A stretch of DNA of 64,000 bases from the NCBI GenBank assembly GCA_045105515.1, contig JBGCDR010000045.1, forward strand, positions 1 to 64,000. The letters are read 5' to 3'. Source of the DNA: Oligoflexales bacterium. GTDB taxonomy: Bacteria; Bdellovibrionota_B; Oligoflexia; Oligoflexales; Bog-1112. The notes under the pieces were generated by a model. It made no database searches. It had not been told where the DNA came from and saw nothing but the letters and a program-made list of their open reading frames with translations. The position numbers and the translations under genes were made by a program. Position 1 is the first letter of the stretch, and the number at the start of each line of letters is the position of its first letter. This document shows positions 1 through 64,000 of this stretch, in pieces.

Positions 1-217
1 TGCGCGCATGGGCACCCCCAAGATCTTTTGATTTTCCGACAATTATAGCCTTTTTAGAGAAACTGGGGAAATTCGCTAAAGATTATAGTGCTCTAAGCCT
101 TACATACAAAGGCGGCGGTGTGTTTCCAATCAGGCACTACATAAGAATGCTAAAATTAAGAGTTTCTGTAACTATTATTTTATTTTCATGGACTTGGTTT
201 TAAAAAATAATAATTTC

Positions 218-244
218 TAAAGAAAAATTGTTCTAATCCGAAGT
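218..244 (+). promoter_or_regulatory. putative sigma28 (FliA)-type promoter
   Basis: TAAA-N15-TCCGAAGT, 27 nt upstream of the ATG at 272; consensus TAAA-N15-GCCGATAA. Confidence 0.45.
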
Positions 245-271
245 GTCTGCAGATTGTTTGGGATTTGAACG

Positions 272-1750
272 ATGGAACAGCAGCCCTCTAATATTCTAGA
301 TTTCGTAGCCTCAAAGGTTCAGCACTCTGTTCCTTTGGAAGTGCCACTTTGCGTTGATCTTGATGGAACTCTCGTAAATACGGATACATTATGGGAGTCA
401 TTTCTCTTACTTTGTAAAAAAAATCTAGTTACAGCATTTCTCAGCCTCTTTTATATTGTTAAGGGGAAACAGTTTTTTAAGGCGAACATTGCAAATAAGA
501 TACATCTAGATCCAAATATTTTGCCATATAACCATAGATTTATAGAGTATTTAAAAGCAGAACAGATGCAAGGACGTAGGCTGATCTTGATTACTGGGAG
601 CCATCAAAGTATTGCACAATCTGTAGCTGCACACTTAGGAATTTTCGATGAAGTCCATGGCTCTAACCTACATTCTAATCTAATAGGAGCTAACAAAGAG
701 GAATACCTTGTCAGTTTGATAGGGGAAAAGAAGTTTCTTTATGCTGGTAATAGTAACGACGATTTGAAAGTCTGGAGGTCAAGTTATGGGGGGATCGCAG
801 TAAACACTTCTACAAGATTATTAAACACAGCAAAAGCAAGCTGTACGATCTTTCAGGTTTTTCCCTCCAGTAAAAATCCAATCCTATCATTGATTAAGGC
901 AATGAGAGTATATCAATGGGTAAAGAACCTCTTAATTTTTCTTCCATTGCTCGCAGCGCATAAAGTGGATAATTTTGATTTATTCTTCAGACTAGTGTGG
1001 GCTTTTCTTGCGTTCAGTTTTTGTGCTTCGAGTGTTTACCTGCTTAATGATCTCTTAGATTTGCCTTCGGACCGTAAGCATCCGCTTAAAAGACGCAGGC
1101 CATTTGCTGCTGGACACTTATCTGTAAAGTTTGGCATTTTTTTTAGCCCTCTCTTACTTGGTCTTGGTTTGAGCATCGCATTCAATATATCTGGAGCATT
1201 TGGTGTGATGATCTTGGGTTACTATGCTCTTACCTGTGCCTATTCCTTTAAACTCAAAGAACTACTTTTAATAGATGTATTGGTATTAACCATTCTTTAT
1301 AATTGGCGAGTCTTGAGTGGAGCAATTGCAACAGGTATCAGTCTTTCACCTTGGCTTTTGGGTTTTGTGAGTTTTTTGTTCTACAGCCTTGCACTTGCTA
1401 AACGTAGTTCGGAGCTGCAGCTGATGCTCAAAATTAATAAGAAGAAACCTGGTGGAAGGAGTTACATTATAGACGACCTAAATCTCATCAATATGTTGGG
1501 AAGTGCTAGCGGTCTTCTTGCAGTTTTAATTCTTGCTCTGTACATAAATAGCTCGAAGATTCAGTTGCTTTATGCCAAGCCGTACCTGTTGTGGCCAGTT
1601 TGTTTTGCAATGCTGTACTGGATCTCTAGGGTTTGGTTACTTACTGGAAGAGGGAAAATGCACCAAGACCCAATTGTTTTTGCCCTCAAAGACCCAAGTA
1701 GTTATGTTGTTGGTTTATTTACTTTAGTCATGGCAATTCTCGCAGTTTGA
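272..1750 (+). CDS. HAD-like domain fused to UbiA-family prenyltransferase (decaprenyl-phosphate phosphoribosyltransferase-like)
   Basis: N-terminal DLDGTL HAD motif; RVYQWVKN and YLLNDLLDLPSDRKHPLKRRRP UbiA motifs; multiple TM helices. Confidence 0.85.
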   Translation: MEQQPSNILDFVASKVQHSVPLEVPLCVDLDGTLVNTDTLWESFLLLCKKNLVTAFLSLFYIVKGKQFFKANIANKIHLDPNILPYNHRFIEYLKAEQMQGRRLILITGSHQSIAQSVAAHLGIFDEVHGSNLHSNLIGANKEEYLVSLIGEKKFLYAGNSNDDLKVWRSSYGGIAVNTSTRLLNTAKASCTIFQVFPSSKNPILSLIKAMRVYQWVKNLLIFLPLLAAHKVDNFDLFFRLVWAFLAFSFCASSVYLLNDLLDLPSDRKHPLKRRRPFAAGHLSVKFGIFFSPLLLGLGLSIAFNISGAFGVMILGYYALTCAYSFKLKELLLIDVLVLTILYNWRVLSGAIATGISLSPWLLGFVSFLFYSLALAKRSSELQLMLKINKKKPGGRSYIIDDLNLINMLGSASGLLAVLILALYINSSKIQLLYAKPYLLWPVCFAMLYWISRVWLLTGRGKMHQDPIVFALKDPSSYVVGLFTLVMAILAV

Positions 1751-1919
1751 AACAAAGCTAAAGCTGTTAAGTCTTTTTAATAAAAATATCAATTCTTTTA
1801 TTAATAGCAAGTAATTACCACTAGACGCAAGATGGATTCTAAGCTAGCTTGCATTCTGAAGTTCTTGGCTAAATAGCCAGGGTAAGTATTATTGGACTAT
1901 TTTTTTAGGGGGTTATGAG

Positions 1920-3293
1920 ATGGTTGGCAACATTAAGCAACTGCTCCGTCCTGCGCCCTATTTGGAAGTTACCAAAAATCCAGAAGAGATTGATCAAGAT
2001 TATAAATATTGGCGTATAAGAATCTTTTACTCCATTTATATGGGATACGTGTTTTATTATTTTACTCGTAAAAGCTTTACTTTTGCGATGCCAATGCTGA
2101 TCGACGATCTTGGTTTTAGCAATGCTGACTTAGGTTTTTTAGGTAGTGCTCTTTATATTTCTTATGGGCTTAGTAAATTCGCTAGTGGTATTCTTTCCGA
2201 TCGCTCAAATCCACGTTATTTTATGTCCCTTGGACTGATATTTACTGGGGTCGCTAATATTTTCTTTGGTATGTCCTCTAGTTTATATATGTTTGCTTTT
2301 TTTTGGACAATTAATGGGCTTTTCCAAGGCTGGGGATGGCCTCCTTGTACTAAACAGCTAACTTATTGGTTCAGCAAGTCGGAGCGCGGATTTTGGTGGA
2401 GCTTTAAAAGTACGTCTCACAATGTTGGTGGGGCCTTGATACCCCTCTTAGTAGCCTTTATTTCTTCCTGGGCTGGTTGGCGATGGTCAATGTATGTTCC
2501 CGGAGTTATGAGCATCGTCATGGGACTAGTCCTACTGGAAAGGTTGCGAGATGTGCCGCAAAGCCTTGGTCTGCCGCCGGTGGAAGAATACCGCGGAGAG
2601 GCAGACTCAGAAGAAGCAGAGGGCGAGCATTCTTTGTCAGTCAAACAGATTCTTGTAAATGAAGTGCTTTCTAATAAATCTGTATGGGTTTTGGCTTTAT
2701 CTTACTTCTTTGTTTATGTGGTTCGTACTGCTGTCAATGATTGGGGAACCTTGTATTTGCATAAGGTGAAAGGCTTTAGTTTGATTGAAGCCGCAGGAAG
2801 CATTTCTTGGTTTGAGCTAGGAGGTTTTTTTGGCTGCCTTGCTGCAGGGTGGTGCTCTGACCGCTGGTTTGATGGTAGAAGAGTTCCATTTATGGTTTTG
2901 TGTGCTGTTGGTTTGCTGGTTTGTATCAACCTATTTTGGAGCTTACCCGGGCATAACTTGTGGTTGGAAAATGTGCTGATGGGCAGCATTGGATTTCTGA
3001 TTTTTGGTCCTCAAATGCTTGTGGGCTTGGCAGCAGCTGAGTTTGTAGATAAGAAAGCAGCCTGCACTGCAAATGGCTTTGCTGGGTGTTTTGCCTATGT
3101 AGGGGCAGCTTCTACTGGTTACCCGCTTGGTAAAATCATTGATCTTTGGGGGTGGAAAGGCTATTTCACCACCTTAAGTGTTTGCTCAGCATTGTTTTTA
3201 CTAATTCTCTTCCCTTTATGGTTCTCAGGCAAGCCCAGAAGAAGGCAGCCCAGCCTTGATACATCAGTTAGTCCTCAAGTCATAAAGGCTTAG
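1920..3293 (+). CDS. uhpC: MFS organophosphate:Pi antiporter family, UhpC/GlpT-like (hexose phosphate transporter/sensor)
   Basis: YKYWRIRIF...YYFTRKSF, SDRSNPRYF, QGWGWPPC, SHNVGG, GPQMLVGLAAAE; about 12 TM. Confidence 0.8.
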   Translation: MVGNIKQLLRPAPYLEVTKNPEEIDQDYKYWRIRIFYSIYMGYVFYYFTRKSFTFAMPMLIDDLGFSNADLGFLGSALYISYGLSKFASGILSDRSNPRYFMSLGLIFTGVANIFFGMSSSLYMFAFFWTINGLFQGWGWPPCTKQLTYWFSKSERGFWWSFKSTSHNVGGALIPLLVAFISSWAGWRWSMYVPGVMSIVMGLVLLERLRDVPQSLGLPPVEEYRGEADSEEAEGEHSLSVKQILVNEVLSNKSVWVLALSYFFVYVVRTAVNDWGTLYLHKVKGFSLIEAAGSISWFELGGFFGCLAAGWCSDRWFDGRRVPFMVLCAVGLLVCINLFWSLPGHNLWLENVLMGSIGFLIFGPQMLVGLAAAEFVDKKAACTANGFAGCFAYVGAASTGYPLGKIIDLWGWKGYFTTLSVCSALFLLILFPLWFSGKPRRRQPSLDTSVSPQVIKA

Positions 3294-3393
3294 ATGCAAT
3301 CTGAAGCTTTGTTACAATTCAAAATGTGCAATTGACGACCGTGCGCTCTGGACTCAGCTGATGTCCCTTCGCCTATGCCTGAAGGATTCTTTT

Positions 3394-4689
3394 ATGTTTA
3401 AAAAAATTATACTCTGCTTCTTCCTGCTATTGCTTGGAGGTAGTAGTTTTGCGAAACGTTCAATAACCAGCCAAACCAATCCGAAAAATATTGATTTTTA
3501 TCTATTGACCGCAGGACTAGGCGATGGAATTGCTGCTCGCTATGGCCATACGATTTTAAAGATGGTAGATCGAGAAAGTTTTAGGGAGAGCAACATTAAT
3601 TGGGGAATGTTTAATTTTTCTGATCCATACCTGCCTCTAAACTTTTTCCTCGGACAACTTCGTTACTGGGTGTCTGATGAACCAGGCCAACATCTTTATG
3701 AACGCTATAAATATTTTGAAAAAAGATCGGTGATTTCCGATAAAATTAACCTAAGTGAAAGTCAAAAAGTAGAGCTTTTTGATCTCATCATGAAAAATTT
3801 GGAGCCCGAGAACCGATTTTTTTGGTACCAGTATTTTTACAAAAATTGTTCGACTATCCCCCGTGATTATCTGGATCAAGTTCTAAAAGGGGCAGTTAAG
3901 AAGACATTTGAAAATGATATTTCCTCAACTAATTTTCGTAATTATGTGCGGATAAACCTAAATCGACCACCGATCATTGCATTTTTCTTAGATATCGTGA
4001 TGAATGCGCGATTAGACGCTCCTTTGCCTAAGTGGGTTGAAATGTTTTACCCGCAAAAACTGCGTGAGTATTTGTTAACTCTCCCAGCCTATGATGATGC
4101 CGGAAAGTCTATTGCTAATTCTAAGCTTTTGACCGATACCAAGGTGATTGTGGACCTTCCTGATGTTCCCGAAGACCCTTGGACCATGCACCCTTGGTTT
4201 TTAGGCTTCAATTTGTTGGGCATGATTCTTGGTTTTGGTTTATTGCAGATAAAGAGTCAATCAAAGAATAAGCCAAGGCTTCATTTGCTCGGGAGAGGCA
4301 TTATTGGTCTATTTCTAGGTTTTTGGTCTCTGTTTGCCGGAATTTTAGGCTTTACCATGTTAAGTAGTTGGATGTTCTCTATGCACCTCGACTTGTACCA
4401 CAATGCAAATCTATTTTTGCTATGGCCCACAGATTTATTATTTCTGATTCCAGGTGGGTCGTTTTTATTTGTAAAAAAGCTAGGGCCACCCTCTCGTTTG
4501 ATGCGAGTTATTTACTATTTAGCCATAGCTCATCTTTTCGTTATCCCTTTTTGGGTACTAGCTTGCTTGTTAGGATTTATCTTGCAAAACTGTAATTTGG
4601 TTATTCTCTACCTTGCTCCGGTTGCAATAATGAATTTTCTTTTAGTGATCTATCAATTTCGCCAAAGAATCAAGAATTTGCAGGAATAA
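3394..4689 (+). CDS. DUF4105 / Lnb-like lipoprotein N-acyltransferase domain membrane protein
   Basis: signal peptide; YGHT, NWGMF and YFYKNCST motifs; about 4 C-terminal TM; start moved to ATG 3394 behind GAAGGA. Confidence 0.7.
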   Translation: MFKKIILCFFLLLLGGSSFAKRSITSQTNPKNIDFYLLTAGLGDGIAARYGHTILKMVDRESFRESNINWGMFNFSDPYLPLNFFLGQLRYWVSDEPGQHLYERYKYFEKRSVISDKINLSESQKVELFDLIMKNLEPENRFFWYQYFYKNCSTIPRDYLDQVLKGAVKKTFENDISSTNFRNYVRINLNRPPIIAFFLDIVMNARLDAPLPKWVEMFYPQKLREYLLTLPAYDDAGKSIANSKLLTDTKVIVDLPDVPEDPWTMHPWFLGFNLLGMILGFGLLQIKSQSKNKPRLHLLGRGIIGLFLGFWSLFAGILGFTMLSSWMFSMHLDLYHNANLFLLWPTDLLFLIPGGSFLFVKKLGPPSRLMRVIYYLAIAHLFVIPFWVLACLLGFILQNCNLVILYLAPVAIMNFLLVIYQFRQRIKNLQE

Positions 4690-4695
4690 TAACGA

Positions 4696-5181
4696 ATGTA
4701 TGATTATAAAAGGCTTAGAAAGCCGCTGACCAAGGAGGGCCATGCCTTACTTGCAGAAGAGCACTATCAGCTTTCAAGAGTTGAAAGACCAAAGGTTGTT
4801 GATGGAATCGCAACAGCTGCTGCAGAGGGAGATCGGTCTGAAAATGCTGAGTACATTTATGGAAAAAAGAGGCTGAGGGAGCTTGATAAACGCCTTCGAT
4901 ACCTTAACTACCTACTAAAAGAAGCTCAGATTATTGATCCAACAAGCCTTTCAGGAGATCGAGTATGTTTTGGTTCGACTGTTTCTGTACTTGATGAAGA
5001 GGGAAACAGAAAAGTCTGGATGATTGTCGGAGAGGGTGAAGCTGACTATAAAGTAGGTAAAATTTCGTGGAAGTCTCCAGTGGCCAAAGCGCTCTATGGG
5101 AAAAAGGTAGGTGATTTGGTCTTGACTCAGCGACCGAAGGGCGAAATTGAGCTAGAAATTTTAGAGCTTAAATTTGTTTAG
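4696..5181 (+). CDS. greB: transcription elongation factor GreB
   Basis: AAAEGDRSENAEYIYGKKRLRELDKRLRYL; ISWKSPVAKAL. Confidence 0.9.
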   Translation: MYDYKRLRKPLTKEGHALLAEEHYQLSRVERPKVVDGIATAAAEGDRSENAEYIYGKKRLRELDKRLRYLNYLLKEAQIIDPTSLSGDRVCFGSTVSVLDEEGNRKVWMIVGEGEADYKVGKISWKSPVAKALYGKKVGDLVLTQRPKGEIELEILELKFV

Positions 5182-5296
5182 TCTGGAGTAAGAAGCTCAT
5201 CTACCGCTGAGTAAACCTTGCTGCCAAATTCTAACTGACCTATGATCAAATAACGGTAATTCTTTAAGACAGCTAGCCAAGATTTAGAGGATCAAC

Positions 5297-5788
5297 ATGA
5301 AAGGTTTAGAAGAAAGCATCGAAGACTTGCAAAAATTGCAGGCAGAGGGGGTTGAGTTATTAACAGACTTAGGAGTAACTGAAGACGAAGATAAAAACTT
5401 ACCTTGTGTTCTTATTCTCGAAGATGATAAGGTCTCGTCCTTTATGCTCGCTAAACTGGTAAAAAAAATGGGATGCCGAGTTCGCATTTACGAGAATCCG
5501 CTCAAGGCGCTTGTAGATGCTAAAGATTTCAAAGTTGCATTGCTTTTTTTAGATATGAAGCTCCCTGAAATGAATGGCCTCGATTTTCTAGTAAAACTTC
5601 GGGAAGTTCAAAAAAGTTCAGAATTTGCGGTTGTTGTGGTTACTGGCTATACACAGAAAAGTGTTGTTGACAATATCATCAAGCATAATGTAAAAGGCAT
5701 CTTAGCCAAGCCTCTAAATCTAGAACGAGCGATTAAATTTGTTCAAAACTTTGGTGCTGAAGCAAAGATTAAAGAAGCTACTGCTTAG
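5297..5788 (+). CDS. single-domain response regulator (CheY-like) with acidic N-terminal extension
   Basis: ILEDD, LFLDMKLPEMNGLDF, VVTG, LAKP. Confidence 0.85.
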   Translation: MKGLEESIEDLQKLQAEGVELLTDLGVTEDEDKNLPCVLILEDDKVSSFMLAKLVKKMGCRVRIYENPLKALVDAKDFKVALLFLDMKLPEMNGLDFLVKLREVQKSSEFAVVVVTGYTQKSVVDNIIKHNVKGILAKPLNLERAIKFVQNFGAEAKIKEATA

Positions 5789-7968
5789 GAAGCCTGACTT
5801 TTAATTGCCTTCTCAAGGCCACCAGTTTCAGAACGTTCAATATTTTTTCTCTTAACGAAACGCGGTAATTTTGCGCTTAGTTTCTTGATTTCTTCAGACA
5901 AAGGCGTGTTTAAGGAAAACAGTCTAAAGCAGCAATGCTCACCAGGTTTTATGCTGACTGTTCCAAGAATATCAGTCCGATCCAAAACTGAAATTCCTTC
6001 ACTATTTGATTCCTCACCTTCCGCATCTTTCTTTTTGGCCCCAGCATCATCTTTGTAGCCTGCAATCTTAAGAGGGGAGCCATTTTTTAGTGCTAATTTA
6101 ACTTTTCCTAAAACTCGATTGGCTTTATCAGTGATTTTTTTGCTTTTTAGATTTACTGTTTCTTCTAAGTGCTTAACAGCTTCTTCAAGCTTATCAAGAC
6201 GCAGATTTGCAAATGCCAAGTTAAACATAACAGCAGCTTTGGTTTCTATTTTTTTGTCAGGAATAGATGCAATAGTATCCTCGTAGATTTTTATGCTTTT
6301 TTCGGCTTCATTGTTTTTAGCATATGATACAGCTTGATTGTTCATAAAAGCAATCACCGTATCTAGGGATTCTAACTCTTCCATTAGCTTTTTTGCTTGT
6401 TCGGTATTTCCTTCCATCACCCTAATTGATGCTTCGCTTTCTTTGACTGTTTCATTATTTGCATCGAGTTCCTTGGCTTGCTTAAGGGATTCTTCTTTTT
6501 TCTCATTATCTTCTGTTTGAGTGCTTACAATGGCAATATTACAAAGCCGCTCAATATTCTTTGGTGAGAGTGATTGAGCTTTTTCAAAGCACCGAAGAGA
6601 CGCTTCATGGTCATTTAATTTGAGGAAACACTTTCCTAATAGATTAACAAGATACACAGTGTCAGTTTCACCCTTAATTGCCTGAATAGTGAGGTCTCTA
6701 GCCTTTTGGTAATTTTGCTCAACATAGGCAAACTCTGCTTCGATCATCTGTTTTCTGGCATCTGAAATGGAATCTAATTGCCGGTAATCTTGGAAAAGGG
6801 TATTGGCTTTTTTATACTCTTTGCGTTTGAGAAAGCCCCTGATTTTAGTTTCCATTACTGCCGCTTCAGTTGGATGATAGTATTGTCTAAGACCATAAAG
6901 GGTGGTTTCTATAAGCTCACCTCGCTCATAATTTTCCTTGAGCACTGCAGTGATACCCATTTCCTTCATCAACTCTTTGTCATCTTTTGCAAATCCGTCT
7001 CCCAATACGATAATGGGGGGAGAACCTGATTCAAACTTAAGTCTTTGTAACAACATAGGTGCTGGTAGCCCTGGAACGGCCCATTGGATAAACAATAAAT
7101 TTGGAGTATTTGATTTCATGGCTTCAAGAGCCTTTTCCCCATCAGTAAAATGCTCAATCTTCTTCACTCCAAGCGGTCCAAGAATTGAATCTAATTTTTT
7201 AAAATTTTCCTCCTTTTCTCCTACGTAGACGCAAGATTCTACGGACAGGGGGCTAATTTCTAATTTCGCAAGCTCTTCACTACTACTTAGTGATTCTGGA
7301 TCGATTTGTAGTTCAGTTAGCATATCATTTATGTCATCAGGATATTTTTGATCAATAAGAAAAGCTTGTAACAACGATTTTTTAGCATTATCTTTATCGC
7401 CTTTTTTAAAATAGGACTTTCCAAGGGAGAGATAACTCTCATAATCTCCTGGATAAAGGTCTAATATGCTATTGTTTAATTCAATGAGAGGTTCCCAATG
7501 AGACTTCTCGTTGAAAAATTTACGAATATAACTAGCACTTACCCTGGTGGTATCTCCACTTTCTTCAGAGTAAAGAGTCTTTAAATTTATGACTTCCCCT
7601 ACCAGAGAATCTTTATTGAAGGGCGACGTAAAATGGCAAAATAAGCCTTTTTCATAGGAAAAAGAAAGTATTTCATGATGCTTATCTTCAACCAGAAAAC
7701 TTACTTTGATATGTTTTAAGCTTGGATTGTCAATAATGAGTAGTAAAAGTGATAATGAATTTGGATCTTCCGCGGTAAGAACGGGTGCAATAATCCAGTT
7801 GATCTGTTCGACCTCCATTTGGGAGATAGCATCTTTTATGCTCCCTACGCCATGAATTTTACCAATTTCTTGACTTTTTAAGACAGAAACAAGCATAGAG
7901 CGTTTTGGAGCACTTGGTTCAATTATGAGAACTACTGATTCTTCAGAAAATAACATAAGATCCTTCAA
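5785..7968 (-). CDS. pseudo-receiver / TPR protein, paralog 1 of 3
   Basis: REC-like N-terminus, central REC-like domain (LLFIQWAVPG), TPRs (LGKCFLKL...LSPKNIERLC), PGEHCCFRLF tail. Confidence 0.75.
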   Translation of the reverse strand: MKDLMLFSEESVVLIIEPSAPKRSMLVSVLKSQEIGKIHGVGSIKDAISQMEVEQINWIIAPVLTAEDPNSLSLLLLIIDNPSLKHIKVSFLVEDKHHEILSFSYEKGLFCHFTSPFNKDSLVGEVINLKTLYSEESGDTTRVSASYIRKFFNEKSHWEPLIELNNSILDLYPGDYESYLSLGKSYFKKGDKDNAKKSLLQAFLIDQKYPDDINDMLTELQIDPESLSSSEELAKLEISPLSVESCVYVGEKEENFKKLDSILGPLGVKKIEHFTDGEKALEAMKSNTPNLLFIQWAVPGLPAPMLLQRLKFESGSPPIIVLGDGFAKDDKELMKEMGITAVLKENYERGELIETTLYGLRQYYHPTEAAVMETKIRGFLKRKEYKKANTLFQDYRQLDSISDARKQMIEAEFAYVEQNYQKARDLTIQAIKGETDTVYLVNLLGKCFLKLNDHEASLRCFEKAQSLSPKNIERLCNIAIVSTQTEDNEKKEESLKQAKELDANNETVKESEASIRVMEGNTEQAKKLMEELESLDTVIAFMNNQAVSYAKNNEAEKSIKIYEDTIASIPDKKIETKAAVMFNLAFANLRLDKLEEAVKHLEETVNLKSKKITDKANRVLGKVKLALKNGSPLKIAGYKDDAGAKKKDAEGEESNSEGISVLDRTDILGTVSIKPGEHCCFRLFSLNTPLSEEIKKLSAKLPRFVKRKNIERSETGGLEKAIKSQAS

Positions 7969-7976
7969 GCTAAAAA

Positions 7977-8726
7977 CTAGTCAAGAGCCGAACCTCTATC
8001 CCAAAAAGTCGAAAATGGACCTATAAAGGTAATAAGCCTCGGGTCCAGTTGATTCTGTTTTGTCCCTATAAGGTCCATTTGACCTTCCTTGATATCTATT
8101 CGCCACCCTGTTAGTGGTTTTTTCTTACTTGAGCCGCCCTTAGAGCTTATTGACTTTTTAAAATGTGCTATAAGATTGCCAAACCTTTTACCACTTTCGT
8201 CAGAATTTAAATATTCTACAAAAAGTTCGCTGCGTGTCCGCCCGCCCCCTTCTTGCTTTGCTCGGGCAACGAGGATTCCCTTGCGATTAAATAAGTGATA
8301 GCTTTCAAACTGAGAGTTTCCGGTATCCAAGCGATGAATCTTTCCCAAGTAAGTACCTTCGTAATCATAAACTCTTAATGTTCTGAGCCAGCGGATACTA
8401 GCCTCTGCGATGAGTCGTCCTTTTTTGTCTGACCACCATAAATGTCGATAACGGAAGAATCCAGCTCCAAGGTGCGAACCGTCAATGCTCTTACCCTTTG
8501 CACTTACTAAAAACTTGAGATTACGGTCATCAAAGCTCTTTCTCTGCTCACTGAGGCTTATTAAAGTGGGAAGTGTCGGTATATTTTGATTTTTTCCTTT
8601 GATCCCAATTGATTGCTTTTCCCTAATGGGCAATAGGTCTTCTACAGAAATCATTTCAAAGGCCATGGCTCTAGGAAACATCATTAGCCCCATGGTCAAA
8701 ACAATTTGCTTACTCAGACGACACAT
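7977..8726 (-). CDS. exported hypothetical protein, possibly LURP1/scramblase (tubby C-terminal-like) fold
   Basis: signal peptide ending AMA; repeated VYDYEGTYLGKI / LFNRKGILVARA strands; C-terminal LDPRLI helix. Confidence 0.45.
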   Translation of the reverse strand: MCRLSKQIVLTMGLMMFPRAMAFEMISVEDLLPIREKQSIGIKGKNQNIPTLPTLISLSEQRKSFDDRNLKFLVSAKGKSIDGSHLGAGFFRYRHLWWSDKKGRLIAEASIRWLRTLRVYDYEGTYLGKIHRLDTGNSQFESYHLFNRKGILVARAKQEGGGRTRSELFVEYLNSDESGKRFGNLIAHFKKSISSKGGSSKKKPLTGWRIDIKEGQMDLIGTKQNQLDPRLITFIGPFSTFWDRGSALD

Positions 8727-8756
8727 TCAACAAACCCCTAAACTTCGCTGATCTGT

Positions 8757-8784
8757 CTTTCGGGACGAATGAGCTTGTTCTTGA
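8757..8784 (-). promoter_or_regulatory. putative sigma28-type promoter
   Basis: minus strand TCAA-N16-CCCGAAAG, 30 nt upstream of ATG 8726. Confidence 0.4.
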
Positions 8785-8938
8785 AACTTATTCTTAAAAG
8801 TTTTCTATTCAGGCTCTTAACATGTTGGAAATATATAGATAATTTGGACCTGGGTGAGAGCGGGTTTTCAATGGACATCTTGTCAGTGCTCATGTTATAA
8901 GAGTCTTCTTTTTAATCAGCTTCTCGCTAAAGGATTTT

Positions 8939-9874
8939 ATGAGTACTCGCTGTGGTTATATTGCACTACTTGGGAGACCAAATGCAGGTAAAAGCACCCT
9001 TTTAAATGCATGCATTGGACAAAAAATAGTAGGGGTCTCGAGACGCCCTCAGACGACCAGAAATAAGGTCCTTGGCATAAGCTCGGAAGGACAAACGCAG
9101 TTTATTTTTCTCGATACTCCAGGTATTCATAAAGCTCAGGGACGAGCTAAGATTAATCATACTATGAATAAGCTCGCATGGTCATCGGCAGCGGATGCAG
9201 ATCTAATTTGTTATATGGTGGATGCAACGAGGGGTTGGACTGGTGAAGATACTCAGTATTTTTCCAACTTGCTTGAACATGCGAAGGTTCCAGTCTTGGT
9301 GGTAGCAAGCAAGGCTGATGCATTAAAAAAAGCTAGGATTAGTGAAGGTGTGGCCTCAATAAAAGCTGGAATGGCAAATTGTCGAGAAGCAGCATCTTTT
9401 GAGCAACTATTAAACGATGAACCTTATTTAATCTCGGCAAAACAAAAAGATCATGTCACCAGCTTTAAGGCGTTAATTTCTTCAGTTCTACCTGAGAGTC
9501 CTTGGCTTTATAGAGAAGATGAGCTTACAGATAAGCCTGAACGTTTTGTAGTTTCCGAACTTATTAGAGAACAGCTTTTTCGTAAACTAGGTGCTGAGCT
9601 ACCTTATGGTTGTGGTGTAACTGTAGAATCAATGCAGTCTCAAGAAAAAATGGTTCGCATAAAAGCTTGTATTATAGTTGCAAGAACAAGCCACAAACCT
9701 ATGGTTATAGGTAAAGCAGGAAAAACGATTAAGGAAATAGGTACAGAGTCTCGTTTGAGCTTAGAGTCACATTTTGACACAAAAGTGTTTCTAGAGTTGT
9801 TTGTCAAAGTAAAAGAAAACTGGATTGATCGTTCTGATCTCATTTGTGCTTTTCAGCAAATTGAAGAAGCTTGA
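8939..9874 (+). CDS. era: GTPase Era
   Basis: GRPNAGKST, PQTTR, DTPG, KH domain VIGKAGKTIK; G4 reads SKAD rather than NKxD. Confidence 0.95.
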   Translation: MSTRCGYIALLGRPNAGKSTLLNACIGQKIVGVSRRPQTTRNKVLGISSEGQTQFIFLDTPGIHKAQGRAKINHTMNKLAWSSAADADLICYMVDATRGWTGEDTQYFSNLLEHAKVPVLVVASKADALKKARISEGVASIKAGMANCREAASFEQLLNDEPYLISAKQKDHVTSFKALISSVLPESPWLYREDELTDKPERFVVSELIREQLFRKLGAELPYGCGVTVESMQSQEKMVRIKACIIVARTSHKPMVIGKAGKTIKEIGTESRLSLESHFDTKVFLELFVKVKENWIDRSDLICAFQQIEEA

Positions 9875-9965
9875 AACCCAATATCCCATATATTTAAAGT
9901 ATAAAAAACCTGATAAGATCTCCTCTTAAGAGCATGTTCGTTTGCTGATGAGGAGGCTTAGAAAT

Positions 9966-11609
9966 TTGGAAAACCATAGCTATGACTTTTGCATTGTTGG
10001 ATCTGGTTTTGGTGGAAGTGTGAGCGCTTTGCGTCTTGCTGAGAAAGGCTATAAGGTAGCTGTGATCGAAAAGGGACAGAGGTTTAGGTCCCAAGATTTC
10101 CCCAAGACGAATTGGAATTTGAAAAAATGGTTTTGGATGCCTTGGTTAAATTGGCGGGGTTTTTTTAAGATGACTTTTCTGAGGCACTTAACGGTCTATT
10201 CTGGCGTTGGAGTGGGGGGCGGATCATTGGTCTATGCCTCTACCTTGCCTATCCCAAAAGATCATTTCTTTCGCGCCTCATCATGGGCCCATCTTGCAAA
10301 CTGGAAAGATGAACTCCACAAACACTACCAAACAGCCAGGCGAATGTTGGGAGTCAGTACAAATCCTAAGCTGACTTATTCAGACCAGATTATGGAGGAT
10401 GTAGCTAAAACTATTGGCAAGCAAGAAAGCTTTGCTCCCTCAGAAGTGGGAATATTCATGGGTGAGGGGGGTAAAACGGTTGCGGATCCTTTCTTTGGCG
10501 GTAAAGGCCCGGCAAGGACAGGATGTACCTTTTGTGGTTCTTGTTTGACAGGCTGTAGGCAAGGAGCAAAGAATTCCCTAGATTTCAACTATCTCTATTT
10601 AGCTGAAAACCTTGGGGTTCGAGTTATGTCCAACTCACAGGTTGTACATATTAAACCGCTTGAAGCTGGGAAACAAGGTTACGAAATCACAATCCACGAA
10701 AAAAGCCCAGGCTTAAAAAATCGCTCTAAAAAACTTTTTGCCCAGCAGGTTGTTTTTAGTGGGGGAGTATTGGGTACCTTAGACTTACTATTGAAATTGC
10801 GGGAACGTTCAGATGGTTTACCGATGCTATCTAATTCCTTGGGGTGTGGAATCAGGACCAATAGTGAGGCTGTTATTGGCGTGACCGTGCCCAAAAAAGA
10901 TGTCAACTTTTCCGATGGAATTGCAATCAGTAGTATTCTTCACACAGATGAGCACTCCCATTTGGAGCCAGTTCGCTTTGGCAGCGGTTCAGGGTTTTTT
11001 CGAATTTTACTTGCTCCGCATGCACCGGGTGATACCTTTCTTCAACGACTTTTTGCGACATTGAGAAGTGTTCTTCGCCATCCAGGAAAATGGATTAGAG
11101 CCTTATTTTTATCGGACTTTGCGAAACACACCCAGATATTGCTCTACATGCGCAGCCTAGAGGGGACTCTCAGATTCCGTCGCGGTCGGTCTCTATTCAC
11201 CCTGTTTCGGAAGGGCATAATATCATATGTAGAGCCAGGAGATGAAAAACCTAAGGCATCAATTCCTGAAGCAACCGATTTAGCGATGATTTTTGGCAAG
11301 AAGGTTGGTGGTGTGGTGACCAATCTTTTCACCGAGACAATCCTAAATATACCTTCCACGGCCCATGTTTTAGGTGGCTGTTGCATGGGCAAGGGGCCAG
11401 AAGATGGAGTTATCGACCACAGGCACAGGGTGTTTGGTTATGATGGTCTCTATGTGGTGGATGGGTCCGCAGTTTCCGCAAATCCAGGAGTGAACCCTTC
11501 CTTGACTATTACTGCAATGGCAGAGCGTGCCATGGGCTTTATTCCTCCTAAAATACAAAGTAATACAAATCAAAACAGGATTTCCGATGACGGACTCAAT
11601 CACTCTTAA
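9966..11609 (+). CDS. GMC oxidoreductase, cholesterol oxidase (ChoD)-like
   Basis: IVGSGFGGSVSALRLAEKG, GVGGGSLVY, CTFCGSCLTGC, TAHVLGG, GVNPSLTITAMAERA; likely TTG start 9966 after AGGAGG. Confidence 0.85.
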   Translation: MENHSYDFCIVGSGFGGSVSALRLAEKGYKVAVIEKGQRFRSQDFPKTNWNLKKWFWMPWLNWRGFFKMTFLRHLTVYSGVGVGGGSLVYASTLPIPKDHFFRASSWAHLANWKDELHKHYQTARRMLGVSTNPKLTYSDQIMEDVAKTIGKQESFAPSEVGIFMGEGGKTVADPFFGGKGPARTGCTFCGSCLTGCRQGAKNSLDFNYLYLAENLGVRVMSNSQVVHIKPLEAGKQGYEITIHEKSPGLKNRSKKLFAQQVVFSGGVLGTLDLLLKLRERSDGLPMLSNSLGCGIRTNSEAVIGVTVPKKDVNFSDGIAISSILHTDEHSHLEPVRFGSGSGFFRILLAPHAPGDTFLQRLFATLRSVLRHPGKWIRALFLSDFAKHTQILLYMRSLEGTLRFRRGRSLFTLFRKGIISYVEPGDEKPKASIPEATDLAMIFGKKVGGVVTNLFTETILNIPSTAHVLGGCCMGKGPEDGVIDHRHRVFGYDGLYVVDGSAVSANPGVNPSLTITAMAERAMGFIPPKIQSNTNQNRISDDGLNHS

Positions 11610-12369
11610 ACCAATTGGAAAAATCTTTTCCTGCTATGGGCAAAAGTTCGGCATTCCGCGTCAGTCAGGCTTAGCTCCAGCTGCTCGTGCTGTGATAGAG
11701 TTGCCATATCATCAATGTGAAAAAGATAGTGTGCGTGGATTAAAAGATTTTTCCCATATTTGGGTCCTTTTCATATTCCATAAAAATAACACAAGCAGGT
11801 CCGTGGGCTTAGTTAGACCTCCGCGGCTTGGGGGGGAGAAAAAGGTTGGAACTTTAGCTTCACGATCACCAAATCGGCCTAATCCTATAGGCTTATCGGT
11901 GGTACGATTAGTTTCGCTGAGTTATCGTCCAGAGCATATTGAGCTTCTTGTTCAAGGTGGTGATTTTTTAGATTCGACTCCAGTTTTAGATATTAAGCCT
12001 TACCTACCATATGCTGATAAGCTGGACGAAGTGTGTACTGCTTGGGTAGAACCCATTAAAGATCAAACGATGCCTGTTTACTTTAGTCAAAAGGCTATAG
12101 AAGATATTTCAGCAGCTGTGGAAGAACAGGCGGATCTGGTTTGCCAATGCATTAAAGAATCTTTAACATTAGATCCTAGACCTTCTTTCGTTAAGAATAA
12201 AACAGGTGCCACTAAGAAAGTACGCAGTTGGCGTAGTCTTATTTTTGGATTTGATGTTTCCTGGACTGTGGCCAATGGCACGTGCATTGTTGAAGGAGCT
12301 GAATTAAAAAAATATGAAGTACTGCAGAAGTTAAATATAATTGGCAAACAGAGGTTTACTAGAAGTTAA
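11587..12369 (+). CDS. trmO: tRNA m6t6A37 methyltransferase TrmO (TsaA)
   Basis: KFGIPRQSGL, VRPPRLGG, SRSPNRPNPIGLS, TPVLDIKPYLP, DPRP; start reassigned to ATG 11587. Confidence 0.9.
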   Translation: MTDSITLKPIGKIFSCYGQKFGIPRQSGLAPAARAVIELPYHQCEKDSVRGLKDFSHIWVLFIFHKNNTSRSVGLVRPPRLGGEKKVGTLASRSPNRPNPIGLSVVRLVSLSYRPEHIELLVQGGDFLDSTPVLDIKPYLPYADKLDEVCTAWVEPIKDQTMPVYFSQKAIEDISAAVEEQADLVCQCIKESLTLDPRPSFVKNKTGATKKVRSWRSLIFGFDVSWTVANGTCIVEGAELKKYEVLQKLNIIGKQRFTRS

Positions 12370-12913
12370 CTGGGAACTCCATTGATTTTTCTGAATCACC
12401 AGTTGCGTTGCTTGCTACGATACTGAAGTAAATAGTCTGACCTTCCCAGTCCAACTGCTCCTGATCGCTAAGATCATAGGTGAAGCTAGGAGCAGTAAGA
12501 TTAAGGTTACCAATCATAACCTCAGAAAGGAGACTTTCTGTGTCGTTTTCTGTTCTAGTATAGATTTTATAGGATACTATATCTGTTTCAGCAGGTGCAT
12601 CCCAGGCAAAATTTAGATCCACTGGGGTAGCTTCCTTTTCACCCACGATAGGTGGATTTTCTTCAGCTTGATTATTATTTGCAGCGGTATTCGAGTTACC
12701 ATCGGTGGCATCTTCTGAGGTCTTTTTGTTGCCAATACTTGGCTTTTTGCTTTTGCCAGTAGCTTTATCATTACTGACTTTGACATTTTCCGATTCTACA
12801 GTTTTGATAGCATCATACTCAGGTTCAGTAGAGCAGGATGATAGAAACCAAATAATTGCAATACCTAATACATTGTGGATATTCCAAATTTTACCCATCG
12901 TAAATTTTCCCAA
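12359..12913 (-). CDS. lipoprotein with C-terminal fibronectin type III-like domain
   Basis: lipobox LSSC; low-complexity linker; WDAP...SYKIY...YFSIVASN...S FN3 pattern; ATG 12898 is an alternative start. Confidence 0.65.
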   Translation of the reverse strand: MGKFTMGKIWNIHNVLGIAIIWFLSSCSTEPEYDAIKTVESENVKVSNDKATGKSKKPSIGNKKTSEDATDGNSNTAANNNQAEENPPIVGEKEATPVDLNFAWDAPAETDIVSYKIYTRTENDTESLLSEVMIGNLNLTAPSFTYDLSDQEQLDWEGQTIYFSIVASNATGDSEKSMEFPVNF

Positions 12914-12964
12914 TATTCTTTTGTGTGAGGTAGACTCATGTTAGTGCCCTAACATCTTTTATAC

Positions 12965-12992
12965 TTATCGGATTGGATGAACTTAAAATTTA
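12965..12992 (-). promoter_or_regulatory. putative sigma28-type promoter
   Basis: minus strand TAAA-N16-TCCGATAA upstream of the lipoprotein gene. Confidence 0.55.
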
Positions 12993-13198
12993 TTAATCCA
13001 AATGAAACCGACTTAACCTCCTGTTGTAGCTGTTTAAATTTAACATTATTAAGGATTTTATAGCTTTGACTAAGGTGCTCCATTGTGGCCAGAAATTGAT
13101 GATGATTAGCAATTAAAGTAGCTCATATATTATGATTGAATAAGAGAAATAATCTAATGTTTTGAATTCAGATGCAAAAGATACATAATGAGGATTCT

Positions 13199-13816
13199 AT
13201 GGCTATTAATTCAAATTCACTGATGCACGACCTTAATAATCATCTTCAACTATTATTTAAGATGATTGATCAATTGCAAGATGTAGCAGGTTCTAGCTCA
13301 TTAAATTCCCTCAAGAATTATATTGAAAAAACTAAAAAAATTTCTGATCAGATCAGAGCTACTATAACAACAGCTCTTACTAATACCGTAACAAACGCAG
13401 ATTTGGTTAGCATCACTGATGGGATAAGAAGCCAGTGTTCTAGTGCATTTAATGTTCCGGTTAGCTTTAGGCACCGAGGTTATCCAACAGCACTAATCAA
13501 CAAGGGGAGTTATTATGCATTAGTTACCAATCTGATCAGAAACTCCTGGGAAGCAGGGGCTTCTGAGATTGTTGTAGAAATTAATGAAGATAGTTTGATT
13601 ATTTCTGATAATGGACCTGGTATCAATGAAACTATTCTTAGTTTTATTCAAAACAAACAAACGATTACTAGTAAATCGCAAGGAATAGGCCGAGGATTTG
13701 CTCTTCTCAATGATTTTTGCATGAAAATGGGGTGGATTGCAAAAATATCCAACCGTATTGATGTTGATGGATGTAGTATTAAAATTCAGTTTCAGATTAA
13801 AAAGGATGGTTCCTAG
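13199..13816 (+). CDS. small soluble histidine kinase (H-box + HATPase_c), no sensor domain
   Basis: HDLNN H-box, NLIRNSWEA N-box, DNGPGI G1, GIGRGF G2; ATG 13199 after GAGGA. Confidence 0.75.
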   Translation: MAINSNSLMHDLNNHLQLLFKMIDQLQDVAGSSSLNSLKNYIEKTKKISDQIRATITTALTNTVTNADLVSITDGIRSQCSSAFNVPVSFRHRGYPTALINKGSYYALVTNLIRNSWEAGASEIVVEINEDSLIISDNGPGINETILSFIQNKQTITSKSQGIGRGFALLNDFCMKMGWIAKISNRIDVDGCSIKIQFQIKKDGS

Positions 13817-15914
13817 TTAAGTTTGGTCTTATTGCAAGGCTTGCAACCATAGATTCAGCACATTGAGGATCGTTAATAAATACTCTACCAGCTGATACCG
13901 AATCTTTTAATTTGATCATGTCGTTGTTGAAAGAAGTCATCTGAGGGAGCAAAAAATCTTGTTCTATGGGATGAACTTTAGTATTTAGTGCTTCTTTTGG
14001 TTTAATACTGAATAAACCGATCCAATTCTTGGGAAGGTGTTTTTCTAAGGCAATGGCACAGTGTCCCATTGTATAACGACAGTTTATCTCAACCAAAGGT
14101 CTCAAATAGAAATCAGTCCCATTTTTGAAAATGAAAGCATCCATACCTGCAGGCCCAGTGTAGCCAAGAGCTTGAAGTTGACTTTTGACAAATTGGGCAC
14201 ACTTCTTGACCATGTCCCAATGGGAAAGGCCCGAACTATGCTTTTGGTAAACGGCTCGCGTAAGTTCCTTTTTACAATCAAATAGCTTTTGTCCCAAAAT
14301 ATGGCCAAAATAGCTCCGATTTTTATGTGTCAAAAAACGAGTGATGCCGAGTAATGAAGGGGATGAATCGCTTCGAATCATCAACTGAACTGATAGGTCT
14401 AAAACTTTATTGAGGAAAGGTTCGACTATGACTTTGCCTTGGGATTTCAGAGTGTTTTTTAACCAGTTTAGTTCGTTTTCGAGCAAAGTTTGGGTACTGT
14501 TCATTTTTCTCTGGTTGCGCCCACTGCTACCATAGGGGGCTTTCACAAGTAAATCATTAAAATCTGAACTCAGATATGCACGGTGTCGTAAAAAATCCTC
14601 TAGCGTATTGCAAATATAAGGACATATAGCATGTGTCTTGAACTGTTTTTTTTCCTTTTGATCTAGGCTGTTCAAAAAGTCATGCTGAACCTTTACTGCC
14701 CAAGCTTTCGAAGCAATTTTCTTTAAAGGAACTAGCTGATAGCATGCTGATTTGAGCCATTCTTTGTCTTGGAGATGTTCATCCGTGAGAGATTGGTAGC
14801 GTTTACTCCATGCTTTAAATATTTGATAAGTCCATCCCCATGGTTTAATCCTGCTAAAGGGACCGTTTAGCATTTTCTCCTCTTGATTACCGATGAAACG
14901 AGGTATTTTGAAACCTAACTTTCTGAGGCTCGATAAAAATTCTTTGGATGGGGGTTTAGGCGCTATAACAATATCATGCTCATTCGCAATGCATAAGAGG
15001 ACGTTCGTTAAGTCTGTAGTAAGGCTCTTGGTTCGAGGAAAAGTCTTGTCCGGGAATAGCAATTGTTCTTCAAAATTGGGATTGAAAATCCAAATGGAAG
15101 GAGGCCGTCCTTTACTCCCTTGGTAATGCTCTATTTGACTGATAAACTCTGAATCCATTTCTGCTGCAACCCTAGCTTGTTTTACAAATATAGATCCTTT
15201 TGCTCGTATGGGGCTTAGAGGTTTGTCCAATAGTTGTGAGTAAACTTCCCAGTCACTCTTGTCTTCAAACCCAGCTTGAACTTTGAATTTTCTAAACCAA
15301 TGTAGACCATGTTTCACATGGCCAATTTCATCATAATATACTTGTTTCAAAATTGCGGAGGTTAGATGATCTTCTATGCCCTCGAAGAGCTTCCAATAGT
15401 AGAAAGAGAAGTCCAAATTACCCTGCTCTAAAGTAAGACTCATTTTTGCTGTAAATTCTAAAGGGTCTTTTACACCTGCTACACACTTCCAAAAAAAGTC
15501 ATTAAGGTGTTCTTCTCCAAATCCAACTCCAAGCTGGTTCATTCTTGATAAATAGAGTTGCAAATGTTCCTGCTCTTCTAACATTGTCTTTGCAATACCA
15601 AGGCGAAATGGCTTAGGTGCTTTGGGAAACTTTAACAGTACAAGAGCCATCAATTCTAAGGCAAGCAACTCATGGTTTGCAAAAAAGTGTAAGACTCTTC
15701 CTCGGTTTTCTGGAATATGTAAGGAACTTTTGTTAGGAAATTTTCTCTTAGAATTACTTTTTTTACTCAATGAAATTATAGGGCTACGTTTTGGATCTGC
15801 CAAGATGAGGTTTTTATCTCCGGGCAAGATATCCGTAAAAAAATCTGGTTTATAGAGTTTTTCCTTTAGGTTTGCACCAAATAGGATCATTCTTGCATAT
15901 TCGTATAGTTCCAT
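13797..15914 (-). CDS. DUF455 ferritin-like diiron domain fused to ATP-grasp domain
   Basis: HFFANHELLALE, EEQEH, LEQGNLD, DEIGHV; then VKAPYGSSGR, VEPF, GPAGMDAF, EINCRYTMG. Confidence 0.75.
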   Translation of the reverse strand: MELYEYARMILFGANLKEKLYKPDFFTDILPGDKNLILADPKRSPIISLSKKSNSKRKFPNKSSLHIPENRGRVLHFFANHELLALELMALVLLKFPKAPKPFRLGIAKTMLEEQEHLQLYLSRMNQLGVGFGEEHLNDFFWKCVAGVKDPLEFTAKMSLTLEQGNLDFSFYYWKLFEGIEDHLTSAILKQVYYDEIGHVKHGLHWFRKFKVQAGFEDKSDWEVYSQLLDKPLSPIRAKGSIFVKQARVAAEMDSEFISQIEHYQGSKGRPPSIWIFNPNFEEQLLFPDKTFPRTKSLTTDLTNVLLCIANEHDIVIAPKPPSKEFLSSLRKLGFKIPRFIGNQEEKMLNGPFSRIKPWGWTYQIFKAWSKRYQSLTDEHLQDKEWLKSACYQLVPLKKIASKAWAVKVQHDFLNSLDQKEKKQFKTHAICPYICNTLEDFLRHRAYLSSDFNDLLVKAPYGSSGRNQRKMNSTQTLLENELNWLKNTLKSQGKVIVEPFLNKVLDLSVQLMIRSDSSPSLLGITRFLTHKNRSYFGHILGQKLFDCKKELTRAVYQKHSSGLSHWDMVKKCAQFVKSQLQALGYTGPAGMDAFIFKNGTDFYLRPLVEINCRYTMGHCAIALEKHLPKNWIGLFSIKPKEALNTKVHPIEQDFLLPQMTSFNNDMIKLKDSVSAGRVFINDPQCAESMVASLAIRPNLTRNHPF

Positions 15915-16159
15915 TGAAAAGTAATTCCTGATTTGTAAGCCGTCCGATTGTCTTTTTTATAAATAAAAAAATTTTTTAAAATGCCTAATCAATAAAATCT
16001 TACACAGCTTGGACAGTAAAGCTTAGTGGAACGCTATTTCGAAAAAAAAATCAGAATTGGACCGAGTTTAAAGGATTACAAATGCGGTTATGCTTTGCTC
16101 AAAAAGTTCGGAGGACATTTTAAAATAGTACATACAGCTGCAAAATTTTTCAAAAAATA

Positions 16160-16201
16160 CAATAAGAAAGCTCCCATAAAGGGAGGGAGGCTTTCTTATT
16201 G
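16160..16201 (-). terminator. intrinsic terminator downstream of H1-like gene
   Basis: 12-bp inverted repeat CAATAAGAAAGC / GCTTTCTTATTG, 8 nt beyond the stop codon. Confidence 0.7.
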
Positions 16202-16209
16202 ACTTTGTT

Positions 16210-17451
<1,242 letters not shown>

Positions 17452-17746
17452 AATAGCTTGCACCTTATCATAATAAAGTATAATTAACAGCTTTTCTGCA
17501 TAATATGATGACTTCTAAGATACCACTTATGGGTTTATAAAGCGGCTAATTTTTTGAACCTACACGAGGGGCAGTGAGCCAGTCTCGTTTAGAGGTATAA
17601 ATTAATTATTATTTTATAACACCTATTTTTTGTGTTTCACAAGTATTATGTATTCACGGAAATCAAGTTGGTCTAAGTTTGCAACTTAAAGATAATTTTT
17701 GCAAACTCTCCACCTGGAAGTGCGATATTTCTTTAAGTCATGACTT

Positions 17747-18391
17747 ATGTCTACTAGGAGTGTAATTATGAAGTCTCAAAAGCTCGGATTTTTTCTTTTA
17801 TTTGCAGCTGGTTTAGCTTATTTGCTTTTCCAGAATTTTAATAGGAATCAGAATATAAAAAACACTCCCGATCAGGTGAGTCAGATATTAGCTTTTGGTG
17901 ATAACCTGACTCTCGGAAACTTAGCTGAGCCATCTCATTCTTATACAAAAAAATTAGAACAACTTGCAGGTATAACAGTAGAAAATAAAGGTCTTCCAAA
18001 CGAAACTACAGAAGCAGCTTTAGCACGATTGCAAAATTTAGGTCATCCTCTTGGAGGAGAGCTTGTAATTATCACCCTCGGTGTATGGGATTTGATGACA
18101 AGAGTACCTCTTACTGAAACTTTAAGCAATTTAGGAAAGATTTTTGAATTCTTCTTAAAGCAGGGCTATATGGTGGTTTACGGCGGATTTTCTATTCCTC
18201 CGACAGGTGATAATTGGCTTATGGCAATCGGTCAATTATGCGGTGAGTATGGAGTTCTCTATGCGGGCGACTTAACTCCTGAGGAATGGGTCTATAAAGA
18301 GAATGTCGAATTTACTTATTCACCCTTGAATGCACAAGCCAATGAACGTATAGCAAATATAGTTTTTGAAAAAATTTCAGCTTATCTATGA
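17747..18391 (+). CDS. membrane-anchored SGNH/GDSL (TesA-like) fold protein, probably catalytically dead
   Basis: N-terminal TM; ILAFGDNLT in place of GDSL; NKGLPNETT; TLGVWD; no DxxH. Confidence 0.7.
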   Translation: MSTRSVIMKSQKLGFFLLFAAGLAYLLFQNFNRNQNIKNTPDQVSQILAFGDNLTLGNLAEPSHSYTKKLEQLAGITVENKGLPNETTEAALARLQNLGHPLGGELVIITLGVWDLMTRVPLTETLSNLGKIFEFFLKQGYMVVYGGFSIPPTGDNWLMAIGQLCGEYGVLYAGDLTPEEWVYKENVEFTYSPLNAQANERIANIVFEKISAYL

Positions 18392-18412
18392 CTAAAGGAT
18401 TATTCTAAGCTA

Positions 18413-20209
18413 CTAGATAATAATGGACACAATTTTGTTTGCATTGACGTCCACCAAACCTTGATCGGTTATTTTGAGCGAGGGAATAACCGGTAGTGCA
18501 AGAAATGAAAGCTGGAGAAATGGTTCATGCAAGCTACATCCCATTGCTCTAGCTAGGTCCTTTAGTTTAAACAAAGAGTCTGCCACTTCAGTTGGTGGCG
18601 AACTTGTCATCAGGCCACCAATCGGAAGTGCCAAGTTCTCCCATTGCTCTGAATTCTTCCACACAGTAATTCCTCCATCTATAGTAATCAGCTTCTTGAC
18701 TGCTTCGCACATAGCTTGATCACTGGTACCAACAACAATTAAGTTATGAGAATCATGATTTATGGAGGTCGCAATGGCCCCTTCCTTAAGGCCAAATCCT
18801 CTAACAAAACCAAGCCCTTTATGACCTGTGTTTTTATGACGTTCTAGTACAGCAATCTTTAACAAATCCTGACTGATATCTACCTTCAGACCCTGCTGGG
18901 AATTATCAAGATATGCTTCGTGATGCTTGGTAACAATCTGGTTGGGCTCTACATCGATCACCCTAATTTTTATTTTTTGCTTTGAATCTAATTCAACTGC
19001 TAAATGAAAATCAGCTTGGCTGACTGGAGATAAGTTCATGTTCTTCCCGCCAAGTTGGATGTCTTGGTCAGGAGCTTGAGAACTAATATTATTGGGTTCA
19101 CATTGAGCCCCTGATTTAATTACCTTTTCAATTTGAAATCCTTCTTGCCAATGTCCCTCAAGGTTTGGTTTGAGCAAGCAGAGGTCTGCTAGGTACCCAG
19201 GAGCTATACAACCGCGGTCTGAAAGCCCATAGAGCTGTGCGGGGGCAAAGCTGGCAACTCGAAAAAGGTTTTCTGGTTCAATTCCTTGGCGTAGCCCTTC
19301 ATTGATAATGTAATTTATATGCCCTTCTTTATTGATATCAGCTGGATTGCGATCATCGCTGCACATAGCTAGTACAGAGGAAGTATATGAATTTATTAAT
19401 GGCAGCAGGGTACTAGCATTTTTCGCACAAGAGCCTTCACGAATAAGGACTTGAATACCTTTGGCTAGCTTTTCTTGAGCTTCCTCAAGAGAAATTGATT
19501 CGTGACAAGTACTTATACCGGCAACACCGTATGCATTGAGAGCTTTTCCGCTCAGCTGCGGGCAGTGCCCATCTCGTTTAAGCTCCTTAAAGTCCCATAG
19601 TTTTTGAAGTACATCTTCATCTCCGCTTAGAAGCCCAGGAAAGTTCATCATCTCAGCAAGCCCCAAAACTCTAGGATGGTTGATAAACGGTCTTAAGTGT
19701 TCTGCAAATAGTTCAGCCCCTCCTGTCTCTAAACCTAAGGACTTTGAAGTTGCGGGCACACAGCTAGGAACCATAATGAATACATCCATAATAAGATCTT
19801 CGGTGGATTTGATTGCCCAGATAATTCCTTCACTACCTTTTACATTTGCAATTTCATGAGGATCCCAAATTGCAGAAGTTGTCCCAAATGGTAATACCGC
19901 TTGCTCAAATCGGTCTGGTGTCATCATGCTAGATTCAATGTGGACATGAGAGTCAATAAAACCAGGAACTAAATAGTGTCCCTTACCATTAAGCTCTTCT
20001 TTGCCTTGGTATGATTCGAAAGTACCGACGATGTGCTTGCCATTAATAGCTATATCTCCAGTTTTAAAAACCCCTGAAAAAACATCGAGAAACTTGACTT
20101 CCTTTATCACGAGGTCCGCTTTTTCAAGACCTTGAGCAATCCGTATCTGCTGTTTTAAGACTTGAGGATTTTCATAGTTAGCTTTACTAGGCATAGGCTT
20201 GCTCTCCAT
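18413..20209 (-). CDS. ade: adenine deaminase
   Basis: PGFIDSHVHIESSM, DPHEIANV, GLAEMMNFPG, DGHCP, IREGS, SDDR, HDSHN. Confidence 0.95.
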   Translation of the reverse strand: MESKPMPSKANYENPQVLKQQIRIAQGLEKADLVIKEVKFLDVFSGVFKTGDIAINGKHIVGTFESYQGKEELNGKGHYLVPGFIDSHVHIESSMMTPDRFEQAVLPFGTTSAIWDPHEIANVKGSEGIIWAIKSTEDLIMDVFIMVPSCVPATSKSLGLETGGAELFAEHLRPFINHPRVLGLAEMMNFPGLLSGDEDVLQKLWDFKELKRDGHCPQLSGKALNAYGVAGISTCHESISLEEAQEKLAKGIQVLIREGSCAKNASTLLPLINSYTSSVLAMCSDDRNPADINKEGHINYIINEGLRQGIEPENLFRVASFAPAQLYGLSDRGCIAPGYLADLCLLKPNLEGHWQEGFQIEKVIKSGAQCEPNNISSQAPDQDIQLGGKNMNLSPVSQADFHLAVELDSKQKIKIRVIDVEPNQIVTKHHEAYLDNSQQGLKVDISQDLLKIAVLERHKNTGHKGLGFVRGFGLKEGAIATSINHDSHNLIVVGTSDQAMCEAVKKLITIDGGITVWKNSEQWENLALPIGGLMTSSPPTEVADSLFKLKDLARAMGCSLHEPFLQLSFLALPVIPSLKITDQGLVDVNANKIVSIII

Positions 20210-20332
20210 CTGTAAATTTTCGCTGTTAATCTGGGTTTAATGGGATAATATTTCCACCCTGGATCAAAGCGGTATGGGACTTAAGAATACGTTATATCAG
20301 ATCAGAATTATTCTACAGCATAAGGATAAAAC

Positions 20333-21853
20333 ATGGCCAAGAATGCACGCAATGCTATCTCACCTTCTCGAGCTGAGAACTATCCAGAATGGTATCAGCA
20401 AGTTATAAAGGCTGCTGATTTGGCGGAAAATGCTCCCGTACGTGGATGCATGGTTATAAAACCGTGGGGGTTTGGAATTTGGGAATTAATGCAGCGTGCT
20501 CTCGATGATATGATTAAGGCAACTGGTCATGTAAATGCTTGCTTCCCTTTGCTAATCCCACTTAGTTTTTTGGAAAAGGAAGCCACTCATGTTGAAGGCT
20601 TTGCTAAAGAATGTGCCGTAGTCACTCATCATCGTCTAGAGGGTGATGGGCAAGGCGGACTTAAGCCTGCAGGTGAATTAGAAGAACCTTATGTGATAAG
20701 GCCAACGAGCGAAACGATTATAGGGCATTCCTATTCGAAGTGGGTCCAATCTTATCGAGACTTGCCAATACTTATTAACCAATGGGCAAATGTTATGCGC
20801 TGGGAAATGCGCACTAGAATTTTCTTGCGAACCTCTGAGTTTTTTTGGCAAGAGGGTCATACAGTCCATGCTACCGCTGAAGAAGCTCAGGAAGAGACCT
20901 TGAAGATGCTTGATGTTTATGAAGACTTTGCGGAAAATTGGCTTGCGGTCCCTGTCTTCAAAGGTCTTAAAACCCCAGACGAACGATTCCCTGGTGCTGA
21001 AGAAACCTATTCTATTGAAGCATTGATGCAAGATGGAAAAGCTCTTCAGGCAGGAACATCTCATTTTTTGGGCCAAAATTTTGCCAAGGCGTCTGATATC
21101 TCTTTTCTTGATCAAGAAGGAAACAGTCAATTTGCATGGACCACTTCTTGGGGGGTATCTACTCGTCTGATGGGGGCCTTGATTATGACTCATAGTGATG
21201 ATGATGGTTTGGTTTTGCCTCCTCGCATAGCACCTTTTCATATTGTCATTCTACCAATTTATAAAAATGCGGAAGACAGAGCTCGAGTTCTTGAGTTTTG
21301 TCATTCCTTGAACAGGGACTTGATAGCACAAAGATTTAATCATGTACCTCTCCGAGTTAGCATAGATGATCGTGATATCCGAGGAGGAGAAAAATCTTGG
21401 CAAAACATTAAAAAAGGGGTTCCTATCCGCCTTGAAGTTGGTCCACGGGATGTGGATAAAAATTCTGTATTTATGGGAAGAAGGGATCGGGCCCCTAAAG
21501 ACAAGGTTTCGATGACTGTGAAACAACTTATTAGTGAAGTGTGCAGCATTTTAGAAACTATGCAGAATGAGCTTTTGCTTAAAGCAAAAGAGTTTAGGAC
21601 AAAAAATACTAAAGTTATAGATAATATCGAGGAATTTGAAGACTTCTTTAGTGCTAGTGATGCCTCTCTTCAAGCTGGATTTGCTTTATGTCACTGGAAT
21701 GAAGCAGCTATAGGACATTCTTTGCTGACAAAATACAAAGTGAGTCCACGCTGCATACCATTTGATAGCCCAGAATTCCCCCCAGAGGCAGGAAGGTGTT
21801 TATTCACTGGTAAAGAAAGTAGAAAACGTATCGTATTCGCTAAGTCATATTAA
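20333..21853 (+). CDS. proS: proline--tRNA ligase, archaeal/eukaryotic-type
   Basis: VRGCMVIKPWG, HVEGFAKEC, RPTSET, FLRTSEFFWQEGHT, QAGTSHFLGQNF, ends FAKSY. Confidence 0.95.
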   Translation: MAKNARNAISPSRAENYPEWYQQVIKAADLAENAPVRGCMVIKPWGFGIWELMQRALDDMIKATGHVNACFPLLIPLSFLEKEATHVEGFAKECAVVTHHRLEGDGQGGLKPAGELEEPYVIRPTSETIIGHSYSKWVQSYRDLPILINQWANVMRWEMRTRIFLRTSEFFWQEGHTVHATAEEAQEETLKMLDVYEDFAENWLAVPVFKGLKTPDERFPGAEETYSIEALMQDGKALQAGTSHFLGQNFAKASDISFLDQEGNSQFAWTTSWGVSTRLMGALIMTHSDDDGLVLPPRIAPFHIVILPIYKNAEDRARVLEFCHSLNRDLIAQRFNHVPLRVSIDDRDIRGGEKSWQNIKKGVPIRLEVGPRDVDKNSVFMGRRDRAPKDKVSMTVKQLISEVCSILETMQNELLLKAKEFRTKNTKVIDNIEEFEDFFSASDASLQAGFALCHWNEAAIGHSLLTKYKVSPRCIPFDSPEFPPEAGRCLFTGKESRKRIVFAKSY

Positions 21854-21886
21854 CAAAGTTGTGAATCTTGCTCAGGAGCTCTCGCA

Positions 21887-22624
21887 ATGAAACAAGGTAA
21901 AAAAACAATTTTCACCATAAGTATTGTTCTTTCTTTTCTAACGCTTGCAGGCCTAGGCCTACTAATAAGCCTTAGTGGCAGCCAAACTCAAGTACCTTCT
22001 AGGGAGGCACTTGCTGATGTTTGGCAGGAAGTTTACGAGTTATACCAAAAAGATGATTATCAGGAGGCTGAGGCCAAACTATATCCTCACTGGGAAGAGT
22101 TTCCTAGTCTGGAGAATGGTTGCGAACTTATGGTTTCGGTATTTGCAGAGGCTAAAAATATTGAAGCATTAGAACTAGCCTCCAAAAAGTGTATCGAATT
22201 GGAAAAAGGTGGAGACACCATTATTGAGGGTTTAGCCTATAGCTTATCCTTTCAGGGTAAAATTCATGATGGGATAAAGCGACTTGAATATCTTAAAGGA
22301 AGCCAATCTACCCCTCGTCTATTAGTTGCTTTGTCTAGGCTCCATTTAATGATAGGTGAGGATGAGCAAGCAAGAAGCCTCTATCTAGAGGCGATAAGGG
22401 ATGCAGATGTTTGGTCTATGTGGGTGAGTTATGCCCTTAAAGTACCAATATTTGGAGATAACCTGAATTTTATAGAAGATGTGATCAGTATTGTAGTAAG
22501 CAAACCTCATGTGCATGAACAGGTGGAGATGCTTTTGCTAGATAAAGCTGACAGACTTAAAGACAAATTGATATATAAGCAGTTGGCAAAGAGAATCGGG
22601 CATAAAAATATGCACAATAGCTAG
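21887..22624 (+). CDS. membrane-anchored helical/TPR-like hypothetical protein
   Basis: N-terminal TM; TPR-like LSRLHLMIGEDEQARSLY. Confidence 0.5.
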   Translation: MKQGKKTIFTISIVLSFLTLAGLGLLISLSGSQTQVPSREALADVWQEVYELYQKDDYQEAEAKLYPHWEEFPSLENGCELMVSVFAEAKNIEALELASKKCIELEKGGDTIIEGLAYSLSFQGKIHDGIKRLEYLKGSQSTPRLLVALSRLHLMIGEDEQARSLYLEAIRDADVWSMWVSYALKVPIFGDNLNFIEDVISIVVSKPHVHEQVEMLLLDKADRLKDKLIYKQLAKRIGHKNMHNS

Positions 22625-22641
22625 GCGTGTAGGGCTTTATC

Positions 22642-23601
22642 ATGCAAGAAAAGAAATCTCTGAATTTTAAGCTAGAGCAAACATTACTCCGTGCAAATGA
22701 AAAAATAGTTGATCAAGATTTTCTGCGCACAAGTTTCTTTATACTTCCATGCAACGATGGGGAAGCAAAGCGTTCCTGTGACATCCTGCTGGGCTTAAAA
22801 GCTCCGTTTATTCATATAAGTCGGCAAAGTTGGGGGGCTACCCTAGATAAAGAGTGGTCCAAGATTTCATGGAACCACCCAAACAGCATTAAAAGGGTGC
22901 TTATTTTCGAAATGCCAGGCCAGAGAAGTGTAGGTTCTGAGATTGAGCTTGAGAGCAACATTGAAAATATGGGGCTAGAGCTAAAAATTATAGACCATCA
23001 TTATTATCGATGGGTTAATCGTTATCAGCAAAAAAGTTCTCTAGAACAGTTGTGTGAAAGTATAAATTGGCCACTTGATTGGACAGACAAGGCAATTGCA
23101 GTAAATGATCGTTCTTACATTCCTGGGATGAAGCAGCTTGGTTTAAGCCAAGATGAAATTATTCAGGTTAGAACATACGACCTCAAGGCTCAGGGATTCA
23201 AACCAGATTACATAGCAGGGCAGATGGCAAAGGCTCCGGAAGTCATTGAACAGTTGCAAAATCAAAAGCGTGGAGACCTTTGGGTTCTGCAAGGAGCTCC
23301 CCTTGAACGTATTTTTATATTGCAGGAGCTTGCACTCCAGAGCCCGTCAGGTTTGAGCCATGTTTTGGAAATAGGGCCTAAAAAATTGAGTTTCTCTGGA
23401 TCACCTCAGGTTGTTAACTGCCTCCTTGGACTTGATTACACAAAGTTTGGGTTTGCAAAGGGCTATACCTGTTATGGAGGTGGAGATGATAGCTTTTCAA
23501 AATTTTGGGGGTTTAGACCACGCTATTCGCACGAGTCGATCAGAAAAAATTTCGTAGAAGAAATGCTTTTACACATTGGCAATGAAATTAAGGTAACTTG
23601 A
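22642..23601 (+). CDS. DHH-family phosphoesterase resembling CRISPR-associated NrN
   Basis: CNDGE, SWGATL, IFEMP, IIDHH, SSLEQ, AVNDRSYIPGM, EIIQVRTYDLKAQG, YGGG...FWG; order and spacing match NrN as I recall it. Confidence 0.55.
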   Translation: MQEKKSLNFKLEQTLLRANEKIVDQDFLRTSFFILPCNDGEAKRSCDILLGLKAPFIHISRQSWGATLDKEWSKISWNHPNSIKRVLIFEMPGQRSVGSEIELESNIENMGLELKIIDHHYYRWVNRYQQKSSLEQLCESINWPLDWTDKAIAVNDRSYIPGMKQLGLSQDEIIQVRTYDLKAQGFKPDYIAGQMAKAPEVIEQLQNQKRGDLWVLQGAPLERIFILQELALQSPSGLSHVLEIGPKKLSFSGSPQVVNCLLGLDYTKFGFAKGYTCYGGGDDSFSKFWGFRPRYSHESIRKNFVEEMLLHIGNEIKVT

Positions 23602-23620
23602 ACCTAAACTAGGAGGGCTT

Positions 23621-24943
23621 ATGGATGAAATAGCATTGTTTAAAGAACACCTGAGGGAACGAGTCGCAAGTTGTGGTGAGGCTCTCGAAGAGCTCCTAAT
23701 ACCTGGGGTCGTTATCAGTGCGGGAATACCCTTTACCTACTTTGCAGATGACCAAGATGCACCGTTTGTCACAAATCCACATTTTTCTCATTGGTGCCCA
23801 CAGCAAGGGCCTTATCATCTACTAATATTTTCGCCTAACAAGAAACCAAAGCTACTACGACACGCTCCAAAGGACTTTTGGTATGACCATAGCCCAAGTC
23901 TTGAAACCTTTTGGCAGTCAGAGTTTGAAATTGAAGAGTTTAATTCCAAGGACGAAATATGGGATCAGCTTGCTCACCATAAGGGCTTTGCATTCATTGG
24001 TCCAGAGGCAGAAAAAGCTCAAGAAAAGAATTTAAAGCCCAATCCGAAAGCTTTCGTTGCCCGCATGGACTGGCTAAGAGGACTTAAAAGTGATTATGAA
24101 CTTAGCAATATATCTATCGCAAATAAGATGGCAGCTAAGGCTCATGGGGCTGCGCGCCAAGCGTTTGCAGATGGGGGCTCGGAGCTTCAAGTCCAACAGG
24201 CATATATGCAAGAGCTTGGCTGTCAAGAATGTGAACTCCCCTATCATAATATTGTAGGCCTCAATGAAAAAGCCGCTGTGCTACATTATCAGTTCAAACG
24301 CAAAGATTCTAAAGGACAAGTCCTCTTGATCGATGCCGGTGCGAGGTATCTAGGTTATGCCTCTGATATTACAAGGACTTATGCGCTTCAAGTGGTTCCT
24401 GGGCCCTTCAAGGATCTCTTAAAGGGCATGGAGCAACTGCAGCAAGAGCTTTGTGGATTGATTTTACCTAATGTTTCTTATCTGCATCTCCATGAGCAGG
24501 CGCATATTAAGATATCTGAACTCTTGATTAAAACCGGTCTTGTCAAGGACATGCAGGTTGATGAATTAATTACTACAGGAATTAGTAAAGCATTTTTCCC
24601 CCATGGTTTAGGTCATATGCTTGGATTACAAGTCCATGATGTTTCAGGGCTCCAAAAAAATGCAGAAGGCGATCCGTGTGATCCAAGTTCCCGCTTTCCA
24701 ACGCTACGTGCAGCTAGAGATCTGCGTGCAAGGGAAGTTATCACTGTCGAGCCTGGATTATACTTTATCCCAATGCTTTTGAACCCTCTAAGGGAAGATA
24801 AGCGGGCTGCTAATCTTAATTGGAAGATGATTGATGCGCTAATTCCTTACGGAGGGATTCGCATAGAGGATAATATTTTCATCCAAGAAGGTTCCCCAAA
24901 AAATATAACCCGCGAATTCTTAGGTAATGATTTTCTGATATAG
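23621..24943 (+). CDS. pepQ: Xaa-Pro dipeptidase (prolidase)
   Basis: DDQDAPF..NPHF, AAVLHY, LIDAGA..GYASDITRT, PHGLGHMLGLQVHDV, TVEPGLYFI, GGIRIEDN. Confidence 0.92.
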   Translation: MDEIALFKEHLRERVASCGEALEELLIPGVVISAGIPFTYFADDQDAPFVTNPHFSHWCPQQGPYHLLIFSPNKKPKLLRHAPKDFWYDHSPSLETFWQSEFEIEEFNSKDEIWDQLAHHKGFAFIGPEAEKAQEKNLKPNPKAFVARMDWLRGLKSDYELSNISIANKMAAKAHGAARQAFADGGSELQVQQAYMQELGCQECELPYHNIVGLNEKAAVLHYQFKRKDSKGQVLLIDAGARYLGYASDITRTYALQVVPGPFKDLLKGMEQLQQELCGLILPNVSYLHLHEQAHIKISELLIKTGLVKDMQVDELITTGISKAFFPHGLGHMLGLQVHDVSGLQKNAEGDPCDPSSRFPTLRAARDLRAREVITVEPGLYFIPMLLNPLREDKRAANLNWKMIDALIPYGGIRIEDNIFIQEGSPKNITREFLGNDFLI

Positions 24944-25050
24944 CTAGGAAATAATTTCCTATGTCACCTTGTGCCTATTGTTCTGAGCAGATTTTCCCTA
25001 GAAAATAGTGAATGGGTTAACTTCTTAGAACATAGAAATGAGGTTTTGCG

Positions 25051-26031
25051 TTGAATCAGGTTCTTTCACAAAGCGAAGTTGATGCGCTACTTTCAGCAGT
25101 ATCAGATAATAAAGTTGATGTGGATGACGGTCTCGGTGGTGGTGAAGATCTTGGAGGAGTTGTCCAATATGATCTTGCCAATCAAGATAGAATTATCAGA
25201 GGCCGACTTCCTACCTTGGATATTATCCATGATCGATTTATACGTTTATTTCGGGTAACTTTATCAAATGGCCTTCGGAAAATGGCAAACCTTAGTGTCA
25301 ACTCGACGGGGCCTCTCAAATTTTCAGAATTTATGAACTCGCTCCCTCTGCCTTCTTGCCTTAACATCCTCAGGCTTGATCCACTCAGGGGTGCAGCAAT
25401 TATGGTAATCGAATCGAAATTACTATATGCCCTCGTAGATAGTTTTTTCGGAGGAAACGACGTTCCCTATACGAAAATTGAGGGAAAAGACTTTACTCAG
25501 ATCGAGATTAAGATTGCTCGCAAGGTAGTTCTCTCTGCATTGGATGACCTTGAAAAAGCATGGGAACCAGTTTACCCTTTGAAGATTGGCTATTCCAGAA
25601 CTGAAATCAATCCTCAGTTTGTGGCAGTTGTTCCTCCCTCAGATGTAGTGATAGCAACTACCTTTGATGTGGAACTGGAAAAAGTCTCAGGAACCATAAA
25701 AATAGTTATACCTTACGCCACGCTGGAGCCAATTAAATCAAAACTATCAGTGGGATTCCAAAGTGAGCAGTTAGAGGTGGATCATATTTGGATTAACAGG
25801 ATCAAGGAGCAAATAATGATCACCACGGTCAACCTGTTAGTCAAACTTGGGGAAGCTAATATTGATGTCAACGACCTAATAAACTTAGGAATCGGAGATA
25901 TTATTCAGCTCGATCATGATGCAACGACAGCTTTAGAGGTCTTGGTTGAAGGTTGTGCAAAGTTCCGTTGCATTCCCGGAGTTCTAAAAGGGCAAAGAGC
26001 TGTTAAAATCATGGAGTCCCTATCTGATTGA
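25051..26031 (+). CDS. fliM: flagellar motor switch protein FliM
   Basis: VLSQSEVDALL CheY-binding peptide, RIIRGRLPTL, EINPQF, IPYATLEPIK, C-terminal SPOA; TTG start. Confidence 0.95.
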   Translation: MNQVLSQSEVDALLSAVSDNKVDVDDGLGGGEDLGGVVQYDLANQDRIIRGRLPTLDIIHDRFIRLFRVTLSNGLRKMANLSVNSTGPLKFSEFMNSLPLPSCLNILRLDPLRGAAIMVIESKLLYALVDSFFGGNDVPYTKIEGKDFTQIEIKIARKVVLSALDDLEKAWEPVYPLKIGYSRTEINPQFVAVVPPSDVVIATTFDVELEKVSGTIKIVIPYATLEPIKSKLSVGFQSEQLEVDHIWINRIKEQIMITTVNLLVKLGEANIDVNDLINLGIGDIIQLDHDATTALEVLVEGCAKFRCIPGVLKGQRAVKIMESLSD

Positions 26032-26131
26032 ACCTTCCTGCAATATAATTTCTGAAAAATGTTTATAGAATCATCTAATTGATTTGTGGCATATTAGCCC
26101 CTTACAACAGTGACGTTAAGGGGTGAAGTGT

Positions 26132-27613
26132 ATGACTGGTATGAATACAGAAAAGGTTTTTAGACAAGGTTTAACTTACGATGATGTTTTAATAGTTCCA
26201 GCTCACTCTCAGGTGCTTCCGCAAGAAACCAATCTTAGAAGCCGTTTTTCAAGAAATATTTTCTTAAACGTTCCTTTAGTTTCAGCTGCCATGGATACGG
26301 TAACTGAAGCTAGGGCTGCGATTGTTATGGCCCGTGAAGGGGGTATCGGAGTTGTCCATAAAAACATGGGCCTAGAAAACCAGGCTGCCGAGGTAAAAGC
26401 TGTTAAAAAGTCGGAAAGTGGCATGATCACTGATCCTATTTGTGTTGAGCCAACTCAAACCGTAGGTGATGTTCTAGCTTTAATGGGTCATCATAATATA
26501 TCGGGCTTGCCTGTTCTCGATCAAAATCGCTTGGTGGGAATTGTGACGGGAAGGGATATAAGCTTTGAGATTAACCTGACTAAGTCAGTGAAAGATGTGA
26601 TGACGAAGGAAGTTGTAACCGCTGTCGAAGGCACTTCCTTAGAGGAAGCTGTAGAAATCCTACACAAACATCGTATTGAAAAATTGCCAGTTTTGGCTCG
26701 TGGTAGTCAGTCTTTGGTAGGAATGTTTACCATAAAAGATATTGAAAAGGCTAGACGCCACCCTTTTGCCTCTAAGGACTCAAAGGGACGATTGATGGTT
26801 GCAGCAGCAGTTGGCGCACGTGGGGACTATCTCGAGAGAACTGAAGCGCTCCTTGCAGAGGGGGTCGATGCACTTGTTGTCGATACAGCTCATGGTCATA
26901 GCCAATTGGTCTTGGATGCTGTTAAAAAAATCAAACAAAATTTTAAATCCCAAACTTTTGATTTACTTGGTGGCAATATTGCCACAGCTGATGCCTGTCA
27001 GGCTCTGGTTGAGGCTGGAGCAGATGGAGTTAAAGTAGGAATTGGGCCTGGAAGCATTTGTACGACTCGTATTGTGGCTGGGATTGGAGTTCCACAATTT
27101 ACAGCTGTTCTTGATTGTGCAAGGGCAGGTAAGAGGCTTGGGATTCCAGTGATCGCAGACGGGGGCATCAAGTATTCAGGTGATGTTGTAAAAGCTCTGG
27201 CAGCTGGAGCTTCAGCAGTGATGATCGGTAGCTTATTTGCTGGTACCGATGAAACCCCTGGTGAAATGGTGATTTATCAAGGAAAAAGTTATAAAACTTA
27301 TCGAGGTATGGGAAGTATAGGAGCTATGGTAGGGGGCAGTAAGGATCGTTACTTTCAATCAGAAGTCGACGAGCAGGGAAAGCTGGTACCAGAAGGAATA
27401 GAAGGTCGAGTTCCCTATAAAGGCCCTTTAAGTCAAAGCATATTTCAAATGGTAGGTGGTATTCGTGCAGCTATGGGATATATAGGTGCAGAGCATGTTG
27501 AGTCGCTACAGGAAAAAGCGGAATTTATGAGAATCTCTCCTTCTGGCCTAAGGGAAAGTCACGCCCACGATGTGTTTATTACTAGAGAAGCTCCCAACTA
27601 TAAAATGGACTAA
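26132..27613 (+). CDS. guaB: IMP dehydrogenase
   Basis: [18 protein letters not shown] pair, [36 protein letters not shown]. Confidence 0.97.
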
Positions 27614-27663
27614 TTTTTCCGAACGATCATGTTGTAAGACAAACAGAGTTCAGGAGTCTTAAA

Positions 27664-29232
27664 TTGACATATATTAAAGGTAGCAGACCTTCCGACCATG
27701 GAATCTTAATTTGTGATTATGGTTCTCAATATACCCTACTTATTGCTCGTAAGCTTCGCGAGATTGGAGTCTACGCTGAAGTGATAGATGGTATTAGTGA
27801 AGAGACACCCCATGATTTTGAGTGTATTGGCATCATCCTATCTGGAGGGCCTGATAGCGTCATGGAAAGTGAAGCTAGATTGTTACCAGAATGGGTATTA
27901 AAAAGTGAAAAACCGGTGTTAGGAATTTGTTATGGTATGCAGCTCCTAGTAAACGCTCTTGGTGGAAAAGTTAGACTTGGCAAAAAAAGAGAGTATGGGA
28001 AGGCACACATCCATGCCACAGGCCAGTTTGGTAAAGAAGAACTGTTAGCGAGCCTTCCAGCGCGACAGACAGTTTGGATGAGTCATGGGGATGATGTGGA
28101 GTTGCTTCCTGAAGGTTTTGCAGCTTTTGCTTATACGGAAGATGAAGTTGTATGCGGCATTGCTCATGAAGAGATGCCTTATCTGGGCCTCCAGTTTCAT
28201 CCAGAAGTGCTGCATACTGAGCATGGTAGTGGTATTTTAAAAAACTTCGTTCAGAACCTGTGCCATTATCCTTGTGACTGGAATGCTCCTTGCATGATTT
28301 CAGGCTTAAGTAAGCAGATCTGTGATACTGTTCAAGATGGAAAAGTATTGCTTGCGGTATCTGGGGGTGTGGATTCTTCCGTTGCTGCTTTGTTACTAAC
28401 TAAAGCTCTTAAGGTTGATCAGGTTGTTTGTGTTTTAGTAGACCATGGTTTGATGCGAAAAAATGAGGTTATCCAGGTCTCGGAAAGCCTCCGAAAATTA
28501 GGCTTGAAGCTTGAAGTCTTGGAATGTTCGGAGCTTTATTTCAATGCTTTGGCTGGTGTAACAGATCCAGAAGAAAAAAGGAAAATTATAGGAAAGTTGT
28601 TTATTGAGGTTTTTGAGGGGTTTGCGAAAAAAGGAGAGGGTTATACTCATCTAGGACAAGGAACCTTGTATTCAGATGTAATAGAATCTGCAGGGCACGG
28701 ATCTGGTGCAAAAGTAATAAAAAGTCATCACAATGTTGGTGGACTGCCTGAACGCTTGCACTTGCATCTTGTGGAGCCATTTCGTTTTTTATTTAAGGAT
28801 GAAGTTCGAGTCTTAGGAAAAGCTTTAGGCCTCCCCGAGGTCCTGCTTAACCGTCACCCTTTTCCTGGTCCGGGCTTAGGGATTCGTATTCCCGGGGAAG
28901 TGACACAAGAGAAGGCCAGTGTTTTGCAGCTAGCAGATGAAATATTTGTTGATTGCCTTCATGACGAAGGTTATTACGACAAGGTTTGGCAAGCTGCAAC
29001 GATCCTCCTCCCGGTTAAGTCCGTTGGGGTCATGGGTGACAATAGAACCTATCAGTGGACTTGTGTTTTACGGGCTGTGACTGGCACCGACGCCATGACA
29101 GCAAAGCCGGCAGAATTGCCGCTTAGCTTCCTTGAAATGGTAGCTAGCAAGATTGTCGGGCAGGTAAATGGAATTAATCGGGTCTTGTATGATGTGACTA
29201 GTAAGCCCCCAGCGACGATTGAATGGGAATAA
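27664..29232 (+). CDS. guaA: GMP synthase (glutamine-hydrolysing)
   Basis: DYGSQY, GICYGMQ, QFHPEV, SGGVDS, IKSHHNVGGLP, HPFPGPGLG, KPPATIEWE. Confidence 0.97.
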   Translation: MTYIKGSRPSDHGILICDYGSQYTLLIARKLREIGVYAEVIDGISEETPHDFECIGIILSGGPDSVMESEARLLPEWVLKSEKPVLGICYGMQLLVNALGGKVRLGKKREYGKAHIHATGQFGKEELLASLPARQTVWMSHGDDVELLPEGFAAFAYTEDEVVCGIAHEEMPYLGLQFHPEVLHTEHGSGILKNFVQNLCHYPCDWNAPCMISGLSKQICDTVQDGKVLLAVSGGVDSSVAALLLTKALKVDQVVCVLVDHGLMRKNEVIQVSESLRKLGLKLEVLECSELYFNALAGVTDPEEKRKIIGKLFIEVFEGFAKKGEGYTHLGQGTLYSDVIESAGHGSGAKVIKSHHNVGGLPERLHLHLVEPFRFLFKDEVRVLGKALGLPEVLLNRHPFPGPGLGIRIPGEVTQEKASVLQLADEIFVDCLHDEGYYDKVWQAATILLPVKSVGVMGDNRTYQWTCVLRAVTGTDAMTAKPAELPLSFLEMVASKIVGQVNGINRVLYDVTSKPPATIEWE

Positions 29233-29314
29233 TATAATTATCTGAAATTAGTGTTTTTTTGTCGAATTAGAACCCTCCAAGTTATTATTTTTCCCCTGCT
29301 TTTTGCTTATCCAT

Positions 29315-29342
29315 TAAAGATAATAGGAAAAATTGCCGAATA
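29315..29342 (+). promoter_or_regulatory. putative sigma28-type promoter
   Basis: TAAA-N16-GCCGAATA. Confidence 0.5.
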
Positions 29343-29358
29343 TATAATTAATGTATGG

Positions 29359-29461
29359 GGGTAATTACCCATCTTCACCAAGCCTCCTCCGAAAAGGGGA
29401 AGGCAAGTACTTTCTCAAGGGAGAGGAGTGCGAAACCTTATCCTGAGAGACAAGGTGGGAT
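29359..29461 (+). ncRNA. candidate structured leader RNA (three tandem hairpins, possible 4-way junction)
   Basis: GC-rich island in AT-rich spacer; hairpins at 29382-29404, 29407-29431 and 29435-29456; 12-bp palindrome GGGTAATTACCC at 29359-29370. Confidence 0.45.
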
Positions 29462-29478
29462 TCATTCAAGGAAGGATC

Positions 29479-29694
29479 ATGAACAATCCACAACAGGCAA
29501 ACAAAACCAATTCGAATCAGATCATGGAAGATGATTTCTATATTACAAAATCGAGTAAGCCTATTGCACTAAGTGGAAATGATGTGCATAGAGCTTTTCT
29601 CTACGCTAAACAGTCCAAAACCCATGATGCTGAATTCAATGAATATCTGACAGTGATGGGTGAACATGCAAAAAAGTTTAACTTGGAAAGATAG
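29479..29694 (+). CDS. small protein, weakly like the C-terminal half of a DUF1778/TacA antitoxin
   Basis: ATG 29479 after AAGGAAGGA; PIALSGNDVHRAF resembles the IxLSxxDxxxF element; overlaps the downstream GNAT-like gene. Confidence 0.45.
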   Translation: MNNPQQANKTNSNQIMEDDFYITKSSKPIALSGNDVHRAFLYAKQSKTHDAEFNEYLTVMGEHAKKFNLER

Positions 29695-30199
29695 CTTTGA
29701 TGTAGTCTCACCGACTGATTATCAAACGCTATCAGATTTAAACTTCAGATCTCCTTTCCTAGATTATCAGGATTATTTCAAGAATAAACTGATAAACTGT
29801 CGAAATACCAACAGGCAAATTAGTGCAATTGTAAGATTCAACCAAAGCCAAATCTGTGGTTATTTTACTATCAAACTCATAGATTTACCTCAAATTTCCC
29901 TTGGTGAGAACTTTCCTTTGGCACTGCCTCTTAAGGTATGGAATATTGAACGTCTTTGTAAGAATTCAAATCTTATAATTCCGGCTATTGATCAAATGGG
30001 TAAATTATTGCTCGCTCTTGCAATAAGGGCCATGATCGAAACCCAAAAGACTAATGTTGTTGTTATAAACCCGGTGAAATTTTCTGCTGAAACCTTGAAT
30101 AGTTTTAAATCCCTGGGATTTCGCAGTTTGGGGAACAAAAACCTGCTTTTTTATAAACTTCCATTTTCGGTTGCGCCGGAGAAGATACGTGAGAATTAA
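29660..30199 (+). CDS. degenerate GNAT-fold protein similar to AtaT/TacT-type toxins
   Basis: ICGYFTI, LKVWNIERL, MGKLLLALAI, FKSLGF, LLFYKL; canonical Q/RxxGxG acetyl-CoA loop not intact. Confidence 0.55.
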   Translation: MNMQKSLTWKDSFDVVSPTDYQTLSDLNFRSPFLDYQDYFKNKLINCRNTNRQISAIVRFNQSQICGYFTIKLIDLPQISLGENFPLALPLKVWNIERLCKNSNLIIPAIDQMGKLLLALAIRAMIETQKTNVVVINPVKFSAETLNSFKSLGFRSLGNKNLLFYKLPFSVAPEKIREN

Positions 30200-30342
30200 T
30201 TTAAGAATTCAAGCTTGTATAAGCATAGTTGGTGCTTAGCATTTTTTACCTGTTAGCAAGAGTTATTTTATTCATCAATTTTTGTTATAATCCAATCTGG
30301 CACGTTTTAATTTTAGTATTGCTTCGATAAAGTGGAAGCTAT

Positions 30343-32508
30343 ATGGCTGTAAGCATAAAAGATCGATCTGCAAGTATTATCGTGATAGAAAGCTTTTCAG
30401 CAATTAGGCAGACTATTACCGATCAACTAAAATCCCTGGGTTTCAAAAATATAAATGGTGTCAGCAATACCAAAGATGCGATAGGGATTTTGGAAGTCGA
30501 AAAAGTAGACTGGATAATTTGCTCAAGTAATCTTGAGAGTCCAGAAAACAACATCCAGCTGCTATCGCTCATTTCATCTCGTATGGTCTTGAAGCATATT
30601 CGCATGACAATGTTTTTGGAAGAAGAAGAGCTAGGTTTGGTTCCCATCCTATATGAGAAAGGGCTTCTTAGTCATATCATGAAGCCACTCAATAAAACTG
30701 TCATTGAAGAAGGACTTAATAAATTTGTTGAGCATTTTGAAAAGAATGCATGGAACGATGTAAAATTATCTGCTCATAATCTCAGGTCCTACTTGGATGA
30801 GAAAAAAAAGTATCGATCTTTAATTCACCTTGAACGGGGGTTACTAAGTCTGTATCCAGGAGAATGTGAGTATTTATTAAATTTAGCTAATCCACTCTTC
30901 AAGGAAGGAGAAACTGACAGCGCCAAGAATGTCTTGAAGCAAGTGCTTATGATAGACTCAGGGATGGCGGAACAGGCGGAAGAGCTTGCAAAATCACTGT
31001 TCGGTCAGGACTTTGATTTGAAAAAGGAAAACGAACAGAGTGAAAACGTTAACATCCTTGGAGTAGAGCACTGTCTTATCATAGACTCAGATGATGCGGC
31101 GAGAAAGGAAATTCGTGATGTCTTCGAGGATTTTGGAGTCACTAAGATAAGTGAGTATGACAATGGTGATGATGCCTGGGTTTCGCTCAATGCTAATTCA
31201 GAACCGAGTTTGATTATCCAAGAATGGCGCATTCCCAAGGTGAGTGGCCCTATCATGATACAAAGAATTAGAGGTAAATTCCCATCTGTACCAATCGTAA
31301 TTTTAAGTTCTTTGGTTAGCGATGATGATAAGCCACTGATTCAAGAGATGGGTGTTGAAACTGTGCATGAAAAACCACTACAGAGGGATGTATTTAAGAA
31401 GAGCTTGATATATCTGGTTCAACAGGAACGTCTTCCAGCTAATGCAAGTGTGCTCGAACGCAAGATTAGGCAATTTTTAAAATCTGGAAAAATTAAAGAA
31501 GCAATGGCTATTAAGGATCAGTTTGTCAATAATTCTGAAATTCCGGAAGTGCATAAGAAAAGCATCAATGCTGAATTTTGTTATCACAATGGTAACTATG
31601 TCGAAGCTAGAAATCTAGCTATTGAGGCAATAAAATCCGATCCAAATTCGATCTATTTACTCAACTTTATTGGCAAGTGTTTGATGCAACTTGAAGACCA
31701 TAAAGCAGCAGTGATGTGTTTTAAAAAGGCTCAGGTTTTATCTCCAAAGAATATAGAAAGACTCTGTGATATTGCCAAGGCAAGTTATGAAGCAGGAGAT
31801 ACCGAAACATGTGAAAAAGCTTTGGCTCAAGGCAAAGCTATTGACCGGGAAAATGAAGGCTTAAAAGTGACGGAAGCACCTATTCGAATAGATCTGGGTC
31901 CACAGTCTGATGCCAAGGATATTTTAGCCGAGATGGAATCGATCCAGGAGCTGGTGTCTTATATGAATAATAAAGCTGTCGCTCTGACTAAGAGTGGCAT
32001 GATTAAAGAGGGGATTGAACTCTATCACAAGACTATCGCCTCGATGCCTGATAACAAGAAGGACACCAAATTCTTGGTGATGTATAATCTAGGACTAGCA
32101 TTGGCAAAGCATGGAGATCTGAAAGGAGCAAAGGCTCAGCTAGAAAGTATTTTATCTGAAAGTCCTAAAAAAATTGAGCGTAAATGTCATTCACTAAAGC
32201 TTAGGATTGAAAAAAGCTTAGATACCGGGTCTAAATTGGAATTTATAACTGCAGAAAAAAAAGAAGCTCCTTCTGCGGATGGTGGGAAAACTGCAGCAAA
32301 AGAAGGAGAAATAGAGGATAGTGTTGCTGTTATTGGTTATATTCAATCAAACCCTGGTGAGATATGTTGTTATAAAGTATTTATAAACCCTGAAGAAATT
32401 GATGATAAATGGAAGTCTATTAAAGATCAAATCCCACACTTTAAACCGAGAAAAGCTATCGAACGCGAAGAAGCAGCGGGACTAGAAAAGGTTATGAGGG
32501 CTGGCTAG
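30343..32508 (+). CDS. pseudo-receiver / TPR protein, paralog 2 of 3
   Basis: IIDSDD...LIIQEWRIPKVSG; IGKCLMQL...LSPKNIERLC; PGEICCYKVF; EAAGLEK. Confidence 0.8.
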   Translation: MAVSIKDRSASIIVIESFSAIRQTITDQLKSLGFKNINGVSNTKDAIGILEVEKVDWIICSSNLESPENNIQLLSLISSRMVLKHIRMTMFLEEEELGLVPILYEKGLLSHIMKPLNKTVIEEGLNKFVEHFEKNAWNDVKLSAHNLRSYLDEKKKYRSLIHLERGLLSLYPGECEYLLNLANPLFKEGETDSAKNVLKQVLMIDSGMAEQAEELAKSLFGQDFDLKKENEQSENVNILGVEHCLIIDSDDAARKEIRDVFEDFGVTKISEYDNGDDAWVSLNANSEPSLIIQEWRIPKVSGPIMIQRIRGKFPSVPIVILSSLVSDDDKPLIQEMGVETVHEKPLQRDVFKKSLIYLVQQERLPANASVLERKIRQFLKSGKIKEAMAIKDQFVNNSEIPEVHKKSINAEFCYHNGNYVEARNLAIEAIKSDPNSIYLLNFIGKCLMQLEDHKAAVMCFKKAQVLSPKNIERLCDIAKASYEAGDTETCEKALAQGKAIDRENEGLKVTEAPIRIDLGPQSDAKDILAEMESIQELVSYMNNKAVALTKSGMIKEGIELYHKTIASMPDNKKDTKFLVMYNLGLALAKHGDLKGAKAQLESILSESPKKIERKCHSLKLRIEKSLDTGSKLEFITAEKKEAPSADGGKTAAKEGEIEDSVAVIGYIQSNPGEICCYKVFINPEEIDDKWKSIKDQIPHFKPRKAIEREEAAGLEKVMRAG

Positions 32509-32577
32509 ATACATTTTCCTCATCCTGGGTAGCGTTCTTCTGTTCTCATTTTAAAATTTCATAAAAATCTTGCACAG

Positions 32578-32612
32578 GTGGAGGCCTTGCCAAAAGCCAG
32601 GCTCTACTTTTT
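32578..32612 (+). terminator. possible intrinsic terminator
   Basis: imperfect stem GTGGAGGCCT...AGGCTCTAC followed by TTTTT. Confidence 0.4.
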
Positions 32613-32673
32613 AGCAAAAAGCAGCTATAGTGAGGCCGTTTTCTTAGGCTTCCAATAAGGTGCAAGGAAGAAT

Positions 32674-33780
32674 ATGCATATTCTACATATAGATACGGAA
32701 AAAACATGGAGAGGTGGAGAAAACCAAATCAGGCTTTTGGTTGAAGGTTTAAGCGCTATGGGTATTGAAAACTCCATTGCGGCTCCTCCAGCAAGTGAAT
32801 TAGCAAAAAGGATGGAAAATACCTGCTGTGTTTTTAAAACTCCTTTACGAGGAGAGTTGAATGTTAATGCTGCTTATAAAATAGCTCGATTCTGTAAAGA
32901 AAATGGTGTGTCTATAATCGACTGTCAAAGTTCGCATGCGCACAGTATTGGTCTGATGTGTAAGCAGTTTTTTCTCCCAAGCTTAAAGCTTGTGGTGCAC
33001 CGTCGAGTTGATTTCCCCCCAAAAACTGGCCTAGTTAATCGGTTCAAATACCTTCATCAAGGGATAGATAGGTATATTCCCATATCAAAGGCAATCAATG
33101 ATGTTTTGCTACAATACGGGGTTTCTGAAGACAAGACGGTTACTGTTCCAAGTGCTGTGGACAAAAAAGTATATCAAAGTTTTGAGCGGAGCAGCGAAAA
33201 AGCTAAGTGGTGTGCCAAATATAGCCTTGACCCTCAACTGCCCTTGATCGGACAGGCTGCTGCAATGACAGAGCAAAAAGGATATGAGACTCTTTTAAAT
33301 GCTTTGTCGGTGCTAAAGGGTAAATCTTATGATTTTCATTGCTTAGTAGCTGGGGATGGGCCTCTGCGTCCGTCTCTTGAAAAATTGAGAGTTTCCCTAA
33401 ACTTGGAAGGTTGCCTTAGCTTTATCGGATGGATTGATGAAGTCCCCTCATTTCTATCGGCGCTTGATGTATTTGCCATGCCTTCCAATTTTGAAGGCCT
33501 CGGCACGGCTGCGCTAGATGCGATCTATGCAGGCTGCCCTGTGGTGGCGAGTTCAGTGGGAGGCTTGAAGGAAAGTATTATAGATGAACATACTGGTCTT
33601 CTAGCTGGAGTAAAAAATTCGAAGGAATTTGCTGAGCAGCTTGAGCGTATCCTTAAGGAGCCAGAGTTTGGTCGCAAGCTAAATAGACAGGCAAAGCACC
33701 ATTGCGACCGTAATTTTTCTTTGGAGGCGATGGTGATGGGTAATTTAAAAGTATACCAAGAATTATTAGGGCTTAGGTAG
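32674..33780 (+). CDS. glycosyltransferase family 4 (GT-B)
   Basis: WRGGENQ, HRRVDF, EQKG, GDGPLR, PSNFEGLGTAALDA, VGGL. Confidence 0.9.
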   Translation: MHILHIDTEKTWRGGENQIRLLVEGLSAMGIENSIAAPPASELAKRMENTCCVFKTPLRGELNVNAAYKIARFCKENGVSIIDCQSSHAHSIGLMCKQFFLPSLKLVVHRRVDFPPKTGLVNRFKYLHQGIDRYIPISKAINDVLLQYGVSEDKTVTVPSAVDKKVYQSFERSSEKAKWCAKYSLDPQLPLIGQAAAMTEQKGYETLLNALSVLKGKSYDFHCLVAGDGPLRPSLEKLRVSLNLEGCLSFIGWIDEVPSFLSALDVFAMPSNFEGLGTAALDAIYAGCPVVASSVGGLKESIIDEHTGLLAGVKNSKEFAEQLERILKEPEFGRKLNRQAKHHCDRNFSLEAMVMGNLKVYQELLGLR

Positions 33781-34707
33781 CCGGCGTTTTAGATCATCTA
33801 AGAATTTCTGCAGAAAAAACATGGTGGAGCGAACCTGAGGGTGGGTGACCGCAGATTTTACAAACTCTTTGAAACTATCCTTAATCCCATGTATGTAGTC
33901 GAATACAGGTTTCGATAGCCAGTAGATTAGAGGCTTTTCAAGAAGTCTTTGGGTTTTGATGAAGCCTAAGTTTATAGCTTTATCCTGGTCACTTAATTTG
34001 AACCTGCTCATAAAGCTAAGATCCATATATATGGTGTATTCTGCCGACTTAATATTTTCTAACGAAACTTGATCCACTAGGATATCAAAGCAGCGGTTCA
34101 TGACTTCCAACATACCGCTGGGCATTGCAACATGCTGTTTGATGTCACTCAACGAAACAGCGACCACAAAATTTGCTCCTAGCTGTTTTGCCGCTGAAAC
34201 TGGAATGTTCTCAGTAAGGGCGCCATCAACCAGCAGCATATTTTCGTGTTCCACAGGAGAGTAAATTCCTGGGAAGCTGCAGCTGGCCTGCACTAATTTG
34301 GCTAGGGGGCCTTTTGTGAAAATTTTGCTTTCACCAGTGATTAGGTCGGTGCATAAGATACTTAGTGGAATAGGAGCATCTTGGATATCTACAGCACCAA
34401 GCTCTTTCTCAATCACCCCAGCCAAACCTTGGTTGCTTGATAGGCCGAGTTTTACTGGAATAAGGTTAGAGATCCTTGAAAATGTTAGGGTGTCGAAGAT
34501 CAGTCTAATTTCTTCTGTTGATTTTCCAAAAGCGTAGAGAGCGGCAACTATTGCACCTGCACTGGTTCCTGACATACAGGATATTTTGATATGTTTGTGC
34601 TCAAATGCACGCAATACTCCAATATGAGCAACTCCACGAGCTCCCCCGCCGCCCAGTGCTAAACCCAGCCTTGTTGTTAGTCCTAGATTCTGGAAACTCT
34701 TACGCAA
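33766..34707 (-). CDS. patatin-like phospholipase
   Basis: LALGGGGARGVAHIG, GTSAG, ASCSFPG, VDGA. Confidence 0.9.
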   Translation of the reverse strand: MRKSFQNLGLTTRLGLALGGGGARGVAHIGVLRAFEHKHIKISCMSGTSAGAIVAALYAFGKSTEEIRLIFDTLTFSRISNLIPVKLGLSSNQGLAGVIEKELGAVDIQDAPIPLSILCTDLITGESKIFTKGPLAKLVQASCSFPGIYSPVEHENMLLVDGALTENIPVSAAKQLGANFVVAVSLSDIKQHVAMPSGMLEVMNRCFDILVDQVSLENIKSAEYTIYMDLSFMSRFKLSDQDKAINLGFIKTQRLLEKPLIYWLSKPVFDYIHGIKDSFKEFVKSAVTHPQVRSTMFFLQKFLDDLKRRLPKP

Positions 34708-34883
34708 TTTTCAGTTCCTCAACATAGTACTACTATTCTAACGAGAATACGTCCGAAACCGAAACTTAAACCAAAGTTCTATTCATCTCCGATTCTAGGT
34801 GATGTTACAAAATATTAGAGAAATCTTCTTTGTCATAGGATAATATGCAACGTGATTTATGAAAGTATAAATATAGGAACTTT

Positions 34884-35609
34884 TTGAAGAACAATATGGA
34901 ATTTAAATTCGATTTTCCAGAAGGTTATACCTTTGCAGGGAAGTATGAAATCATATCTTTTTTGGGTTCGGGGGCAGAGGGTGAAGTTTACCTAACCCGA
35001 GAAACTGATACAGGCATAGAAAGAACTGCTAAGTTTTTCTTTCCTAACAATAAGATTACTGGCCCAGACAACACAAGAAGATTAGCTAAAAAGCTCTATA
35101 AAATCAGAAATTGCCAAGAAATCATTCAGTACCATACCCATGAAAAGATCTGGTTTAGGAAACAAAAAATAATCTGTCTTATCTCTGAGTATGTGGAGGG
35201 AGAGCTACTTTCGGCATTTTTAGCACGCCAAAGGGGGAAAAAACTCAATTACTACATGACATTGCACCTTATATATGCGATAGCATGTGGCCTGCAAGTT
35301 ATTCACGCGCTGGGTGAGTATCATGGGGATCTCCATGAAGGAAATATTTTTGTCATGCAGTATGGCATGGGATTCAAGGTAAAGTTGATAGATGCGGTGG
35401 ATTGGAGAGATTCTAGAACTGCAAATATCAAGAAGGATGTCTGCGATTTAATTCATATTTTTTACGAATGCATTGGGGGTCGTAACTGTTATGCTAACCT
35501 CCCAATTCAGATCAAGCAGATTATTTGTGGCTTGAGGAAGGACCTGATCACCAAAAAGTTTCGCAATGCAGGTATCTTGAAAACTTACTTAGAGCATATG
35601 GAATGGTAG
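34884..35609 (+). CDS. Ser/Thr protein kinase (minimal Hanks-type catalytic domain)
   Basis: LGSGAEGEVY, AKFF, ISEYVEG, HGDLHEGN, KLID. Confidence 0.85.
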   Translation: MKNNMEFKFDFPEGYTFAGKYEIISFLGSGAEGEVYLTRETDTGIERTAKFFFPNNKITGPDNTRRLAKKLYKIRNCQEIIQYHTHEKIWFRKQKIICLISEYVEGELLSAFLARQRGKKLNYYMTLHLIYAIACGLQVIHALGEYHGDLHEGNIFVMQYGMGFKVKLIDAVDWRDSRTANIKKDVCDLIHIFYECIGGRNCYANLPIQIKQIICGLRKDLITKKFRNAGILKTYLEHMEW

Positions 35610-36391
35610 CGTTAAAACAATCAATTTTACTTTTTAACCAAGATATGACTGGCCCTGAAACTGTCGTAACTGATCAGTTTACTTTGAGCTATCTCATTAG
35701 GCGTAATCCTGGGAGTAAGATCACCGAGGATTCGGCAGGACTTTTTTTATTTGAAGATGGCTCCTTGGTTTGTGCTGTAGCAGATGGAATTGGCGGTCAT
35801 AGGTCTGGCGAAAAAGCTTCTAGGTTTGCTATTGAGGCACTTCAGAAAAATTTGCAGGATCAGAATTTTTCACTGATGAAGAGGATGACCACCAGCTTTG
35901 AGGAAGCTAATCAGAAGGTCTTGGATTTGGGAAGTGGCGCTGGTTCAACTTTGGTTGTAGGCTCACTTCACGCATCATATAGTCGTTTTTATCATGCTGG
36001 TGATTCAATTGGTGTTCTTCTCGGAGGGCGTGGCAAAGTTAAATATGAAACTACAGCCCATTGTCCCTATGGTTTGGGAGTCGAAGCAGGCCTAATAACT
36101 GCTGATGATCAAAGCAGTGTTCCAGAAGACCTGCGTTATATGGTGACTAATTATATTGGTAGACCTGATTTACGCATAGAGGTGGCAACTCAGCAAAAAC
36201 TTCATAAGATGGATCGTATCTTTTTATATTCGGACGGTTTATCTGATAACTTCCGTTTAGATGAAATCCCTGTATCCCAGCGACCTAGTGAAATTTGTAG
36301 CTATATCGCTAATAATGCCCGTGACCGGATGCTTGGCAGCTCTGGTAAACAAGATGACCTCGCTCTTGTGGTAATCTGTCAAAACCCATAA
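35603..36391 (+). CDS. PP2C/PPM-family protein phosphatase
   Basis: TEDS, VADGIGGH, GSTL, AGDS, YSDGL, QDDL; ATG 35603 overlaps the kinase stop. Confidence 0.85.
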   Translation: MVALKQSILLFNQDMTGPETVVTDQFTLSYLIRRNPGSKITEDSAGLFLFEDGSLVCAVADGIGGHRSGEKASRFAIEALQKNLQDQNFSLMKRMTTSFEEANQKVLDLGSGAGSTLVVGSLHASYSRFYHAGDSIGVLLGGRGKVKYETTAHCPYGLGVEAGLITADDQSSVPEDLRYMVTNYIGRPDLRIEVATQQKLHKMDRIFLYSDGLSDNFRLDEIPVSQRPSEICSYIANNARDRMLGSSGKQDDLALVVICQNP

Positions 36392-36511
36392 CGAAGGTTC
36401 ACCTGTTGATTTCATTGTAGCTTTGCTACCAGATACTTTTCAGTTTTCCTAATATGCGAGCCTGGAGTATGGTAAGTTCGAGGGAACCATTCTCAGAAAA
36501 AGGTGTTTTGA

Positions 36512-39500
36512 GTGGACGGTGAATTAGAAGCAAAATCTCCTGTATATGCCCATTTGCATGTGCATAGTGAATATTCTATTGCTGATGGCAGTATCCGGAT
36601 TAAAGAGCTGGTGCAGAAAACGGTCGAACGTGGCCATTCTCATGTTGCATTGACGGATCACGGTAATATGCACGGTGCTATTGAATTTTATCAAGCTTGC
36701 AAGGGTTCTGGGATTGTCCCCATCATCGGATGTGAAGTCTATCATCATGGCTCGCAACTTAGCTTGGATTTTGCAGAAGAGAAGGGGCTTGAGGACCATA
36801 GTCATGGGCCCTTTCACTTAATTTTACTAGCAAAAGATACCCAGGGTTATCAAAGCCTCCTTAAGATCGTTTCGAGTGGGTACACTGATGGCAATTTAAA
36901 TGAAGTGCCTGTTGTCCCTGAGGGAGCCTTGGATAAACATCCTCAGCAGCTAGTGGCCCTTACTTCTTGCTTGCGTGGAGAATTTGCATTTTGGGTAAAG
37001 GAACTGCGTAGGGTCTCCGGGAGAGGACCAATATGCTTTGACTCTAATGAACAAGCTGTGCGCGTTCCTTATCAGGGTTTGGCAGAATATGTAAAGGGTA
37101 TGAAACGGCGTTTTGGAAGTTCCAACTTCTATGTTGAACTTATCAATAATAACTTGTCTGAACAACGACGTTTAATCCCTGACTTGGTTGCTGCAGCTGA
37201 GCATTTTCAGCTTCCCTTGGTTGCAACTGCGGACGCTCATTACCTTGATAAAGAGTTTGCTGATACTCATGCTCTTGCAGTGGCTATAAAAAATGGAATT
37301 ACACTTAATCATATTCGTGAACGGCAGAGAAATGCTCATTTTCATCTAGCTAGCGATGAAGAAATGCATGATCTATTCGAGGAGTACCCTCAAGCACTTG
37401 TGAATACCATGGAGGTAGCACGAAAGTGTTCAAGCCTCGAAATCAAGATGGATACCTATTATCTACCTAAGATAGACTTGGGGACTAATGAGTCATCAGT
37501 TGAAGCGCTTGAGCGTATCGCAAAAGAGGGATTAGAGGAGCGATTCAGAGTTCTTACCGAGTGCGGTGCAGCTCTTAGTGATGAGAAAAAAAAGGTTTAT
37601 TGGGAGCGCTTAGAGTACGAGCTTAAAGTTATCGTGCAGATGGGTTTTCCTGATTACTTTCTTATCGTTCAGGACTTTATCAACTGGGCTAAACGTCAGC
37701 ACATTCCAGTTGGCCCTGGACGTGGATCTGGAGCTGGTTCTTTAGTAGCTTATGCACTTAAAATCACAGACTTGGATCCTCTTCCCTATAACCTAATATT
37801 TGAACGTTTCTTGAACCCGGAACGTGTCTCTATGCCAGACTTTGATGTGGATTTCTGTCAGTGGCGTAGAGAGGAGGTGATTCAGTACTGTGTAGGGAAA
37901 TATGGTTTTAGTAATGTTGCTCAGATAACTACCTTTGGGAAAATGCAGGCAAAGGGTGCTGTAAAAAGTGTGGGCCGAGCCATGAACCTTGGCTATTCTC
38001 GAGTGGATCAATTTACAAAATTGTTTCCCCCCGATCTTGGGATTACCTTGAAAGATGCCCTTGAGCAGGAGCCGAGATTAAAAGAGGAAATGGAAAAAGA
38101 CGAAGGTCTTAAAGATTGCATGAATTATGCACTTAAGCTCGAAGGGCTAGCCAGTCACACCTCTGTTCATGCTGCAGGCCTAGTCATTTCAGATGGGGAC
38201 ATGACCAACTTTGTCCCTGTTTATACTACTGATGGAAAATCCTATATTACCCAATATGAGATGAAACCAACTGAAAAGGTTGGTTTGGTAAAGTTTGACT
38301 TCTTGGGACTTAAAACCCTCACCGTGATCGATACAGCAGTTACTTTGGTGAGAAAAAACAAGGATCCAGACTTTAATATTGGCAAGATTCCACTCGATGA
38401 CAAAACAGTTTATGAGATGGTATCTAAAGGCCATACGGTCGGAATTTTCCAATGTGAAAGTATGGGAATGACCCAGCTCATCCTGAAGCTCAAGCCGAGT
38501 ACTTTTGAAGATATCATTGCCCTGGTTGCCCTGTTTAGGCCCGGACCTTTAGGCTCAGGTATGGTTGATGACTTTGTGGAACGAAAGCATGGAAGACAAA
38601 AAATTTCTTACCCACATCCATCCCTTGCTCCCATTCTCAAAGACACTTATGGAATGATTTTATACCAAGAACAGGTGCAAAAAATTGCGGCAGTTCTTGC
38701 TAATTATTCTCTAGGAGAAGCTGATTTACTTCGCCGGGCAATGGGAAAGAAGATTGCTGAAGAGATGGCAAAGCAGAAGACCCGTTTCGTCACAGGGTCT
38801 GTTGAAAACGATATCGATAAAAAGCTAGCTGAAGAAATCTTTGACCTAATGGCAGAATTCGCTAAATATGGATTTAACAAGAGTCACTCTGCGGCTTATG
38901 GTCTTGTGAGCTATCAAACAGCATACCTTAAAACTCATTATCCAGAAGAATTTTTAGCAGCCAGTATGACCTGTGATATGGATAACACCGAAAAAATTAT
39001 TAGGTATGCAGAAGATTGTATCCGTCTGGGTTTTACAATTATGCCGCCGGATATTAATCGAAGCTTTCGTGATTTTGACGTGCCAGGGTCAGGAAAAATA
39101 GGCTTTGCTTTAGCTGCGATAAAAGGCGTTGGAGAAGCAGTTCTTGAGCCTTTGATTAAAGAAAGAGAGACGCATGGACCATATAAAAGTCTTGAAGATT
39201 TAGCAAACCGCATCAATTTATCGAAGCTTGGTAAAAAAACCTTACAATTGTTAACTGCTGCTGGGGCTTTGGATTCTTTTTCTTACTCGCGCAGGGATGT
39301 GGACCGGATAATCCCAGAATTGTTTACTTACAGCCAAAATCTCCATGAAGCGAAGTCTATGGGTCAGGTGAGTTTATTTGCACTTGATCAGCAAAAAGAG
39401 ACATCTATTGAACAAGGTGGTGGTGCTCCATGGGTAGATAAGATTTTTCCAGCTGAAAAATCTTGGGGTATGGATGACCTTTTTCAAGAAAAAAAACTTC

Positions 39501-40147
39501 TGGGATTTTTTCTCTCTGGGCATCCTCTCGACTTTTACAAGACAGATGTACCTGCCTTTGGAATTGGTAGCTTAAAAAGTATTCTCGAAAAAGCACCAAT
39601 GCGCAGTAAAGAAAAAGGACCGATGGGTAAAAAAAGTGGTCTCCTAGTTGCTGTGGTAGCTCTTTTAAGTAGTGTGAAATATCGTCGAACCAAACGAGGC
39701 TCCTTGATGGCTCAGCTACGTCTTGAGGAAAAGGGCTTCGGTATCGAAGCTACTATATTTGAAGACCAGTTGAAAGGTATTGAGATACCCGATGAAGATG
39801 TCCCTGTTTTAGCAATGGGGCATGCGGAAATTATCGAAGGGGGACAGCTCCGGTTCACCCTCGAAAGCCTTTATCAGCTGGAGGAAATTCGGCAAGAACG
39901 AGTCAAGGCACTTACGATCCAGCTAGAAGATGTCGGTCGCCTACAGGAATGTGAACACTGGTGCCGAGATATGCGCAAAGCTTTTCAAGATAACCATGGA
40001 AATACCCCTGTTTCGTTTCGAGTATCTTATCCAAACACAGTCGCTGTGATCAGCACTAAAGATCTTAAAGTAGAATTAAGTGACGCATTGTTGCAACGCA
40101 TTGATCGTATCTGTGGAGGTGCCTATACCCTTAACTATCAGTTGTAG
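36512..40147 (+). CDS. dnaE: DNA polymerase III alpha subunit
   Basis: HLHVHSEYS PHP domain, GPGRGSGAGS, FERFLNPERVSMPDFDVDF, KFDFLGL, YGFNKSHS. Confidence 0.97.
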   Translation: MDGELEAKSPVYAHLHVHSEYSIADGSIRIKELVQKTVERGHSHVALTDHGNMHGAIEFYQACKGSGIVPIIGCEVYHHGSQLSLDFAEEKGLEDHSHGPFHLILLAKDTQGYQSLLKIVSSGYTDGNLNEVPVVPEGALDKHPQQLVALTSCLRGEFAFWVKELRRVSGRGPICFDSNEQAVRVPYQGLAEYVKGMKRRFGSSNFYVELINNNLSEQRRLIPDLVAAAEHFQLPLVATADAHYLDKEFADTHALAVAIKNGITLNHIRERQRNAHFHLASDEEMHDLFEEYPQALVNTMEVARKCSSLEIKMDTYYLPKIDLGTNESSVEALERIAKEGLEERFRVLTECGAALSDEKKKVYWERLEYELKVIVQMGFPDYFLIVQDFINWAKRQHIPVGPGRGSGAGSLVAYALKITDLDPLPYNLIFERFLNPERVSMPDFDVDFCQWRREEVIQYCVGKYGFSNVAQITTFGKMQAKGAVKSVGRAMNLGYSRVDQFTKLFPPDLGITLKDALEQEPRLKEEMEKDEGLKDCMNYALKLEGLASHTSVHAAGLVISDGDMTNFVPVYTTDGKSYITQYEMKPTEKVGLVKFDFLGLKTLTVIDTAVTLVRKNKDPDFNIGKIPLDDKTVYEMVSKGHTVGIFQCESMGMTQLILKLKPSTFEDIIALVALFRPGPLGSGMVDDFVERKHGRQKISYPHPSLAPILKDTYGMILYQEQVQKIAAVLANYSLGEADLLRRAMGKKIAEEMAKQKTRFVTGSVENDIDKKLAEEIFDLMAEFAKYGFNKSHSAAYGLVSYQTAYLKTHYPEEFLAASMTCDMDNTEKIIRYAEDCIRLGFTIMPPDINRSFRDFDVPGSGKIGFALAAIKGVGEAVLEPLIKERETHGPYKSLEDLANRINLSKLGKKTLQLLTAAGALDSFSYSRRDVDRIIPELFTYSQNLHEAKSMGQVSLFALDQQKETSIEQGGGAPWVDKIFPAEKSWGMDDLFQEKKLLGFFLSGHPLDFYKTDVPAFGIGSLKSILEKAPMRSKEKGPMGKKSGLLVAVVALLSSVKYRRTKRGSLMAQLRLEEKGFGIEATIFEDQLKGIEIPDEDVPVLAMGHAEIIEGGQLRFTLESLYQLEEIRQERVKALTIQLEDVGRLQECEHWCRDMRKAFQDNHGNTPVSFRVSYPNTVAVISTKDLKVELSDALLQRIDRICGGAYTLNYQL

Positions 40148-40383
40148 GGTTACTCATCCAATCCGTTGTAGGCTTATTCATCTAATAATTTTGTAAAAAA
40201 TTTACTAATTAATAAAACAAATAAAATATTTCTACTTATTTTGTTCAACTAGTATTGCACTCATACCAATATCTAAAGTCCAAGTTGCTGAAATTTAGCC
40301 TTTATTTTTTTTAAGCTCGCTTCTCTTTAGAGATTGATCGTATGAATCGATATACTCAGAGTCCCCCCCTGCTAGGATTAATT

Positions 40384-42594
40384 ATGGTTTTTGTAGATAA
40401 ATCGGCAAAAATAATGATCGTGGCTCAATCAGGAGCGGAAAGGCAGTTATTTTCTTCAACATTAAAAAAATCTAATTATGATGGAATTAGAACCGTAGCT
40501 AGTATCAAAGATGCTGTTGGCGTTTTAGAAGTTGAACTAATAGACTGGGTTCTTTCAACTTTATTCAAAGGTTCGGAATACAATGCATTAGCCTTGCTTG
40601 AGTTGATCTCTTCACGATTTGCACTTAAAGACACTCGCGTCACTTTAGTCTTGGAGCAAGAAGAAAGCGAAATTCTTCCAACAGCTTATGAGCTGGGTTT
40701 ACTTAATCACATTCTTAAACCATTCAATAAGGACAGCTTGCTGGATCTTTTTGATAATTTTCATAAAAATTTCGAACAGTTCTCTTGGAGTCATGCTAGG
40801 TTTGCTGCTGCTAGCCTTAGACAATACCTGCAAGCTGAAAAAAAACACCAGTCTCTTCTCAACCTTGAAAAGGGAATGCTTGGACTTTTTCCTGGAGAGT
40901 TAGAATATTTACTAAATATGGCAAAGCCGCAGCTTGCTTTAGGAATGAAAGATAAGGCTAAAGCAAGCTTGTGCCAAGCAAAGCTGATAGCTTTTGGTCA
41001 AGATTCTAAAGTGAATGAAGTAGCAAGAGAGGTCTTAGGTGAAGAAGAAGCTGAAAAGCTCGATGAAAACCATCAAAGTGGAGCTGCGATTAACTCCCTT
41101 GGTTTAAAAAAATGTGTGATTATAGATTCGGATGATGCAGCTCGTAAACTTTGTGCTGATAGCCTGAAAAACCTTGGTATTGAACAAGTACTTGAGTTTG
41201 ATAATGGTGAATCTGCATGGCAGTGGTTGTCAGTCAATAAAGATTTTGATTTAATTTTGCAGGAATGGAGGATTCCTAAACTTACTGGACCCCTTCTGGT
41301 TCAACGCATTAGACAGAAATTTCCTGTTTGTCCTATTATTGCGATTTCATCACTCTTAGGAGAAGATGATATACCCTTGGTTCAGGAAATGGGAATTGCC
41401 TCTATTGTAAAAAAGCCTCTTAATAAAGATGATCTCACAAAAAGAGTTGTTTATGTGGTGCAGCAAGATCGTGTGCCAACCAAGGTGCAAGTTCTCGAAG
41501 ACAAAATTCGTAGACTACTTGAAGCAAAAAAATACAAAGAAGCACTAGCCCTGCGCGAAAAGTTTAAGAGGAACAAGGATATTCCAGAGGCTAGAAAGAA
41601 AATAATCGAGGCAGAGTTCGCATACAGTGAATCTAAGTTTGAAAAAGCCAGGGATCTCGCAATGGAAGTATTACGAACCCAGAGTGACTCCATAAATATT
41701 TTGAACTTTATCGGCAAATGCCTTATGCAACTTAATGATTTTGTTGCTGCACTTAAGTGCTTTAAAAAAGCTCAAACTATGTCTCCTAAAAATGTTCAGC
41801 GTCTATGTGCGATTGCTGAAGCAAGTAATGAAGTCGGTGATTCAAAATCTGCCGGAGAAGCTATTGAACAAGCTCAGAAGATAGACCATGGTAACCAAGC
41901 AATAGAACAAACACAGATAACGATGGATATCAGCTCAGGTAATACTGAAAAAGCCAAAGCAGTTTTAGAAAATCTAGAAAGCTTATCCAATGTGGTTTCC
42001 TATTTAAATAATAAGGCTATTGCTTGTGCGCGCAGTGGTTTGTTTGATGATGGCATCAATCTTTATAAAAAGACATTGGAATCAATTCCTCAGAAAAGAA
42101 TGGAGCACAAGTCCATAGTAAGCTATAATTTGGCTCTCGCCTTTGCGCGTATGGATAAGCTTGATGAAGCTATAAACCAGCTCGAGATGGTTATGGGACT
42201 TGGAAAATCGCAAGTATACTTAAAAGCTAAATCTTTGTTAGCAAAAATAAACAAGGCTCAAAAATATGGTTCAAAGCTACAGCTAAATGAAAGCAATGAA
42301 TCAAAGGATACAGATACCATACAGAGTGAAATAAAAAGGCTCAATGCAGAGAAAAAACCTGGAAAAAAAGATGAAAAACGAGAGGAAAGTAGTCTTAAGC
42401 AACATAATGAAATTATCGCTGCCATGGACTCCGATCCTGGTGATTTATGTTGCTACAGAGTTTTTGTAAATCCAGAAAAATCAAGCCCCATAGTTGGAGG
42501 GCTTTTGAAACATAAAATTCGCTTTACTCCTCGTGAGGTGGTGGCACGCCAAGAAGCTGCGGGTTTAGAAAAGCTATTAAAGCGAGAGTCTTAG
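40384..42594 (+). CDS. pseudo-receiver / TPR protein, paralog 3 of 3
   Basis: start moved to ATG 40384 by alignment with paralogs; IIDSDD...LILQEWRIPKLTG; MSPKNVQRLC; PGDLCCYRVF; EAAGLEK. Confidence 0.8.
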   Translation: MVFVDKSAKIMIVAQSGAERQLFSSTLKKSNYDGIRTVASIKDAVGVLEVELIDWVLSTLFKGSEYNALALLELISSRFALKDTRVTLVLEQEESEILPTAYELGLLNHILKPFNKDSLLDLFDNFHKNFEQFSWSHARFAAASLRQYLQAEKKHQSLLNLEKGMLGLFPGELEYLLNMAKPQLALGMKDKAKASLCQAKLIAFGQDSKVNEVAREVLGEEEAEKLDENHQSGAAINSLGLKKCVIIDSDDAARKLCADSLKNLGIEQVLEFDNGESAWQWLSVNKDFDLILQEWRIPKLTGPLLVQRIRQKFPVCPIIAISSLLGEDDIPLVQEMGIASIVKKPLNKDDLTKRVVYVVQQDRVPTKVQVLEDKIRRLLEAKKYKEALALREKFKRNKDIPEARKKIIEAEFAYSESKFEKARDLAMEVLRTQSDSINILNFIGKCLMQLNDFVAALKCFKKAQTMSPKNVQRLCAIAEASNEVGDSKSAGEAIEQAQKIDHGNQAIEQTQITMDISSGNTEKAKAVLENLESLSNVVSYLNNKAIACARSGLFDDGINLYKKTLESIPQKRMEHKSIVSYNLALAFARMDKLDEAINQLEMVMGLGKSQVYLKAKSLLAKINKAQKYGSKLQLNESNESKDTDTIQSEIKRLNAEKKPGKKDEKREESSLKQHNEIIAAMDSDPGDLCCYRVFVNPEKSSPIVGGLLKHKIRFTPREVVARQEAAGLEKLLKRES

Positions 42595-42605
42595 TTATTT
42601 GGATG

Positions 42606-44243
42606 TTAATGAATAACCGAAAAATCACTACCGATTAAAGATAAAGATGTCTGCCCACGCCAAAAATTTCTTCCTGCAGACACTAGAAAATGAGCCTTTT
42701 TTGCAAGTTTCAAATCTTCAAATACTTCATTAAAAAACATGATTTTATATGAGTTCTCGTGTTTGATGCTCACTGCTGTATGCCTCGGTAAGCCAGTTTT
42801 TTTATCGTTATAGAATACGGTTGATTCAATTTCTGCCTCTAGATGGAACAAAGGCTCTTCAAACTGGTGACCGAATGGGCGTAAATGTTCGAGGTGGTCG
42901 GTAAGCGGAAGGTAAAGAAGTTTTTCACCAATGGTAAAATCATAGGAAATGCTACTTTCCCAAAGTTTAGGTTCCTGAGTCTTAATCTTCAGTGCATGCG
43001 ATTCTAGACAGTTCCTTATATTGTCTTCGTTTTGTGAGGAGAAAGAAAATCCTCCAGCAGCACTGTGTCCACCAAATTTGCTAAATAGGTGAGAAGCTGC
43101 TGACATAGCGTCAGTTACATCGAAGCCCGGAATAGACCGTGCTGAACCTTTGCAGAAATCTTCATTTTTCTGAAATAGCCATACCGGTCGCCAAAATTCT
43201 TCGGCTATCTTACTAGCAGCGATACCAACAACTCCTTGATGCCAGTTCCCTCCAAGGAAAAGTACAGGTCTATCGAGGTATGCTTTTGCTTGCTCTCTTG
43301 CTTCTTCTACGATGCTTTGCTGTATAAGCTTGCGTTTCTCATTGCAGATTCCCATATGCCTAATGAGAGGATCCGGGTCACCTTCAATGAAGGCAACGAC
43401 GACTTTGTTTGCATGTTCCAAACGCCCTACCGCATTGATGCGGGGGCCGAGCCGAAAGCCTACATCGCGCTCATCCATGCTTTGGTTTTGGATTGAGGAA
43501 GCTGCGATCAGTTTTTTGAGGACTTGCCGATCACTGCGTAGCAATGCAGCAACTCCATGCTGGGCTAGCTTGTGGTTGACCCCATTTAAAGGCACCACAT
43601 CGCAAATAGTAGCCATGCCGGTTAGTGCTAGAATGTCAGTCCAGACGTTGGAAGTAACTTGAAAGACTTCTCCAAGTTTCCTCAATAGGACAAAGGTAAT
43701 ACCGCATCCACAAAGCTCTTGATAAAGAGGGTCTGGGTGCATTTTAGGATTAAGGATGATGCAGTCTGGCATTTTATCTGCTTGAATTTTATGATGATCT
43801 GTACAGATAAAATCTACTCCGGCCTCCTTGCACCACTTTGCCTCTTCGTTTGCTGTGATTCCCGTGTCCATGGTGATGATAAGTTCAGCTTTTTCTTCGT
43901 GCACTAAGTACTGTACCGCATTTAGGTTGACACCGTAGCCTTCTGCAAAGCGGTCAGGAATATAGTAGGTAAAGTTGTTATAGCCAATACTTTGTAAAAA
44001 CCAGATCCAGCTTACACAGCTCATGGTCCCATCGACATCATAGTCAGCATAGAGTGCGATCCTTTTATTGTTTTTGATAGCTTTTAAAAGGGTGTTGAAG
44101 GCGGCTGTTAAGCCATAGTCTCCGTACTTTAGCTGGTCTATCTCGGTAAATGCCCTGTTCTGACAAATTTGGAGGGTTAACTCGTTGTAATTTTGTGGAT
44201 TTATTGAAGCTCGTGGCTTCCAGTGTTTAAATCGGTAACCCAT
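42606..44243 (-). CDS. recJ: ssDNA-specific exonuclease RecJ
   Basis: DYDVDG, EGYG, MDTG, TDHH, TICDVVPL, PRINAVGRL, GSARS, GGH. Confidence 0.93.
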   Translation of the reverse strand: MGYRFKHWKPRASINPQNYNELTLQICQNRAFTEIDQLKYGDYGLTAAFNTLLKAIKNNKRIALYADYDVDGTMSCVSWIWFLQSIGYNNFTYYIPDRFAEGYGVNLNAVQYLVHEEKAELIITMDTGITANEEAKWCKEAGVDFICTDHHKIQADKMPDCIILNPKMHPDPLYQELCGCGITFVLLRKLGEVFQVTSNVWTDILALTGMATICDVVPLNGVNHKLAQHGVAALLRSDRQVLKKLIAASSIQNQSMDERDVGFRLGPRINAVGRLEHANKVVVAFIEGDPDPLIRHMGICNEKRKLIQQSIVEEAREQAKAYLDRPVLFLGGNWHQGVVGIAASKIAEEFWRPVWLFQKNEDFCKGSARSIPGFDVTDAMSAASHLFSKFGGHSAAGGFSFSSQNEDNIRNCLESHALKIKTQEPKLWESSISYDFTIGEKLLYLPLTDHLEHLRPFGHQFEEPLFHLEAEIESTVFYNDKKTGLPRHTAVSIKHENSYKIMFFNEVFEDLKLAKKAHFLVSAGRNFWRGQTSLSLIGSDFSVIH

Positions 44244-44411
44244 GATATCCCTATATTTTTTGTGCTGGAATCTGCGGTAGAATTCAAGTGTTTCAATAGC
44301 TTAGATAAGTTGCAGCAGGTGCTGGTACAGTAAAGCTATCTACTATATAAGATGCCCCAGGCCCTACCACAAGAAAAGTCTGTAAATTTGATCGATCAGC
44401 TTGCGGCAGGC

Positions 44412-44438
44412 TAAATTTCTATTTGCTTTTACCGATGA
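44412..44438 (+). promoter_or_regulatory. putative sigma28-type promoter
   Basis: TAAA-N15-ACCGATGA upstream of the PilZ gene. Confidence 0.6.
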
Positions 44439-44503
44439 ATGGGGATGAGATGGAGGATTTTGCGCTAGCATGCCATTTGATGGCTTTTTGCTGAGGTGAC
44501 TTT

Positions 44504-44923
44504 GTGGTCGGGTTAAGAAAAAACACTAAGAAACAAGAAAATATTAAGGATGTTAGACTAAGGTTCTGCAACCTAAAAGCTCGTGAAAAAAAAGCTATTA
44601 CCGAATTTATTGCAATAAATATCTCTAAAGATGCAGGTACCGCCGACAAAAAATTCGATCCAAACTCTCCCAAAGAGAAGCGCAGGGACATTCGGGTTGT
44701 TTTAAGCCGTTTTGAAGTTAGCGTCCATGCTGATGCTGGCCCCACCCTTGAAGCCCAGGATTTCAAGGGACAGCTTACTGATCTGTCTACAGGAGGTTGC
44801 TGTATTAGGGTTGCTCAGGATGTAAAGCTCACAAAGAATAGTAAAGCAAAAATATCACTAGAATTTATCCTACCAGGATTTAGCCCTGACGTAGAAATTC
44901 TGGGACTTCGTTACGACGATTAG
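44504..44923 (+). CDS. PilZ-domain c-di-GMP receptor-like protein
   Basis: RRDIR (RxxxR) and DLSTGG (DxSxxG); GTG start after GAGGTG. Confidence 0.75.
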   Translation: MVGLRKNTKKQENIKDVRLRFCNLKAREKKAITEFIAINISKDAGTADKKFDPNSPKEKRRDIRVVLSRFEVSVHADAGPTLEAQDFKGQLTDLSTGGCCIRVAQDVKLTKNSKAKISLEFILPGFSPDVEILGLRYDD

Positions 44924-45012
44924 AAATTTTAAATTTTCTCTCTCGATTTTTTAAAAAAGCTGCCATAACTAATCGCTGAACTTGGTTTTCCACCTATAGG
45001 AAAGGTTTCACA

Positions 45013-45399
45013 ATGAGAGAAGTTTTAAGCTCCCCAAATCTTCCTGCTCCTCAGTTTCGGTATAGTGCATTTATCAAAGCAGGTCCCTTTTACTACACAG
45101 CTGGTATGATTGCATTGGATATGAAAACTCAGAAGATGCTTAATAGTAATTTTGAAGAAGAAAGTAGACGAATATTAGAAAATTTACGAGGAGCCCTTCC
45201 TGATTTTGGACTTAGTTTTGAAAATCTGATTTCAGCTAAGATATATACAACAAATCTTCAGGAATTTTCAAAGATCAATCAGGTTTGGGAGGAGTACTTT
45301 CCAGATGGACTTATTCCCCCTACCCGTACTTCAATGGGGGTAGCAGCACTTCCATTGGGAGCAAAAGTAGAAATGGAATTTGTATTGTATAAGTCTTAA
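45013..45399 (+). CDS. RidA/YjgF family protein
   Basis: YSAFIKAG, YTAGMI, INQVWEEYF, PPTRT, LPLGAKVEME. Confidence 0.9.
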   Translation: MREVLSSPNLPAPQFRYSAFIKAGPFYYTAGMIALDMKTQKMLNSNFEEESRRILENLRGALPDFGLSFENLISAKIYTTNLQEFSKINQVWEEYFPDGLIPPTRTSMGVAALPLGAKVEMEFVLYKS

Positions 45400-45650
45400 T
45401 GCCGAGATCCAGTTCCTTGTAAGAATTTATTCCAAATTTTTTATGTTTCTATTTGTTATTTTTGAGATAGAAACTCATTTCCCAACCTAATAATAGTTCT
45501 GGAATAAGAATTTTTAGTTTTCCTTAGAATCATTAGGTATACCAGTGTTTGCTCAGCCTTATCAGTTTAAGTTTATTTACATCTAAGTAAAAAGAATGTT
45601 AGGATCCTGCATATTAAGCTAAAATATCTATCCGTTGAGGAGGGTTAAAG

Positions 45651-46637
45651 ATGAGGGTGCGAGTCTTTTTGCTATTGCTTTGCTTTTACCATAATTCGGC
45701 ATACCAAGCTTTGGGAAAAACAGCACCACGACCTTTCGTAATTAATCCTCAAAATATAGTTAAGGATATTTTTAAAAAATACAAAACACCAGAAGAAATT
45801 CTGTGGAGTCAATATTTTGAGATAGATTTACAGTCCATTAGACTTCTTCATTCCGGTTTATTTCAAGAAGCTGAATGGAGGCTGGCTGAAGAAGGAAATA
45901 AAATAGGAGAGGAAGCCGTTCATTCCTTTTTAAATAGAATTATGGCTGAGGGTAAAGTCTTTGACCTCAAAGACTTAGGTATGGGTGGGGCAACTAGACC
46001 CCAGGCTGCCTCACTGTCTTATGGAGTCGTTGGCGTTTTTAAGGAGAAGAAGTCTCTGCATCCTTCAGCAGATTATAGGTCAGAAATTGCTGCTTATAAT
46101 TTTGATAGGCTTATTGGATTTCGTCTAGTTCCTATGACTGTAAAAAGAAAAATCAACAAGCGTAAAGGCTCAATGCAGTATTTTGTCAAAAATTCAGAGA
46201 GTGTTGTTAAACTAAAGGATTATCGAAGGAGTAAGAATCTCAACGTATTTGATTATTTGATCAGTAATAAGGATCGGAATGAGGGCAATTTACTGATAGC
46301 AAACGGTCGGGAAATTGCTATTGATCACGGGCTTGCTTTACGCGGAGCAAATCTACTTGGAAGGTACCTAAAGCTTACCGATCGCGTAGCAAATACCTTT
46401 GGGATTGCCAGTCACCCTATTAGACAAATAATCATTCACCCTTCAAGGCAAATAGAAGAATATCAGGCAGATGAATCTATATTGAAAGGACTTGAATTTC
46501 TAAGTTTGGAAGATTTAAGAAACTCACTCAAAAAAAATTTAGATGAAAGTAGGATTAATCGAATTTTTGATAAAAAAAATAGGCTATTAAATAAGTTGAT
46601 AGCTGCGGATCTTTATGCTGGTCATAGCCTACTATAA
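45651..46637 (+). CDS. secreted atypical kinase (PI3K/PI4K- or HipA-like fold)
   Basis: signal peptide; GVFK, SEIAAY, VPMTV, GSMQ, FDYLISNKDRNEGN, IDHG. Confidence 0.6.
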   Translation: MRVRVFLLLLCFYHNSAYQALGKTAPRPFVINPQNIVKDIFKKYKTPEEILWSQYFEIDLQSIRLLHSGLFQEAEWRLAEEGNKIGEEAVHSFLNRIMAEGKVFDLKDLGMGGATRPQAASLSYGVVGVFKEKKSLHPSADYRSEIAAYNFDRLIGFRLVPMTVKRKINKRKGSMQYFVKNSESVVKLKDYRRSKNLNVFDYLISNKDRNEGNLLIANGREIAIDHGLALRGANLLGRYLKLTDRVANTFGIASHPIRQIIIHPSRQIEEYQADESILKGLEFLSLEDLRNSLKKNLDESRINRIFDKKNRLLNKLIAADLYAGHSLL

Positions 46638-46759
46638 ATAAATTAGTTATGAGTGCGTCTTAAAATGTGTTTTTTGCATATTCTCAGAATTTTCTAATAC
46701 TAAATAATTGCTTAGCACTCTACTCCTCCAAATGAATCATACGTGATAGCCGAGCTTGC

Positions 46760-46786
46760 TAAGGTCTCGATGATTTTGTCCGAAAG
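46760..46786 (+). promoter_or_regulatory. putative sigma28-type promoter of the che operon
   Basis: TAAG-N15-TCCGAAAG, 46 nt upstream of cheA ATG. Confidence 0.5.
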
Positions 46787-46832
46787 ATTCCCTGAGCACA
46801 TCTATCTGAATAAAGGGTTTACCGAGGATTGA

Positions 46833-49583
46833 ATGGTAGATATTGACCCTACATTGATGCAGACTTTTCTTGAGGAGTCTGAGGAAAATCTAGCAATAGC
46901 AGAAAAGCATTTGCTAGAGATGGAAAATAGCGATCAATTCACCTTAGATGACATCAGTGCGATATTTAGGGCTATTCATTCTTTCAAAGGAGGCAGTTCC
47001 TTTTTTAATTTAACGACTTTAGTAAACTTACTCCATGTTGTCGAAAGTCTTTTGTCGAATTTACAAAATTCCGTTTTTCCTCCAAGCAAAGAAATGTTCT
47101 CAGCTGTCTTAGAATCTCTAGATGTTGCCAGGACAATGTTGTATGCGCAAGATTATGGAGAATCGACTGATATCACTCTTTATGTAGGAAAAATAACTCA
47201 ATTAAATGCTAACGGACTTAATAAGAATACTGGGCTTCATCTATTTGATGAGGATGAGGAACAGTCTGAACCAGCAGCTGACCCGGTGAATTCGGACCCA
47301 GAGGCAACAGAAAAAAAAGTTCCTAATGAATCGAATAGGCATCATCTTGAAACTTCTCAAGTAGATGCCTCAAAGATCTCGGCATTTGAAGGTGAAAAAA
47401 AACAAAGTCCGACAAAACCTAGCACTATAAAAGCTCCAAATACAATAAACAAGTCAAGTGAACTTGAGAAAGAATCAAATAATAAACGCAGAGATAATGA
47501 ACCTCGTAAATCGCAGCAAAGTAGCACGGTAAGGGTAAAAACTGAACTTATTGATAATATTCTTGATCAGGTGGGAGAAGTTATTTTAGTGAGAAACCAG
47601 CTTGCTAAAAAATATCCTGATGAGGACATGGTTGGGGCTCTATCCCAGCGAATTGGCAAGCTCCACAATACTATACTTGAAACCCGGATGCAGTCTGTTT
47701 CAACTCTTTTCGAAAAATTTCACCGAGTTGTTCGCGATTTATCTTTGCAATTGGATAAAAATATAGTCCTTCATATCGATGCTGGTGAAGTCGAGCTTGA
47801 TCGAACTATTTTGGAGTCGTTTTCTGATCCTATGACTCATTTAGTGAGAAATGCTGCTGATCATGGCCTCGAATCAACCAACGAACGGGTACACATTGGC
47901 AAAAGTCCACAGGGAAATCTTTATTTGAGTGCTAGCCAGAAGGGGGGCAAAGTTGAAATCGAAGTTGAAGATGATGGTGCTGGAATCGATGTTGAGAAAG
48001 TAAGAGAAAGAGCAGTAGAAAAAGGTCTTATTAGTGATCATATGGCCGAAGAAATGAGTGAGTCTGCATGCATGAACCTTATTATGCTTCCTGGTTTTTC
48101 AACTAGACTTGAAGCATCGGAGTTATCCGGTAGAGGGGTTGGAATGGATGTAGTTAAAAGCTCGGTGGAGGATGCTGGTGGTGCCTTAAAAGTTTTCTCA
48201 CGTCAAGGAAAAGGAACAAAATTTACTGCATCCTTTCCGTTAACTTTGGCAATAGCGACAGCTCTTATTGTCAAAGCTAAGGATCAAAGATTTGCGATAC
48301 CTGAGCTAATGGTAGACGAAATTTCTACAATACGTTGGAGTCAAAGAGATGAGGTTATCAAGATAAGTGAAGGACAAATGTTTTTCAAGCACCGAGGTGT
48401 GCTTATTCCTACTGTATTGTTATCTGATATTTTGCAGATAAATAATAATGGGACATCTCAAATTGATAAATATATGTTTAAAAATGTTGTCCTGTGCAAG
48501 CACAACGGAATTCCATTTTCTGTCATTGTTGATAAAATCCTTAATATCGAGGATATAGCGGTAAAAGGCCTTCCTTTACTCATTTCAGATTGTAGTGTTT
48601 TTTCCGGATTGACAGTCCTAGAGAATGGCGAAGTTTCAATGTTACTGGACATTTCTAAGGTAGGCGAAGATATTTTATCAAGAACTGCAACCAATGTTCA
48701 TGAAGATGAGGTGAACGATCTTAAGCAGACTGCGGGTGAAAGTCGCAAAGAGCAAATCATAGTTTTCACAAATGCAGAAAATGAGTACTTTGGTATTCAT
48801 ATAGACTTTTTATCTGAAATTAGTGCAATTAAATCGGAAGAAGTTGAGAAAGTTGGAGACGCTGAGTTTTATAAGCTACATGGAAATCATGTTCCTTTGA
48901 TTAGAATTGAAGACTATTTGCCTATTTCTGTTCCTGAGGACAGAAATAATCTCTTGGTTTTTGTATCTTCGACAAATTTTCCTATTGGAATTATCGCAAC
49001 TAAAGCAATCAAAGTTCAGCATATTGGTGATGATTTGAATTCCAAGCTTGCAGATCGTAATGGGATTCTTTCAACTATAATCGATGACGGACATATGGTA
49101 ACTATTCTTGATATGTATGCCCTGTTCCGGAGAAGAGCTCCCGAACACTTTAAATCATTCGAAAATATTGGTAAGGGAGTTTGTGTCTTGCTCGTAGAAG
49201 ATACTTCTTTCTTTATAGTATTGCTGAGTCAATATCTTAAGGAAGCAGGTTTCGAAGTGATTGTCGCAAAAGATGGAGTTGAAGCGTTAGAGAAGCTTCA
49301 TAAGGAAGAAAATCAAATTAAGGCGATGATATCTGATATTATTATGCCTAAGATGGATGGGTTTGAACTTATAGAGCGAGTTAGACGTAGTAAAATAAAG
49401 CAAATTGCAAATATTCCTTCCATTGCTGTGACGGCAATTAGTGAAGAAGAACATATTTCAAGAATTAAGGAATCAGGGTTTGATGCCTGTATCTCTAAAA
49501 ATGAGAAAGATAAGCTACTTAGTCGGCTTTATAATTTGGTTATTCAGGATGCTGAAACTATTGCAATTAAGAAAGCTTCGTAG
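46833..49583 (+). CDS. cheA: hybrid CheA kinase (Hpt-dimer-HATPase-CheW-CheW-REC)
   Basis: FRAIHSFKG, HLVRNAADHG, DDGAG, SGRGVGMDVV, two CheW-like domains, ISDIIMPKMDG receiver. Confidence 0.92.
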   Translation: MVDIDPTLMQTFLEESEENLAIAEKHLLEMENSDQFTLDDISAIFRAIHSFKGGSSFFNLTTLVNLLHVVESLLSNLQNSVFPPSKEMFSAVLESLDVARTMLYAQDYGESTDITLYVGKITQLNANGLNKNTGLHLFDEDEEQSEPAADPVNSDPEATEKKVPNESNRHHLETSQVDASKISAFEGEKKQSPTKPSTIKAPNTINKSSELEKESNNKRRDNEPRKSQQSSTVRVKTELIDNILDQVGEVILVRNQLAKKYPDEDMVGALSQRIGKLHNTILETRMQSVSTLFEKFHRVVRDLSLQLDKNIVLHIDAGEVELDRTILESFSDPMTHLVRNAADHGLESTNERVHIGKSPQGNLYLSASQKGGKVEIEVEDDGAGIDVEKVRERAVEKGLISDHMAEEMSESACMNLIMLPGFSTRLEASELSGRGVGMDVVKSSVEDAGGALKVFSRQGKGTKFTASFPLTLAIATALIVKAKDQRFAIPELMVDEISTIRWSQRDEVIKISEGQMFFKHRGVLIPTVLLSDILQINNNGTSQIDKYMFKNVVLCKHNGIPFSVIVDKILNIEDIAVKGLPLLISDCSVFSGLTVLENGEVSMLLDISKVGEDILSRTATNVHEDEVNDLKQTAGESRKEQIIVFTNAENEYFGIHIDFLSEISAIKSEEVEKVGDAEFYKLHGNHVPLIRIEDYLPISVPEDRNNLLVFVSSTNFPIGIIATKAIKVQHIGDDLNSKLADRNGILSTIIDDGHMVTILDMYALFRRRAPEHFKSFENIGKGVCVLLVEDTSFFIVLLSQYLKEAGFEVIVAKDGVEALEKLHKEENQIKAMISDIIMPKMDGFELIERVRRSKIKQIANIPSIAVTAISEEEHISRIKESGFDACISKNEKDKLLSRLYNLVIQDAETIAIKKAS

Positions 49584-49591
49584 AGGTTTGT

Positions 49592-50053
49592 ATGCGCTAT
49601 TCAGTCTTCACAGCAGGAAAATCCTATTACGGAATTCCTATACAGCAGGTTCAAGAATTTGATTTTGAATATAAACTGTCCCCTGTACCCTATGCTGACT
49701 CTCGAATTTCAGGAGTATCCAGTTTACGTGGTAGAATCATAACGGTTATTGATTTGCGCAAGTGTCTTGGTATTAAGGAAGGAAATGAACCAAGGAGGAG
49801 AAAGGTACTGGTGCTTGATTCTATCCAATTGTGTAAAGACTATGATACCTTCGATGAAAGGTTTTCTAAAGATGTGCTAGGAGTGGTTGTTGATCGTATA
49901 GAGGGAATTGTTGATCTGGACTTTCATCACTCTTTAAATATCGACCAATCAAAAAAAGGGAACTTTATTGAAGCGGTTGTTAACCATGAAGATAAAGTTC
50001 TAAATTTGTTGTCATTTCCGTTAATTATTCAAGATATTTATAAAGGACCATAG
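49592..50053 (+). CDS. cheW: chemotaxis adaptor CheW
   Basis: YGIPIQQVQE, SPVP, GVSSLRGRIITVIDLR, GVVVDRI. Confidence 0.88.
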   Translation: MRYSVFTAGKSYYGIPIQQVQEFDFEYKLSPVPYADSRISGVSSLRGRIITVIDLRKCLGIKEGNEPRRRKVLVLDSIQLCKDYDTFDERFSKDVLGVVVDRIEGIVDLDFHHSLNIDQSKKGNFIEAVVNHEDKVLNLLSFPLIIQDIYKGP

Positions 50054-50055
50054 GT

Positions 50056-60005: not shown

Positions 60006-61183
60006 TGAACCGCTTTTCTTTTATTGTTCTAATTTGGTTTAATTGTTTGCTACCTTCTTTGCTAGGAGGAGTAAGTACTGACAAAGAACTCGGACTCGAA
60101 GTACTATGGGATCTCGAATTAGAGCGCTTTAGGGTTTTTCGTCCCCATGGTAAAGCCCAGATAGATTTTGACTCAGAATCTGGGATGTACAATATGAGTC
60201 TTTCATTTTTGGCCTGGATGAATGAAGCAGCTGATGTGGAAAATCAGTTGGACCAATCTAGAATTGAAGCCCGTTCTGCGCTGTTTAATTTCTTTTTTGA
60301 CTCTTACCTTGTCTCAATAGGTCAGATGATTGTTGATTGGGGTGAAACTTTTGGCTATCGGCCTTCGGATTTAGTAAATGCGAGGGATTTAAGGAATTTC
60401 CCACCTCTAGATCTTGATGCTAATAAAATTCCTGTAACAGCAATGAGATTTGCAGGTTCGTTAGATTTTCTGCAAGGAGAATTCATTTTTAGTCCCTTGA
60501 GTTCCTACCCTCTATTGCCTAAACGTCTTGCTGACGGTAGTACCTTACGAGCTCCAACGAGGAACGAATCATGGTTTGAACAATCTGAATATGGGATGAA
60601 GCTAGGTATCTTACTTGGCTCGGGAAATATAGACTTTTATACCTACAAGCATCTTAATCGGATCCCTATACTAGACTTAAGCTCTGAAGGATGGAGGTCT
60701 CATTACGAGATTCTAGATTCTTTTGGTCTGAACTCTGCATTTAGTTTTGATAGTTTTGTAATTCGATGCGATGGACTTTTAAGTCCACGTCACCCCATAC
60801 TCGTGCGAGCGTTTTCAGATTTGAAGGAGTATGACAGGTACTTCTCTTTGACTTTTGGTTTAGACTGGAGCTATGAGCAGGTGTCCTTGCTGGGATTGCA
60901 GGCTCACCTTGAACGTTACCCTATTAAAAAAGAACCAAACCAAAAAGGCATTAGTATGCAAGCTCGTCATGAACTATCGAATTTTAATGTTAGCCTTGCT
61001 CTCTCACTTTATCGGGGTTTTATCCACAAAGATCACCGTGAGGAGATCAAACTAAGCAAGAAGGTTGGGCCTAACTTAGATTTAAGCATTGGGCTTGAGC
61101 GTCTGTTCTGGGTTGAAAATTCACCTATTGCCTTGACAGCAAATTCGCGAAGCTTTACTGGCAAGATAGCCTATCAATTTTGA
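60005..61183 (+). CDS. putative outer membrane beta-barrel (DUF1302-like)
   Basis: signal peptide; IGQMIVDWG...PSDLVN motif; alternating strands; C-terminal Phe (IAYQF). Confidence 0.6.
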   Translation: MNRFSFIVLIWFNCLLPSLLGGVSTDKELGLEVLWDLELERFRVFRPHGKAQIDFDSESGMYNMSLSFLAWMNEAADVENQLDQSRIEARSALFNFFFDSYLVSIGQMIVDWGETFGYRPSDLVNARDLRNFPPLDLDANKIPVTAMRFAGSLDFLQGEFIFSPLSSYPLLPKRLADGSTLRAPTRNESWFEQSEYGMKLGILLGSGNIDFYTYKHLNRIPILDLSSEGWRSHYEILDSFGLNSAFSFDSFVIRCDGLLSPRHPILVRAFSDLKEYDRYFSLTFGLDWSYEQVSLLGLQAHLERYPIKKEPNQKGISMQARHELSNFNVSLALSLYRGFIHKDHREEIKLSKKVGPNLDLSIGLERLFWVENSPIALTANSRSFTGKIAYQF

Positions 61184-61192
61184 GGAAGGCTT

Positions 61193-62152
61193 ATGCATAA
61201 AATTAAGGTTTTATATAACAAGAAAGCATCTCAGGAGAGCTCGAAATCCTGGCGAAAAGAAATAGAGTTGAAACTATTCCGCAGTAAAGTTGATTTTATT
61301 ACAGCTGAGTCGCGCGAAGAGTTTGTAGATAAACTAAAAATCGTTTCCTCAACAAATACTGATGCTGTGATTTGTGTTGGCGGAGATGGTACCTTTAATA
61401 CTATCTTACAAGAACTTTCACGGATTAAAATCCCCTTTTTAGTTGTTCCAACCGGAACCGCAAATGACTTGGCTCACGACCTTGGAATGGATGGTAAAAT
61501 CGGAAAAGCCATAGAATCTGTACGCTCAGGCCAATGCAAAGTTATTGATTTGATTAAAGTTAATGATCAACTTATGGCAAGCAATGGAGGAATTGGTTTA
61601 GTTGGAGAAGTAGCGGGTATGGTGAATCGCTACCGAGATACCGTTCCAGGTTTTAAGCAGGCTATGCGCTTGCTTAAGAGTCATACTTATAGCGTTATGG
61701 TAGCTTCTCGTTTGTTTCAGCCTTTTAAACCCGTTGTAATGAAGATTGAGTCTGATGGGTTTGAAGGTGAAATATCCTCAGGTCTTCTCTTGGTTAATAA
61801 TCAGCCTTGCATAGGTGGTCATTTTGTCATTGCTCCAGATACACAAAATAGTGATGGACATTTCAACGTTACCATATTCACACATAATTCAAGGATTTCA
61901 ATTGCAGCAGCTATTCTAAGAGTACTCCGGGGTTTGCCTCTGGATCATGATCCCGGAATCATCACCTTTGAAACTTCAGAATTAAAAGTAAAGGCTTCCA
62001 GTCCACTCAGATTTTTTGGAGATGGAGAACTATTAACTGAAGATAAAAATATACGTTTTTCATTGTTGCCTAAGGCCATCAAAATCTTTCAACCATTTTG
62101 TAGCCAAACAAACTATGCTAAGCCCATAGCAGCTATGGAGCAATTAATATGA
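61193..62152 (+). CDS. diacylglycerol/sphingosine kinase family (YegS/DgkB-like)
   Basis: VGGDGT, PTGTANDLA, IDL, NNQPCIGG, GDGE. Confidence 0.88.
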   Translation: MHKIKVLYNKKASQESSKSWRKEIELKLFRSKVDFITAESREEFVDKLKIVSSTNTDAVICVGGDGTFNTILQELSRIKIPFLVVPTGTANDLAHDLGMDGKIGKAIESVRSGQCKVIDLIKVNDQLMASNGGIGLVGEVAGMVNRYRDTVPGFKQAMRLLKSHTYSVMVASRLFQPFKPVVMKIESDGFEGEISSGLLLVNNQPCIGGHFVIAPDTQNSDGHFNVTIFTHNSRISIAAAILRVLRGLPLDHDPGIITFETSELKVKASSPLRFFGDGELLTEDKNIRFSLLPKAIKIFQPFCSQTNYAKPIAAMEQLI

Positions 62153-63189
62153 GTAAAATCTTCGTTACGGGTGGCACTGGATTTTTAGGAAGACTGGTTC
62201 TTGAACAATTGCTAACCAATGGGCATGAGGTGGTTGCTCTTGCCCGTAAACGTAGTTTGAGCACCATTGATATCGAGAATTGCTCAATGCTTAAATGGGT
62301 TGAAGGAGATATTTGTGAGGCGCAGGTTTTAGCTAATCCTGATGACTTTGAAATCCTAGCTGACTGTAAGCAAATCATCCATGCTGCAGCCCTATATGAT
62401 CTGACTGCTTCCCCTTCGCTACTCTACGATGCAAATGTTGTAGGAACCCATAATATCCTTTCTTTAGCGGAAAAAATTAAAAATTTAGAAGCATTTCACC
62501 ATATCAGTACCCTAGCTATTGCTGGCGATTATAAAGGCATATTTACTGAGGAAATGTTCGACGAAGGGCAAGAATTTCCCGAAGCTTACAGCTCAACCAA
62601 ATTTGCTGCAGAGGGATGTATCAGGCAATGGTTAAGCCCTGTTTCAAAGTATATTCATCGCTTAGGAGTGGTGGTCGGGCACAGTAAAACGGGAGTATTT
62701 ACAAAAGTTGATGGCCCTTATTATTTAATTCGAGGTCTTAAACGTTTACTGAATTTGTTACCCTGGTTGCGGTTAAGCCCAATTTACCCGATTCCATACT
62801 GTGAAAAAGCACGGATCTTTTTGGTGCCTGTTGATGTTGCTGTAAATGCATTGGTACAGGTAGTAAATTCACCAATAAAGCCGATCAGAGGATTAATTAA
62901 GACTTATCATATCATGGGTGAACTTGGGGGAATTCCTATTCGTTTTCTCTTGGAAAGGGTCTTTGGTGAGTTCAAATGTGGTCATATGTTCACTCCTTTT
63001 CCATCCAGCCCTCTAACCGAAGTGAGTTTAAAAGCACTTGGGATACCTAAGCAGACTGAAGTTTATATGCGGTCAAAATGCAGGTTTACCACAAATAAAA
63101 TTTGCAAAGATTATCCTACTATTATCTTTCCAAAATTTGAAGATTATGGGCCATCTATGCTTAAATATGCTCGGCAGAATCTAATTTAA
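62149..63189 (+). CDS. extended SDR / fatty acyl reductase-like (NAD_binding_4)
   Basis: VTGGTGFLG, HAAALYDL, NVVGT, YSSTKFAAE, VVGHSKTG...DGPYY. Confidence 0.8.
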   Translation: MSKIFVTGGTGFLGRLVLEQLLTNGHEVVALARKRSLSTIDIENCSMLKWVEGDICEAQVLANPDDFEILADCKQIIHAAALYDLTASPSLLYDANVVGTHNILSLAEKIKNLEAFHHISTLAIAGDYKGIFTEEMFDEGQEFPEAYSSTKFAAEGCIRQWLSPVSKYIHRLGVVVGHSKTGVFTKVDGPYYLIRGLKRLLNLLPWLRLSPIYPIPYCEKARIFLVPVDVAVNALVQVVNSPIKPIRGLIKTYHIMGELGGIPIRFLLERVFGEFKCGHMFTPFPSSPLTEVSLKALGIPKQTEVYMRSKCRFTTNKICKDYPTIIFPKFEDYGPSMLKYARQNLI

Positions 63190-63203
63190 AATGGGACGAT
63201 CTC

Positions 63204-64000
63204 ATGAAATATATAGTCAGCATTTCTTTTGGCACCTCTAAACAGAATTATGATCGCACTTTCAAATTCCGTGACAACTCTGTCCGCATTTCCCAGTATG
63301 GCGCAGATTTTGATACCACCGTGGTAGCTCATTTATTAAAGAAATTTGATGGTCATTGTGATGTAATCGCTTTGTCAGGATTTCAACCACCGGTTAGAGT
63401 GGGTCGTAAGACTTTTCATCATCCTGATTCAGAGCGGCTTAAGTCAATTCCAAAAAAAACTCCAATCACTATGGGTTATGTGTTTCATAGATCATTTTTT
63501 CCGTGGGCTGTAGGGCGCTCGGGCATAGGTAAAAGACTTTTTCAGCAGTCTGCTATTCTCTTTGCCTCTGGCTTAGCAAGCCAAGGAATGGCAGAAACAT
63601 TGTCTGAGTATACACAAAAACTATATTTTGCAGATCCGGTGTTTCATTGGGGTCTTCCTCACTATCTTTACGGTTTAGAGGAACTCTCAGACTACGTTAG
63701 TCGGTTTGCTCCACTCCTGCGTTTGAAGACTTTTGCTAAGACCTCAAGAAATGTTTGTATCTTCCCTAAATGGGCAAGTATGCACCCACGCTTTCAACAA
63801 ATTGAGCAAGCGGAGATCTTCGTTGCAACCGCAACCTTAGCTGAGCGGTTTGAATATGGTACCTTTAAGGATAAAATTCTTTTACTTGATCATGTACCAG
63901 TGCATCTATCCAGACAACTGAAGCGAGCAGGAGTTCAAGAGATCCTTTGCTTTCTTCCAGATCAGCCCTTTATTGATACACCTGCAAGCTTGAGTTACGG
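63204..64000 (+). CDS. partial CDS truncated by window end; uncharacterised family often labelled quinate/shikimate dehydrogenase-like
   Basis: translated by hand: MKYIVSISFGTSKQNYDRTF...QYGADFD...FDGHCDVIALSG...FADPVFHWGLP; no stop in the part I translated. Confidence 0.55.
   Translation, partial: MKYIVSISFGTSKQNYDRTFKFRDNSVRISQYGADFDTTVVAHLLKKFDGHCDVIALSGFQPPVRVGRKTFHHPDSERLKSIPKKTPITMGYVFHRSFFPWAVGRSGIGKRLFQQSAILFASGLASQGMAETLSEYTQKLYFADPVFHWGLPHYLYGLEELSDYVSRFAPLLRLKTFAKTSRNVCIFPKWASMHPRFQQIEQAEIFVATATLAERFEYGTFKDKILLLDHVPVHLSRQLKRAGVQEILCFLPDQPFIDTPASLSY

Follow-up and report, generated by a model that had tools for sequence, protein, structure and literature searches.

In this work, we describe an enzyme of the NrN family encoded outside any recognisable CRISPR context. 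The window, a stretch of 64,000 nucleotides from an Oligoflexales bacterium, carries at 22642..23601 a gene whose product is a CRISPR-independent variant of the NrN family, very likely active. In the literature searched, NrN figures only as a CRISPR accessory enzyme degrading the alarm molecule SAM-AMP, and no paper describing CRISPR-independent homologues was found there. Our main reading, to which we give a probability of about 0.6, is that the protein belongs to the NrN family as a metal-dependent phosphodiesterase with its catalytic site intact, located in the cytoplasm and built of a DHH and a DHHA1-like domain, and that it represents a distinct subfamily, called here the long form, without a link to type III CRISPR or CorA; its probable substrate is proposed from homology and from the domain fusions of its relatives. 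The gene, its motifs and its neighbours are located as follows.

20333..21853, + strand: proS (Pfam tRNA-synt_2b, HGTP_anticodon and ProRS-C_1)
21887..22624, + strand: TPR-like protein of 245 amino acids with one N-terminal hydrophobic segment (Pfam TPR E 0.05-0.13, all under the cut-off; no PADLOC or NCBIfam match)
22642..23601, + strand: NrN-like phosphodiesterase of the DHH/DHHA1 fold, long form; 319-amino-acid open reading frame with an ATG start, the span including the stop codon
22756..22764, + strand: D39-G-E41, aligned with D-L-E of Bacteroides fragilis NrN, E41 corresponding to catalytic E21
22993..23001, + strand: D118-H119-H120, the DHH catalytic motif, corresponding by alignment to NrN D85/H86/H87
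23035..23049, + strand: S132-S-L-E-Q136, SALEQ in B. fragilis NrN, conserved by the two family halves alike
23104..23130, + strand: N155-D156-R-S-Y-I-P-G-M163, with D156 corresponding to NrN D119
23473..23487, + strand: Y278-G-G-G-D282, glycine-rich motif of the DHHA1-like domain at the C-terminus; long-form members read GGD here, those of the CRISPR half vary more
23621..24943, + strand: pepQ, Xaa-Pro dipeptidase (NF010133, 471.9 bits; cut-off 339)

A check of the sequence found in place the open reading frame and every motif that the original prediction had read from it. In the 319-residue protein these are DGE (39-41), WGA (64-66), IDHH (117-120), SSLEQ (132-136), NDRSYIPGM (155-163), EIIQVRTYDLKAQG (172-185), YGGG (278-281) and FWG (288-290). 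Alignment of 55 homologues revealed invariant columns at P36, N38, D39, E41, S60, Q62, G65, A66, E90, P92, E104, D118, H119, H120, Y122, E135, Q136, D156 and G281, and thus the NrN-like motifs are family signatures and not a product of chance. The conserved motif columns, including those around the active site, are identical in the CRISPR-linked and the CRISPR-free halves of the family.

The assignment to NrN made in the original prediction is borne out by both sequence and fold, since NrN is the sole significant relative of solved structure in either comparison. The best PDB match by phmmer was NrN 9lq9 (E 7.7e-9), and the family profile matched NrN with E 5e-17, profile positions 21-246 lying on NrN 5-208, while the next DHH proteins in the same search were NrnA, at E about 0.9. 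The PADLOC DHH_CorA model agrees (E 1.1e-12), with a match covering only model positions 57-139 of 245. Pfam gave no family at E<=1 for the 319-residue protein, the DHH (PF01368) and DHHA1 (PF02272) models included, and NCBIfam did not recognise it. An AF2 model of the protein (pLDDT 95.4, pTM 0.92) had NrN as its top Foldseek hit (E 9e-14, target TM 0.75), followed by DhhP (E 3e-6, TM 0.41). VIA-align placed it on ligand-bound NrN with Z 21.6-21.7 and an rmsd of 3.3 A over 248-249 of 251-252 residues, the next DHH protein reaching Z 12.4. It had been set out beforehand that generic NrnA/RecJ-type proteins as best matches would speak against the assignment; these turned out far weaker than NrN, so this objection falls away.

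Residues E41, D118-H119-H120 and D156 align with NrN E21, D85-H86-H87 and D119 (native numbers, to which 1 is added for the chain index, as DHH at chain positions 86-88 shows) and are invariant in 55/55 homologues. The catalytic roles of NrN E21 and D119 are taken here from PDB entry titles, according to which E21 was mutated in 9lqa and 9lqb, and D119 in 9lqc, to trap the substrate. The D85A/H86A/H87A variant of B. fragilis NrN is inactive (PMC10600005).

The genomic link to corA and a type III (Cas10) locus, a trait of the NrN family, is not seen in the assembly to which the window belongs (6.29 Mb, 90.9% complete, 461 contigs). Neither Cmr2 nor RAMPs were detected in this 90.9% complete genome. 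Its only match to the Csm1 model was weak and proved to be RNase Y, the only match to the Cas1 model (11.8 bits) was an ABC-transporter accessory protein, and all 10 candidates for regularly spaced repeats were plain tandem repeats. The Pfam CorA family (PF01544) is a poor probe, as it misses three genuine CRISPR-type CorA proteins recognised by PADLOC at 1e-77 to 1e-99; for this reason the search for CorA in the genome was redone with the PADLOC CRISPR-CorA model, and neither model found any. Thus the statement that the gene has no CRISPR or CorA companion stood for the assembled genome as regards Cas10, RAMPs, Cas1, CorA and arrays, and a cas10-corA locus elsewhere, named beforehand as the contrary finding, did not appear in the assembled genome. 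Cas10 was searched for in this genome only, RAMPs serving as its proxy in nine other carriers. RAMPs were found in none of these nine genomes, two of which are single contigs, and the PADLOC CorA model gave no full match (0/9); in G039 alone it matched, weakly, the membrane part.

The phylogeny separates the protein from its CRISPR-linked relatives; homologues number 974 in all. In an IQ-TREE analysis of 74 rows, one change suffices to part the 13 that are CorA-linked from 13 others having a non-CorA context or a Macro/esterase fusion (SH-aLRT of the splitting branch 94), and FastTree with 166 rows gave the same division into CorA-linked and CRISPR-free sequences with support 94. Support for the split is moderate (88-94), and the trees, being unrooted, establish no more than a division into a CRISPR-linked and a CRISPR-free half. 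The product of 22642..23601 falls into the long-form half, which comprises stand-alone proteins of 300-380 amino acids from varied housekeeping neighbourhoods, together with fusions to Macro, alpha/beta-hydrolase and kinase-like modules. Every CorA fusion and every NrN adjacent to Cmr-CorA genes lies in the other half; a CorA fusion was seen in 31/62 long homologues scanned and in no long-form row.

Macro and/or alpha/beta-hydrolase domains were recognised in P0058 (weak), P0060, P0063, P0064, P0066, P0070 and P0125, as well as in L026 from a Bdellovibrio-labelled MAG; the fused Macro domain is MacroD/YmdB-like, and some relatives carry atypical-kinase-like modules. A single query for the fused Macro module found nothing similar in the genome studied here. 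Signal-peptide-like N-termini occur in 14/78 long-form rows, so members of the subfamily may differ in cellular role; the window protein showed no signal peptide in a hydropathy test. The long-form loci examined consist of housekeeping genes, with neighbours such as proS, a GloB-like hydrolase, PGI and aconitase, and contain no cas or corA gene. An exception in kind is L025, where the long-form gene overlaps a 533-amino-acid gene next to an abortive-infection gene of the AbiU/AIPR type; the product of the 533-amino-acid gene has no PDB relative, no PADLOC match and, in Pfam, only a sub-threshold Peptidase_S10 hit (17.6 bits; cut-off 21.9). Carriers make up 10/131 genomes of the phylum and 3/15 other genomes of the bacterium's own taxonomic family, a patchy distribution more in keeping with an accessory function than with core metabolism.

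In the window, the gene belongs to a same-strand run of proS, the TPR-like gene, the NrN-like gene and pepQ, whose gaps of 33, 17 and 19 nucleotides, as originally given, agree with the coordinates. Shine-Dalgarno-like sequences AGGAG, AGGG and AGGAGG precede, in that order, the three starts downstream of proS, and the gaps from proS to pepQ contain no promoter- or terminator-like site above shuffled expectation. The gene order is the same in one genome of the same genus. Among relatives, proS adjoins the NrN-like gene also in G001 and G003, and pepQ lies downstream of it in G001 and, with a glutathione reductase gene in between, in G006. BLASTP found a homologue of the TPR-like protein beside the gene in 2/6 loci (G001 at 77% identity, G006 at 29%) and none in the loci of G003, G039, G019 and G034. 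The TPR neighbour is therefore not a conserved one. As an operon partner conserved across families was sought among the loci of relatives and none was found, a pathway cannot be drawn from the gene context.

By analogy with NrN, the enzyme would bind a small adenosine-containing conjugate and cut its 3'-O-P bond, releasing a 5'-nucleotide (AMP). Since this NrN relative is found in a bacterium without the matching CRISPR system, a related small nucleotide molecule is probably the target. SAM-AMP could serve as the substrate, but an adenosine-ribose ester related to it is the likelier candidate, and the fusions of close relatives to MacroD-type (ADP-ribose-handling) and esterase domains point to a small-molecule substrate of adenosine or ADP-ribose type. 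The protein may act in turnover or clean-up, its gene presumably being transcribed together with those of ordinary metabolism, and would not be part of an immune module. A tentative, rather doubtful extension is that adenosine conjugates bearing a nucleotide on the ribose 3'-OH (SAM-AMP-like) or ADP-ribose esters occur outside type III CRISPR, and that the CRISPR-free NrN branch is specialised in their removal, in forms ranging from cytoplasmic stand-alone proteins to exported fusions with permuted MacroD, esterase or kinase-like modules in Bdellovibrio-like bacteria.

Two other explanations concern the genomic setting. The gene could be a displaced accessory of a type III-B/CorA system located elsewhere, possibly in the unassembled part of the genome. 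CRISPR arrays and loci are often unassembled or fragmented in assemblies of this kind, and the present one, with its 461 contigs, leaves room for such a loss, but the lack of Cas10, RAMP, Cas1, CorA and array in what is assembled, the absence of RAMPs from all nine other carriers, the grouping of the protein apart from all CorA-linked NrNs and the identical gene order in the congeneric genome make this most improbable. The protein could also work in a complex with the membrane TPR-like protein encoded upstream, as the original prediction had suggested. The 17-nucleotide gap on the same strand, the Shine-Dalgarno-like site before the start and the recurrence of the pair in G001 and, at lower identity, in G006 are in favour of this. 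We nevertheless judge it very doubtful, because BLASTP found no homologue in four of the six loci, a Pfam scan of the remaining long-form loci showed no TPR family as an immediate neighbour of the gene, and even the identification of the upstream protein as TPR falls short of the Pfam cut-offs. Response-regulator-TPR proteins were observed a few genes off in L014 and L018.

The nature of the reaction leaves two further alternatives. A housekeeping nanoRNase or pAp phosphatase replacing NrnA would degrade ordinary di- or oligoribonucleotides or 3'-phosphoadenosine 5'-phosphate. The location among housekeeping genes is consistent with such a role, as is L024, where a long-form gene is convergent with a gene of the inositol-monophosphatase family; moreover, no NrnA-type protein was found, RecJ (window 42606-44243) being the only match to canonical Pfam DHH (PF01368) in the genome. 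Still, the role of oligoribonuclease is already covered by a bona fide Orn encoded in the same genome (NF003765, 241 bits; cut-off 106), and B. fragilis NrN does not cleave pApA or cA2-cA6 (PMC10600005). Together with active-site columns like those of CRISPR NrN, the failure of Pfam DHH/DHHA1 to match even at E<=1 and the presence of the gene in so few genomes of the phylum, this renders a nanoRNase quite unlikely. Unlikely too, in our opinion, is participation in an unrecognised signalling, defence or counter-defence system, in which the enzyme would clear a SAM-AMP-like or ADP-ribose-derived signal or toxin coming from an unknown synthase, competitors, prey or phages. The accessory-like distribution, the active-site motifs identical to those of SAM-AMP-degrading NrN, the L025 locus and the relatives, often equipped with signal peptides, that are joined to MacroD-type, esterase and atypical-kinase-like modules would suit this explanation. 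Against it, no defence gene lies near the window copy or the other long-form copies examined except L025, no phage-borne homologue was found in 50,697 phage records, and plasmid matches were limited to NrN-CorA fusions of Arcobacter and one Haliscomenobacter gene; in addition, the window protein has no signal peptide by hydropathy and no candidate synthase was identified.

If a CRISPR-unlinked NrN-family phosphodiesterase is the right reading, a large conserved branch with the same active site could mean that SAM-AMP-type conjugates or their chemical cousins take part in ordinary bacterial physiology, or else that CRISPR systems may have recruited NrN from this branch, a candidate source. Should SAM-AMP-like molecules exist outside CRISPR, they would imply an undiscovered nucleotide-conjugate metabolism or signalling, possibly for interactions between bacteria. 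The product of 22642..23601 offers a concrete, easily expressed protein for finding new nucleotide conjugates, and the Macro and esterase fusions provide a chemical hint for the substrate search.

Compared with known systems, NrnA, GdpP, PggH, DhhP and RecJ resemble the window protein in the fold of the DHH superfamily (Z 7-12) and in the DHH motif that binds metal, but are far more distant than NrN (profile E about 0.9, Foldseek E 3e-6 or worse). B. fragilis NrN (PMC10600005) has the same two-domain fold over its whole chain (249 of 252 residues, 24% identity) and shares the catalytic residues and the SSLEQ, ND..YIPG and AQG motifs. In contrast to it, the window protein has about 60 residues more, belongs to the other half of the tree and comes from an assembly where no corA, cas10 or RAMP was found; it shows a helical extension at the N-terminus, an insert around residues 93-103 and an extended C-terminal end, the long form in general having about 25 additional N-terminal residues besides a short insert and such a C-terminal end. 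Outside the long-form group, its nearest relatives are the CorA-adjacent NrNs of Candidatus Brocadia and a Nitrospirae MAG (L029-L033) and NrN-CorA fusion proteins (31-37% identity, about 260 residues); the CorA-adjacent NrNs have 272-297 amino acids against 319. In L030, L032 and L033 the NrN gene directly follows Cmr3/RAMP/Cmr5 genes and a CorA-like gene recognised by PADLOC (E 1e-77 to 1e-99), whereas L029 has a membrane CARF (Csx1-like) gene in this position. All motif columns are common to the window protein, these CRISPR-linked NrNs and the NrN-CorA fusions, such as those on Arcobacter plasmids.

The NrN-like phosphodiesterase gene of the window stands in a tight run of four genes read in the same direction, and the motifs, the reading frame and the intergenic distances described in the original prediction were all present. 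The genes of the run are:

20333-21853, same strand as the NrN-like gene, proS
21887-22624, same strand, TPR-like protein of 245 aa; a single hydrophobic segment near the N-terminus; TPR matches that stay below threshold
22642..23601, + strand, NrN-like gene, ORF of 319 aa
23621-24943, same strand, downstream of the NrN-like gene, pepQ

Motifs of the encoded protein:

residues 39-41, DGE
residues 64-66, WGA
residues 117-120, IDHH
residues 132-136, SSLEQ
residues 155-163, NDRSYIPGM
residues 172-185, EIIQVRTYDLKAQG
residues 278-281, YGGG
residues 288-290, FWG

The gaps within the run measure 33, 17 and 19 nt, every downstream start is preceded by a Shine-Dalgarno-like site, and in the gaps promoter- or terminator-like sites did not exceed the shuffled expectation, which would fit one common transcript. 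Beyond pepQ, fliM, guaB and guaA follow in that order. Elsewhere in the window, a coding tandem repeat (16252-16548; period 27/54 nt, about 7 copies, 80-85% match) was noticed in a 417-aa ORF (16210-17463, - strand) without a Pfam family.

The window protein matched no Pfam family at E ≤ 1 and gave no meaningful match in NCBIfam. In the PDB sequence search the four entries of Bacteroides fragilis NrN (9lq9, 9lqa, 9lqb and 9lqc) were the only significant matches (E 7.7e-9). A profile of 55 aligned homologues, which also served for the AlphaFold2 model, recognised NrN at E 5e-17 (profile positions 21-246 on NrN 5-208 of 260) and NrnA-type proteins at E about 0.9 only, while the PADLOC model of the CorA-associated DHH hydrolase matched at E 1.1e-12. 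With the very confident model (pLDDT 95.4, pTM 0.92), Foldseek placed the NrN entries on top (E 9e-14, target TM 0.75), and the runners-up DhhP, TM1595, GdpP and RecJ reached E 3e-6 or worse. VIA-align superposed 248-249 of 251-252 residues on ligand-bound NrN (Z 21.6-21.7, rmsd 3.3 Å); apo NrN gave Z 16.4 and the next DHH protein Z 12.4. Since sequence, PADLOC and fold lines agree, the family match of the original prediction proved correct, and generic NrnA/RecJ-type proteins were not the best matches. Judged by these searches and the predicted fold, the window protein is a NrN relative.

The catalytic residues could be assigned by comparison with B. fragilis NrN, whose PDB chain index equals the native number plus 1 (DHH at chain 86-88, D85/H86/H87 in Chi et al.).

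Active-site residues of B. fragilis NrN (native numbering) and of the window protein
E21, window E41, residue mutated in 9lqa and 9lqb (entry titles)
D85-H86-H87, window D118-H119-H120, triple mutant without activity (PMC10600005)
D119, window D156, residue mutated in 9lqc (entry title)

All of these are invariant in 55/55 homologues, thus a decayed or inactive protein is very unlikely.

The assembly to which the window belongs, as contig C45, amounts to 6.29 Mb on 461 contigs, is 90.9% complete and holds a single NrN-like gene, that of the window. Neither Cmr2 nor RAMPs were found in this assembly. A 29-bit match of the Csm1 model turned out to be RNase Y, an 11.8-bit match of the Cas1 model an ABC-transporter accessory protein, and 10 regularly spaced repeat candidates were ordinary tandem repeats with no unique spacers. 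Because the Pfam CorA model missed three genuine CRISPR-type CorA proteins, the genome was searched again with the PADLOC CorA model; CorA was found by neither. The predicted absence of a CRISPR or CorA partner was therefore confirmed for the assembled genome. In nine other carrier genomes (two of them single contigs) the search covered RAMPs and the PADLOC CorA model, Cas10 itself being sought in the own genome only. RAMPs were found in 0/9 and a full CorA match in none, G039 giving one weak match to the membrane part only, in a 299-aa frame. The PADLOC CorA model matched in 13/14 control genomes, presumably through their ordinary CorA. As a separate observation, the window's genome has no CorA-family Mg2+ transporter detectable with Pfam PF01544 or PADLOC CorA, models that match 13-14 of the 14 controls.

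Distribution of the gene is patchy. It occurs in 7/41 nearest genomes and in 10/131 genomes of the phylum, own genome counted (besides the own genome, 3/15 in the own family f1, 4/4 in f5, 2/22 in f15 and 0 in 16 other families). Its neighbours vary as follows:

G001 (same genus): fully syntenic with the window
G003: proS, which overlaps the NrN-like gene, and after it a pair of ankyrin proteins
G006: membrane protein with 29% identity to the TPR-like protein, NrN-like gene, glutathione reductase, pepQ, fliM
G019, G034, G055: GloB-like hydrolase directly upstream, reading frames overlapping
G056: PGI
G039: flanked by aconitase and, on the opposite side, by a HigB toxin-antitoxin pair
G060 (locus L018): 3'-5' exonuclease, DUF4301
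other MAGs: ThrRS, inositol monophosphatase, trypsin-like protease and others

As these neighbourhoods differ, the TPR-like protein, proS and pepQ are not conserved partners; the proposed TPR partner is not kept across carriers, and neither is the TPR-NrN-pepQ linkage. A glutathione-related gene abuts or overlaps the NrN-like gene in 4/9 other carriers: glutathione reductase in G006 (L014:8700-10061; 554 bits, cut-off 480) and a GloB-like hydroxyacylglutathione hydrolase in the f5 genomes G019 (L015:7322-8062), G034 (L016:6922-7854) and G055 (L045:5580-6374), the latter scored in G019 only, where its 170.6 bits fall short of the 200.8 cut-off. This adjacency may be chance or may hint at a thiol link.

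The word-indexed search returned 56 homologues. About 40 of them are full-length (290-379 aa), annotated only as 'hypothetical' and named mainly after Oligoflexales/Oligoflexia MAGs, with single Delta-, Zeta- and Pseudomonadota labels; after these, protein length drops to 252-281 aa. Scanning species genomes gave 17 loci: 12 of the long form (11 in Bdellovibrionota-type MAGs and one in a MAG labelled Pseudomonadota) and 5 of the short form, in Candidatus Brocadia and a Nitrospirae MAG. Four short-form loci had usable flanks. In L030, L032 and L033 the gene stands directly behind genes of the Cmr3/RAMP/Cmr5 set together with one for a CorA-like protein (PADLOC E 1e-77 to 1e-99), and in L029 the position of CorA is occupied by a gene for a membrane CARF protein; the Brocadia/Nitrospirae short forms are canonical CRISPR NrNs. 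The long-form loci examined have neither cas nor corA genes nearby, and a single one, L025, has a defence-like neighbour, an AbiU-like gene with a 533-aa gene. In that Pseudomonadota-labelled MAG (L025:3165-7518) the long-form gene overlaps the end of the 533-aa gene (P0200, for which PDB and PADLOC gave no match and Pfam none above threshold); the two genes come after the AbiU/AIPR abortive-infection gene.

An exhaustive profile search collected 974 proteins at E ≤ 1e-3, 156 of them at E ≤ 1e-30. Among the 62 retained homologues at least 385 aa long, 31 are NrN-CorA fusions. The Pfam scan, covering 24 of the 62, detected a Macro domain in 6 (P0058, below cut-off, P0060, P0063, P0066, P0070, P0125) and an alpha/beta-hydrolase domain in 3 (P0064, P0066, P0070). 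The Macro domains are MacroD/YmdB-like (DR_2288 at E 1.5e-11, O-acetyl-ADP-ribose deacetylases next). In P0060, P0063, P0066, P0070 and L026:70-1476 the domain is circularly permuted, the segment with the normally N-terminal 'IVNAAN...GGGV' motif following the remainder (query 169-196 on DR_2288 chain 16-43, query 26-147 on chain 53-170). Three NrN-like stretches within one polypeptide were seen in P0109 and P0057.

Midpoint splitting of a FastTree phylogeny of 166 domain rows gave two halves (support 94). Every one of the 18 CorA fusions included falls into one of them, together with the stand-alone proteins of short length and those from Brocadia and Nitrospirae. The window protein belongs to the other half, alongside the stand-alone long forms, each of the 7 Macro/esterase fusions and some additional fusions. 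IQ-TREE (LG+C20) on 74 chosen rows recovered the same split (SH-aLRT 88). When labels taken from biology, not from FastTree, were placed on this second tree, 13 CorA-linked rows were parted by a single change (branch support 94) from 13 others, marked by a non-CorA context or a Macro/esterase fusion, and 0/500 label shuffles were as low as one change. That CRISPR-linked and CRISPR-free forms would make up two separate branches is supported by these trees, which are unrooted and of moderate support.

Motif columns round the active site (PxNDxE, SxQxxGAxL..E, ExP, IDHHxY, SSLEQ, D of NDR, GG) are common to both halves, and we therefore infer NrN chemistry for the window protein. It would be a metal-dependent enzyme that cuts an adenosine-type nucleoside with a bulky 5' substituent at its 3'-O-P bond, a 5'-nucleotide being the predicted product. 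The MacroD/YmdB-like and esterase fusions of relatives suggest small-molecule esters of adenosine or ADP-ribose type as the putative substrate class.

A general nanoRNase role would suit a genome in which the Pfam-DHH search found no NrnA-type protein, but Orn is encoded there (241 bits, cut-off 106), B. fragilis NrN cleaves neither pApA nor cA2-cA6 according to PMC10600005, and the distribution is patchy, so we regard this role as quite improbable. Of the canonical Pfam-DHH proteins, RecJ alone was detected in this genome (window 42606-44243, - strand; TIGR00644, 366.9 bits, just under the cut-off of 396.9). Somewhat less doubtful, though still unlikely, is a hidden signalling or counter-defence role. 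It is favoured by signal-peptide-like N-termini in 14/78 long-form rows versus 2/78 in the CRISPR half, and by a long-form sister clade (P0101, P0114, P0117, P0143, P0168, P0169, P0182, P0184) whose N-terminal domain, about 350 aa long, has no Pfam match and gives weak atlas leads to the atypical kinases LepB_N, HipA_2 and actin-fragmin kinase (all score 0.91); several of its members begin with signal-peptide-like segments. The window protein itself, however, has no such N-terminus.

Our full-text literature search turned up no account of NrN homologues independent of CRISPR. In Chi et al. 2023 (PMC10600005), the SAM-AMP lyase paper (PMC12255297), Hoikkala et al. 2024 (PMC11229360), the CRISPRicity preprint (10.1101/270033), the 2025 CRISPR classification (PMC12669027) and the III-D2 paper (PMC13294483), NrN/DHH is treated only as a CorA-linked CRISPR accessory. 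Compared with these, the window protein is a new, CRISPR-independent variant in the known NrN enzyme family.
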